Shown: in pieces, positions 1-64,000 of the stretch | Layout: the number at the start of each line of letters is the position of its first letter | How positions within the stretch are numbered: position 1 is the stretch's first letter | From: Octopus vulgaris | Lineage: Eukaryota | Reading direction: 5' to 3' | Assembly: GCA_951406725.2 (NCBI GenBank) | Contig: OX597826.1 | Coordinates: 35,464,001 to 35,528,000, forward strand | DNA length: 64,000 nt | Translations under genes and position numbers: made by a program | The notes under the pieces: generated by a model | What the model was told of the DNA's origin: nothing | What the model saw: the letters and a program-made list of their open reading frames with translations, nothing else | Database searches by the model: none

Positions 1-779
1 TTTGGGTGGTAGGTTAGAATTCATCTTCCGGTTTAAAACTACCAACTGCTCATTGGTGCCTTAAAGAGGATCCATTCTTTTGATAGCAAATGTGTAAGAA
101 CCCAAATTAACTTCCCTTCTTTTCTCTCTCCAATCATGAACGTGCCTATAAATGTTTATAGGCATTCTTCTTCATCACTGAAGCACAGACGTCTTCACAC
201 TAATCGTATTAATGATATTAGAAGGTGGATATCATCATTCAGGAGTAAACGTGGACAAAGATTAGTAATTCTTTATAAAAATCGGGTCATTTAATGTTAA
301 TTATTCAGTGACGCCATCTGTATATTAAAAGAAGCGTTATACGACTGACGCTAATTTGTTCTTATTTCTCAGGAGAAAAATATTTCAGAGATTCACATGA
401 ATAACGGGCTTACAGAGGTTGAGTAATTTATCTTGCAATGATTAATTATAATTAATCATTTCAAAGAATTTTCTGCAAAGAAATTATAGCAATTGTCACC
501 AGCAACTCAGTTTTTCACGATGTCACCTTCATTATTGCAGTGATCTAGATTATTGCTATTATGTTAAACTGTCGTATATCCAAATTTGTCTAAATGTGTT
601 CTTTTCAATATTTATTTTTGCTTGCAATGGTCAATTCTTTTGGTCAAACTATTGTATCTCTAGCTGCTTCAGATGACAAAACATGAAAAATTATCAAAGT
701 GTATTACAACGGTTTTGCTATGGAATACTAAGACTATTCTTTCGTCTTCTTAAAAAACAACGTTTTGGATTTACGACAC

Positions 780-1060
780 TTTTGCATAATAACAACGAAA
801 TCATTGGCAGCGTGCAATACGAATTTTTTTTGCAATACTCTAAGTTATGGGTTCTGCTTCGCACAGAACTTACTAAACTCAAGTGTGTTGTGGATTATTT
901 CGGATACAGAACCACGACTGTTTTGTATAATATTTGCCATTTCATCAATAGATGTCCAGCAGAACCATGTTATAAATTTGTTCAATGTTGTCACCAGTAC
1001 AGATGGTGATGAAAGTCTAGGTCGTTCTTCAAACATGACACTTGTTTGAACTCTCGTTAT
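780..1060 (-). mobile_element. Degenerate mariner-family transposase fragment (HTH region to WVP linker)
   Basis: Frameshifted minus-strand peptides EFKQ.., GDNIEQIYNMVLLD, SIDEMANIIQNSRGSVSEIIHNTLEFSKFCAKQNP and IRIARCQ match mariner ENIEKV..LV..D / TIREIA...IS.GSV..I.H..L..RKVCARWVP / K..R...CQ. Confidence 0.75.
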
Positions 1061-1525
1061 TTCAGGGGTTTTTTATGGGGTTTTTTCCCTAATACAGTAT
1101 TTATCTGTGAAACTGTGTTATTATACTGTGCGCCTAGCTGGATATCATCCATGATACTGAATATGGTCGATAAACGCTGCTATTCTATAGACTAGACTCA
1201 AATCAGAGTCGAACAATGATGATGGTGATAATTGACGTTGCGAATTCGAAGTTACAGTGACAAGAGGAAAACCATGTGTAGCAAGGTGTGGCTAGAGGGG
1301 GGAGCGAAAGAGAGAGAGAGTTGAAGAAAGAGAGATTATGTCTCTTATGATACTAGACTGACTATGGGGAGGCCATGTCTAATGATACGTGGCTAAGCAG
1401 AGACTATGCCTTCTGTAAAACAATAGCAATTGGAGGGTAATAATGCCTAGTGATGTGCATCTAAATAAGTTTTGTGCCAGTAAGAGGAAAATATGTTGCA
1501 GATAATTAAGGAGTGATTCCAATAT

Positions 1526-1574
1526 ATGTATGTATGTGTATGTATGTATTTATGTACGTATGTATGTATGTATG

Positions 1575-1615
<41 letters not shown>

Positions 1616-1939
1616 GTCAAGATATTTATCTATCTATCTAACTCTCTATCATACACACAGACCCAAATACACACATGCATATTCATATATGTGTGTATTT
1701 GTGTGTGTGTGTATAATCAAATGATCTGAAAAGTAATACAAGAGAAAGGCAGTCAAATTGCTATGTGCGAGTGTGTGTCTGTGTCTGTATACATACACAC
1801 ACACACACAGAGAGACACACGCACACACACACATTCACACACACATATATATTTGGAGAGAGACTGATATAGCTATAGACAGATCCGTGTCTGCATTCAT
1901 ATATATATACACATGCATATGCATCCAAATACATATATA

Positions 1940-1990
<51 letters not shown>

Positions 1991-2092
1991 AAATGAAGAA
2001 AATGCTGACAAATAATTGAAGTAATTTAAGTAATTTAATTAGGTGAATGTTCTTTTACCGGTTGCGCATTTGTTATGCTTATCAAAATATAT

Positions 2093-2167
<75 letters not shown>
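1526..2167. repeat. Compound microsatellite field (TATG, TATC, TG/CA, TA)
   Basis: Directly visible simple repeats. Confidence 0.95.
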
Positions 2168-3119
2168 TTTTAAGTACCGAATGTAACAGTGTGCAAGAAC
2201 CATTTCAACAAAAATATGAGAAAAATGCCTGACATCAACCTTTTGATTAGTAAGTTCTTTCTCTACTGACAAGAGTTACTGTCCACAAATGAGTAATTGT
2301 GGAGTCGAGGGTGGGTAAATGGACTGGTGCTCCATTATCTGTCCCTCTTAACAATTTTTGACATTATCAGAGTATGCTAGCCAATTAATACACTCATTAT
2401 TGCCCAACACATCCCATTGACCTCTCAACTAACTCCCCCTCACACTTACAACCATTCTCAGTATGCTTGTCTTTTGCATTAACTTAATTCTTTGAGCCTG
2501 TCTCCAAATGGTGTCTGGAATTATTCCGACATTGCAGTTTTTCATTTAACCCAAAATTTGCCATTTTTTTTCTTTAAATTATTTCCTATATAAAACCTCT
2601 GATTATCGTCTTCTACTCCAACCTCCTCTGTTTCATTATTTTTTTTCACAGTCATACTGATCATACGTCAGTATTCCTTTTTGGTTTCATTTAATTTTAT
2701 TTTCTGCCTATTATTTCACTCTTCCACTCGTCTCATTTACATGATTTCAATTCAACACTGAAAGACTGTCGGATCATTGACCAAAATCAATAAACTGACT
2801 ATCTATCAGAGATTGCATGCGCTATATTGTATTGGTATGATGTGTAGAAACCCTAAGGAGTTTCCAATTCTGTTTTACCACTTAGCTATGCACTACTTCC
2901 CTGCCCATGATCCCTAAACTTTTAATGGCACCAACTCAATTAATTGCAATAGTCACAACAGGGGTTGGGAACCTAATGATGGCAGCGCAGTGAGTAGGGC
3001 GCGCTAAGCTAAACGTCTACTTTTGTAATAATTCTATCGTTTTATCGTCAGTAATGTTCTGGTATAAACTTCATATCATAAAGCGTATATGAACACACTA
3101 CAAGACTAACTTATATTCG

Positions 3120-3221
3120 TGCACATATACACACGTTAAAAATACATGAATGTATAAAAGGATATTCATATATATATATAAATTAATATATATATATACA
3201 CATACACACATAAATATATAC

Positions 3222-3252
<31 letters not shown>

Positions 3253-3530
3253 CATATATATATACATATATATATGCATATATATATATATATAAATTAA
3301 TATATACACACACATACATACATCTCACTACTTTTTTTATTATATGCATATATAAAGATATATCTGCATATATATGTATAAGTATATGCGTGTGTATGTA
3401 TATATGTATGCATGTATGTGTTTATTTAAGTATATATGTATGTGTTTATGCATGTATGTATGCATGTATGCATGCATTCATGTATTTATGTGTGTATGTA
3501 TGCATATACGTGTCTATGTATGCATACAAT
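3120..3530. repeat. Degenerate TA/TATG microsatellite field
   Basis: Directly visible. Confidence 0.9.
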
Positions 3531-3803
3531 CATTCGTTAGTTTTGTTTGAATGTCTCCTTGTATTTGATCCAAATCTCTATGCTCTGAGTTCAAATTCTG
3601 CAGAGGTCCATTCAGTGTGAATAAAATTTACTATTAATCCAAAGTGCTGGATTCATGGAACTGTAAATCAGTCAGACCGGACACCTTGTAATATGAATTC
3701 TAGTTCTTGCATTTTGACAGCAAATCCCGCAATACGCTACATGGGAGACAGATTTAATTTGCCGACTCGTCAAACACCACCACCCTATTCTGTGGATGTT
3801 TGT

Positions 3804-4174
3804 GTGGAGGCGCAATGGCCCAGTGGTTAGGGCAGCGGACTCGCGGTCGTAGGATCGCGGTTTCCTTGTTAGTGTTTATTGAGCGAAAACACCTAAAGCT
3901 CCATGAGGCTCCGGCAGGGGATGGTGGTGATCCCGGCTGTACTCTTTCACCACAACTTTCTCTAACTCTTACTTCCTGTTTCTGTTGTACCTGTATTTCA
4001 AAGAGCCGGTCTTGTCACTCTCTGTGTCACGCTGAATATCCCCGAGAACTACGTTAAGGGTGCACGTGTCTGTGGAATGCTCAGCCACTTACACGTTAAT
4101 TTCACGAGCAGGCTATTCCGTTGATCAGATCAACCGGAACCCTCGTCGTCGTAACCGACGGAGTTCTTCCATCC
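3804..4174 (+). mobile_element. tRNA-derived SINE, family A, with 17-bp TSD
   Basis: tRNA-like head (TGGCCCAGTGGTTAGGGCAGCGGACTCGCGG); ATTCTGTGGATGTTTGT duplicated at 3787-3803 and 4175-4191; second copy at 62109-62459. Confidence 0.9.
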
Positions 4175-4211
4175 ATTCTGTGGATGTTTGTAACCAAGTA
4201 ATTATCTCTCA

Positions 4212-4430
4212 TAAGGTGGCGAGCTATCAGAATCATTAGTACACAGGACAAGATACTAAGAGCGGTATTTCATCCGTCTTTACATTCTCAGATCAAATTT
4301 CACCAAGGTCGACTTCGCCTTTCATCCTTTCAAGGTCAATAAATTAAGTACCAGTTGAGTAATGGGGTCGATGTAATCAACTTCCCCGCTCCTCGTAATT
4401 GCTGGTCTTGTGCCAAATTTTGCAATTAAT
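4212..4430 (+). mobile_element. SINE family B (central domain GTCGAC..GCCTTTCATCCTTTC..GGTCGATAAA.TAAGTACCAG)
   Basis: Many dispersed copies in the window share this central domain and the 3' TGTGCCAAAATTTGAAA end. Confidence 0.8.
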
Positions 4431-4710
4431 GCTGTCTTTCACCAGGCGGTGGAAGTAAAGGCGAGAGTCCTGTTAAGCCTACCAGTATAAAGCTATCGTT
4501 TGCTTAAAGCGTTTTGCTAACAATTCGACTTCATTACTTCACTTGTGCATAAACCTAGCGGACCTGGAGAGATGACTGTTAAAGGTGGCATTGGCAGGAT
4601 TTGAACACATGACTTTCAAATGTTGGATGAGATACCTAAAAGAATTTTGAATGATGTACTAATGCCTCAGCGAATCCACGATTTTAATAACAAAAATGAA
4701 GGCAACAATG

Positions 4711-4832
4711 AGAAGAAGAAGAAGAAGAAGAAGAAGAAGAAGAAGAAGAAGAAGAAGAAGAAGAAGAAGAAGAAGAAGAAGAAGAAGAAGAAGAAGAAGA
4801 AGAAGAAGAAGAAGAAGAAGAAGAAGAAGAAG
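4711..4832. repeat. (AAG)n microsatellite
   Basis: Perfect trinucleotide run. Confidence 0.99.
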
Positions 4833-5183
4833 CAGCTAGGAAAGGACTAATTTAATTAGATTTTACATAGCAATGAAGTGGTAAATGAAAGCGAAATGAT
4901 GACGATGAAGCTAATGTTTATGATGGAAAGTGAAAACGTGATGATGGTGTCTGACTACATCAATCTGATTACATAAAGTCAGGCTTAAGAAGGCTTCAAA
5001 GTGACTGTAATCAAAACCATCTCATGTTTGTGCTGTGGTAAATTTGTCCTTGACAAACCGGAAGGCCATTACCAAACGTAACAAATCAACACTTTGCATG
5101 TATTGAGTAGTTATGCATACATGCATACAATTATTGCACATACATGGTACATGCATACATGTCTACATATATCTATACATATG

Positions 5184-5214
<31 letters not shown>

Positions 5215-5409
5215 ATACGTATATACAGACATGTACACAAGATATATATGTCTATATAAAAACGTATATATATATATGCATATATGTTTATATATATATG
5301 AACACGTATATATATATTTTTTTTTTTGTGATAAAGCTTAAATACATCTGACATCTTCTTTAAACATGGGGCAAAGCCAGTGTACTTACCCGCTTGCCCT
5401 GAATATTAA

Positions 5410-5465
<56 letters not shown>

Positions 5466-6540
5466 AATTAGATTATTAAATTTCTTTTTCAGTCGAATAA
5501 GAGATTATCAAACACAAAGATTTGTACACATATGCTTGCGCGTGTGCCTGTGTGAGATAGTTCCGTTACAGAGATCACGTGATTGCATTCCTTGCAATAT
5601 AGTTATAAAAATACAAGTGGAAGTATTGCTGATACTTTTCTGCAGAATCCAATCACTTTATTACAAATTGTTGAAGAACTGTCTCTTGTGCTACCTGTAG
5701 GACCTTTTTCTTTTTGCATGCCTTAGTCTTGGGATAGAAAACATAACTAACTCTATTCGAAATCCATGAAGAATCCTTGCTCTAATGGTTACAGCAATAA
5801 GAAGCTACAGATCAGCATCTTGCATTCTTCTCACACTCAGATACCTGCCTAAATCCTGAAAGTACTTTAGTAAAGACCCTGTAGAATCATTTGGGGAATT
5901 TAAATAGGTGAACAGACATACAGTTATAAGCAAAAAACATCACAAATTATCTCCAAATTAGTGGCAGGGAGCAGGGATACAAGAAAAATAGTAATATTTC
6001 ATTTATATAAATATTAAAACATAAAAACTACGTTAGAATTGTTACCTCAAATGCATCTAGTGTTCCCCATATTTTGAGTAATATATCCCTTCATGAAATT
6101 TTAAAATAAACTACAAGGAAAATTTATATTTTTTTTATTTCCTAGCTCTCTTTAATATACATAAACAGCTATTTTACATTAAATATTTTTATATAGTATT
6201 CAATTTATTTATTCATTTTTCATCATGTATGTAATCTTTCCATTCTTTTGTAGCAAACTTATATTTTCTTGTTACATATATTCTACAATGATTCAAGCAA
6301 AGTAGATTTCTAAATGTGCGTGAAAGAGTCAACATGAGGAAGATGCTTCACAAACATTGGTACTTCTCTGCCACGCGAAAATAACGTCTACATCACACAA
6401 AAAAAACTGTCGGTGACTTTCAAATACTCAGAAAGATCGCAGTTAGTGGAGAAAGTATCAGTTGTGCATGAAGAAATCCTCTCCATTGAAAACAGCTATC
6501 TGCTTATATACATTCATACATACATACATACATACATACA

Positions 6541-6577
<37 letters not shown>

Positions 6578-6987
6578 ATACATATCAATGTAAATATGTG
6601 AGTGTATATATGTATGTGTTTATGTTCAAGATTATATTCTTTCATATATATTGTTATCTCCTTGCTATTGTTTCCTTTTTCCCCCACATCTCCACATTTT
6701 TTCAAGAGTGTTTCTGTGAAAAGACGCCATCTTGACGTCAAAATACATTGAAAAATTAAAATAATATGGTTTTATATACAATAAGGGTCACCATTTTTGT
6801 CTATTCCAGATTAAATTAGATTATAAATATTACTATAATAGAATATTTTCGAAAATAGTTTATGTATTTTGTCTTAGAGAGGAAAAAAAATCTCAAAAAT
6901 ATCGAATTAAAAAGAAACTCTTCACTATATCACAAGATACAACCAAAACAACAAATGCAACAATAACAGCAAATTAATTACAACAAT

Positions 6988-7018
6988 ATTATTATTATTA
7001 TCATCATCATCATCATCA

Positions 7019-7102
<84 letters not shown>
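6988..7102. repeat. (ATT)n/(ATC)n microsatellite
   Basis: Directly visible. Confidence 0.97.
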
Positions 7103-7104
<2 letters not shown>

Positions 7105-7107
7105 GCA

Positions 7108-7262
7108 CTACGTTCTGAATTCGGATTCCACAGAGGTCAACTCTACATTTGATCTTTTTGGGGTTAATAAAATAAGTACCAGCTGAACTCGAGGATCGAT
7201 TTAATCGACTTACACCCTCCTTTGAAATGACTGACCTTCAGCCAAAATTTGAAATCAATATT
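7108..7262 (+). mobile_element. SINE family B, 5'-truncated
   Basis: Central domain and 3' end similar to 4212-4430. Confidence 0.7.
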
Positions 7263-7285
7263 ATCATTATTATTATTATAGTTAT

Positions 7286-7826
7286 AGGCGCAGGTGTGGG
7301 TGAGTGGTAAGAGGTTTGCTTTCGCATCACATGGCTCTGGGTTCACTACCATTGCATGACACTTTGAGCAGGTGTCTTCTACGATAGACTTGGGATGACA
7401 AAAGCCTTCTGAGTGGATTTGGTACACAGAAACTGAAAGAACATGTGTGTGCGTGCGCACGTATGTGTGTATGCCTATATGTCGTCATCATATATATGTA
7501 TACATATGTATATATACATATACACATATATATATATGTATGTATATATATATATATATATATATATACATACATATATATGTGTATATGTATGTATTTA
7601 ATAGTGAGTGTGTGTCTTTGTGTTTGCGTTTGTCCATCACCACCATTTGACAACCAGTGTTAGTGTGTTTACGTTCCTGTAACTTAGCAGTTTGATAGGA
7701 TATAAAGACCAGGTATAAAAACTGAAACAAGTAGTGGGGTCGATTCATTCTACTAAAAACTTTTTAAGGTGGTACAGTAGCATGGCCACAGTCTAATGAC
7801 TTAAACAACTAAAAAGATGAAAGATA
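7286..7826 (+). mobile_element. tRNA-derived SINE family C with internal TA/TG microsatellite
   Basis: Head AGGCGCAGG.GTGG.TG.GTGGTAAG, internal microsatellite, 3' GCATGGCC.CAGTC.AATGACT.AAACAA; about 8 copies in window. Confidence 0.85.
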
Positions 7827-8098
7827 GTTTTGGTTATCATTATTATTGAACACTGCCATTAATTGGAAGCAGAGCATTTTAGACAATTCCACAGACACAT
7901 TACTTGACTCGTATTTGAAATTGGTGACCTCACAACGATGAAAGGCATTAGCTATCCCCCGCAGGATTTGAACACAAAACCTAATGAGAAGTGAGGGCAT
8001 ACAGTGCTTGCCAATTCATTCCCCACTCTACAGCTTCTGCTCAAATAGTTCCCAATTCCCTCCCATTAATGACAGTAATAATAATTAAATAATAACAC

Positions 8099-8139
8099 TG
8101 CTACTCCTACTACTACTACTAACGATGATGATGATGATG

Positions 8140-8219
<80 letters not shown>

Positions 8220-8251
8220 TAATAATAATAATAAAATAATAATAATAATAA

Positions 8252-8340
<89 letters not shown>

Positions 8341-8348
8341 GTAATAGT
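8099..8348. repeat. (ACT)/(GAT)/(AAT)n microsatellite
   Basis: Directly visible. Confidence 0.98.
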
Positions 8349-9583
8349 AAGGATGAAAGGATGGTGATAATGTTTAATTTTTTTTATTCAAAATCAATAT
8401 TGATGATTTTGTGATTAATTCACATGACAGAAGTGACAATAATCAGAACTAAACCAATGAGATGATGATGATGATGATGACGATGATGATACCGTAGTGT
8501 TAGTGAAGGAAGAGGATGAGGAGGAAGTAGAGGACAAGAAGATGAAGATAATGACGACGAAGATGATGACGACGACAAATGATGATTATGAAGACCACAA
8601 CCATTTCGCTGTTTCAGTGGTGGAGATGATTGCAGAGATGCTTATAACAATAACATAAGTAGCAATACTAATACTACTAAGAAGAAGAAGAAGAAGAAAA
8701 ACAAAATCAACTATGACGACAAAAGCAATAATAATAATCATTTTTATTGTTGCTGTCGATGCTATCATCATCATCATCATCTTCACCAAATTATTATGAT
8801 ACTGATATCACATGGCAAATATTGCTGCTCTTAAGTTTTGCTTCATGAATGGTAACATCCAGGCATAAAAATTAAAGTTATCTCACATTTTACAGCCTCA
8901 TATATCATGTAACTACACATTCAATGTGATTAAACTTGTGTATATTTTGAAATCATCTTCAAAACAACTCCTGCCATAACACACCATTTACTTGTCATCA
9001 GGACAGCAAGCTAGCAGCGATAAACAACATGGAGTGTTGGCTTGGAGTTGAAAGAGCAAAAGATTGATAAATTTATCTGAATAAGCCACTAGCTGCCAGC
9101 TAAAAGTCATTTATAAGTTCTCTATAAATCCCAGCAACTACCAGCCCACTATATATATCTTTCTCTCTGTTATTGTTGAGATTATGAAGCAAGTTATCTA
9201 AAACCTGTGAATGCAGTGAACAGTTTGATTTTAATTATTAAGATATGTCATTTCCAAAATATGATGATGTACGAATGACTAGTTATTCGATTGGTGCTGC
9301 TTGAAACTCAGAACCGTCCTGTGACAAATTACCATTCACCATGACCAAACTGACCTGTGAGCAAACACAATTACAGTTTGGTGTAAATTTGAATGGAAGT
9401 TATACACGATCATTTTGAGATGAGTAGAGGTGGATGTACTTTAGAATGAAGTGTAAGCTTAGTGAGGAGTGATAAATTAGATGATCTGCGAATCAACTGT
9501 ACGTAACTTAGTATAGTAAAAATTGGCAACAAAATCACTGCTTTTTACTGAGTTCAATATAATTAGAAACTGTATACTATATT

Positions 9584-9790
9584 ACTCTTTTTACTTGTTT
9601 CAGTCAATTGAATGCGGCGATGCTGGAGCACTGCCTTTTGTTGAACAAATCGATCCCAGGAATTATTCTTTGTAAGCCTAGTACTTATGCTATCGGTCTA
9701 TTTTGCCAAACCACTAAGTTATGGGGACGTAAACACACCAGCAATGGTTGTCAAGCGATGTTGGGGGAACAAACACAGACACGCAAACAT

Positions 9791-9851
<61 letters not shown>

Positions 9852-9997
9852 GCTCCTTTCAGTTTACATCAACCAAATCCGCTCACAAGGCTTTGGTTGG
9901 CCTGAGGCTATAGTAGAAGATACTTGCCCAAGGTGCCACGCAGAGGAACTGAACCCGGAACCATGTGGTTGGTAAGCAAGCTACTTACCACACACCC
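9584..9997 (-). mobile_element. SINE family C
   Basis: Reverse complement aligns by eye with 33818-34255. Confidence 0.88.
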
Positions 9998-10426
9998 ATG
10001 ACATTACTGAAAGACATTACTTTCAGCTTTCATCTAAACTTTATATATAGAAAGTACCAACTGGCCTCCTTTATGTTAAAAAATCGAAATCAATGAGCAC
10101 AAATTCTATTCAGGTCAACTCTATTTTCCATCCGCCTGGAGGCCAATAAAATAAAATACCAGTCATATAACGATGGCACATAACCAAGTCGTTCTGGTGT
10201 TGCATATACGCTCAGCAGAATGTTGGTTCGATTCTTAGACTGGGTAGCAAGTTGTATTCTTGAGCAAAACACTATATTTATCGTTGCTCTAGTGATGTGT
10301 GAGGATTAGTGCAGCAAATAACAGACCCAAAGTTTTTTCTGTGTGTCGTAAAAGGTGACTGAAAGGGGTTGCGGTAGGATTTGTACTCTGGCATAGTAAA
10401 ACTACCACCATCACCACCACCACTAC

Positions 10427-10728
10427 AGGCGCAGGAGTGGCTGTGTGGTAAGTAGCTTGCTAACCAACCTCATGGTTCCGGGTTCAGTCCCACTGCGTGG
10501 CACCTTGGGCAAGTATCTTCTGCTATAGCCCCGGGCCGACCAATGCCTTGTGAGTGAATTTGGTAGACGGAAACTGAAAGAAGCCTGTCGTATATATGTA
10601 TATATATATATATATATGTTTGCGTATATGTTTGTGTGTCTGTGTTTGTCTCCCTAGCATTGCTTGACAACCGATGCTGGTGTGTTTAACAGACCGATAG
10701 AATAAGTACTGGGCTTACAAAGAGTAAG
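10427..10728 (+). mobile_element. SINE family C, internally deleted
   Basis: Head nearly identical to the 33818 copy. Confidence 0.88.
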
Positions 10729-11100
10729 TAAACGATTCTGCCAGCTCACCACTTAACCTAGAGAGTTATATTGAAAGACATTGAATTAATGCTGTGTAAC
10801 ATTTAAAATACCTCAGTCGGAGAGATTTGATGAAAAAGCAGTTTAAATCACTTTTCATTTTATATTTTTCATTCTATTATCAAATATTCACAAAGAGATA
10901 AAAGCGTGAGATACACTCCTGTTTTAAGTGGTAGAATAACGACAGTTGAATATTACTCAAACCATATCCTATGGTTAGATGAACGGAACTCCAAAAACAA
11001 TATACTTTTAGATACACCGTGTATGAAAACAAACGAAGCATCATAGTTGCAATGTCTTAGATTATAACACTTTTTGACGAGGGATGGAGTGAGACAAAGC

Positions 11101-11133
<33 letters not shown>

Positions 11134-11349
11134 CATGCTTTTCTATGGACGATCTTTTCCTTCCAACATTTTCTCTCCTCTAGACTTTTGCTCAAAACAT
11201 CATTTCTATTCTTATTTTTCCATGTAAAACTTTTGATCATGTACGAATAATTGACTATGGTTTTTCTTTCCTGTTTTATGGTTCCGTGGTTTGCCTATAT
11301 ATAACACACATATATACATCCTAAATTATATATATATATATATATAAAA

Positions 11350-11518
11350 ATTTTTTCCTCCGTCTTCCCTTCATTGGATCTTTCCTTTTCCTATGTTTCT
11401 GACGAAACGTTAAACCCTCCTTCTTTCTTTCTTTCTTTCCTGAGCGTCCAGTAATACTATACTTGATCCACGTCCTCGCGTTGTTGTGTTTTCTCTTTGT
11501 GTTTTTATGTTTGTATTA

Positions 11519-11520
<2 letters not shown>
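11350..11520 (+). mobile_element. Short dispersed repeat with hammerhead-like relic (family H2)
   Basis: Homologous to reverse complement of 19666-19870; GTTT-CTGACGA-AACGTT-AAAC at 11395-11415; flanked by (TA)n. Confidence 0.7.
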
Positions 11521-11596
<76 letters not shown>

Positions 11597-12321
11597 AGGA
11601 TAGCACAAAGGTTCTGTCGAAAGGCATAGAAAACTGACTGTTGGCCTGGTTGTGCTGGTGGATCACTGCACACTCACGACAGATGGTAAATCTTTTCCTA
11701 CTGCTTCAAACTTTAAACTTCACATTCAGAAATAAACAAAAACCATAATGTTGAAGTCGTATAACGAATATAGCAGAAGCTTTATATATTTATATTTATA
11801 CCAGAGTTGTAAATTCAGTGCAACAATTCGAATTTGAACATCAATACAGATATTTCCTTATTTCATATGAAATACTGAACCCACCACAAGTGCACACACA
11901 CACACGCACACACACATATATATATATATAGGGAGACAAAGAGACGTATGTATGCATATATGTGTAAGCGTATATGTATTGAGCTCAATATTTCATAATT
12001 GTTGTAGTCTGTAATATATATATATTTTTATGGTTACAGCAGCATTGAATTATTTACCATGGGTCAGAAGATTTTCCAGTTGAAAATAAGGACACCTACT
12101 TGGTGAATATATTAGAGACATATGTTAAATTTTGTCAATGCAGCAAAACATATCAGACGAATAAAATAAGAAAAATAATCATGACAGTTTTGTAAAAAAT
12201 AACAAAATAAAAACTATCAAAAATCTAGAAAAAACACATGCACACGAATACATATATATCATACATATGTGTGTGTATATCTACCTACATATAATATATA
12301 TAATATCTTAAATATACATAT

Positions 12322-12414
<93 letters not shown>

Positions 12415-12727
12415 ATCATTCAATGAGATATTGATAGGAGAAAGAATTCAACAGAATTATATTTTGTTTATTTATGGTCTGTTATTTTGCTTTTTTTTTT
12501 ACTCTACACACAACAGTTCTACCAGGCAAACCCCCTAGGAATAAATTTCTGAATTTCATTCAAGATTTCTTTAGTTAATATGAACAAAGAAGTAAAGATA
12601 GATGAGACGAGATAGCACATTATGCATCTATGGGTGTCTTGAGCTGATAAATCATCTATCATAAAGCAAGCATTGCATTTTTTGCATATGTTAGTGTATT
12701 GTGTGTGTGTGTGTTTGTGTGTGTATG

Positions 12728-12760
<33 letters not shown>

Positions 12761-13036
12761 TTGTGAGCGTAATTCACAGGCTGTATGCGCAGACAGACCA
12801 CAATGAAATATAAATAAAAATAACATTAAGAAAATATATAAAAGTAAAATAAAGAATGATTATACAGAGGAAGGCATAAAAAGTTGACATAGGCGTAGGT
12901 TATGATACAATAATGAAAAACAGAAATGAATAAATAAAATAAAATAAGAGTAGGAACAAGAAGAATAACTATAACAGTTCAAGAGCTGCTAAATTTCTAT
13001 CAAAATTTTATTTTCATCATATTTCGGCCAAAAAGG

Positions 13037-13116
<80 letters not shown>

Positions 13117-13574
13117 TGTGTGTATATATGTGTGCAAATGTATATGTACATTGGCTTTTATGCATACACGCACATATTCATATTTGGATGTATATTTGTT
13201 TCTATGTACACAGATATATGCTGAACCTTTTTGGCCGAAATATTATGAAAATAAAATATATATATCTTAATGTACGTCGACATCTGAAACTATGCGACCA
13301 TCACCAGAACTAAGTTCAGATCAGCCCACAGTCCCGGACTGGCAGGAGCCGTTCAGCAATGCTGCTAGTTCTAGTAGTATCTGAACGCCTTGGCATTTTC
13401 AAGCATGTTGGAGATGGGTCTTTCCTTTCTTAATACAATTATATACATGTATATATAATTATTAATTTAATGTATAACTTACTTATAAATTTTTATTGCA
13501 TGCTGACTACCTGCTAAAAATCACTAACGTGGTTTTATCCTTATATTCTAGTATAAATTTATATGTATATATAT

Positions 13575-13800
13575 TACGGAGATGTACTTGCATAGCAAAT
13601 GACTTGATCTGAGATCGTGTGATGAAACAAAAACAATTGCAGCGTGGAAGATGTTTATAAGCCATTTAAGAACACACAAAAAAATTGTTAGATTCACTTC
13701 GACATTTGAATTTAATTTGTAACAAGATATTTTCGTTGCTTTGAAACTGCAACCTATTCACTGACAAAATTTCGTGCTGCAGTACAAAATTTTGTCATAT
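13575..13800 (-). repeat. Probable short repeat containing variant hammerhead-like motif
   Basis: Minus strand TTTGTCA-GTGAATA-G-GTTGC-loop-GCAAC-GAAAATATC at 13716-13769; single copy in window. Confidence 0.45.
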
Positions 13801-13871
13801 TAAATGGTCATTATATATATCTCCACATAGAAACAAATATTAAAGTATACATATATATTCATACCTATATA

Positions 13872-14033
13872 TTCTTTTATTTGTTTCAGTCATTTGGCTG
13901 CAGCCATGCTGGAGCACTGCCTTTAGTTGAACATATTGCTCTCTTTTGCCAAACCGCTAAGTTACGGGGATGTAAACACACCAACATCGGTTGTCAGGTG
14001 ATGGTGGCGTGACAAACACAGACACACAAACAT

Positions 14034-14083
<50 letters not shown>

Positions 14084-14241
14084 GACAGGCTCCTTTCAGT
14101 TTCCATATACCAAATCCACTCACAAGGCTTTGGTTGACCGGAGGCTATAGTGGAAGACACTTGCCCAAGGTACCACGCAGTGGGACTGAACCCGGAAAAA
14201 TGTGGTTGGCAAGTAAGCTACTTACCACACAGCCACTCCTG
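13872..14241 (-). mobile_element. SINE family C
   Basis: Reverse complement matches family C head, body and tail. Confidence 0.88.
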
Positions 14242-14249
14242 GGCTATAT

Positions 14250-14341
<92 letters not shown>

Positions 14342-14801
14342 TAATCTTTACCTAATGAATATCAAGACAACTTTCTAGATGAAAGTCAATGATTGTATGT
14401 AGCCAGAGAGAGATACAGAAAGTTAACAAACAAAACGAGAAAGAACCATAGAAAGTATGAAAGATAAGGTGAGATAAGTAAAGTATACAAGGCGAAAAAA
14501 AAGTAATATCATAACACCGCGAGATAATCGCATAGAATTTCTATAATTTCAAAGAAATATCAATAAAATTAGTTATATGTATTTGGAATTTATTGGGAAT
14601 CTTTCTTGTGGCGATTGTTAGTTTGTTAAATTGCTAAATTAAAATATTTTTTGTTATTCATCACTGAAAAGAATGAATTAAACAGTTATAGCTTGAAGCG
14701 CACTCAGTATACTATTTCACTCAAATGTCGTCATTAAATTATAATTCCAGTCATGTATGTATGCAGGCATATATGTGTGTGTGTGTATATGTATATATGT
14801 A

Positions 14802-14853
<52 letters not shown>

Positions 14854-14897
14854 TAGATAGATAGATACATACATACATACATACATACATACATACA

Positions 14898-14930
<33 letters not shown>

Positions 14931-14937
14931 GTATATG

Positions 14938-15374
<437 letters not shown>

Positions 15375-15755
15375 GGTACAATTAAGGTTGGGGCTTCTTT
15401 CGCTTCCTTCTGAAGACACCATTGAATGCTCTACGTTGAAGAGTGACTGAATAAATCACAAACCGCACTGTTAATGTTACTGGTTTGGTTGCACTGAGTA
15501 TCTGATGTGCCCTCAAATTAGAAGACTCTCACTTCTTGCTTTCTTCTAAGATCACCTAATGTAATTGGTCATGCTACAGCTCCAAAACTAACTGTCTTAA
15601 TATTTTCATAAAAATGTATTATGCCAATATTTGTTTCCATAATATTTTCTATGTCCTTGAACTCTGTTTCATATTCCTCATTCCGACAAATGCTCTGCTT
15701 CTAAATTTTCGTGTAGCTGAGTATTTATTGATCCCACTGAAGATAATACATTTCA

Positions 15756-16113
<358 letters not shown>

Positions 16114-16114
<1 letters not shown>

Positions 16115-16244
16115 GACGAAGGCTGGAGGGTATATCAGCCGAACCACTGTGTTAACAACAAACAAGATGAAGACAAATATCTTTCAAATGTAAATAATGT
16201 AAATAATGTAAATAATGTACATAATTCCTCATCTCTTAAATATA
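16114..16244 (+). mobile_element. Family H1 cassette, 5'-truncated inverted right arm
   Basis: Begins inside the hammerhead core (TGACGAAGGCTG...CAGCCGAA) and runs to the common 3' end CATCTCTTAAATATA. Confidence 0.85.
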
Positions 16245-16945
16245 AAGCAATATGTTTTATGTTTAGATACACTAATATATGTAATGTAGAGCACTTCTAT
16301 GCTGTTTGTTTATTCCTTGTTTAGTATCCTGGGGTATTTAAGCGTATTGCAAATCGCAGTTGTATTATTTTAGTGTTTCCTACTTCCACTTTCAATGAGA
16401 AAAACTCGATGATAGCTTTTTTGTTATATGAAGGGCATCTCATCATCCCATCATTCTACACCATCGACGCAGCCCCCACCAAGCCACATATTGTTGTGTG
16501 TTATATCATTTATCCACCTAGCCATACTGTGTCACCAGGGCAACGGTGATCCTGAAACAACAACCTTGCCAAACTCACCGTTTGCAAACAAAAAGTTTAG
16601 TGTTCTCAGGTTGTCACATCATTCAGTGGGTACGTGTGTGGCAACCCAAACACTCATAGTCCTATGTCAAGAAGACCAGACTCTTCCATATAACCATACA
16701 TTGCTCTGCATATCAAATAGAGAGCTTCCGGCTTCCCTTAAGACATATGGAATTGCCTTCCGTTTCACAAGAAGCTAATTAATCTAACTTTTGTTTATTC
16801 CATTTTCTCCATGAAATTGTCGAAGACAGATGCACTGATAAACCATTTATTCTGGATTGTGACAAGTGTTAAATTCTTTTTTTTTTCTTTCACTGCGCTA
16901 ATAAAATATGTGGTATTGTTTTCCTTCACAGTTACAATGTTGACT

Positions 16946-17046
16946 TTCTCATGTTTTATGAGTTAAAAATGCAATGTCTATTTACAGATGTGTTGACAAA
17001 CATCTGTAAAATAGACGTTGCATTTTTAACTCTTAAAATATGAAAA
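16946..17046. repeat. Near-perfect ~100-bp palindrome
   Basis: GAGTTAAAAATGCAATGTCTATTTACAGATGT / ACATCTGTAAAATAGACGTTGCATTTTTAACTC. Confidence 0.9.
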
Positions 17047-17603
17047 CTTCTGGACAATTTCTACAGAAACCTCTGTTTTGCTATTCTAAAATTCTCAACA
17101 GTATTTCTGAAATAAATTTCTCTGATTTTGAAGCTACAAGTCATTTTAAATTACTAGCAAAGAATGCTTGCAAAGATAGAAATATAAACATGTGTCCAAG
17201 GAAAATGGAAAATACATTTTTATATTAAGAGGAATTTAGCGAGTTAGGAGAGAGGGTAAACATACAAATTTTGTGCAAAGAAAATTATTTTTAAAATGTC
17301 AATCCTACGATTTTTGTATTAATATAGATCCGAATCCCACGCTTGATTAACCCAACAGCACTTTTCCTTCATACAATCCCTCAAAAAAATATTTATATTC
17401 AGACATTATCTCATCAATATAAATAGACGAATGAGAAGCAACTGAAAATGGAGTTGTAAAGTGCCAGGTACATTTGTGAGAAAAGAGCAGGTATCAATCG
17501 CTTAATCACTCACAAATGAAATCTTCGAACAACAGTAATATATATAAAATTATTAAAGTGATTTATTTCTTGAGATTCCAAGATGCAATAAATATCATGA
17601 GCA

Positions 17604-17638
<35 letters not shown>

Positions 17639-17938
17639 GAGAAAGGAAGAATAGAAGGACAAGGGTAAAGAGAGGAGACAATGTAGAGTGAGAGGGTAGG
17701 AGGAAAAATGTTTGAAGGAAACATAGGAATGGAGAGAGAGAGAGAAGAAAGAATGAACACAAGATAGGAGAAAAGATAGCAGGTAACAAAATAGAAGAAT
17801 GAAATTAATGAACGAAAATTTCCAAATCCATGATGAAAGAAAAATTTCACAATCAAAATAGATTAAAATTTAACACAGGGAAAAAAGAAAGGGGGCAAGG
17901 AATACACAAGAATGAACTATGTGTGTGTAGATAGATAG

Positions 17939-17991
<53 letters not shown>

Positions 17992-18664
17992 CAGACAGAT
18001 AGATAGATAAATGGATAGATGGATGGATGGATGGATGGATGGATATTATTTCATCAATCACTGACATAAGTTTTGCAGTTTCGACCCACAGACATTCATC
18101 ACCACCTGCAACATAGGGTGCTTTTAAGATAGACTGCTCTGATACATGCGTAGAGGCCAGGGCTCCAGCTTTAAGATAACTTTCTCTTCTTTTCTTCCTT
18201 CTCATTCACCCTTTTTCTCCTTCATTGCCATCAGTCTTAGAAACTCTGTAAAGACTCATGACCACTGCATTTCTTTCAGCTAAAACTATATGTCCCTTTG
18301 TCTGCGTTTGCTTGTCTGTGTGTATTGTTTATTTAAGCTGAGGTGTTTTATTGTTACTCGTTTCACACACTAACGGTGGTCAGTTCTCACCTGATGATCA
18401 CTGTCGCATGAAACTGAAGATGCAATAAAGAAATTCCTTTTAATGCATACATTCATACATGTGTGTGTGTATGTATATATGTTTGTATACATATGTATAT
18501 ACATACACACACACACTCATATATATATGAGTATCAAATTACTCTTGAGACGTTATTAATAATATTAGAGGTGGAGAAGACCTAAAGCAATTTTTATATT
18601 TCAGATTTAATAGAATTACGGGTTTTTCGCGTAATTATGTAGAGTTAAACAGATTCTTAAGGGT

Positions 18665-19080
18665 CGAATAATACCTGTGCCTACATGAAATGATGCCTGA
18701 AAACTTATCTAACATTCAAGAGTTATGCATACGCAGAATTGATAGGGAATCCCTAACACAAAGATTACATTTACGCATATGTGAATTATAAAAGAAGGCT
18801 TCTGTTACTGTTAACCAAGATAATTTATACTGTGTATTTTGTGTTTTAAGGTTGTGGATATGCGTAGTTAAAGATGTAGAGCATTTAGTTTTAGTATTAA
18901 TAAACGAATTCATATGTGCGCGATATCTACGCTTAAAATTTACAGTACTCCCAACATATATCATTGCTTGGTGGTTGTGATGTGTTAACTCAACGCATTT
19001 GTATATGACATTTTTGCGAAGGTTAAATCCTTTAAGAAGGCATAAATTGGGTACACGGAAATTACAGAATTTTTTTATTT
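18665..19080 (-). mobile_element. Penelope-like element GIY-YIG endonuclease remnant
   Basis: CNFRVPNLCLLKG..KNVIYKC..IYVGSTVNFKRRYRAH..TSLTTHI..W..KCNLC..IISCRH is the PLE-type GIY-YIG layout; contains stops. Confidence 0.85.
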
Positions 19081-19665
19081 TAGATAGAATGTCGCCCCAA
19101 AGAGTTTAATTCGGGTCGATAAGTCATCGGCAGAGGTAAGTCCAACTTGGAGCCCACATCACAACCGAATTGGATGGCTCTACCGGAACCAGCATTCACC
19201 ACCCGGCGACCTGGGTTTTGAGATTCTGCCTTCGCTCCAGAATCACCCAGCATAGGAGAGCTCCTGATTCACATGTTTAAGCTATCTGCCTTGGAGTTTG
19301 TAATTATGAGAATAATAAATTTTATGGATTTACAATATTTTATATATTTTAATACAATTTTTAAAAAGTAAGTAGGACTAAATACTTTTGTACATACTTA
19401 ATATATTCTTAACATATTTGTATATATTCATATCTATATATTTTAATGTATTTTAATATATTTTGAATATGTTTATATATCTATATATTTTTAGCACATC
19501 ATTTGGTGCATACAATGATTTCACAAAAGAATATATTTTGGTAATTTACCCTTTGTCTCTCTTCATTATTTCTACTATTTTTCTATGGCTCAAATAAACT
19601 GAGCACTTCGAAGTACTCTATATAGAGAGATAATCCTATCTCCAGTATTTATATATATATATATA

Positions 19666-20022
<357 letters not shown>

Positions 20023-20464
20023 ACCCATTACTCGAATATCTTACTTGTGCGTGATATTTGCAGTGTTATGCCCATCAGATTTGTTGGCTATCGAGTGGCC
20101 ATTTTGTTGAGTGGAAGCAAAACCTATTGGCATCTGTGAAAACTATTGTAATCAAAGTTGGTCATTTATGAGGTTTACAACGTCCAACATAAACTGGAAC
20201 GAAATCAATAAAGTGGTTTATTTTTGCTTCAGTTTTAGTTTGCATATTTTGTTATTTATTTATTTTTGGCAAGGGTAGAAATAAATCTTTGTTGAGTTAC
20301 CGATGGGTTGAATCAGAGTGTAGGAAAGAAGATGTAGAAATTAAAGACAAAGGCATTTAGAGGAACGATTATGTCTTTCTATCTAGCTATGAAATAGGCT
20401 GATAACAAGGTAAGATAGATGGGTCAATAGATACATAAGCAGATAGGTGAGCAGATAGATAAAT

Positions 20465-20498
<34 letters not shown>

Positions 20499-20739
20499 GC
20501 AGACAGACAGAGATAAAGAGTAAATGTGTACGAGAGGAACAGACTTAATGAATGTAGAAAAGTGAGAAAAGATAGAAAAATAGAGAGAAAACTAGTTGAG
20601 ATAGTAAATGAAAATAGAGGCTGAAAGAAGTTAGATTAGAAGGAGAGTAATGATGAGAGGAGAAAATGTAGTGGGAAAAACTGAAAATAGGAGTGTGGGA
20701 CAAACATATGTACGTATTTTATGTATGCATCTATTCATA

Positions 20740-20783
<44 letters not shown>

Positions 20784-20979
20784 CACACACACACATATAT
20801 AAGTAGAAGAGAGAGAATCACACGTGTGTGTCTGTGTGTGTGTGCATCTAACTTTGATGTGAAAAATCTGTCAGAAGACTGACACACTTGATTTTTCTTG
20901 TTTTTGTTGTTCTTTTTTATATATATAATTTGCAACGTAAGAAATTCCCAAAACAGACTCACCATCAATCAGGCTGGAA

Positions 20980-21268
20980 GAAAAGATGATGAGGAGTATG
21001 ATGACGACGACGGAGGCAGTGGTGGCAGCTGCCGTGGCAGCGGCAGCAGCAGTAGTAGTGGCGGTGGCAGCAGCGACGGCAGTGTGGATAGTACTATCGG
21101 CATCAACGACGACAGCAATAATGATGATGTAAATGATGACAACGATGATGATGATGATGGTGATAAGGAGGAGGAAGAGGAGAAGGAGGATTATGATAGC
21201 GATGATGATGCTGTAGATGATGACACCAATGATGATGATGATTATAATAGCGATTATGGTGATTACTA
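20980..21268. repeat. Low-complexity GAT/GGC/GAG trinucleotide tract
   Basis: Mixed triplet repeats. Confidence 0.85.
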
Positions 21269-22369
21269 GGTGGAGGAGAAAATACAAGAAAAACAAAAGA
21301 ACAAGACCAAACATAAAAACAGAGCACAAATAAGTAAATAAATTAATTAATTAATGGAAACTGAGGGAAACGGAACGCTATGTTGATATCAATATCTTCT
21401 AAGACTGATTCCGCTGCATATGTTTTGAGGTTTTCTCGCAAGAGAGATTTACAGTAAAAAATGAAAGAAACCAAGAGAAAAAAAATATAAAGAGGAAAAA
21501 AGTAAACATTTAAATAAAAACAATAACAACAAATTATTCAGAAAAGAAAGAAAATAAATAAAAACAATCCTGAAGTTTGAGAATTCTAGACGAATGACTG
21601 ATGGATAGGAACATTTAGCTTTTCACATTTCGCACTTTGTTTCTTTCGTGATATCAAACAGCTCTGGTCGCGTGGTTTCTCTTGTGGTTACAGTTTGTAA
21701 ACTAAAGACAAACCCACTCTCTCTTATTTGGCAGCAAGTATTGGTTTGTTTGAGTCTGGATTTATATGTAGTTTTAGTTTCTGTGTGCACATGTGTGTCA
21801 GCATGTGTATGCGTGATTGTATGTACGTGTGTTTGTGGAAGTATATTTGTAAGTGTATATATATGCACAGGTCTGTGTGTGCGTTTTCTCATGTTTGTGT
21901 TTGTGTTGCGCTCACGAGTATATTTGATTCCAAAGATGTCAGTAGGTGATTGAACTGTTCTGAAAAATAATAGCAAAGTATGGAGGATTTTATGGCTTTG
22001 AAATTTGTCATCCTGATGTTTATATCTATATTTACTAAAATTTTGAAATTGTTAAAAGCGTTCTGTTCTAACGAAGTGTTTCATCAGAATGTGTTGTTGA
22101 ACCAAAAGCAGACATGACTGCTGAGAAGAAAAAAAACACAAAGAAGCCAAACCAGCTAAAAATGCCGATTCATAAATATCTAAAATACTTAAAAATATGC
22201 TGATACAATCTTTTAAATTCCAATACGCATGAGACAGCCTTCACAGTATTTAGTTATATGTAAAACAAAACCTCGTTTAATTTTTATAACTAGATTGATA
22301 TGAAATTCCAATTGTTCAGCAGTACTAGAATAGACCTAAGACACCAATATTTAACATTAGATTGACGTT

Positions 22370-22500
22370 GGGGTCCAATTTGCCTTTCATCCTTTCAAGG
22401 TTGAGAAAATAAGTGCCAGTTATGCACTGGGATCGATTTAATCAACTTACTCTTCGCCCCAAAATTGCTGGACTTGGGCTAAAATTTGAAACCAATATTT
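22370..22500 (+). mobile_element. SINE family B, partial
   Basis: TTTGCCTTTCATCCTTTCAAGG..AAAATAAGTGCCAG..AAAATTTGAAACCAATATT. Confidence 0.75.
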
Positions 22501-23310
22501 AACATTACTAAAAGCCCTGAAATTTCTGATTATATTGAAAATTAATTGAAGCATAGAATCTGTCTTTTGGCTAGAAATCTAGTCAGGGAATTTTTAGCAA
22601 TAAATTCACTCGATTGAAGCGATAATATTCGAAGCACTCGAGACAAGTGATGTATGACATTTCTCATATAAACGAGGAATATTTTGGCTTCCAACTTTTG
22701 CTAACAAGACGACGATCATGATTTATTTATTTTTAATATTTAAGGAATAATTGATTGCAAATCTAGACACCATTCAACGGAGCACCTTTATGGGTCAATA
22801 TCATCTTGATTCGCAATGGTGATTATTATAATTAATTAATCCATGGACAGCAGCAAGAAAATCCATCACTCCTATTTTATTAGTATAATAAAAGAATTCA
22901 TTATTATTAATGCTATTTATTGTTGTTTTATTATTCTATTTATTGTTTGTTGTTAGTGATATTTTGTTATTTCTCAGGTTATTGAATAAATGTCTTTTTC
23001 TCTCACATTAACTAGTTATTTCTATGCGCCTATAAATTCTAAGAAATTGCATACCTACACCTATCTTTATTTCTAGGTGTCTACAAACATTCATTAATTT
23101 GCGAATTCGAAAGCTATTTTATGCGACACCCCAAAAAAATCTAAACTTAGTTGCACAACAATGATCATAAGTATGACATTTTTATAAGAATAATAAATTC
23201 TGTTGGAGTGTTTGTGCTGGCAATTAAAGCCTGCAAGATGTTTAATAAATAATGTAAAAGAAAAATTCAGAATACATTTTATATATGCAGGCTATCATCC
23301 TTATATACAA

Positions 23311-23375
<65 letters not shown>

Positions 23376-24202
23376 ATCAATTTACATGCACATATGTATA
23401 AATGTATGCTCCAAGGACTGAGGTTAGGAAGAAAGTGAGCTTTAAGCAATCCATAGAAAATATTAAAAGAAAAACAACTTTCAGGAACAATAGTTTATTG
23501 TGGTTTATTGTGGCGGAGGGTTGTAAAGTGTTCCTATTTTGAAGTATGATAAACTGAAAAAAATTATTTTATATTTCACGGTAGGCAACCAGGGTTGCAA
23601 GGTATGTGAATAAAAATCCAAGAGTTCGGGAATGGAATTAATAAAATCCAGGCTACATGTTTTTCACAGTTCTCCACCCAAACTGTGCTCCACATGCATT
23701 CTGATCGAATCCAGTGTGTCTTAACATGGGCCTCCTAACAGCAATGTAAACTTCATTTAATCAACATACCCTTGGCCTGGTGAGTAGCCTGCATTATGGA
23801 CCTCGTTTGGATATTTACCACTTCCGAGGTTCCGTTCACTATGAAATATACTTAGCTCGGATTTTATGTGCTCCATTCCTTAACACTTGGATTTATACAC
23901 ACATACATACATATACATATATATTATGTCGTATGTAAACAAACAAGTTTGTTTTGAAAGTGTTGAAATGTATTATAGAACAAGTAGGAAGATAAATTTT
24001 ATTCAACGTATAGGTACTGGATAGTATATATATATATATATAAAGGATAAAATGTTTTTTTTTTCTTTTTTTAAAGCAGAAAAATTTGTCTGCAGTCAAC
24101 TCATGACAAATTTTTCAGCTTTAAAAAAGAAAAAGGATTTTATCCTTTATATATATACTCTTCAGTATCTATGCGTTGAATAAAATTTATCTTTCTACTT
24201 AT

Positions 24203-24535
<333 letters not shown>

Positions 24536-25032
24536 GCTGAAGCCAAGTGCATCCTGTATAATGACCATAAGGCAAATTTATATATATCAATCTGTCTACC
24601 CTGCATAACGTAGATATGCTGCGGTATTTAGCACAAGAAAGCATCTTATATAGACATATACTGGTGCTAACAAGCACAGAAGTATAAGTAGCAATCGGAA
24701 GGCTTCCTGTAGTGGTAGTGGAATTGCTAGATCATATGATTTCGCATATTTGCATGTCATCAGTAGCTAGCATCTGCTTTTGCATGCTTAGACAAATTTT
24801 TACATCTGTTGTAGAGAAGAAAAAAAAATTACTTGTGCTTGTGACACTGTAAATATGCCAATACACTATGTAAAGTTGTGGCATTAGAGAAGGCACTGAG
24901 CAAAAATAAAAGAATACTCATAACGGGATGTTCGAGTGAGACGTCGTGATGTTACTAAAATTCCTTTCTTACTATGGAAAAAGTACTTGAGATTGACAGA
25001 CAAGCAGATAGATACACAGACATACAATATTG

Positions 25033-25082
<50 letters not shown>

Positions 25083-25761
25083 CATACATACATACATACA
25101 TACATACATACATACATACATACATAGATAGATAGATAGATAGGAAATTAAATAGCGAATAAGAGAGGGAGATTCAGTATCGATTAAATAACTGCAGAGT
25201 CCTCTAAATCGACGATGTTCTCATCTCTCCATAGGCTTGTACTTTTATTTGTGTTCTACTTAAACCCATTTTCATTCCATCAATATCCTTTGCAAAGGTT
25301 TTGATTTTTGTTATTTACGATCAGTATTCGTTCACAAGTTTTTCCACTCTCTTTCAAGACTGCTTACTTCCTCAAGGAAATATTGTTCAAATGTTTCGCT
25401 TCTTTTCATATCATAACTTCCTCATCGCAATATTTAAATCTGTTGGTGACATTTCGAATTACTCAGTTTTTATAAGTATAAGCGTGTGTTTATGTATGTG
25501 CTGTCATGTGTGTGTGTGCGTATGTTTGTTGTACGTGCCTTTGTTACTTAATTCTTGATAAGAACGACTTGCTTTCGGGCTGTACATAAGAGAGAAGCTG
25601 CAGGTATATATTAATGTTGAGATTGCCTGATGAAAGGAATTTAAACTAAGCTACACTGCTTTCTTTTCATTCTTTGCCTGTATTTCTTTACCACTTCTTC
25701 AAATATATATAAATACACTCATACACACATGTAAGCATATACCTTTCTGTCTCTCTCTACA

Positions 25762-25810
<49 letters not shown>

Positions 25811-26434
25811 GTGTGTATATATCACTATTAATACAGCTATTCAAAACTCATACATTTATGCACACACATATATATATATATATGTATATATGAAATACAA
25901 TATTGTATACATATGCTGTGTGCTTGTGTGTGTGTGTGTATGAGTGAGTGTATGTGTGCACGCACACATGCACTATACGGAGTAAATGTTCTTACTTTCA
26001 CCTTGTTATGATCAATGATATGCCTCTTATAGCATTTAACCCCCACTTCCCTTACAGGCCGCTACATGTCACCCGAGTCACATGTGGTCAAAGCGGTACA
26101 GTGTTAGATCTAATGCTACACATCAATCCTCTTTCCTAATTCAAGAAAAGACTACCAGTAATATACATGGGTTTATTCACTCAACCAAATCGAATTCAAG
26201 AAGGTATATTTTCAAAAATAATCGACGTTTAACGTATGCTTTATTCTTTAAGTATTGATGTAGGACATAGCGTTAGTAGACCGACAGAATAACTTAGGTC
26301 AGTTTCACATTGTACACAATTTGGTCCACACCAATATTTAATTCATGTTTGTATTTCTATTGCTTCACTTTGAATTCCATTTCCATAAAATAAAACTCAG
26401 ACGTTCCTTCAAAAAGCTGCATTCTTCTCTTATT

Positions 26435-26630
26435 AATATTGGTTTTAAATTTTGGTACAAGGTTAGCAATTTTACATTGACCCCAGTGTTCAACTGGTGC
26501 TCATTTTATTGACCACAAGAAGATGAAAGGCAAAGTCAACTTTGGCAGAATTTCGACAGAGAACATAAAGACGGAAAAAATGCTGCTAAGCATTTTCACC
26601 TGTCATGCTAACTTTGCCAGCTTGCCACCC
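26435..26630 (-). mobile_element. SINE family B
   Basis: Reverse complement matches 4212-4430. Confidence 0.75.
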
Positions 26631-26697
26631 TTCTCTTATATTAGTATTAACTGTATTTCAACAGAATTCTTATACTTATCACATTGAACTAAAATGT

Positions 26698-26925
26698 TTA
26701 AACCTTTCATTACCAACCCGACCGAAACCGCCTCTAGCTCTGAGTACAAATATCTTGTTTTCTTAAGTTTTGAATTAAAATCTTTCACCAAAACTTAGTC
26801 ACAATTTATGTTCCTAACACTAGCTTAATAGTAACTAAGTTATTTTACTAAATTCTTTGTTATATTTAAAATAATTGAAAGAAACGCAGAGCATCTCAAA
26901 ATAAATACGGTAATGAAAGGATTCA
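26698..26925. mobile_element. MITE, probably piggyBac-type
   Basis: 12-bp TIRs CCTTTCATTACC (26703-26714) / GGTAATGAAAGG (26909-26920); TTAA on the left and TTCA on the right, each one base outside the TIR. Confidence 0.6.
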
Positions 26926-29285
26926 CAATCCTCACATAACATATGGTGGCTAAATCAACTTACCAGACTCCATCCCATCCTTAACTATGAACAAAATATA
27001 ATACACCAATTATTCAAACTGAGATTACTTAGTTTGGGAATGATAGAGAACATTCAGAACTCTTACAAGGAAATCCGGGAATGATGTAGTTGTGTTATTC
27101 TCAGAGAGTAGGGCTTGATTCAACAGTCTGCCACAGACTGAACTGCAATAAAACTGCCCAAAGTGTTAACAAACAACTTTTCCCATTCATACTTATGTAA
27201 TGTAGATTAACATGTGTTGTTTTTCTCTGCTGCACTTATTTACAGCTACATAGACCAGATAAAACATCTACCTACCCGGTGGTTTTCTACTCTTCACTTC
27301 TTGTGATCTCTGACTAGCATCGTGTAAGAGGCATGATAACTTTCAACGTTTATTTTTTAAGACAAAATTAAAACTGTATTTTCTTCCATGCTTAAAAATA
27401 CATTATTTGTGGAGTCTTGAGTTTCATGCCAATCTGGAGATGACAAAGGAAGTTATACCTGAGTACTCCTGGAAATATGTTGTTTTTTCTTCTTCTTTTT
27501 ATGAATGGTTCATGGTCAGTTAGTTAAAGTTCATCTCTACCCACATTTACATTAGGTGGGGAAAGTATCAGTTTAACTCCTGTTATAACACACAAATCTC
27601 TCACAGAACAATTTTCCCAGAAATGAAATAGTACTTGACACCATGTACGTCAGTTTTATAATATTACTGTAAATATGAAGAGTCGATGGAACTCTGTCAT
27701 TCCAGAATGGTTTCAGTGGCATAATATAAAATAGGAGCCTGGACGCTGGACGTGTACTAATGTTCATCCCCAGAAGTAAAGGATTATCAAATATCTTTAA
27801 GATTTTGTCATATTTCCAGTATATAAGTTTTGCATCAGAGAACAAAGTAGTTATCACGTGACTTTGGGAGGGATTTTTATTAGGGAAGTTTTACGGACAA
27901 TGAAAATTATAAAGATAGAAAAAAAGAGAGACAGAAAGACAATAAGAAAGGAAGAAAAAGCTGATATGTGTAATTTTGTCAGTTAATCATCGTTGATATT
28001 GTGTGTTTGCATTTGTTAGTTTTCCTACATTTTCAGCATTTTTAGATTGTGTCTTTATTTTTTTGCAATTAAAAATGTGTGGACTATGTATGTTTTCTTG
28101 TAATGAGACTAAGAAGAGAAGAAATGCTATTATAGCGGTATTAACAAAATATCAAATTAAGAATTATGAGAATTTTATTATATTAACTACAAGATTTAAA
28201 GAAAATTCTATTATGATGATATAAAGAATTTTAAGTTTATATTTAAAATTAAATTAAAATATTCAGATATCAACGTTATTAAAATTTGATGTGGTTTGTG
28301 AATATTATACATGAACATCAGTGGGTTGGACATAGAAATAAATCGATGTTTAAGGTAAAGCCAACGAAACAGTTTTTACATTGTGTCATGATAAACTCAC
28401 AACATTGACACTAGTTGCGCATTTGCTTAAATGCAGCCATTATTTCAACCTCATTCATTCTAACGTACCCCCATTAATATGGTAGTATATTAACATGAAT
28501 AGAAGGTCGGTTGTATGTATCGTGTTAGGAGTTTTCCCCAGCATTAAACCGCAGCAAATTTAGCGTATAAACAAACGACATACATTATGCATGTGTGACC
28601 TGTAATGTTTACATTACTAGAGTACCTTTTAATTCCTAAGATATATATATATATATATATATTAATGATGGCTTAACTGGCTGAAACTTCGAAGTCACTG
28701 ACAATACTCTTCTTTTTAATGAACTATATAAATGGAAAATGAGAGTGCAGTATTGAATTCAATGGGATATGGAAGTGAAAATGAAACCAAGTACAGTGAA
28801 GTTCATATTTTTCTACAAATATTGTCTATTTGGGTAGTATGTGTACAAGATATTTTGTAACGATGAGCCGTAATTCATTTCAAATCTTCATAAATAAGGA
28901 TTTCTTCCTTTATGCCAATAACATTTCGTGTATTTCTGCTGTGCATGCATTAGTAGGTCTCCTAGTCCCAAACTAAATCCATATTTTCTTGATGATGTTA
29001 CACATCTTAAGCAATGGTGATATATGTTTTAACATTCAAATATAAAGTGGTATGGAAGTGACTTTATCTTAGAAGTTGATAATGACCTTTCGAAGTTATA
29101 TATCTTTAACCAACAAAAATAGGTTCCACTTAAAAATGTTGTAACAATGCATTGGTTGGAGAACATAGTGCATAGGACTTAATTCCTAGTTTGATCTTTT
29201 ATTTAATTCAATTTTAGTCCAAAAAAGTACCCTTCAGCAAAATCTAGTAGAAGTTATTTCAAGTACCCTTCCTGGGAGTGTATGA

Positions 29286-29612
29286 GATCATCATCATTTA
29301 GCGTCCGCTTTCCACGCTAGCATGGGTTGGACGGTTCAACTGGGGTCTGGGAAGCTAGAGGGCTGCACTAGGCCCGGTCTGATCTGGCAATGTTTCTACA
29401 GCTGGACGCCCTTCCTAACGCCAACCACTCCGTGAGTGTAGTGGGTGCTTTTTACGTGCCACCGACACAGATGCCAGACGAGGCTGGCAAACGGTCACGG
29501 TCAAATGGTGCTTTTTACGTGCCACCGGCACGGGGGCCAGGCGAGGCTGGCAACGGCCACGATCGGATGGTGCTTTTTACGTGCCACCGGCACGGAGGCC
29601 CGTCGGGGCGAC
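29286..29612 (-). mobile_element. Non-coding retroposon with RTE-like 3' tail and internal ~60-bp tandem repeats
   Basis: Minus strand ends GGAAAGCGGACGCTAAATGATGATGAT; three GGTGCTTTTTACGTGCCACC units; second copy at 54530-54960. Confidence 0.8.
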
Positions 29613-29701
29613 GCTGATTATTTATTTATTTTATCTATACTTCGAAAAAGACATTAACATAATGGAAGCTTTAGTTTAATGTGGTCGTTGAGAGAGAACC
29701 C

Positions 29702-29793
29702 AAAAGAATGAAGGAACTCATGGAATGGTTATGCGACACTTTTCAAGTATCAGTGCCACCAGAAATAATTGAACCCAGACACACAGGTGAAAG
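29702..29793 (+). repeat. Inverted duplicate of Gypsy 3' segment (31302-31395)
   Basis: About 92 bp nearly identical to reverse complement of 31302-31395. Confidence 0.9.
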
Positions 29794-30849
29794 TACCTTT
29801 GTATGCTTATAGTTTATACTGTTCACAAAATTCCAACAACAATATGTTATGAATCGAAATTCAAGATAAGAACAGATATTACACTTTAATCTTAGCCAAA
29901 AGACTGAGAATCGAAATTGAAGGTATTTGATGAAGATGAGGATGGAATATTACCTGCTCATATAGTTGTGTTTTCGTTCTTTTGCTGTTATTTCTGCTCA
30001 TTATCACTTTCCCAGTAAATTTACTTGTGATTTTACTTCTGTTATTTATGCAGAGAGTTTGTTAAAATTTTAAGGATCTTTTGTGGGTGGATGGCAGTTT
30101 TGTGTGAGAGAAGTTTAGTCTGGGGTTGTGCGGTGTTTATACAAAATGTGACAGTTAAAAGCCTAGAAAGTATAAACGTTTCTGTCCATAAATGATATTT
30201 TATCAAGTCTTGATAAAAGTTTGATAATGCTTTAATAAATGTATTTCGCTCTCATAAAGCAAAGGCAGAGCAGTTTTGCTGGTTTTTCTTTTCATAGAAT
30301 TTAAACAATTTTTTATTAGAAAAGTGTGAGGGGCGATAAAGATACGAAAAGAAAATGAAAAGAAAAGAAAGAATGAAACAGAAAGAAAGAAAGAAAGAAG
30401 AGTCTATAACTATTATCAATGAATCATTGTTAGTGAATTTCTTGCCAACGGTTTGTTTGTTCAATTTCTAACATTTAAACATTTGCAAAGTTTTTCTCTC
30501 ATTTTATATTTTTATATTTTTCCGATTCAAAAAAAAAAAAGAAAAAGAAGTGCTTTTATTTCACGGAGACTTAAAAAGAGAATTAAAGAATAGGAAAAGT
30601 TGAAATAATGGTATTAATAAAATATTAAATTAAGAGTTATATTAAGAATTATATTACATAACCAACAAGATTGAAAAGATAACAAAAGTTATTGTAATGG
30701 TATTAAGAATTTGAAATATTGTATTAAGAATAATTTTATTTCATAATTTTATTCATGGAATTAACATTCATGTATTCATATATTAGAATAATCATACAAT
30801 ATTAACCATTTTCATAACCTTTCCTTCTTGAAAAGAAAGCAAAAGGTGT

Positions 30850-31180
30850 ATACGCACAGAATCTATACTGCTAAGTATTATACAGTCTACGCTGTATAAT
30901 TAAACATTGCTAACCAGCAACATGTCCTTGCAATAGAAATGGTCGATACTTTTGTAAGTACATGTGTGTATGAGTTGTACCCATCTGTCGAACTGTTATA
31001 ATGCCCACTCCGGTAGAGCAGTAGTTAGACAAGTAAGACACATCTATCTAATATCCGTCAACCCGACTAACGTTCTCAACTTCTTACCTTACAGTATTTA
31101 TAATGACTATCACATACATCTCCTCACGTGGGAGGGGTGCCCTGTTATTACTGTTCTCCCTATAACATATCCCGCTTTTA
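30850..31180 (-). mobile_element. Possible PPT and 3' LTR of the Gypsy remnant
   Basis: Minus strand AAAAGCGGGATA followed by TGTTATAG at 31167, just after pol; distal LTR end not resolved. Confidence 0.35.
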
Positions 31181-31282
31181 AGTTTTCCTTTTTTTTTTAG
31201 AGAGTGTAATTTTATTTCTTTTATTAGTAATTACTAACCTCCCTTTTTGATATGTTTTTCATTTGGCACCCACTTCCAGGAA

Positions 31283-32945
31283 CTACAAACATTTTCTTTT
31301 TCTTTCATCTGTGTGTCTGGGTTCAATTATTTCTGGTGGCACTGATACTTGAAAAGTGTTGTATAACCATTCCATGAGTTCCTTCATTCTCTTTTTTAGT
31401 TGGTTCGTGTGTCTCTTGTATACCTCTGTCTTTCCTTTTCCCAAGTATAGCATTTTTCCTATCCATTTGGTAATCACTCCATCTTCCCAACTTTGTTTTC
31501 CGTTCTTATATACCCTAACAAATACATTTTCATCTATTTTAAAAGTATCTAGTATTATCCATTGCAATTTTTTCTTTTCTCATCGGGTAGTAATTTGTTG
31601 AAGACTGACTTTATTTTCCTCACAAACAACAGCTCGGCTGGTGACATACCTGCTGGTGCGTTTAGATATGTTGTCACACGATATTTTCTTAAGAATTGTT
31701 GTACACCTACCTCATCCATGAATTCCTTATTCATCTTTTTAGGGCTCTCTTTAATGTATCAACAAAGTGCTCTGCTTGTCAATTAGATCTGGGCTGCTAT
31801 GTTATATGTTCTACAGTGAACGTTTTACAAAACTTTTTGAACGCAAAAGACACACACTGTGTTCCATTATCAGACACTATTGCGTCTGGGATGCAAAATC
31901 TCACAAACAGCTCATGTGGAAAGTTTGATGCAGCTGAGGAGATTAGTTTTTTTACACTTACAAATTTCTGGCCATTGAAAGAAACTATCTACTACCACAA
32001 AGTAGTATGAACCGTTTAAGGGACCAGCGAAATCGATGTGTAGCCTTGACCACAGAACATCTACTTTTGGCCAAAGTTCACATTTTTTCATTGATAACTT
32101 TGCTGCTAGAGCACATCCTCTACAGTCTTTCACTAGATTTCTGATTTCCCTATCCACTTTTGGCCAGTCCACATAGTTATGCATCAAAGCTTTCATCCTC
32201 GAAATACCAGGGTGTCCAACATAGAATTCCCTCAAGATTTTCTTTTGCAATGTTTCAGGTATAACTCTGTGTGCATACATCCGTACGCCATCACAAATTG
32301 AGTATAGGTTCACGTCTTGATTTCATTTCACACCAATCCTATTCCTATTTCCTTTTCCTGTCCACTTATTCTTTTCATCTGTTATAAATTTGTCCTTTTC
32401 CGCGTTTTGTTTTATGTCTTCTAGGGTCACCCGTAATTCATGTACCACATTCCACATTACATTTTTTATTTCTCCTTCCGATCTTAAAGCTGCGATTACT
32501 GTATCTTCGAATGTGTCACAGTGTTTCGGTATCAGTCTGGACAAACCATCTCCATGCTTTAATTTTTTGCGGTAAAAATTCTATTTTGTAATCATAATTC
32601 AATAATGTAGTGCCCCATCACTGTAAGCTATTCGCTGTGTGTGTTTTTAGAACCGCATGTTGACAGTAGTGGGCGATGATTCGTTTGTAGACAGAAACTT
32701 CTACCATGAATAAATCTATGGCATTTTTTCACACCGAATATGATTGCTAACGCTTCCTTTTCTCTTTGGTTATAGTTCCTTTCAGCTTGTAATACCGATC
32801 ATGACACATAAGCTATAGCTTTTTACTCCCATCGTCGTATTTGTGCAAACGCATGAATCCTATATCGTAATCACTCGTATCTGTAGCCAATATAATATCC
32901 AACTTCAGCTCAGAATGCCTTAACAATAAATTCGATATCAAAATG
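31283..32945 (-). mobile_element. Degenerate Gypsy/Ty3 LTR retrotransposon pol (RNase H + integrase)
   Basis: ILATDTSDYDIG (RNase H); GHPGISRMKALMHNYVDWPKVDREIRNLVKDCRGC (Zn-binding); WSRLHIDFAGPLNG..VVVDSF (integrase core); VYKRHTNQLK; many stops and frameshifts. Confidence 0.93.
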
Positions 32946-33010
32946 AGTCTATTATGTACGTCAACATATATAGTCATACATACGTGTGTCTGTGTGTGTA
33001 CATACACGAG

Positions 33011-33364
33011 AAGATCATTTATTTTCCAATGCAGAGACGCCATTAGAACAAGAGAAACATTAGGTAAATTACCCTAACAAAGTGGAAAAATTTGTCAATA
33101 AACAGCCATAGGACTGGAACCCACATCTCTTGAAGGTTCTGGTCAAGTGCTTTACCATTTAACTGTACTGCGCCTAAAATGCAGATAACTTGTCGGTGAG
33201 CAGTTTAGCTTAATGGTAAAGTATTTCGCTAGTATCTTCAAGAGATGTTAGTCTGAATCCCATGAATGTTTGTTGAAAACATTTCTGCTTTGTAACAGTA
33301 ATCTACCTAATGTTTCTGCCATTCTAATGGAGTCTCTGCATTCGAAGATAAATTTTCATCTTGT
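33011..33364. mobile_element. Head-to-head inverted pair of a tRNA-headed repeat (~160-bp arms)
   Basis: 33011-33170 is the diverged reverse complement of 33201-33364; A-box-like TAGCTTAATGG and B-box-like CTGAATCCC. Confidence 0.75.
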
Positions 33365-33817
33365 TTGTATCTTACAATACATAGTTCGGTGCTTATAAAA
33401 ATCAAATGCTTGCTTATATTTATATACACGTGGATATATATATATGTGTGTGTGTGTATATATGTCTATATATATATATATATATATATATCCATACACA
33501 TGGAATTACCCATTTGCCGACAAAGACAAAGGTACCAACTTCGAAATTCATTGTGGAGTTGGGTGGAAGTGATGCCAGGGCAACACAGCTGGAATCTCCT
33601 TGCTCAACACTTTTCCAACAGAGTTTCGTTCCGGAAATTTCTGTCTCAAAAATTAACTAACCATGATGTTTACATCCCTCTACTTGCAGATAAATTATAT
33701 GACTTCAGCCATTTCGGTCAGAAACGTCAACTATAAAGCTAGCGTTTTATATGCGAAATCTATAGGTACTCTCTGATCAGCGACATTACACAATCTTTGA
33801 AATAGATAGATAGATAT

Positions 33818-33983
33818 AGGCGCAGGAGTGGCTGTGTGGTAAGTAGCTTGTCTACCAACCACATGGTTCCGGGTTCAGTCCCACTGCGTGGCACCTTGGG
33901 CAAGTATCTTCTACTATAGCCTCGGGCCGACCAAAGCCTTGTGAGTGGATTTGGTAGACGGAAGCTCAAAGAAGGCCGTCGTA

Positions 33984-34033
<50 letters not shown>

Positions 34034-34255
34034 CGTGTTTGCGTGTCTGTGTTTGTCCCCTAGCATTGCTTGACAACCGATGCTGGTGTGTTTATGTCCC
34101 CGTTACTTAGCGGTTCGGCAAAAGAGAACGATACAATAAGTACTGGGCTTACAAAAGAATAAGTCCTGGGGGCGAGTTGCTCGATTAAAGGCGGTGCTCC
34201 AGCATGGCCGCAGTCAAATGACTGAAACAAGTAAAAGAGTAAAAGAGTAAAAGAG
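33818..34255 (+). mobile_element. SINE family C, near full length
   Basis: tRNA-like head, internal (TA)n/(TG)n, tail (GTAAAAGA)n. Confidence 0.92.
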
Positions 34256-34307
34256 ATATAGGTATATATACCTATATATAACATATACACATATTATTGT
34301 GTATATG

Positions 34308-34620
34308 TTTTGTCCTAGCATATGGGCTGCTTCTTTTAGTTTCCATATTTTCCAGTGGTGTTCTCTGTCTATTATTTTAACGTCATCCCACAGGGGGAGG
34401 TGATCTTCATTTTTCCATACATGATCCACTATACCCGATTGATCATGCATGATAAATGGAGACCACCTCTCCCTGTGGAATGAAGTTTTTAAAAAATAAT
34501 AGACAGAGAACACCACTGGAAAATATGAAAACTAAATGAAGCAGAACATATGCTAGGACAAAAAAAGCTCCTAAGCAGGCCAAGTGCAGCATATGGGAAT
34601 CGGTATTAAGAAAAGATAGG
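34308..34620. mobile_element. Inverted pair of Penelope-like endonuclease C-terminal fragments
   Basis: Minus arm encodes SGIVDHVWKNEDHLPLWDDVKIIDREHHWKIWKLKEAAHM (PLE S..A.H...H...W....I...E.....R..KEA motif); arms 34308-34426 and 34441-34563. Confidence 0.8.
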
Positions 34621-34665
34621 AAGATATGAGATTTATAAACCCTAAAATTCACTCTATAATTGCCC

Positions 34666-34933
34666 ACAGGCATATGGTGTAGTGGTTAAGAGCGCGGGCT
34701 ACTAACCCCACGATTCGATTCCAGGAGGTGACCTGAATAATAATAAGAAGAACATCGAAAATACCTTAGGAATGAGAACCCAGGTTCAAAATTTCCCCAA
34801 GACACCTAATGAAGTCTGGAGGGTATATCAGCCAAAAAATTGTGTTAACAACAAACAAAATGAGGACAAATATCCGTCAATTGTAAATAATTTAAATAAT
34901 GTACATAATTCCACATCTCTTAAATATAGAACT
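34666..34933 (+). mobile_element. Family H1 cassette (tRNA-like head + AAT + decayed hammerhead)
   Basis: GGCATATGGTGTAGTGGTTAAGAGCGCGGGCTACTAACCCC..TTCGATTCC, then GACAC-CTAATGA-..-TGTGTT, then the shared 3' end. Confidence 0.85.
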
Positions 34934-35023
34934 ATATAAACATAGATCTCATATATGTATATGTTAATATATGTACATATTAATATATATAAAACATATA
35001 TATGTGTGTGCATATATATTATG

Positions 35024-35054
<31 letters not shown>

Positions 35055-35936
35055 ATATATATATATATGTATGTATGTATATATATATATATATGTAAAT
35101 ATGTGTGTGCATATATATATATATATAAATATATATCGAGGGTATCCCATAATGTGAAACATATATACTCACCTTTGTGAGTATATGTTTCAGACTATAG
35201 GATACGCTATGTGACAAATTATAAGGTTTGAAATACCTTAATGGAAGAAAGTATTTGTGTTTGTGGTGGTGGAGTTGTGTGTGTGATTTTATGCATGTAT
35301 GCGTGTCTATATAATCCTTTTTTATTTTTGAAATCCTGCTTTATTTCTGGTCTAGAGATCAGTTTGAAAAGAGAAGTCTTGATCGTATTGTGCATTGTTA
35401 AGAAGGGCAAAGCAAGATCGGAAGCTTATATTGTCAAACATGACTACATCGATGTCAAAATAAGTCTATTGTATACGTTAACATATATATTCATACATAC
35501 GTGTGTGTGTGTGGGTGTGTGTGTGTGGGTGTGTGTGTGTGGGTGTGTGTGTGTGTACATACATGATATGTAATTGCTATAGCTCCGATATCAATTCATA
35601 TTAGGATCAAGTTTTCAGCGACTGTTTAATCTACGTTCAAGACACAACTCTTCTACCAATAATATATAAATGGTAGTTTGCTTGTATAAAATTTCGAAAC
35701 ATATAATGATAATTTTTATATAATATGTAGACCGGTGTCTGAATTCCCATGGATACAAAATTGATGAAAATTCCAAAGAGTGTTGATTCTTCATTAGTAG
35801 ATTGACAGATGTGCCAAAGACAAAAAGAAAAGTAATAATAATAAAAAGATTAGATGATTAAAAAAATAGGGAAAATATTATTAAAAAACAATTAGAAAAA
35901 TTCTCAATTACTTAGGTCAATAATCAATTACTGTAT

Positions 35937-36024
<88 letters not shown>

Positions 36025-36291
36025 GAATATATATATATAATTATATGAATGAGCATGTATATATGTATGCATGTGTATATATATCTATGTAGGTATGTAT
36101 CATGCATATATGCATTTATATATGCCTCTACGTATTTGCCAGTGCATTTCTCTGTCTCTCTCTTTCCCCCTCTGACATTCACTCTTTGAATCTTTGTCTG
36201 CACATACAGAATATTATAAGAACACTATAGATATATATAAAATATAAAGATGTGTATAAATAGAGCTCTATCGATCAATCTATCTACCCAG

Positions 36292-36335
<44 letters not shown>

Positions 36336-36810
36336 CATATATATACATACATTTATATACATACACACTCATATATGTATGTATATGTTTAAATTCATAT
36401 ATACATACAAAAAAAATATATATGCAAGTATGAATGAATATACATACATAACATCTACAAACCTATATTACACGTTTAAAACACTGAGTGTACAAAGAGG
36501 AAAATTTGATAATTAAAAGATCTAATAGATCAAAGTCTACGTCCGCTTTCATGTAACAAACTTTTTCCTTGGTGTAATATTGAAAAGTTAAATATGCATT
36601 GAGTTTTACTGATGAAGGAAAAAATATTTTAATGAAACTCTAATTCAATTACAGGTTCAATTATATCTACATACAGCACAAAAAAATGGTGTAGAGAAAT
36701 ATATGTCTGCGTTTAGAGTTCCACGCATACATACATGCAAACATACACAAAAACACATGTATATGCATCTTTATTTTTTTAGTGCGTACCTCTATAATTA
36801 GACACCCACT

Positions 36811-36857
<47 letters not shown>

Positions 36858-37441
36858 ATACATATCTATCTATCTATCTATCTCTCTCTATATATATATA
36901 GAGAGAGAGAGATATATATACACACACATTTATACATACTAATGTATTTGCGTCTGTGCATACACATATGTATATACATATAGGTATGTATATGGTACAC
37001 AGAAACACACACACACTGTTAGTTATAAGTCTCTATACGTTCATATATGGAGACATATACATAAATACAGGTTTGAAGGAATAGAGGTATAATTACATAT
37101 TCACGTCAATGTTTAATTAACAAAAAAATCCTATGCTGAGTATACCTACTTAGAAAAATAGTGAGAGTAATTCCACGATTTTGTTTCTTGTTACTTTTAT
37201 TTAGTTTATACTTTACTCGTAATATTCGTGTGTTTTATGTAAAACGCAGCCTAAGCTTGAATAAAAAAAAAAGCATGTCGAAATTATTATATAGGTTAAC
37301 AAATGGAAAGAAAATATCTCATTAGTTAAAAGGAGTCTCAATGTGAAATGTGCGTTTGAAGAGAGTGGATGTGTGTCATTGTGAATGATAGGTAGACACA
37401 GTGTAAATAGAGAGGAAGGGAGAAACTGCTTCCTCTCTATC

Positions 37442-37494
<53 letters not shown>

Positions 37495-37512
37495 CATACA
37501 TACATACATATA

Positions 37513-37610
<98 letters not shown>

Positions 37611-38084
37611 ATTATTTGAGGGAATATAAATCTAAACTTACAGGGAAAAAAATTCAATTTATAAATACTTAGTCAAATTTCACACAATATAATATATATA
37701 TATATATAAAATTAGAAGAAACACCTTTCATCTATTTAAAATGAACAATTAAATTACACCATCTAGAAAATTACATATAATAGAAATATTAAAATTAAAA
37801 TAATAAAATATCAATGATTAAGTAAATTGCAAAAAAAAAAATAAAAACGTATATACTTCTATTTATATTTATACATGTATGCATATGTATAATATGTAAG
37901 TCGTCTAAGATTCCATAAGTCAATAGAGTGAGTAGATTATCTGGAGTGTACAATATTATATATCCATTACAATTCGGTTTCACGCTAGGGATTCAACGGT
38001 GTGTTAGATAACAATCCAATCATGTAACTCTAAGCCCATCCGATGGAATGAAATGTGTTTAGATATCATATGTGTGTGTGTGTG

Positions 38085-38122
<38 letters not shown>

Positions 38123-38477
38123 GATACATACACACATACATATATATATATGTATATACATATATGGGTACAGCACGTTACCAAAAGTAAACAAAATGGT
38201 GTATGCAAACGAACGAGTTAAATACGCAAACAACGAATGAGAAAAAATGGAAAATGGGACAAGTAACAGAAAGAGCGACTCTTCATCAGTTGTCGGCTGT
38301 CTATCTACTCCTCATTTTGAGCATTCAATGACAATATGAGTCTTAGAAGACAGCTGGTCCCATAAATACCAAAATAAAATTTTGGGGTTTATGGAGGGTC
38401 AAAGTTGGGTAACATAATCGAATTGGTACCGAACACACTATTGAATTCCTTGTGCAAAACCAATTGGTAATGGAAAA

Positions 38478-38539
<62 letters not shown>

Positions 38540-38540
38540 C

Positions 38541-38615
<75 letters not shown>
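38478..38615. repeat. (GATA)n microsatellite
   Basis: Directly visible. Confidence 0.99.
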
Positions 38616-38792
38616 GCAAATGTATATTCTTAGGAGGCTGTTGACTTGATTTATTGCGTTGTCACTTATTGTGGTACATGTGAAATATCAACTAACAGAA
38701 ATTCGTTTGAATGTTCACTGGTAGTGAAGACTTTGTTTCAGAGAGAAATATGAGTATGTCTATGCTTGTGTGCGCATATATATATATATATA

Positions 38793-38953
38793 TGACGGGC
38801 TTCTTACTGTTTCCGTCTATCAAATCCACTCACAAGGCTTTGGTCTGCTCAAGGCTATAATAGAAGACACTCGCCAAAGGTGACATGCAGTGGAACTGAA
38901 CCCGAAACCATGTGGTTGGGAAGCAAGCTTCTTATCATACAGCTATGCCTGCG

Positions 38954-38955
<2 letters not shown>
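38793..38955 (-). mobile_element. SINE family C, 5' half
   Basis: Reverse complement of family C head up to the internal microsatellite. Confidence 0.85.
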
Positions 38956-38992
<37 letters not shown>

Positions 38993-40057
38993 TACTTGAT
39001 ATGTGAGTGTGTATGGAATATGAAATGTTTAGTTCACTGATGATCTGAACCATTATGTATGCTGCCGAAGTGCTATATAACTGGTCGTCTGTGAGGTTCC
39101 AAGCTCTCAACTGAGGTTGGAGCAAGGGATCTGTAGTAGGCTTGTGGCTGAAAACTGTTTACGTGTGGGCCTGTTTTTTTTACTTTAATCTAATGCATTC
39201 TCTTTACCATTGATCTGAATGTTACTACTTACGAAGTAATCTTACTCACTTTTGCCATTGTTATTAATTTCAAGGCAATATTATTGAAAACACCAATTCT
39301 TTTAAGTTAATGATTCAAATTATCGTTTGCATCTTGGGATTCGGCCAGCTCATCATGACTGCAAATGCCAATAATTGTAGGTTTGAATCTATTTTTATGT
39401 GAGACAATTATCTACTGAGCAATAATATCTACTATCGTTCTACTGCCGGACTACTACACGCGCATCTCCCACGAATTGGTATGAAACATTTTTGGTATGA
39501 AACATTTTTGAAATGAAATTTTTCTGTCTTACATAATTATATCTACACCATTGACATCCAAACTGGTATACAATCAGTGAAGTTCTATTGCCCTCTTAAA
39601 TAACAATATTGAGAAAGAGGTAACATTTGACAACAATGAAATGAACAAAATTAAACCTAATACTGTCCTTGATATTTCATCAACAAACTATCTACAATGC
39701 TGCTAAAGTGTGATTGATGGTGGTTAGTAGGTTTGTAAATACTATAATTAAGATTACTTGTTCCATTTGTTTTTTTATTTTAATTCATGCAACCTTGCCT
39801 CCAGCAGGGTTGTTGTATGTTAGCATTATTCCGAAATTATCTTCATGGTCCCTTTGATGTAAAATTTGCATTTAGCTAAACATTTTTATACTCTGTTTTA
39901 TTTGAATTTATGATTTTGTGTACATCATACAAACACACACACACAGACATATAATACATATAATATATTTATATAAATGCATATATGTATAAATATATAT
40001 ATGTGTATATATATGTGTATATAATGTATCTATGTGTTTGTGTGTGAGTGTATGAGT

Positions 40058-40097
<40 letters not shown>

Positions 40098-40479
40098 AAT
40101 TCAGGAGATACAAGGAAGAAGGTCAACTCAGGCGGACTACAACTGGTGTATACATATACGAATTTAATATGATAGAATTGTCTAAAACATATATTAATAC
40201 ATTCAAAATAGAGAGTTATAGCAATATAAACATATATATGAATGTTAAAAATAGGCAAGAACAAATAGATATATACATATGTAAATATAATGGAAGATAG
40301 ATGAAAACATAGATGAGGATAATAAAATATAGAAAGACATCTCGTTTAAAAATTATGGAATGCATGGAGTAATAAAGGTTTAAAAAGAGTTTTTGGTACC
40401 ATACGTAAATGAAAATGAGTATACACACACACACACACTCACACATGGCTAAAGTGGCTTGGTATAGCGTTGAGTGGTA

Positions 40480-41150
40480 GGAGGAGCCCTTTGGTCAATC
40501 AAGACGCTTAAAGGTGCCATCAGAGAAAAGAAAGAGGTTCACAAAGTTTAGCTTAGAAATAAGTCTTCTTTCTTGCTTTTCAAGTACAAGCAGGTATAAA
40601 AAGTTGCTACAGAGATAATGAAGAGTCCAAGGTTAAGACATAGGAGAATTTTTGTAGTTAACCTGGAATCCGACTTTAGATCAGCAAATAAATTATTCTT
40701 GTAGGCTTTTTGTAGACTATTCAGTAAGAAGTTCCTTTCCATGCCTGCTGTCAGGAACTCGTCTGGGGTTCTTCTCTCTGAAGAGAAGTGCATCCTCACA
40801 AGGTGGAGAGAATAATTTGCTAATCTGAATCCAGTTGTAGCAACATCTGATATGCATGAAGTGTACCTCAGGGTCACAAGACCTCTTTAAAAGCTCAAAT
40901 GTGGCAAGGCAACTGGAATGGAAGAAAATCGGCCTGACATGTTAAAGAGTCAACCAGTGAATACCTTCTCTATTTAAATAAAGAAGGTATTCTCTGGTAG
41001 ACTTTTATATGCCAGGTGGCCTGGATCTCTGAAATGGCATCTAAGCATTGGCCATCGGAAATAATAATCCCAATTTTCAAAAAGGAACACAAGACAGATT
41101 GCTCAAATTATACGGGAATCTTCCTGATAAAGTCTATGGTTGGTAACAGA
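40480..41150 (+). mobile_element. Highly degenerate RTE-clade LINE fragment (linker + RT N-terminus)
   Basis: AIREKKEVHK; EEKCILTRWRE*FANL; LKCGKATGMEENRPDMLK; IIIPIFKKEHKTDCSNYTGI. Confidence 0.7.
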
Positions 41151-41231
41151 CAAAGAGATGTAGGGCTATTGTTGGGTGTGGGATAGCTACGAGATAGCTG
41201 CTGAACACAGACACACACACAAAACACACGT

Positions 41232-41264
<33 letters not shown>

Positions 41265-41999
41265 ATGCTCAGGTCACACAAATATATTTAATTTACTGAG
41301 CATTTATTGAAACAGCTGTTAGGAATGAGGATTAATTTGGTGTTAATAATTTATTAACTCCCCAATGTCCATTTCGTTTCACTTCTTTTATATATACATG
41401 TGTGTGTGTGTATATATATACACACACACACACATACATACATATATGTATTCGAAAGCGATGATTCGTTGACTAACACTTCAGACTTTATGGTTATAAT
41501 CTTTATTGATATAAGATTCCAATAACTCAAAATTGCCTTCACCTGCGAGGGAGTCCATGAGATTTCTACCGGCGCTGATATGAGGATATTCAGGGTTCTC
41601 CAATGGCATGGAGATTTTCTGTGCAAGACTGAGTGCTATGTTGAAACAAGCAAAGAACCATAACGATCATTATCATCATCATCATTGATGTCATCATTCT
41701 CATTGTCTCTGCCCTCATCATTGTCATTATCATCAACGTTGTCATCGTCATAACCATCCTAGTAATTACCGTATCTTATTTTAAAATTCCCATAGAATTA
41801 ACTGCAAATAATTTAAAAGAAGGATAATGTATAAAAACAGAAACAAACTGAGGAATCAAAAGGCAGACAAAACTAATACACCTTCATGCACATACGCACT
41901 GATCTATATATATATATATATACACACGTGCATCCATACATATGCACATATATTTGTATGTGTGGGCAAGTATGTGTGAGGATGTACATATATACATGC

Positions 42000-42030
<31 letters not shown>

Positions 42031-42193
42031 TGTATGTGTGTGAATAATGTTAAAAGCTATAATTTTTATATACATACTTATAAACATATGTATGCAGACT
42101 AATATATAAATACACCTTTAGACATTTAGATGCATAGCGATAGATATATGTGAAGAAAAAAAAAATATATATATATATATATTCGTATGCGAA

Positions 42194-42248
<55 letters not shown>

Positions 42249-42974
42249 TTACACACATTTAGTTTGTATTTAAACACATACACATATATATAGAGATAGG
42301 TGTGTATCTATATATGTATGTATATATATATATACACACATATAGATACACATACACAGGTATATACTTAACTATCACTACCTAAACAATCTAGTCTATA
42401 AAGTTAATTGGCGTGTGTATGTGTGGTTCTGTGCGTGTGTCCCCGTGTGCGTGCATGTGTATTTGTGTGTTTTAAGGCAGAGCCAACTCTATTACAGTTA
42501 TTTTTTTCATGAAACATCACAACAAAAGCTACTCCATAGCTCTGCACTAAGACTCTTCTCAGAATCTCAACATTAAGCAGTGAAACTTGAGTTAGTTAAT
42601 CAAATGAGATAGTTAGCGCCTGAAGAGATTTCTCGATAGACGGGGTTTTGCTATACTAACATCAACATTTATAAAGAAATCATTGCAGAGATTTCTCTAT
42701 TTTACTTTTTCTCTTTTGCCAATATATAAATAGGTTTGTGTTTGTAATTTTTTTTTTTTAGTTTACACTAATTTGTTTGTCGATTTCTTTCTTTAACATA
42801 ACCTCCCCTCTTCTTTTTTTATTGCATTATTTAAAGAAATTACTGTTTGTATTTCCCCATTTCTCTCCCCCTCTCGCACTTACTCTCTCTTATTTGCTGT
42901 CACTTTTTTTGACCCCTGTTTTCTCCTTCCCCACTTTTCATTACACTCGGTGTATCTCTTTCCATGGCCATGGC

Positions 42975-43163
42975 GTATATATGTATGTATATATTTTTAT
43001 AAATACATATGCCTTAAATGCATTTATGTATATATATTTATATATGTCTGTGTATATATATATACATACATATATACATACATATATACATGAATATATA
43101 TACATATATATAAATATATATATATATACATGAATATATATACATATATATATATATACATGA

Positions 43164-43196
<33 letters not shown>

Positions 43197-43363
43197 CATA
43201 TATGTATATGTTTGTATGTATACATATATATGAATTATGCATGTCTAATCATATATACATATGCATGGATGTATATACACACATATATATACACATACAT
43301 ATGCTTATATATGTGTACACATATACATATATATTCCTGATTGTGTGCACATATGTCTATATG

Positions 43364-43403
<40 letters not shown>

Positions 43404-43670
43404 ATAGATATATATAGTTATGTATATAGGTGTATATATATATATATATAGTTACACACACACATTTTATATAAAATATATATATATATATATAGTTACA
43501 CACACACATTTATATATATTTATATATATACTTATTCATATGTATATATGTGTATATCGAGAGATAATTATATCTCCTTATGTATACACATATACATATA
43601 CATATATATATATATACACACACATATGTGTATATATATATACACATATACGCTTGAATGCGTGTATGTA
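42975..43670. repeat. Degenerate TA/TACA microsatellite field
   Basis: Directly visible. Confidence 0.9.
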
Positions 43671-44014
43671 CGTATGGGTAGGTTGTATTACATTGTGGTT
43701 GTTGATGTTTCCATTGTTGTTCATTATCTGTAGCTTACTTATTCCCCTCAGTTCTTTGTTAGATTTTGTAAACCAACGTTCAGAATAATTTGCTTGCGGT
43801 TAATAAAGTGTATAAGAGTAATTTTATCAGGATTTACTCAATTATTGTCTCTTACATTGAATCTAAGAAATGGGGCAAAAGAATTGTAAGGTAATAACAA
43901 ACAAACTTTACAATATCGTAAGAAAGCAAACAAAATATTAACAATAAAGAATAATTCTCCTAAATGATTTGACGTCTTACGTAGACTCACACACAAACAC
44001 AGATTTATATGAAC

Positions 44015-44402
44015 ACAAACGCACTCACATACACATGCACACATACATACACATACACTCACATACACATGCACACATACATACATACACATACACATGC
44101 ACACATACACATACACACATACATACATACATACTCACAAACACATGCACACATACATACATACATATGCACACATACATACTCACATACACATGCACAC
44201 ATACATACATACATACATACACATACATATATACACATGCACACATACATACACATGCACACTCACATACACATGCACACATACATACATACATACATAC
44301 ATACATGCATACATACATACATACAAACGTACATACATACATACATACATACATACATACATACATACATACATACATACATACATACGTACGTACATAC
44401 AT
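44015..44402. repeat. CACATACACATG/(CATA)n mini-/microsatellite
   Basis: Repeating CTCACATACACATGCACACATACATAC units grading into (CATA)n. Confidence 0.92.
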
Positions 44403-45216
44403 GATTATTGTTTGGGAAGCCAACTTTGAAGCATTCGCTCCTTTGCCTCAATATACACTTGAACACGCATGCGCATATATCTATTGATGACTGAGTGTGA
44501 GTGAGTCCATTTGTGCACGCGTGCCTCTGTGCGTACCTGAAAGGAGTGGACTCAATAGCCCTATATGACCATTGCTTCTCATGCGTTTATTTATACATAT
44601 AAGTGTGTGTGTGTGCCTATGTGTTTAAGCTTGTAACTATATCAACCCTGTGTGACTTAGTCCTTAGAATAACTCAACCATATTATAGCATAACGAAACA
44701 GGCAAATTAAATGGTTCTTAAGAAGGTTATCCAATCATAAAACCACATGTTTTGTCCAACCCATGTCATGGTGAAAAACCCTACCTGGAAATGATGATAC
44801 GCATACATGTATCTACGTATGGATTTATCAATGCTTCTATTTATGTGTATACATATATTCATGTGTGTGTGTGTGTGTGTGTGTGTACATGTATTGTGCT
44901 TATGAACAGAAGAAAAAGTTATTTTTTCAAATATATCAAAAACACATAAATGACACAAATGAATTTGCGTTAAAAGGAATTTTTTAAGGATTTCTTTAAT
45001 TCTTCATCCTTTTTGGGTCGAAGCAATAACTTTCTGAAATGCAGGTTCTTCATCTGGGTTGTAGTTTTTGTTTGGGGTGTTTGTTAGTTACATTTTATCA
45101 TCCGTTTGTGTATTGTTTCATATTTTGGCAATTACAGAAGAACTGCAAAAGAGTTGTTTCCTGCGATAGAAGTATTAATTAATTACAATTTACCCATTAA
45201 TAGCCATAGCTTCCCT

Positions 45217-45432
45217 GAAGCGGCAAGTTGGCCAAATCGTTACTACACCAAGCAAAAAACTTAGCGACATTTTCTCTGTCTTTACGTTTTGAGTTCAAAT
45301 GCTGCTGAGGATACCTTTGTCATTCATCCTTTTGGGGTTGAAAAGATAAATAACCGTTGAATGCAGGGGCTGATATCACGGACTTACTCCATCCTACAAA
45401 ACTGCTGGCCTTGTGCCAAAATTTGAAAACAA
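45217..45432 (+). mobile_element. SINE family B
   Basis: Head, central domain and GGCCTTGTGCCAAAATTTGAAA end. Confidence 0.75.
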
Positions 45433-45439
45433 TACTTAT

Positions 45440-45637
45440 TCTTGTCTACTATCAGCATAAAGGCCGAATTTTGGGGGGAGCGGGCTAGTCGATTAGACTA
45501 GTATTTAATTAATTGACCCCAAAAGAATGTTAGGCAAAGTCAACCCCGGCAGAATTTGAACGCAAAACGTGAAGACAGGCGAAATACTGCAAAGCATTTC
45601 GCCCGGCATGCTAATATTTCTGCCAGCTTTCCACCTT
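45440..45637 (-). mobile_element. SINE family B variant, tail-to-tail with preceding copy
   Basis: Reverse complement of family B head; 3' end like the 56655 copy. Confidence 0.75.
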
Positions 45638-46491
45638 GCTTTCTTGTATTAAGCCTGCTGATTTAATCTTAATGGCGATGTGTGGAATAAATGGAAAAAA
45701 TTAATCCGAAAGCCTACTTTCACAATCAACACCCCAAAACCAATTTCTGTTATTATTCAGCATTTGTTGAGATTTGCAGCGCTATATTATAATGAAAACA
45801 ACCACAAACATCCACCTGAAACCGAATACTGTTCCAAGACGCTAAATGCTGCCTTAACAAGTAACTACTCACAAAAATTCACACCGGACAAAATGGTGAA
45901 CCTAACGAAAATGAACGCAGCAACACACCAAAGAACGCAATGGCTTCCATTAACAAGCATAAAAAAGATTGCCATTCAGTTTATTGATGGAAATTAATGC
46001 AAAGGCAATCATAAATGCCAACAACCTGTCCTCTTTTAGTTATGTGTATATTTGTATGTGTGTGCGTATAAATGTACATGTGGTGCATGTATTTGTGTGT
46101 GCAGATATAAATACTCACATACATACATACATATACATCTAAACGCCCAGATATTGATTTCGTGCATTTAAACGCCCATAAAATATTTCTTACGTTACAA
46201 ACTTCGCCACAGGTAATGTAATTTTAATATAGATTATGCTGAATAAATCAATGCTGCAACGCGATAATTTGCGCAACCATCGAGATAAATGAAACAAAAA
46301 TTGACCACACATTGGACTACTAGTTTCGTTTTGGTGTGACTGTAATGCTTCTATAGAGAGCTGAGGTAAATGGACGCCAAATGGATTTTATAAATCAAGC
46401 GAGCAACGCCTCTACCTGCATGCATTACATATATGTATGAATATATACATAAAAACATACATGTATGTGCATGCATGCGTGTGTGTATATG

Positions 46492-46522
<31 letters not shown>

Positions 46523-46728
46523 CGAGAGGAGAAAGGAAAGAAAGTGTCACTTAATGCATTTGGTAGGAGTAACGTACATTTTTTACTGCCAGTTTGATTC
46601 GGTATCATGCAATTTAAAGTTTCATAAACTGGCCAAAGGTATCAAACTCATCAAGTTTGTAGATGTGAATGAAGGGGATGTCTTCTGGATGTTAGGCTGG
46701 TGATAGCCAATACATGTTACTTAATACA

Positions 46729-46792
<64 letters not shown>

Positions 46793-46959
46793 CCCGAGCA
46801 AGCACATACATGTGAAACAAGGTGGGAAAAATAGTACTCGAATACCAGAAATAGAGTAATATACTTTATCATTAAAGCTGCAAAAAACATAAAATATCAC
46901 AAACAACTGCTACTCAATGTTCATGATAAAAAGAAAAAAAGAATTGCTTGTAGGCACTG

Positions 46960-47115
46960 GCCGTGTTACTAAAACCTGTCTAGAAAATACTTCCCATGTA
47001 TGAAACTATTCACATCTCATAACTATGTACTGAGTACATAAAACAATATTTATCTCTCACCGGATGGAGTACTTTTTACTTGATCTTACCTTAGCAGAAA
47101 AGCAAACTATATATA
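46960..47115. repeat. Dispersed repeat, unclassified
   Basis: Diverged direct copy at 53185-53335 (GTATGAAACTATT.ACATCTCATAA..). Confidence 0.75.
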
Positions 47116-47613
47116 TGTGTGTGTAAATGTATATATATTTGTATACATGTACATATGTGTGTGAATATGCATACATATTCATGTAAATATATATATATAT
47201 ATATATAACTCTCGCCTTCAATTCAAAATATTCTGAGATGTATAAAATATCCATTTTAATTTTTTTCTGTCAATATTACAAATTTTCTCACCATACTATT
47301 GCACTTCCTTATGTCTTTAACATGTCCCTTCTACCAAAGACTGTATATATATACATGTAATGTGACAATTTGCGACAACCAATAATTAACGCAACCAAAT
47401 TTCCAATAATATATTTGTTTTATTCTTTTCTGCCAATTTTTCCAAACATTCTCATCACACTGCTGAACTTCTTTATGCCCTTAACATATCTCTGTTACCA
47501 AACACTATATTTATACATGTATTGTGACAATTATGTAAAAAAACTTTTTTGAATCCATAATATTCAATGTGGCAATTATGTAAAAAACCTTTTTGAATTC
47601 ATAATATTCAATG

Positions 47614-47663
47614 TTACTTTTGACAATCTTTTACCAAAGAGTGAAACCGGTTAAGTAAATAAA
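47614..47663 (+). ncRNA. Minimal type-I hammerhead-like motif (family H3), variant core
   Basis: TTACTT-TTGACAA-TCTTT(TACC)AAAGA-GT-GAAACCGGT-T-AAGTAA, then AATAAA. Confidence 0.6.
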
Positions 47664-48012
47664 CATCTTTTAAATTGCATTTTCAAACCTTCTTTCGTAT
47701 ATATATATATATATGAGTGTGTGTGACAAATATTTTTGTAATGTTTTTGCAGCTTTGATAATAAAGTATATATGTATGCATACATATCTATATATACATA
47801 TATATATATATATATACATATACAGAGAGAGAGAGGGGGGAGAAAGAGATAGTTATAGTACAGATATACATGTATGTACGTACATATATGAGTGTGTGTG
47901 TATGTGTATTTATCGACACATGTATACATACATACATTTCATATATATATATATATATATAATTTACATCATTTACAATTGACGAATATTTGTCCTCATC
48001 TTGTTTGTTGTT

Positions 48013-48057
48013 AACACAACGTTTCAGCTGATATACCCTCAGCCTTCATCAGGTGTC
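48013..48057 (-). ncRNA. Minimal type-I hammerhead ribozyme, intact core
   Basis: GACAC-CUGAUGA-A-GGCUG-9nt loop-CAGCU-GAAAC-GU-U-GUGUU; palindromic AACGUU stem III. Confidence 0.8.
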
Positions 48058-48247
48058 TTGGGGAAATTTCGAACCTGGGTTCTAATTCCTAAGGTATTTT
48101 TCGATGTTATTATTATTATTACTATGCAGGTCTACTAACCCCAAGATTCTGAGTTCGATTCCAAGCAGTGACCTAAATAGTAATAATAATAGTAATAACA
48201 TCGAAAAATACCTTAGGAATGAGAACCCAGGTTTGGAATTTCCCCAA

Positions 48248-48293
48248 GACACCTGATGAAGGCTGTAGGGTATTTCAGCCGAAACGTGGTGTT
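48248..48293 (+). ncRNA. Minimal type-I hammerhead, GUG at the cleavage triplet (probably inactive)
   Basis: GACAC-CUGAUGA-A-GGCUG-loop-CAGCC-GAAAC-GU-G-GUGUU. Confidence 0.7.
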
Positions 48294-48347
48294 AACTGTA
48301 AATAATGTAAATAATGTACATAACACCCCATCTCTTAAATATAGAAC

Positions 48348-48407
<60 letters not shown>

Positions 48408-50014
48408 TGGGTAGGTACCTTTTAAATATGATTTTGAAAATGTTTTAATATTTATTGGGAGTTCCACAATTTTGGGAAGGAATACTTTCTCCATAGCAAT
48501 GTTTTCTGGAGTAATTGAGTATTTGTATATGATTTTAACAGAGTATCATGAGTAACCCCACTGACCTTAATAGACTTACATGTAGGTACTGTAGGAGTGA
48601 GATCAAAACGGTTGATATTCATTTTATTTAGATATCAGAGCTAAGTATATATATGTAACTCGTATAGTACCTATGTAGACAGAGATAATTTAGCTGTTTC
48701 TCCATGAGATTAAAAACTGTCGAACAATCTTAATTGATTTTCGAATCTTATTTGATTCTTTTCAGAGGTGTTTACAGCTTTTGAATAATCCCAGAGAAGC
48801 TAACACTCATCTTTTTATATAATCAACAATTAATGTAGCAACAGAAATCTTTGGCAACTACTTTTCATACTATGCGTGTGAAAATATTATTTTAAAATAC
48901 ATTGGGCCTGTCAACGGGGATCTCAGTTCACGCAGTATCAAGATATTCTATATAAACTATACAGTAGATGTTAAAACAGGGCTGATTTAGCTCTTTTTCC
49001 ATAGACTGAAAAGAATGATGATCAACTTTAATCGCTTTTGAAACCTTACTGGATTCTCACCAGAGGCACCAACATCAATGTGTTTCGTAACCGTTTTGCT
49101 CTTCTGCTCCAATTTCACAAACCGTTTAAGAAAGAAAGAATTAGTGACATATGCAAAATTTACATCATAACATTAACAGCATTTTAGTAATATTAGCAAC
49201 TTTAAATTCATAATAAATAAAATAAATGCTAAAATGAGCGTCTATAATGGCTTATTATTTAAGCAGGGGGATAAAGAGGAGTACTTCTGTGGAATCTTCA
49301 ATACCAGTAGTTGATTCACACTTAACTTTATCACCCACATAAGTACGAAATGCAAAGTTAACCTTGGTGTAGTTGTTGTTCTCTGCGAAGGTCCTGTTTA
49401 CTTTGATTGTAATTCAATTTTGAATGGAAGATGTTCTGCATTCTGCTAATAAAGAATGTTTTACTGAATTTTTGTTACATGAATGTTGTTAGTGTTGATA
49501 AAAAAAACTTTTAGTTACATAAAGGTGTTTTTAATGTCGTCAATGTTGTGTTGTAGATGTTTGTACCATGGTTATAAATTTGTATTTGCACGTTAATCAC
49601 AGTTTGTTTTTAATTGCATTCTGTGCCAACTTGTGACATTTGAAAATGAAAGAGCATCGATACTTCTTGTGTTCATAGTTGTCGTGCTTGCTGCTGTTGT
49701 TGTTGTTCTTGCTGTCAATGTTATTGTTATTTTTCCTGTTAATCTGCAAATGTTTTTAGGAGCTGTTTGTATGAGAATGAGTTTACAGTTTTCTTTTATT
49801 TGTTTTAGTCATTTGACTGTGGCCATGCTGGAGCACCACCTTTAGTTGAGCTAATCGATCTCAGGACTTATTCTTTTAAACCTGCTACTTATTCTATCAG
49901 TCTCTTTTGCCGAAATGCTAGGTTACGGAAACGTAAACACACCAGCATCAGTTTTCAAGCAATGCAAGGGGACACACACACAAACATACACACACACACA
50001 CACACGCACACACG

Positions 50015-50064
<50 letters not shown>

Positions 50065-50202
50065 CGACAGTGTTCTTTCAGTTTCCGTCTACCAAATCCA
50101 CTCACAAAGCTTTGGTCGGCCAAGGCTATAGTAGAAGACACTTACCCAAGGTGCCACACAGTGGGACTGAATCTGGAACCATGTGGTTGGTTAGCAAGCT
50201 AC

Positions 50203-52400
50203 ATTATTTCAAAACATTTGCCATAAAGGCAGTACACAGATTAAGTTAGCTTTGCGGGCTGGACGAGGACATTAATAAAGTGAATGATAATGAAAGAAAG
50301 ATGATAAGGATGGGAGAAGACAAAAAGCGCCCGCCGACTTTCGCTTCTCTAAAACATTGTTCTTTTTAAAGATAAACACAAAACGAGGTATTAAACCTCT
50401 TACAATTTTTCCAATTTTTGGACTTAGCAGTCCATTATTAATAAAAATAAACACAAAACGAGGTATTAACCCTCTTACAATTTTTCAATTTTTGGACTTA
50501 GCAGTCCATTACTAATAATAACAGTTCAATAATTACATATCGTCCTCGAAATAGCTTGTGCCTGCGCCCTCCACCATCAACCACGCCTCCCTCAGAACGT
50601 AATCAAGTTCCGAGTTGGCGTCGCCCGGGACCAAGTTATAATCTTCATTGAGCTCCTTTAGCCCAAGCGTCACGTCGAACGCCACGGCCTCCACAGCTAC
50701 CTGCGGAGGCCATTCGGGGTCCTGTGTGAAGCCTAAAGGTGCTCCCTTGTAGTGCTCTTCCATCACTTTTTCAATTTCTCCTCCTCTATAGAAGAGGACC
50801 AATACGTTCAGTTCTTTCGTTGGCGGCACAGTTCCCGCCAACGGTATTACTTCTCTTGTCGGTGGCACAACCCCAACCGACGTAGTTCCGGGACATTCCG
50901 GTGCTACACTGACAGCCGGTAATGTCCCGTTTTTCTTCCTCTTTTTTTTTTTTCCCTTTTCAACTGAGGGAGGGTGCGTCTCCTCCGTGGCTGGAAGATT
51001 CGCCTTCCTCTCCTCATCCCTATTATCCTTTGGTGAGCACCCATTGTTGCTCACCTTCCTCTTTCGGCCTCTGTTTGAGGAGTCCTCTGCTTTCTCGGCC
51101 GTTATCATTCCCTCTTCTAGAGGGGTTTTACTTAACTGTTCCGGGATCCTATTTTGTTCCCGGGGACAATTCTTCTTTATGTGGCCGGACTCCAAGCACC
51201 GATGACACTTAGTGGGGCGACCCTCAAGCATCACCGGGTACCTGCACCCGGCCATTTTCAAAAAATCTGGAAGAACCAGGTTGGCTGATTGGGTCCACAG
51301 GGTCAAAATTGCTTTTGACCCAACCCAAGCAGCCGCAGGAAGAACTTTTACATTAAGGAGCTTAGTTTAGCTGCCACCCAGACCCCGGCGGATAGTCTCC
51401 TCCATCCACTCGGGTTCTATGTCGGGTGGCAGCCCGCAAATCCAAGCTTTCATCAATTTCTTTTTTTTGTACGTGGGCAGGAATAAGATTTCCTTACCCT
51501 CCAGGGGTTTGCTAGCAAATTTGCAAGCCTCTTCAGGGGTGTCAAATAGCAACCACACCGTTGCATATTTGACACCCCTGGAAATGAATTTAATTGTTGG
51601 CAAATACTCTTCCAACTCTTTTTCAATTGCCGTCTTTTCGAATAGGGCGATGGTGTCGAGTGCCTTGGAGTAGATTCTCAACACCACCGTCCTATCTTCA
51701 CGGTCTTTTAACCACTTTTTAGGCGGTATGATCTCCCATTCCAAAAGTTTGTTATTTTTCATTGCCATGTTTTTTTTTGTTTTTTTTTGTTTGTTTTTTT
51801 AAATGTATTCAGAATAAAAGTAAAAAACGAGAAGAAAAGGAAATCCGAAGAAAGTCACAGTGAAAAAAGGAGAGAGTCAAATAAAGTTAAAAGGAAAGTC
51901 AAATAAAGTTAAAAAGAAAGTCAATAACACAGCAAAAACCTTCTGGCCATTTGGTACTCCCGGCCTAAATTGAACCAGGAACGCACAACTTCCACAAAAA
52001 TTGGTGTAAAATTGGTAAAAATTGTTCAAACTTCGGAGGCAAAATACTCCCCTATATAGTAGTTTTCACAATTCATAAAAGTTCTTCACAGCACAATACA
52101 ATTCTCACAATTACGTGAGAAAAATATTCACTCAATTTATCGAAGACGGATACGCCCCCCAAAATTTTCTCAGCGAGAAAAATATATTTGCCACATGTCG
52201 GCAGAATCAGAATTCTGAATCCAGTAGGACTTCCTGCCTGTAAAAAACAATTCTCAACAAAAACTCCCACTGGACCCAGAAAGCAGAATCTTACCTTACA
52301 TGGGGCTTCCAAAGTTTTCAATTCAAGACGACATCAAAAGCACGTCTTCACCGCTTCAGTGCCAAACACAACACTGACTCGCACATGCGCCGAAGCAACT
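50203..52400 (-). mobile_element. ORF1-only non-LTR retroelement (Tx1/L1-like gag), 13-bp TSD
   Basis: TSD GTTAGCAAGCTAC; single ORF1-like frame; no RT or endonuclease; no LTRs or TIRs seen. Confidence 0.85.
50533..51768 (-). pseudogene. ORF1/gag-like protein (RRM-like region + CCHC zinc knuckle), ~411 codons with one in-frame TAA
   Basis: ORFs 51768-51367 and 51306-50533 share a frame, joined by TKLLNVKVLPAAAWVGSKAIL; LPDFLKMAGCRYPVMLEGRPTKCHRCLESGHIKKNC is CX2CX4HX4C in Tx1-type context. Confidence 0.85.
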
Positions 52401-53184
52401 GTTAGCAAGCTACTTACCACACAGCCACTCCTGCACTTATATTTACAAATTTCTTTCCTCCTTCTGTGTTTTAGAGCCTACTTTGTATAGATTCCTACCT
52501 AGTGCTATTACACTTACTTTCTGGCGGTGACCATCCTACCTTCATTCCTGTATTATCTAATTCAGTACGAGGTTCCTCAGGAAATTTAATCATTTTCGAA
52601 AACGGTACCGAAATATTTTAAGAAGATTTTGCTAGAATTGTTTCCACTTAGAAGCAATTTAGCGACTTACAGAAAGTGCGACTGAAAATCCAGCTATAAA
52701 ATAATGAAGAAGCAAAGTTCCTTGGGAATTAAACAAACTGACAATCGCATAAACTAGCATCAAAATCCATTGCGAGATAAACATTGATGAGTTTGTTGAG
52801 AATACCAGATAAAACTGGAGGTTACTGATTAACCGAGACGGAGGACACCCAATTAAAGCAAATCACCCAGTTCAGTAGAAATGATAAGAGAAGTTTCCTC
52901 ATGGGTGTGTTGTTATCTGACAAAATATTGATTAAAATCCAGGTGTTTTTGAATGGTATTTGATATAGGTTTAGACATCTTCTTTATTTATTTACTCATG
53001 TCTCCGACCATTTTGAATTTTTTTCTCTTAACTCATTTTTCACTTGAATTATGCAAATTACCAAAATCTTTAAATGTTTTCTCCTTATTTTGTATATTTC
53101 TAAGTAACTTGTCAGTAGGATTCAATATAGAACAATGGTTGGGTTGATGATGCCTATTTAGGCAAAAACACTGGAGACACTAAG

Positions 53185-53335
53185 GATGTTACTAAAGCCT
53201 GCCTAGAAAATCCCTCTCAAGTATGAAACTATTAACATCTCATAATTACGTGCTGTGTACATCAAACAAAATTGATCTTTCACCAGATAGAATACGTTTT
53301 AGTTGATCTTATCATAATGGAGAAGTAAACTATAT
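53185..53335. repeat. Dispersed repeat, copy of 46960-47115
   Basis: Visible similarity. Confidence 0.7.
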
Positions 53336-54329
53336 ACATATGTGTGTGTTTGTGAGTGTATGTGAAAATATGTGTATATCTATACATGTATATATATTTA
53401 TATATATATAAATATATATGTGTGTATGATAAAAATGTTATGCTTAGCTCTATCTAACTGCATTATATTCTGTAAGTATGAATGTACCCAATATTTTATA
53501 ATGAAATAATTTTCGGCAGCATAGAATCACTTCATTCAAGTAGCTCTGCAAAAGCTACAAGATCTTGCACTGGCACTCAGCTCTGGATGCTCGCTTAATT
53601 ACCACAAAAACAACTGTAAGCTAATGAAAGTGACTGCATAACTTATTTTCTGTTACATATTAAAATGTTATTCATGTGTCTTTCAAATTGTGTTATTCGG
53701 CTTAAACATTACTTTATTTGTCTTCAAAATACTTTCCTGATAAAGTCGTCATACCATAACAACTTTTGCTGAAAACTTTAGTGGTATATTGGTATATTTT
53801 GCGGAATGTCGTTAACTCAAAATATTGATTCACTTAAATAAATTAGAATGGAATTTTCTCGTTTGTTTATACTCATCCTGTAAAGGTACTATTACTAAAA
53901 TGCATATGTGTACATATAATATATTTATATATGTGTGCATGCCAGTATATGTATATATTACGTATACATATGTGTGTGTGTGCATAATATATATATACAT
54001 ATGTGTTTCAAGTGTATATGTATGATTATAGGAGTGTAGGTAAAATTGTTGGAATTTAATACCATTTGAAAACAGCTAATTTCGAAAAAAGTTTGAAAAA
54101 CGCATGTCTTGGAAATTTTATATTTAATTAACAAAACAAATGGAAATTGAAGATAATCAGAAAATGGTAATTAATTCTGACTAAATGACAATCTTTGCAA
54201 AAATTTTAAAATTGGAATTGTCAAATTATTTTCCAGTATTGGTTTCTCCTTCTTGTGTGAATTAACTTTATCTGCAGTTGGAATTATTGAGTCAAAACTT
54301 CATTTTCTCTTTGTTACTTTTTTACAGAA

Positions 54330-54431
54330 TATAAATTGTTACATTGTTCCATCCCAACAATGCAGTCCAGAATAGTGAAACTTATCAATGCCAAAGAATG
54401 TCACAGAATGTTTCTATTTTGCACCGGTGTA
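54330..54431 (+). mobile_element. Possible Tc1 transposase C-terminus and right end
   Basis: MQSRIVKLINAKECH resembles SMP.R...VI.AKGG; followed by TTTTGCACCGGTG-TA. Confidence 0.4.
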
Positions 54432-54529
54432 TCATTGTGATTAGTGAGTATTTTACTACATCCCAGTGTCGGGTATATTCTGTTTAAATATGTTCAACAG
54501 TAGATTTATAATTAATATAACCAGCCAAC

Positions 54530-54960
54530 TCAAAAGTACCCTTGGATCATAGGCAACATGCAGTGCTTGAGGAGATCTATTGAGTCAAGTACATCAATGT
54601 GAAATGAAGTCAAATGGAAGTTGTGGTCCACATGCCGGTGGCACATAAAAAGCAACCATCTGAACACGGTCAATGCCAGCTCCCTTGCCCTGACTGGCTT
54701 CTGTGCCAGTGGCACGTAAAAAGCACCATTCAATTGTGGTTAATGCCAGCCCCCTCTGGCCCCTGTGCTGCTGGCACATTAAAAGCATCCACTACACTCT
54801 CAGAGTGGTTGGCATTAGGAAGGGCATCCAGCTGTAGAAGCATAGACAGATCAGAGTGGAGTCTGGTGGAGCCTTCTGGCTTTCCAGACCCCAGTTGAAT
54901 TGTCCAACCCATGGAAAACGGACGTTAAACAATGATGATGATGATGATGATGATGATGAT
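54530..54960 (+). mobile_element. RTE-tailed short retroposon (same family as 29286-29612)
   Basis: Ends GGAAAACGGACGTTAAACA(ATG)n; internal GTGGCAC.TAAAAAGCACC repeats. Confidence 0.8.
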
Positions 54961-56654
54961 TCTAAAAGATCCTGTTTGGTCATCATCACAATGCTGGAAT
55001 CTATAGATGTGCACAAATCAAACCACATAATATTTTTTAACTTAAGTTTATCAATCCCCAGTGTGGTACCGTGTGGTATGCAGAGGGAGCAGATGGAAAA
55101 GTGGGGCTACATTGGAGGAGGGGAGGGTTAATATGTGCTAAGTGTGAAGGGGTGGTGAATTTCACTACCACACAGGACAGGCACATCCTACACTCCTCCC
55201 CAATTGTGTCTCCACCACTGTCATAGTGAAACATGGACATTTACTCCATCATATAGGATGAGTCATTTAAGCAATGTCGCGTCCATACCAGAGCAGTGAG
55301 AAGTCAGAATCTGTTTATAATACAAGCATCGGTTAACTAACCCTGCTTCAAAAAATGTAGAGAACAGCGAGCGACACCTGATATTATTACCATTGAGATA
55401 TATAATTATGGGAGAAAAAATGACAGATAAATCTTATAATTGAGGGATACGGGGCACATTCATCAGTGTCAATATCAATCTAGAAAGGTGAAATGTATGT
55501 ACGCTAAAGTGAAGAATGTTTTTATTTTGTACATTTAAAGCAACACTGAAATATTTCCTTGCTTGGAGGATGAAATATAGACTACATATTTTCCATTCCC
55601 TCCACTCTATGTACAACCAACATCTTGGAATTCATCTTCATTTTAGCATCTACTTACTCTAGGGACAAGATCATCTGCCTGCCAATCACTGTGATGCGTC
55701 TGGTATCTTCTCATATGAGATTTGTATCTGTGCTTTATATTCTCTATACTTTTGTCATACGTGATAGCGGATCAAACAACTTTAAATCCATCGATAATTA
55801 CATGAAATTAGAAGCTTTTACACTTAATACCATGTTTCCAAATATCACCACAAATATTTTGCAAGCTGTACACTTGGCAGTTACCAATGACTACCGTTTG
55901 CAACCAATACGATTCAATGTAACAATCCTAAGTCTATCCAATCTGGCTTGACATTAGATTAATACATAGTAATTGTCTACTAAACGAAGTCCAAGTTTTC
56001 CATCTCTTTTATAACGTTGTCTTCTGTAAATCCAGTTTACTAGCGAGTGATATGTCATGACTGTTCAGTAAATGAAGAGAGAAAGAGGGAGAGGGAGAGA
56101 AGGAGAGAGAGGGAGAAGGAGGGAGAGCTTTTCAAAGCAAAGTAGCATTTCCAATTTGTGTGCTTAATATTTCGTTTTCTGGTGTTAGACTCTTGTTGGT
56201 CATAGCTAAAGAGACGAACTTTTCAAAATAAGGTGCCATGGCTTATTATGGTAAAACATAGCATCAGTCTTATTATAGTGAATGTTATAAAGTCATATAA
56301 TGTGAACAGGCAATTAAAGCACTAGATGTCGTCAGGTTGTGCTCGTTCACCAATTCTTTTCAGTGTAATACTAGAATGACTAATAATGGAAACTCCTGGA
56401 ACTTTCGCAGAAAATGTTATAGCAGCTGTTTGAAATATCTGAAATCTCTGTTTAGTTGGTGATATTCATTTTAAAAACATCGAAATAAAGAATATCTTTA
56501 TTTCCTTACTGAGTCTAGAGGAAGATGAAAGAACGGGTAAGTTTTAAAAGTCCTCCGGGACTGCACAAATTGATGATGTTAATACCTTGGTACAAATGTA
56601 AAAAGAAAAAGAAACAGATGGAAAGGATGTAAGTACTATGAAAAAGAAAAAATA

Positions 56655-57027
56655 TTCTTTTCTACTCTAGGCTCAAGGCCCGAAATTTGGGGGGAGGGGC
56701 CAGACAATGTGATCGACCCCAGTACGCAACTGGCACTTAATTTATCGAACTCGAAAGGATAAAAGGGAAAGTCGACGTCGGTGGAAATTGAACTCAGAAA
56801 GTAAAGACAGACGAAATACCTATTTCTTTATTACCTACAAAGGGGCTAAACACAGAGGGGACAAACAAGGACAGACATAGGTATTAAGTCGATTACATCG
56901 ACCTCAGTGCGTAACTGGTACTTAATTTATCGACCTCGGCGGAATTTGAACTCACAACGTAACGCAGACGAAATACCGTTAAGTATTTCGCCCGGCGTGC
57001 TAACGTTTCTGCCAGCTCGCCACCTTA
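56655..57027 (-). mobile_element. SINE family B variant with duplicated central module
   Basis: ATCGACC.CAGT.CG.AACTGG.ACTTAATTTATCGA..GACGAAATACC occurs twice. Confidence 0.8.
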
Positions 57028-57499
57028 ATAACAACAATATTGAATAATCAATTCAGTCATATAGTGGAGGAAACGTTTAAACAAGAAGAATGAAAATATG
57101 TCGGAAGAACAATTGGAGTTCTAAGGGAAGAGGAAAATGGTGACTGCTGTAGCTTTAAAAAATTTAGAATTATTTTGGAAAAATATGAAAGTTGCAATAA
57201 CAATGAAAATTCCTTTTGCAGGGACATTGGGAATTCTAGCTGAATTTTATAGAAGTATATCATAGAACGTGAAGGGTTGAAACTTACAAAATACTTGATC
57301 TTTGAAATGAATGCTAAACAAAAATGCTTGGCATAGACTTAATCCGTCTCCCAGATTATCTTATTTTAGCAGAGTCCACCTTGTTGCAATCATCCGAGGA
57401 AACTCTCCATCATTATGTGGGGATACATTCCACGCCTGGAAGTCCTAGCAGTTTTGGTGAACCTGAAATGAGCCATCTGTACTACAAGGGAAGTTTTGC

Positions 57500-57532
<33 letters not shown>

Positions 57533-57768
57533 TACATACAGAGAGATAGATAGATAGATACTATAAAATTGCTGCTCGTTCAGACTTTTTCCTAGCGACT
57601 TCTTCAAACAGTTTATCTATATAGGATGAATGTATGCATATATATGTATGTATTTATATGTATGTATGTATACACACACATATATTAATACAATTTTATT
57701 TTTTATTTATATATATATAATAAAATTGTTTTAATATGTGTGTGTTTGCGTGCGTGTATGTATATACA

Positions 57769-57809
<41 letters not shown>

Positions 57810-58015
57810 ATTAATAAGCGTGAGTTTCTAACAAAATGCAAGATATCAGGTTCTGAAGCCACCCTCATCAAAATAAAATTGAGATGGTCAGGTCATCTCT
57901 CACGTATGAGTAATATCAGAATTCTAAAGCAACTTTGCTTTGGCCAATTCCCAACAGGAAGGTCACATGGAAGATCACTCTCACATTTTAAAGACAAGCT
58001 AAAAGACTATCTGAA
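57810..58015 (+). mobile_element. RTE LINE 3' fragment, inverted duplicate of 58741-58948
   Basis: RWSGHLSRMSNIRILKQLCFGQFPTGRSHGRSLSHFKDKLKD, almost identical to the minus-strand copy. Confidence 0.9.
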
Positions 58016-58064
58016 TAAGACTATCAGCGATAATAATTAATTTTATTTTATCGCATTTTGACTT

Positions 58065-58100
<36 letters not shown>

Positions 58101-58101
58101 T

Positions 58102-58141
<40 letters not shown>

Positions 58142-58143
<2 letters not shown>

Positions 58144-58473
58144 GGTAAAGACCCCCTTCGGTCATGAATGACCATGGGATTGCACCTAGAAAGTTACCCT
58201 CCTAGACACAAGTCTGGGCAAGGTTGTTTTATGGAAGACCAGCAGTCACCCATGCATACCGGCCTCCCCTCTCCACGACACCAGTGTTATCCAAGGGAAA
58301 GACAAAGGTCGATACAGCTTGGCACCAGTGACGTCGCAACTCATTTCTACAGCTGAGTGGACTGGAGCAACGTGAAATAAAGTGCCTTGCTCAAGAACAC
58401 AACACGCAGCCCGGTCCGGGATTCGAGCTCACAACCTCACGATCGTAAGCTCGACGCTCTAACCACTGAGCCA
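58142..58473 (-). mobile_element. SINE family D
   Basis: Reverse complement of 14938-15274, better preserved tRNA head. Confidence 0.88.
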
Positions 58474-58639
58474 TCATACATTCATCAATTTTTTTTTAGT
58501 GGATGGCAAGGCCTGCTTTGCTTCAGGATACAAAACTATAATGAAAAGTAAGGTTTCCATTTGGAGGAGTAGCCTTGCATACTATCACCAACATAAAACA
58601 GAGTAACCATATTCATAAGTTGGTCCTGATGTTAGAGTC

Positions 58640-59520
58640 GACTTTACTCAAATCTTTGAACTGAGGAGAAGCAGGACTGGCGCCAGGTCCTGCGTTCTAA
58701 TGCTTTGTTTTCCCAGGAAGAGAAGAGAATGTTGCATTGCTTCAAATTGTCTTTTAGTTTGTCTTTAAAATGCGAGAGTGATCTTCCATGTGACCTTCCT
58801 GTTGGGAATTGGCCAAAGCAAAGTTGCTTTAGAATTCTGATATCACTCATACGTGAGAGATGACCTGACCATCTCAATTTTTTTTTTTGATGAGGGTGGC
58901 TTCAGAACCTGATATCTTGCATTTTGTTAGAACCTCACACTTATTAATATGGTTACTCGGTTTTATTCTGGTGAAAGTAAACAAGTATTCACTATCAAAA
59001 GTGTCAAGCTGGTTGATGTGCTTTTGGCGCACAGTCCAAGATTTAGCACCATAAAGCAATGTTAACAAGACCACCGACCTATACATATCGACTTTCACCT
59101 TCAACAATTCGTTGTGGCTATTCCAAAGCCTGTGATAAAGCTTACCGAAACGGAGCGAGCCTTCTCGATTCTGGACTCGATTTCTTTGTCCATCTTAGCA
59201 CCAATGGACACAATAGAACTAATAATGTAAGTGAAAGGGGAAACAGTTTTTAATGCTTTCCCATCAAAATATAGAGTTGGAGCAACAGTGGGAAGATGGT
59301 CACAAAATGGACTGATGGACAAACTCAGTTTTCTTTATACTGATGATCAGACCAAAAACCTTTGGCGCACACGTGAGGTTGTTCAGAATCCATTGCACGC
59401 TCTCAAGAGCGTGTGCTACACGTGCAAAACCATGTGCGAAGAGCAAATCGCGAACTGTTTGCACCAGCGCTTTTGGTTGAACAAGCCACCGCCAGTTCTG
59501 TACTCAAACTTTACTCCTTC
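58640..59520 (-). mobile_element. Degenerate RTE (BovB-like) LINE, RT C-terminal half
   Basis: RDLLFAHGFARVAH (decayed LLFADD); DKEIESRIEKA; KVDMYRSVVLLTLLYGAKSWT; RWSGHLSRM; WENKALERRTWRQ. Confidence 0.92.
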
Positions 59521-60379
59521 TAACACACACGTTTAATATCAGAATGTTGTCTGTCGATATAGACTCAAGAAGAGGACTAACAAGGAAATGCAAAAATGTC
59601 ATTAATAAAATAATTACACAAACAGCCGTTAGGTTAATACAACGGGCTTGGATAAAAGAAATACTGTTCCTTGTTTACACACACACATACACACACATAC
59701 ACAAGAACATGGGTACACGAAACCCTCATACATATATACACGTACGAACGACAGATTGATGAAGGAGTTTACAATAAACTGATTGTTCTACCACAAATAT
59801 CGAACAATTTTACTCTCTTATTCATTATACATCCTACGTATAAATCTATTTCATTTGTGTGGGTGTTGTGTCCATATGTGCAAACAAACAGGTTCCATAC
59901 GCACTCATACTATACTATACATATAAATAAATGTATATACATCGGTGTGCGCACATGCTTGTTTGTATGTGTGTGTTCTGGCACGTGTAAATACGCGTAG
60001 GTTACTTTCTAATACATCTTTCGAACAAAACAGAAAGTCGCACTTCCAAATATATTTCCACGCCGCTCCACACATTTTCCTACCTGACTAATGTAATATT
60101 ATCGAATTTTGTTTATGTTCATATTTTTTACTTCTTGGTGTGTAAGAGCAAAGCAAGTACAAAACAGCGTTTGTACTTACCATTCAGGAACAAAACAAGA
60201 AAACCAACGACTACAAAATTACAAATAGTAAAACAGATGCTTAAAAGAAAAACAGGAATATAGAATATCTAATATACAAAATGAATTTTAAAAAATACCA
60301 ATTAAAAGGACTGTTAAGAAAAAAATAGGAATAAGAAAATATATGAAAATATATATGGCATAAACAAAAACAAAATATT

Positions 60380-60745
<366 letters not shown>

Positions 60746-62108
60746 CCTGAACGAAATTATAACAGTCAGGGAAAATTGGTGATTTAATAGTAACGATGTA
60801 TATAAAGAACTAGATTATTATGACCTGCACAGGGGAACTGGTACACGACAGAGTTTCGGTGCAGCAAGGTTAAAATTACATATATGTGTGCGTGTCTGTG
60901 TGTGTGTGTTAATCAAATAAAACAAAATAACTCGCTTAATGTGTGAATTTTATTTATATGTTTGTGTTTATTTTATGGTCTTTATTTCGTTATCAAAACC
61001 CTACTCTTTCTCTCTCTCTCACTCCTTCTCTTACTCCCTCTCTCTTTCTTTCTCTCCATCACACACACACATATATATCGCTCTCCATACAACTCCACTC
61101 TACTCCACTCTACTCTACCTGTTAATTCATCTCTCTTTAAATCTTAATACAATTTATTGAATGATTTTTTCTGTTTTTCTTTTTTCACTTTTTTTTCAGG
61201 CAAAGGAAATGTAAAAAAACGGAGGATATTTTAAGCAAACATTTTCATATCCGTATATCAATCTTATCATTGTGGTTGTTACTGTTGTTGTTACTGTTCT
61301 TATTGTATTCATCCATGTACGAGTGGTTACAATTTTCCTTGCCATCCTGAAAATTTGGGTTCGATTCCGCAATGTGACATATTTACTAGATATTTCATCA
61401 TAACTTTGTCAAATTAGTTAGAAAGGAAACTGCGAGGAAGCTTCTCGGTTAGACTGCAGCTGTAATTCAAGGATTGAATCTGGTTACTCTGTCTCACATA
61501 GATGTCCCCTAAAAGTTACGCTAAAATTACACACACCTTTAAAATACTCATTAATTTGTGTTGAAGCACATTGTATTTACATCTCTTCCTGTAATCCAAA
61601 TGTCCGCCATTTTCATAAATCGTCTTGTGCTGAATTATGGGTAAATTTGACTATGGAGTACTCAGCCATATTCACGTTAATTTAACGCTTACATTGTTCA
61701 GATGATAGAACAATTATTATTGCTATTGTTGTTGTTTTGATAGCAGCTCCAATTTTACCTTTTTATTGCGTGTATCTTACTCAGGCGAGGATTCCAGTTA
61801 GGGATTCCATGCTTATGAAAAGATCAATGATAGAGTGTTTCTGTCACTTAAAAAATTTTCTCGAAAAGGGCATTTGATAAATAGCATGAGAGTAGTCTGA
61901 CCAGGTTGATAATTTCTTTTGGTTTTGCTTTCGTGATTAGTTATATAAATAATGAGTATAATGATTAGTTCTGCAATCTAATGATTTTGCGCTCCATCAA
62001 TTTTTAGTTCATAAAAATTATAACCAAATGGATATGATTTCTCTATAACTCTACAAAGAATTAATTTACTTCCGGAGCTCCAGCCTTAATGTATATAATG
62101 AATCGTGA

Positions 62109-62459
62109 CACTCCATCGGTTGAAACAACGAGGGTTCCAGTTGAGCTGATCAATGAAATTAACGTGCAAGTGGCTGAGCACTCCACAGACACATGTACTC
62201 TTAATGTAGGTCTAAGGGATAGTCAGCGTGACACAGAGTGTGACGAGGCTGGCCCTTTGAAATACAGGTACAACAGAAACAGGAAGAAAGAGTGAGAGAA
62301 AGTTGTGGTGAAAGAATGCAGCAGGGTTCGCCACCACCCCCTGCCGGAGCCAGGTGTTTTCACTCAATAAACACTCCCGACGCCCAATCTGGAGATCGAA
62401 ACCATAATCCTACGACGGCGAGTCTGCTGCTCTAACCACTGGGCCATTGCAGCTCCACA
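62109..62459 (-). mobile_element. SINE family A
   Basis: Reverse complement of 3804-4174. Confidence 0.88.
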
Positions 62460-62687
62460 TATGATGAATATTTAGAGACTAAAATAATAATTCTGTAACA
62501 CCGAGTTCTGTGGTTGAGAAACTTGCTTCACAACAACTTGTTTCAGGAGTCGGATCGCATTATCAGCACCTAACTCAAGCGATACCTTTCAACTATAATA
62601 CCAGGCTAACCAATATTTTGTGAGTAGATTTTGAATTTGGTGGGTTTGGTAGACTGAAACTACCCAAAAGTCTACTGTGTATATATA

Positions 62688-62827
62688 AGAAACTTGCTTC
62701 CCAACCACATAATTCCGGGTTCAGTCCCACAGCGTGGTACCTTCGACAAGTGTCTTCTACTAAAGCCTCGGGCCGACCAAAGCCTTATGAGTGGATTTGG
62801 TAGATGGAAACTGAAAGAAGCCCATCA
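62688..62827 (+). mobile_element. SINE family C, 5' fragment (an older fragment lies at ~62505-62665)
   Basis: CCGGGTTCAGTCCCAC..GGGCCGACCAAAGCC..GGAAACTGAAAGAAGCC. Confidence 0.8.
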
Positions 62828-63299
62828 TATATATATATGCGTGTGCCAAATTACAAGTTAAGTTTTGTACCTGTAATTATTGGGACACTGGGATATTTAA
62901 CATGCTGTTTAGATACCAATTTTGAGAAATTAGGATTTTCAAAACTAGAAAGGAGAAAGCTGATTCAAAGACTATAAACTCAAGCCGTCACTGGAACTCT
63001 AAAAATCTGTAAAATTTTCGAGAAGTTTATCATTTAAATATATATGAGTGTGTCTAGATATGCAGCTATATGCATGAGAATACATACATAAAACAAAACA
63101 TACAAATCTGCACATACACATACATGCAAAAATGCACTGTTGATGTTGTTGAAATTGCCTTGGATCTAGGTTAGAAACCGGCCCCTTCTCTATTGACAAG
63201 AAACCTTGAAATAAAAATTGAATGGCATACATACACACACACACGCATGCACATACATACATACACACACACATACATACATACATACATACATACATA

Positions 63300-64000
63300 C
63301 AAAATACCCACCACCCTAATTGTTGCTATAGAGAGAGACTCACAAAGACATGGACAACTGTTCTCACACTTCCAGCTGAGAACAGAATAATTGTTTCAGA
63401 TAGTATAGACATCTCAAAGGGAATATTCCAGGGAGATAGTCTTTCAGTACTTCTTTTCATTTTGGCACTGAATCCATCCATTATCGTTCCTACTGCAGAA
63501 AATAAATGGTTACATGCTCAGATCTTCAACTGCTAGAAATATCAATGTAACTCATAATTTCTTTGTAGACGACCTCAAGATTTATGCTAAAAGTGTAAAC
63601 AATGCCAAAGTACAACTGAAATTAATAACAACCTTTTCAGCTGATACAAGCATGAAATTTTACCAAAAGAAATGTTCATATTTGGTTATAGAATGAGGAA
63701 AGTCAGTCCCCCAAACCCAAAACCTGTGCATCAACGATCTCTCTATCTCCCCCTTTCCAAACAAAGAATGTGACACGTACCTAGGCATAGACGAAAATGT
63801 ATCATATGAAGGCATTGGGAATAAAGATAGAGTGACCCAAGAATATTACACCAAACTTAGGAAAATATGGCAGTCGGAACTCTCCATGTGCAACAAAACA
63901 ATAACCCACAATGCATTTGCGGTACCAGTGCTGATCCCAACATTTGGGATACTTAATTGATCTGTAGAGGAAAACCACTCCATAGATATCAAAACCCGCA
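63300..64000 (+). mobile_element. Degenerate R4/Dong-like non-LTR reverse transcriptase (runs off window)
   Basis: KGIFQGDSLSVLLFILALNP; THNFFVDDLKIYAK; MKF..KKC; YLGI; EYYTKLRKIWQSELS..NK...HNAFAVPVL..TFGILN; stops and a frameshift. Confidence 0.88.

What the first reader, a model, noticed from the sequence alone, without database searches (positions are those of the whole stretch)
47961..48348. Inverted pair with an intact minimal hammerhead that should work only as a dimer
Seen: minus-strand 48057-48013 reads GACAC CUGAUGA A GGCUG..CAGCU GAAAC GU U GUGUU. Stem I (GACAC/GUGUU), stem II and both conserved core strands are present. Stem III is a loopless palindrome (AACGUU). The plus arm has the same fold but GUG at the cleavage triplet. 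Established: hammerheads with such minimal palindromic stem III cleave as double-hammerhead dimers, and NUG triplets cleave poorly. Inference: the family encodes a dimer-dependent ribozyme.
Basis: partly seen in the sequence, partly recalled or inferred. Interest (0 to 1): 0.72.

Follow-up and report, generated by a model that had tools for sequence, protein, structure and literature searches.

The report
Penelope retrotransposon end with hammerhead ribozyme
This palindrome is two back-to-back, decayed copies of the end repeat of an abundant Penelope-type jumping gene; its hammerhead motif is the kind already described for these elements and is predicted to be buried in a hairpin here, but the repeat also carries a tRNA-like head that likely acts as an RNA polymerase III promoter, and about one copy in ten has a small deletion at the predicted cut site that may record self-cleavage.

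Summary
The motif is real: 2 matches in the window, none in 300 shuffles. It is the minimal type I hammerhead already described in pseudo-LTRs (pLTRs) of Penelope-like elements (PLEs). The 388-bp palindrome is a head-to-head pair of truncated pLTR copies, tailed on one arm only, of a PLE with RT and a GIY-YIG-type end (at least 2,561 exact motif copies). Neither arm is fully intact (G10.1-U11.1 left; GUG triplet right). The pair cannot form a cis dimer: any read-through RNA holds one sense ribozyme, paired to its antisense at a predicted cost of 56-60 kcal/mol. The less ordinary part is the family. A tRNA-like head with A and B boxes sits between the ORF stop and the next start. Of 54 copy segments reaching it, 45 begin at its start, and the 2.6-kb sense strand has no T4 run (P about 0.03). 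This points to Pol III transcription, untested. A 3-nt deletion spans the predicted cut site in 19 of 210 arms, possibly a scar of cleavage in vivo. This scan reported the same family and the Pol III reading earlier on other DNA; the deletion lead came from one of those notes and was retested here.

The parts
47962..48132 (-). Left arm: 5'-truncated pLTR copy (last 6 nt of the tRNA-like head, AAT tract, start codon mutated, hammerhead, short 3' end without tail)
48013..48057 (-). Minimal type I hammerhead, triplet GUU, predicted cut between 48018 and 48017; G10.1-U11.1 instead of the family G-C
48132..48349 (+). Right arm: 5'-truncated pLTR copy beginning inside the tRNA-like head and ending with the tail; 32-nt internal deletion after 48296
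48132..48174 (+). 3' half of the tRNA-like head (A box lost in this copy)
48151..48162 (+). B-box-type motif (identified against a recalled Pol III consensus and by alignment to this genome's tRNA genes)
48175..48199 (+). (AAT)n tract between head and start codon; length varies widely between copies
48219..48221 (+). ATG that opens the element's ORF in tandem copies; this copy reads 28 codons to a stop
48248..48293 (+). Second minimal hammerhead, G10.1-C11.1 kept, triplet mutated to GUG; lies in ORF codons 10-25
48320..48349 (+). PLE 'tail' (about 30 nt), present on this arm only
47941..47961 (.). Left (TA)n flank; no target-site duplication can be told apart
48351..48404 (.). Right (AT)n flank

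Best explanation
The palindrome is a decayed insertion of two head-to-head, 5'-truncated copies of the pseudo-LTR of a protein-coding Penelope-like retrotransposon, likely made in one event in which both nicked target strands primed reverse transcription, and its hammerheads are passengers that are predicted to be inactive at this locus. In the family, the repeat runs: ORF stop, tRNA-like head with A and B boxes, (AAT)n, start codon, minimal hammerhead in codons 10-25, short end, 30-nt tail (shown). The head likely works as an internal RNA polymerase III promoter, so most copied RNAs start at it; this would explain the SINE-like short copies and fits the lack of T4 runs (inferred). The ribozyme would cut only with a second same-strand motif (tandem pLTRs or another RNA) or with the element's protein, removing the start codon from the downstream RNA (inferred). 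The recurrent 3-nt deletion over the cut site would arise when reverse transcriptase jumps the cut using a 2-nt microhomology (inferred, least secure).
For: PLE end: in 28 of 30 loci chosen by the coding 3' end the head follows the stop, and 26 of 30 continue into the hammerhead region (one of the 30 is the query's own locus). L077 shows repeat-ORF-repeat. L061 holds 569 open codons with RT (RVT_1 E 2.7e-6, below the curated cut-off). Homologues: 2,735 at E up to 1e-30, some carrying PF01541 GIY-YIG. The in-script majority unit gives 826 open codons from the pLTR ATG. Insertion signature: 42 of 47 divergent pairs have one tail, 0 both, 5 none, and there are no convergent pairs among 101 loci (P 8e-9). 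In 80 loci chosen only on an intact motif, 40 of 44 pairs have one tail, 2 both, 2 none (P 8.5e-9). Same layout in PMC8557442 and PMC3846280; two internal RT start sites and extension of both strands in PMC11167929. Sequestration: hairpins of -215 and -206 kcal/mol; forcing helices I and II costs 56.5 and 59.8. Pol III: the head aligns to this genome's tRNA genes (best Arg-TCG, Thr-TGT, Cys; z 7.5-8.3). Of 72 head-bearing segments, 18 begin inside the head, 45 at its start, 9 further upstream; truncation rate per nt 0.048 against 0.008 and 0.0035. T4 runs: 0 sense, 31 antisense; codon shuffle P 0.027. Cut site: deletion in 19 of 210 unselected arms against 0-4 at eleven other sites with 2-3-nt microhomology and 7 at a 5-nt one; 333 against 2,561 exact genome matches; 19 of 23 pairs carry it on one arm only; no linked substitution survives 110 tests.
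Against: No transcript start, Pol III occupancy or cleavage was measured. RNA reads of three runs (possibly a related species) cover family sequence about equally with first mates on either strand and show no start or end pile-up at the head or the cut site; the library may be unstranded. The head is not a foldable tRNA: ARAGORN found none in 30 loci and Rfam gave no tRNA hit. A 4-5-bp palindrome overlaps the head start and blurs junctions; 5' ends fall at two modes 7 nt apart. The T4 result is modest: G4 runs are also absent, LINE ORFs of similar T content have only 1-3 runs, and a decayed single copy (L061) has 3. Core positions are no better conserved than flanks among copies (4.5% against 4.2%), as expected for dead copies. 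A deletion-bearing master in a star-like family cannot be excluded: both arms carry the deletion in 4 of 23 pairs against about 1.4 expected (P 0.048), and arms share few derived changes (5% against 1.6% shuffled). In PAc, ribozyme mutants still inserted in vitro and no reads ended at the cut site (PMC11167929).
Confidence: 0.6

Rival explanations
1. Ordinary PLE with a fossil tRNA or SINE piece in its pLTR: transcription is by Pol II from an internal pLTR promoter, and copies stop at the head because RT stalls or switches at the short palindrome there.
For: Drosophila Penelope uses a TATA-less internal promoter like those of LINEs (PMC2377424, abstract). Palindromes at inverted PLE junctions are reported (PMC3846280, passages). 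The cloverleaf is lost. An uncapped Pol III RNA is a poor template for an 826-codon ORF (recalled).
Against: The stronger hammerhead stem II causes no comparable stop: 97 of 127 arms pass through to the AAT side. Five of 22 segments classed as joined to flank start exactly at the tRNA +1 position. A and B boxes are kept while the stems are lost. No T4 run in 2,625 nt.
Confidence: 0.25
2. A separate non-coding SINE or retrozyme (tRNA head plus hammerhead, like schistosome Sm-alpha) that borrows PLE enzymes.
For: Most copies are only about 280 nt or less and begin at or inside the head. A Pol III SINE with a hammerhead is known in Schistosoma (PMC6765202, passages). One 215-nt tandem array exists (L325).
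Against: The head is part of the coding element (28 of 30). All 30 loci chosen by the head carry the ORF end, the downstream pLTR part, or both (these are the best 30 of 1,907 candidates, not a random sample). No diagnostic difference between short and long copies was noticed, though this was not tested by a tree.
Confidence: 0.08
3. One reading: the pair supplies an active dimer-dependent ribozyme.
For: Left-arm core and GUU triplet are present; the loopless helix III needs a partner; dimers of such motifs cleave weakly in vitro (PMC4209133). Same-strand tandem motifs exist elsewhere in the family (L150, L220).
Against: The motifs are on opposite strands. Both arms carry a damaging change. 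Read-through RNA buries the motif. The A box is missing here, so the left arm has no intact head to drive its own transcript. Almost no reads cross the centre and right AAT tract of this copy.
Confidence: 0.04

Closest known systems
[quoted passage not shown]
   Same: Type I topology, 5-bp helix I, extra base between 9 and 10.1, G10.1-C11.1 in the family, palindromic 15.2-16.2 without loop 3, mostly dispersed single copies, opposite-strand pairs 100-700 bp apart.
   Different: Helix II is 5-6 bp rather than 7-8. A tRNA-like head and a deletion at the cut site are not mentioned in the parts read; supplements not seen.
Poseidon of Anolis carolinensis, PAc (Frangieh et al. 2024, PMC11167929; parts 1-2 of 4 read)
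   Same: RT followed by GIY-YIG-type domain, hammerhead overlapping the ORF start with the cut downstream of the start codon, two 3' ends defining a tail, AT-rich targets.
   Different: PAc starts its ORF at stem II; here the open frame starts at an ATG 34 nt before the core, and the core ATG frame stops after 25 codons. No tRNA-like head is described for PAc.
Adineta vaga Pen2a and general PLE insertion layout (PMC3846280 and PMC8557442; passages seen)
   Same: Inverted 5'-truncated pLTR, tail on one end, first codons inside the pLTR, microsatellite targets.
   Different: TATA/Inr-like promoter motifs are proposed there, not A/B boxes.
Schistosoma Sm-alpha SINE-like elements and animal non-LTR retrozymes (PMC6765202 and PMC7229834 passages; bioRxiv 10.64898/2026.07.22.740005, part 1 of 5)
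   Same: Pol III-type promoter plus type I hammerhead in a short repeat (Sm-alpha); derivation from pLTRs is proposed for retrozymes.
   Different: Those are non-coding and often tandem. Here the module is the pLTR of a coding element and copies are mostly dispersed inverted pairs or single arms.
Helenus, Ajax and Cassandra (PMC10886601; listing and two reference passages only)
   Same: Small-RNA-derived sequence inside a terminal repeat.
   Different: Non-autonomous LTR elements, not PLEs.

Membership tests
EN+ Penelope-like element | Single ORF with RT | tested here: met
   569 open codons in L061; RVT_1 E 2.7e-6 but 27.7 bits against cut-off 29.6; DKG and YVDD motifs visible; 826 codons in the majority unit
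EN+ Penelope-like element | C-terminal GIY-YIG endonuclease | tested here: inconclusive
   Pfam found no GIY-YIG in L022 or L061; a VY..YKG motif with C-x-C and two H is read by eye; a few homologues at about 40% identity carry PF01541
EN+ Penelope-like element | pLTRs from partial tandems, direct or inverted | tested here: met
EN+ Penelope-like element | 30-40-nt tail on one end | tested here: met
   42 of 47 and 40 of 44 pairs
EN+ Penelope-like element | Hammerhead motif in the pLTR | tested here: met
Penelope/Poseidon clade | Placement in an RT tree with named references; no Zn-finger linker between RT and EN | tested here: inconclusive
   No CxxC linker seen by eye in L061; no tree built, no named PLE reference was at hand, no PDB match
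PLE minimal hammerhead | Core, extra base after A9, G10.1-C11.1, palindromic helix III, NUH triplet | tested here: met
   Met by the family (1,554 exact matches, control 0). Each window arm fails one item
PLE minimal hammerhead | Compensatory stem changes | tested here: inconclusive
   Copies differ by decay, not covariation. A second PLE family here has a related layout with other stems. Relative P0003 keeps PD.G....PKRCV in its N-terminus, DNA not seen
PLE minimal hammerhead | Self-cleavage | not testable with these tools
   Only the indirect cut-site deletion
tRNA-derived SINE | tRNA-like head with A and B boxes | tested here: met
   box consensus recalled; not scored as tRNA by Rfam or ARAGORN
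tRNA-derived SINE | Non-coding unit independent of an autonomous element | tested here: not met
   Head lies within the coding PLE unit
tRNA-derived SINE | Transcription by Pol III | not testable with these tools
   Indirect only
Non-LTR retrozyme | Tandem non-coding units each with an intact hammerhead | tested here: not met
   Window copy is inverted; the one array seen (L325, 7 units) has no unit with an intact motif

The most novel reading that the evidence does not exclude
A protein-coding Penelope retrotransposon whose whole 2.6-kb unit is transcribed by RNA polymerase III from a captured tRNA promoter in its pLTR, shedding SINE-like copies of its own end, and whose in-frame minimal hammerhead does cut in vivo, as recorded by a 3-nt deletion at the cut site in about a tenth of genomic copies.
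Probability: 0.25. Interest if true: 0.8.

Novelty: new variant of a known kind. Interest (0 to 1): 0.5.

Why it matters
The family matters for two open points. First, the role of PLE hammerheads is unclear (PMC8557442) and in vivo cleavage was not seen for PAc (PMC11167929); a deletion that sits on the cut site in hundreds of copies makes the question testable from genomes and with a simple RT assay. Second, a Pol III promoter on a self-mobilising, protein-coding retroelement would blur the LINE/SINE division of labour and raise the question of how an uncapped RNA is translated. I did not find this arrangement in four full-text searches (listings only for most hits). Repbase, Dfam and most subscription papers, including the 1994 paper on octopus tRNA-derived SINEs (not held), could not be checked.

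Tried and rejected
Rfam on the window and on the locus: no hammerhead family among the listed hits, only hairpin-type miRNA noise (in one search only the best 150 of 392 rows were shown). ARAGORN and Rfam on the head: no tRNA call. RNase P processing as the source of the 5' ends: set aside because the acceptor and T stems do not pair in the majority head, not excluded. ORF start at the core ATG as in PAc: stops after 25 codons. Selection on core bases among copies: none. PDB search: nothing. Sequencing-run search: no RNA holder listed on record; the three raw RNA runs were added by species label. Read laying gave no strand, start or end signal and could not assign reads to this locus; one pile-up at 48163 in one run is unexplained. 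Host gene around the locus: none found in 98 of 213 filtered ORFs scanned, plus 4. A/B-box scan of 11 loci of a second PLE group: no match (the pattern was not run on the study family as a positive control). Deletion copies as a sub-lineage: an apparent linkage fell away once the tandem array L325 was removed. Search of earlier notes by sequence returned nothing. The first majority unit had a scaffold gap and frameshift and was rebuilt.

Full report
Observation. The motif is present at the stated coordinates. On the minus strand, 48057-48013 holds stem I, the CUGAUGA core, one extra A, a 5-bp stem II, GAAA, CG, the triplet GUU and the closing strand of stem I. The plus arm (48248-48293) has the same layout with GUG. 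A descriptor finds these 2 matches in the window and none in 300 shuffles. The left arm is not quite intact: it closes stem II with G-U where 88 of 113 unselected family arms have C, and it lacks one loop base. Rfam listed no hammerhead on the locus.

It is a repeat. The window lies in a 2.8-Gb genome. The left arm drew 2,198 candidates, of which 40 were scored at 92-96% identity apart from itself. A pattern for the intact motif has 1,554 exact matches with 0 for the reversed control; a 31-nt pattern has 2,561. Two more insertions of the family lie in this window.

It is the end of a Penelope-like element. Locus L022 showed a coding region running into the repeat. Among 30 loci chosen by that protein, the stop codon is followed by a tRNA-like head in 28 and by hammerhead-region sequence in 26. 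L077 shows repeat, ORF, repeat. L061 has 569 open codons with an RT match just under the Pfam cut-off and 2,735 homologues, a few with a GIY-YIG annotation; Pfam itself did not call GIY-YIG in this family. A majority unit of 2,625 nt built in a script gives 826 open codons starting at an ATG inside the repeat and crossing the tandem junction. The hammerhead therefore lies in codons 10-25. The window's right arm reads MRTQVWNFPKTPDEGCRVFQPKRGVN in that frame, and a relative 55% identical over the RT region keeps the same peptide pattern at its N-terminus.

The inverted pair is an insertion signature. Among 101 loci there were 49 rows of divergent pairs, 47 after removing two duplicate rows, and no convergent pair; 42 had the 30-nt tail on exactly one arm, none on both, 5 on neither. 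In 80 loci taken from the first 100 listed intact-motif matches (all on contig C1), 44 had an inverted partner: 40 one tail, 2 both, 2 none. The window follows the rule: short end left, tail right, (AT)n on both sides. This layout is described for PLEs (PMC8557442, PMC3846280, passages seen). The anole element extends both target strands and starts RT at two internal sites that define the tail (PMC11167929, parts 1-2 of 4 read). I infer one event with priming on both strands.

The pair is not the dimer. Each read-through RNA holds one sense motif and its antisense, and folds to a single hairpin of -215 or -206 kcal/mol. Forcing helices I and II costs 56.5 and 59.8 kcal/mol. A double hammerhead needs two same-strand motifs, as in full elements or in direct tandems such as L150 and L220, or help from protein as in PAc. 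The motif class, its need for a partner and its low in vitro activity are published (PMC4209133, parts 1-2 of 4 read). GUG is reported not to be a cleavage site (PMC4191386, passages).

The tRNA-like head. Between the stop codon and the AAT tract lies a 75-nt head with A- and B-box motifs 31 nt apart (consensus recalled). It aligns to tRNA genes of this genome (35 distinct sequences from 30 loci; best Arg-TCG, Thr-TGT and Cys, z 7.5-8.3), but its stems are lost and neither ARAGORN nor Rfam calls it. The parent tRNA is not settled. In the 80 loci, 72 segments include the head: 18 begin inside it, 45 within 17 nt before to 12 nt after its start, and 9 further upstream. The truncation rate per base is 6 times that inside the head and 14 times that upstream. 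Starts fall at two modes, the tRNA +1 and 7 nt before it, where a short palindrome blurs inverted junctions; 5 of 22 segments classed as joined to flank start exactly at +1, though that classing missed some inverted joins. The sense strand has no T4 run in 2,625 nt. Codon shuffling gives P 0.027 and a third-position model P 0.0013. A second, T-richer PLE group has 3-15 runs per ORF, and LINE ORFs of similar T content have 1-3. I read this as a likely Pol III promoter (about 0.6 for short RNAs, about 0.35 for the whole coding unit). How such an RNA would be translated is open; one paper reports cap-independent translation after ribozyme cleavage in viral UTRs (PMC13725137, abstract only), but here the cut lies downstream of the start codon.

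A possible record of cleavage. An earlier scan note (e1-9576697) pointed to a 3-nt gap at the cut site, and I tested it. The deletion spans the predicted cut with 2-nt microhomology and occurs in 19 of 210 unselected arms. Eleven other sites with 2-3-nt microhomology have 0-4, and a 5-nt tandem site has 7. Genome-wide the exact counts are 333 against 2,561. In 23 pairs containing it, 19 have it on one arm and 4 on both (about 1.4 expected, P 0.048). After removing one tandem array, no linked substitution survives 110 tests. This fits RT jumping a cut RNA. It also fits a deletion-bearing master that is otherwise like the rest, because the deletion keeps the frame and the family has little sub-lineage structure. 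I give the scar about 0.45. Neither window arm has the deletion.

Expression. Three raw RNA runs added by species label carry family sequence with first mates about equal on both strands and no pile-up at the head or the cut site. This fits passive read-through of many copies or an unstranded library; it neither supports nor tests Pol III transcription, and reads could not be tied to this locus.

Verdict. The family is a PLE with an unusual tRNA-derived head; I did not find that in four searches, but repeat databases, supplements and most subscription papers were not seen. This scan had reached the same family reading before on other DNA (31 notes hold the search words); those are unchecked notes and not independent support. 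My PLE, head, 5'-end and T4 results were obtained before I read them. The taxon (likely an octopus) is a guess shared with those notes and was not tested. New variant of a known kind; interest 0.5.

Noticed in passing
window 15759-16244 and 34306-34933: Two more inverted insertions of the same PLE family; in the first, one arm begins at the start of the tRNA-like head, and the second includes the ORF 3' end.
   Followed up: partly
window 18716-19105 (-): GIY-YIG fragment (PF01541 E 4e-4) of a different PLE group; relatives with up to 806 open codons exist in the genome.
   Followed up: partly
L281 4851 (+), L283 3739 (+), L285, L286, L289: That second PLE group carries another hammerhead-like motif with the extra A, a long helix II and a short palindromic helix III; no A/B-box head was detected there.
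   Followed up: partly
L325 (G000:C2:2734247-2736005): Tandem array of seven units of about 215 nt (AAT, hammerhead, tail), retrozyme-like, five with the cut-site deletion and two with other changes.
   Followed up: partly
L222-L250: Many copies hold pLTR plus only the first 230-400 nt of the ORF body, then jump to another pLTR piece, several at about position 234; suggests short RNAs or a template-switch hotspot.
   Followed up: no
L005 1126-1665: Inverted pair in which both arms are followed by the same 40-50 nt of flank, an inverted duplication of target DNA.
   Followed up: no
window 29744-29915 (-): U2 snRNA match above the Rfam gathering score (49.5 bits against 46), probably a pseudogene.
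   Followed up: no
window 50536-51798 (-): Two adjacent ORFs (277 and 143 aa) with a weak zinc-knuckle match, resembling a LINE ORF1.
   Followed up: no
window 31915-32322 (-) and 63472-63693 (+): Integrase zinc-binding fragment and an RT fragment of other retroelements.
   Followed up: no
L116: Cluster of several tRNA-Cys-like genes within 3 kb, some with altered anticodons.
   Followed up: no
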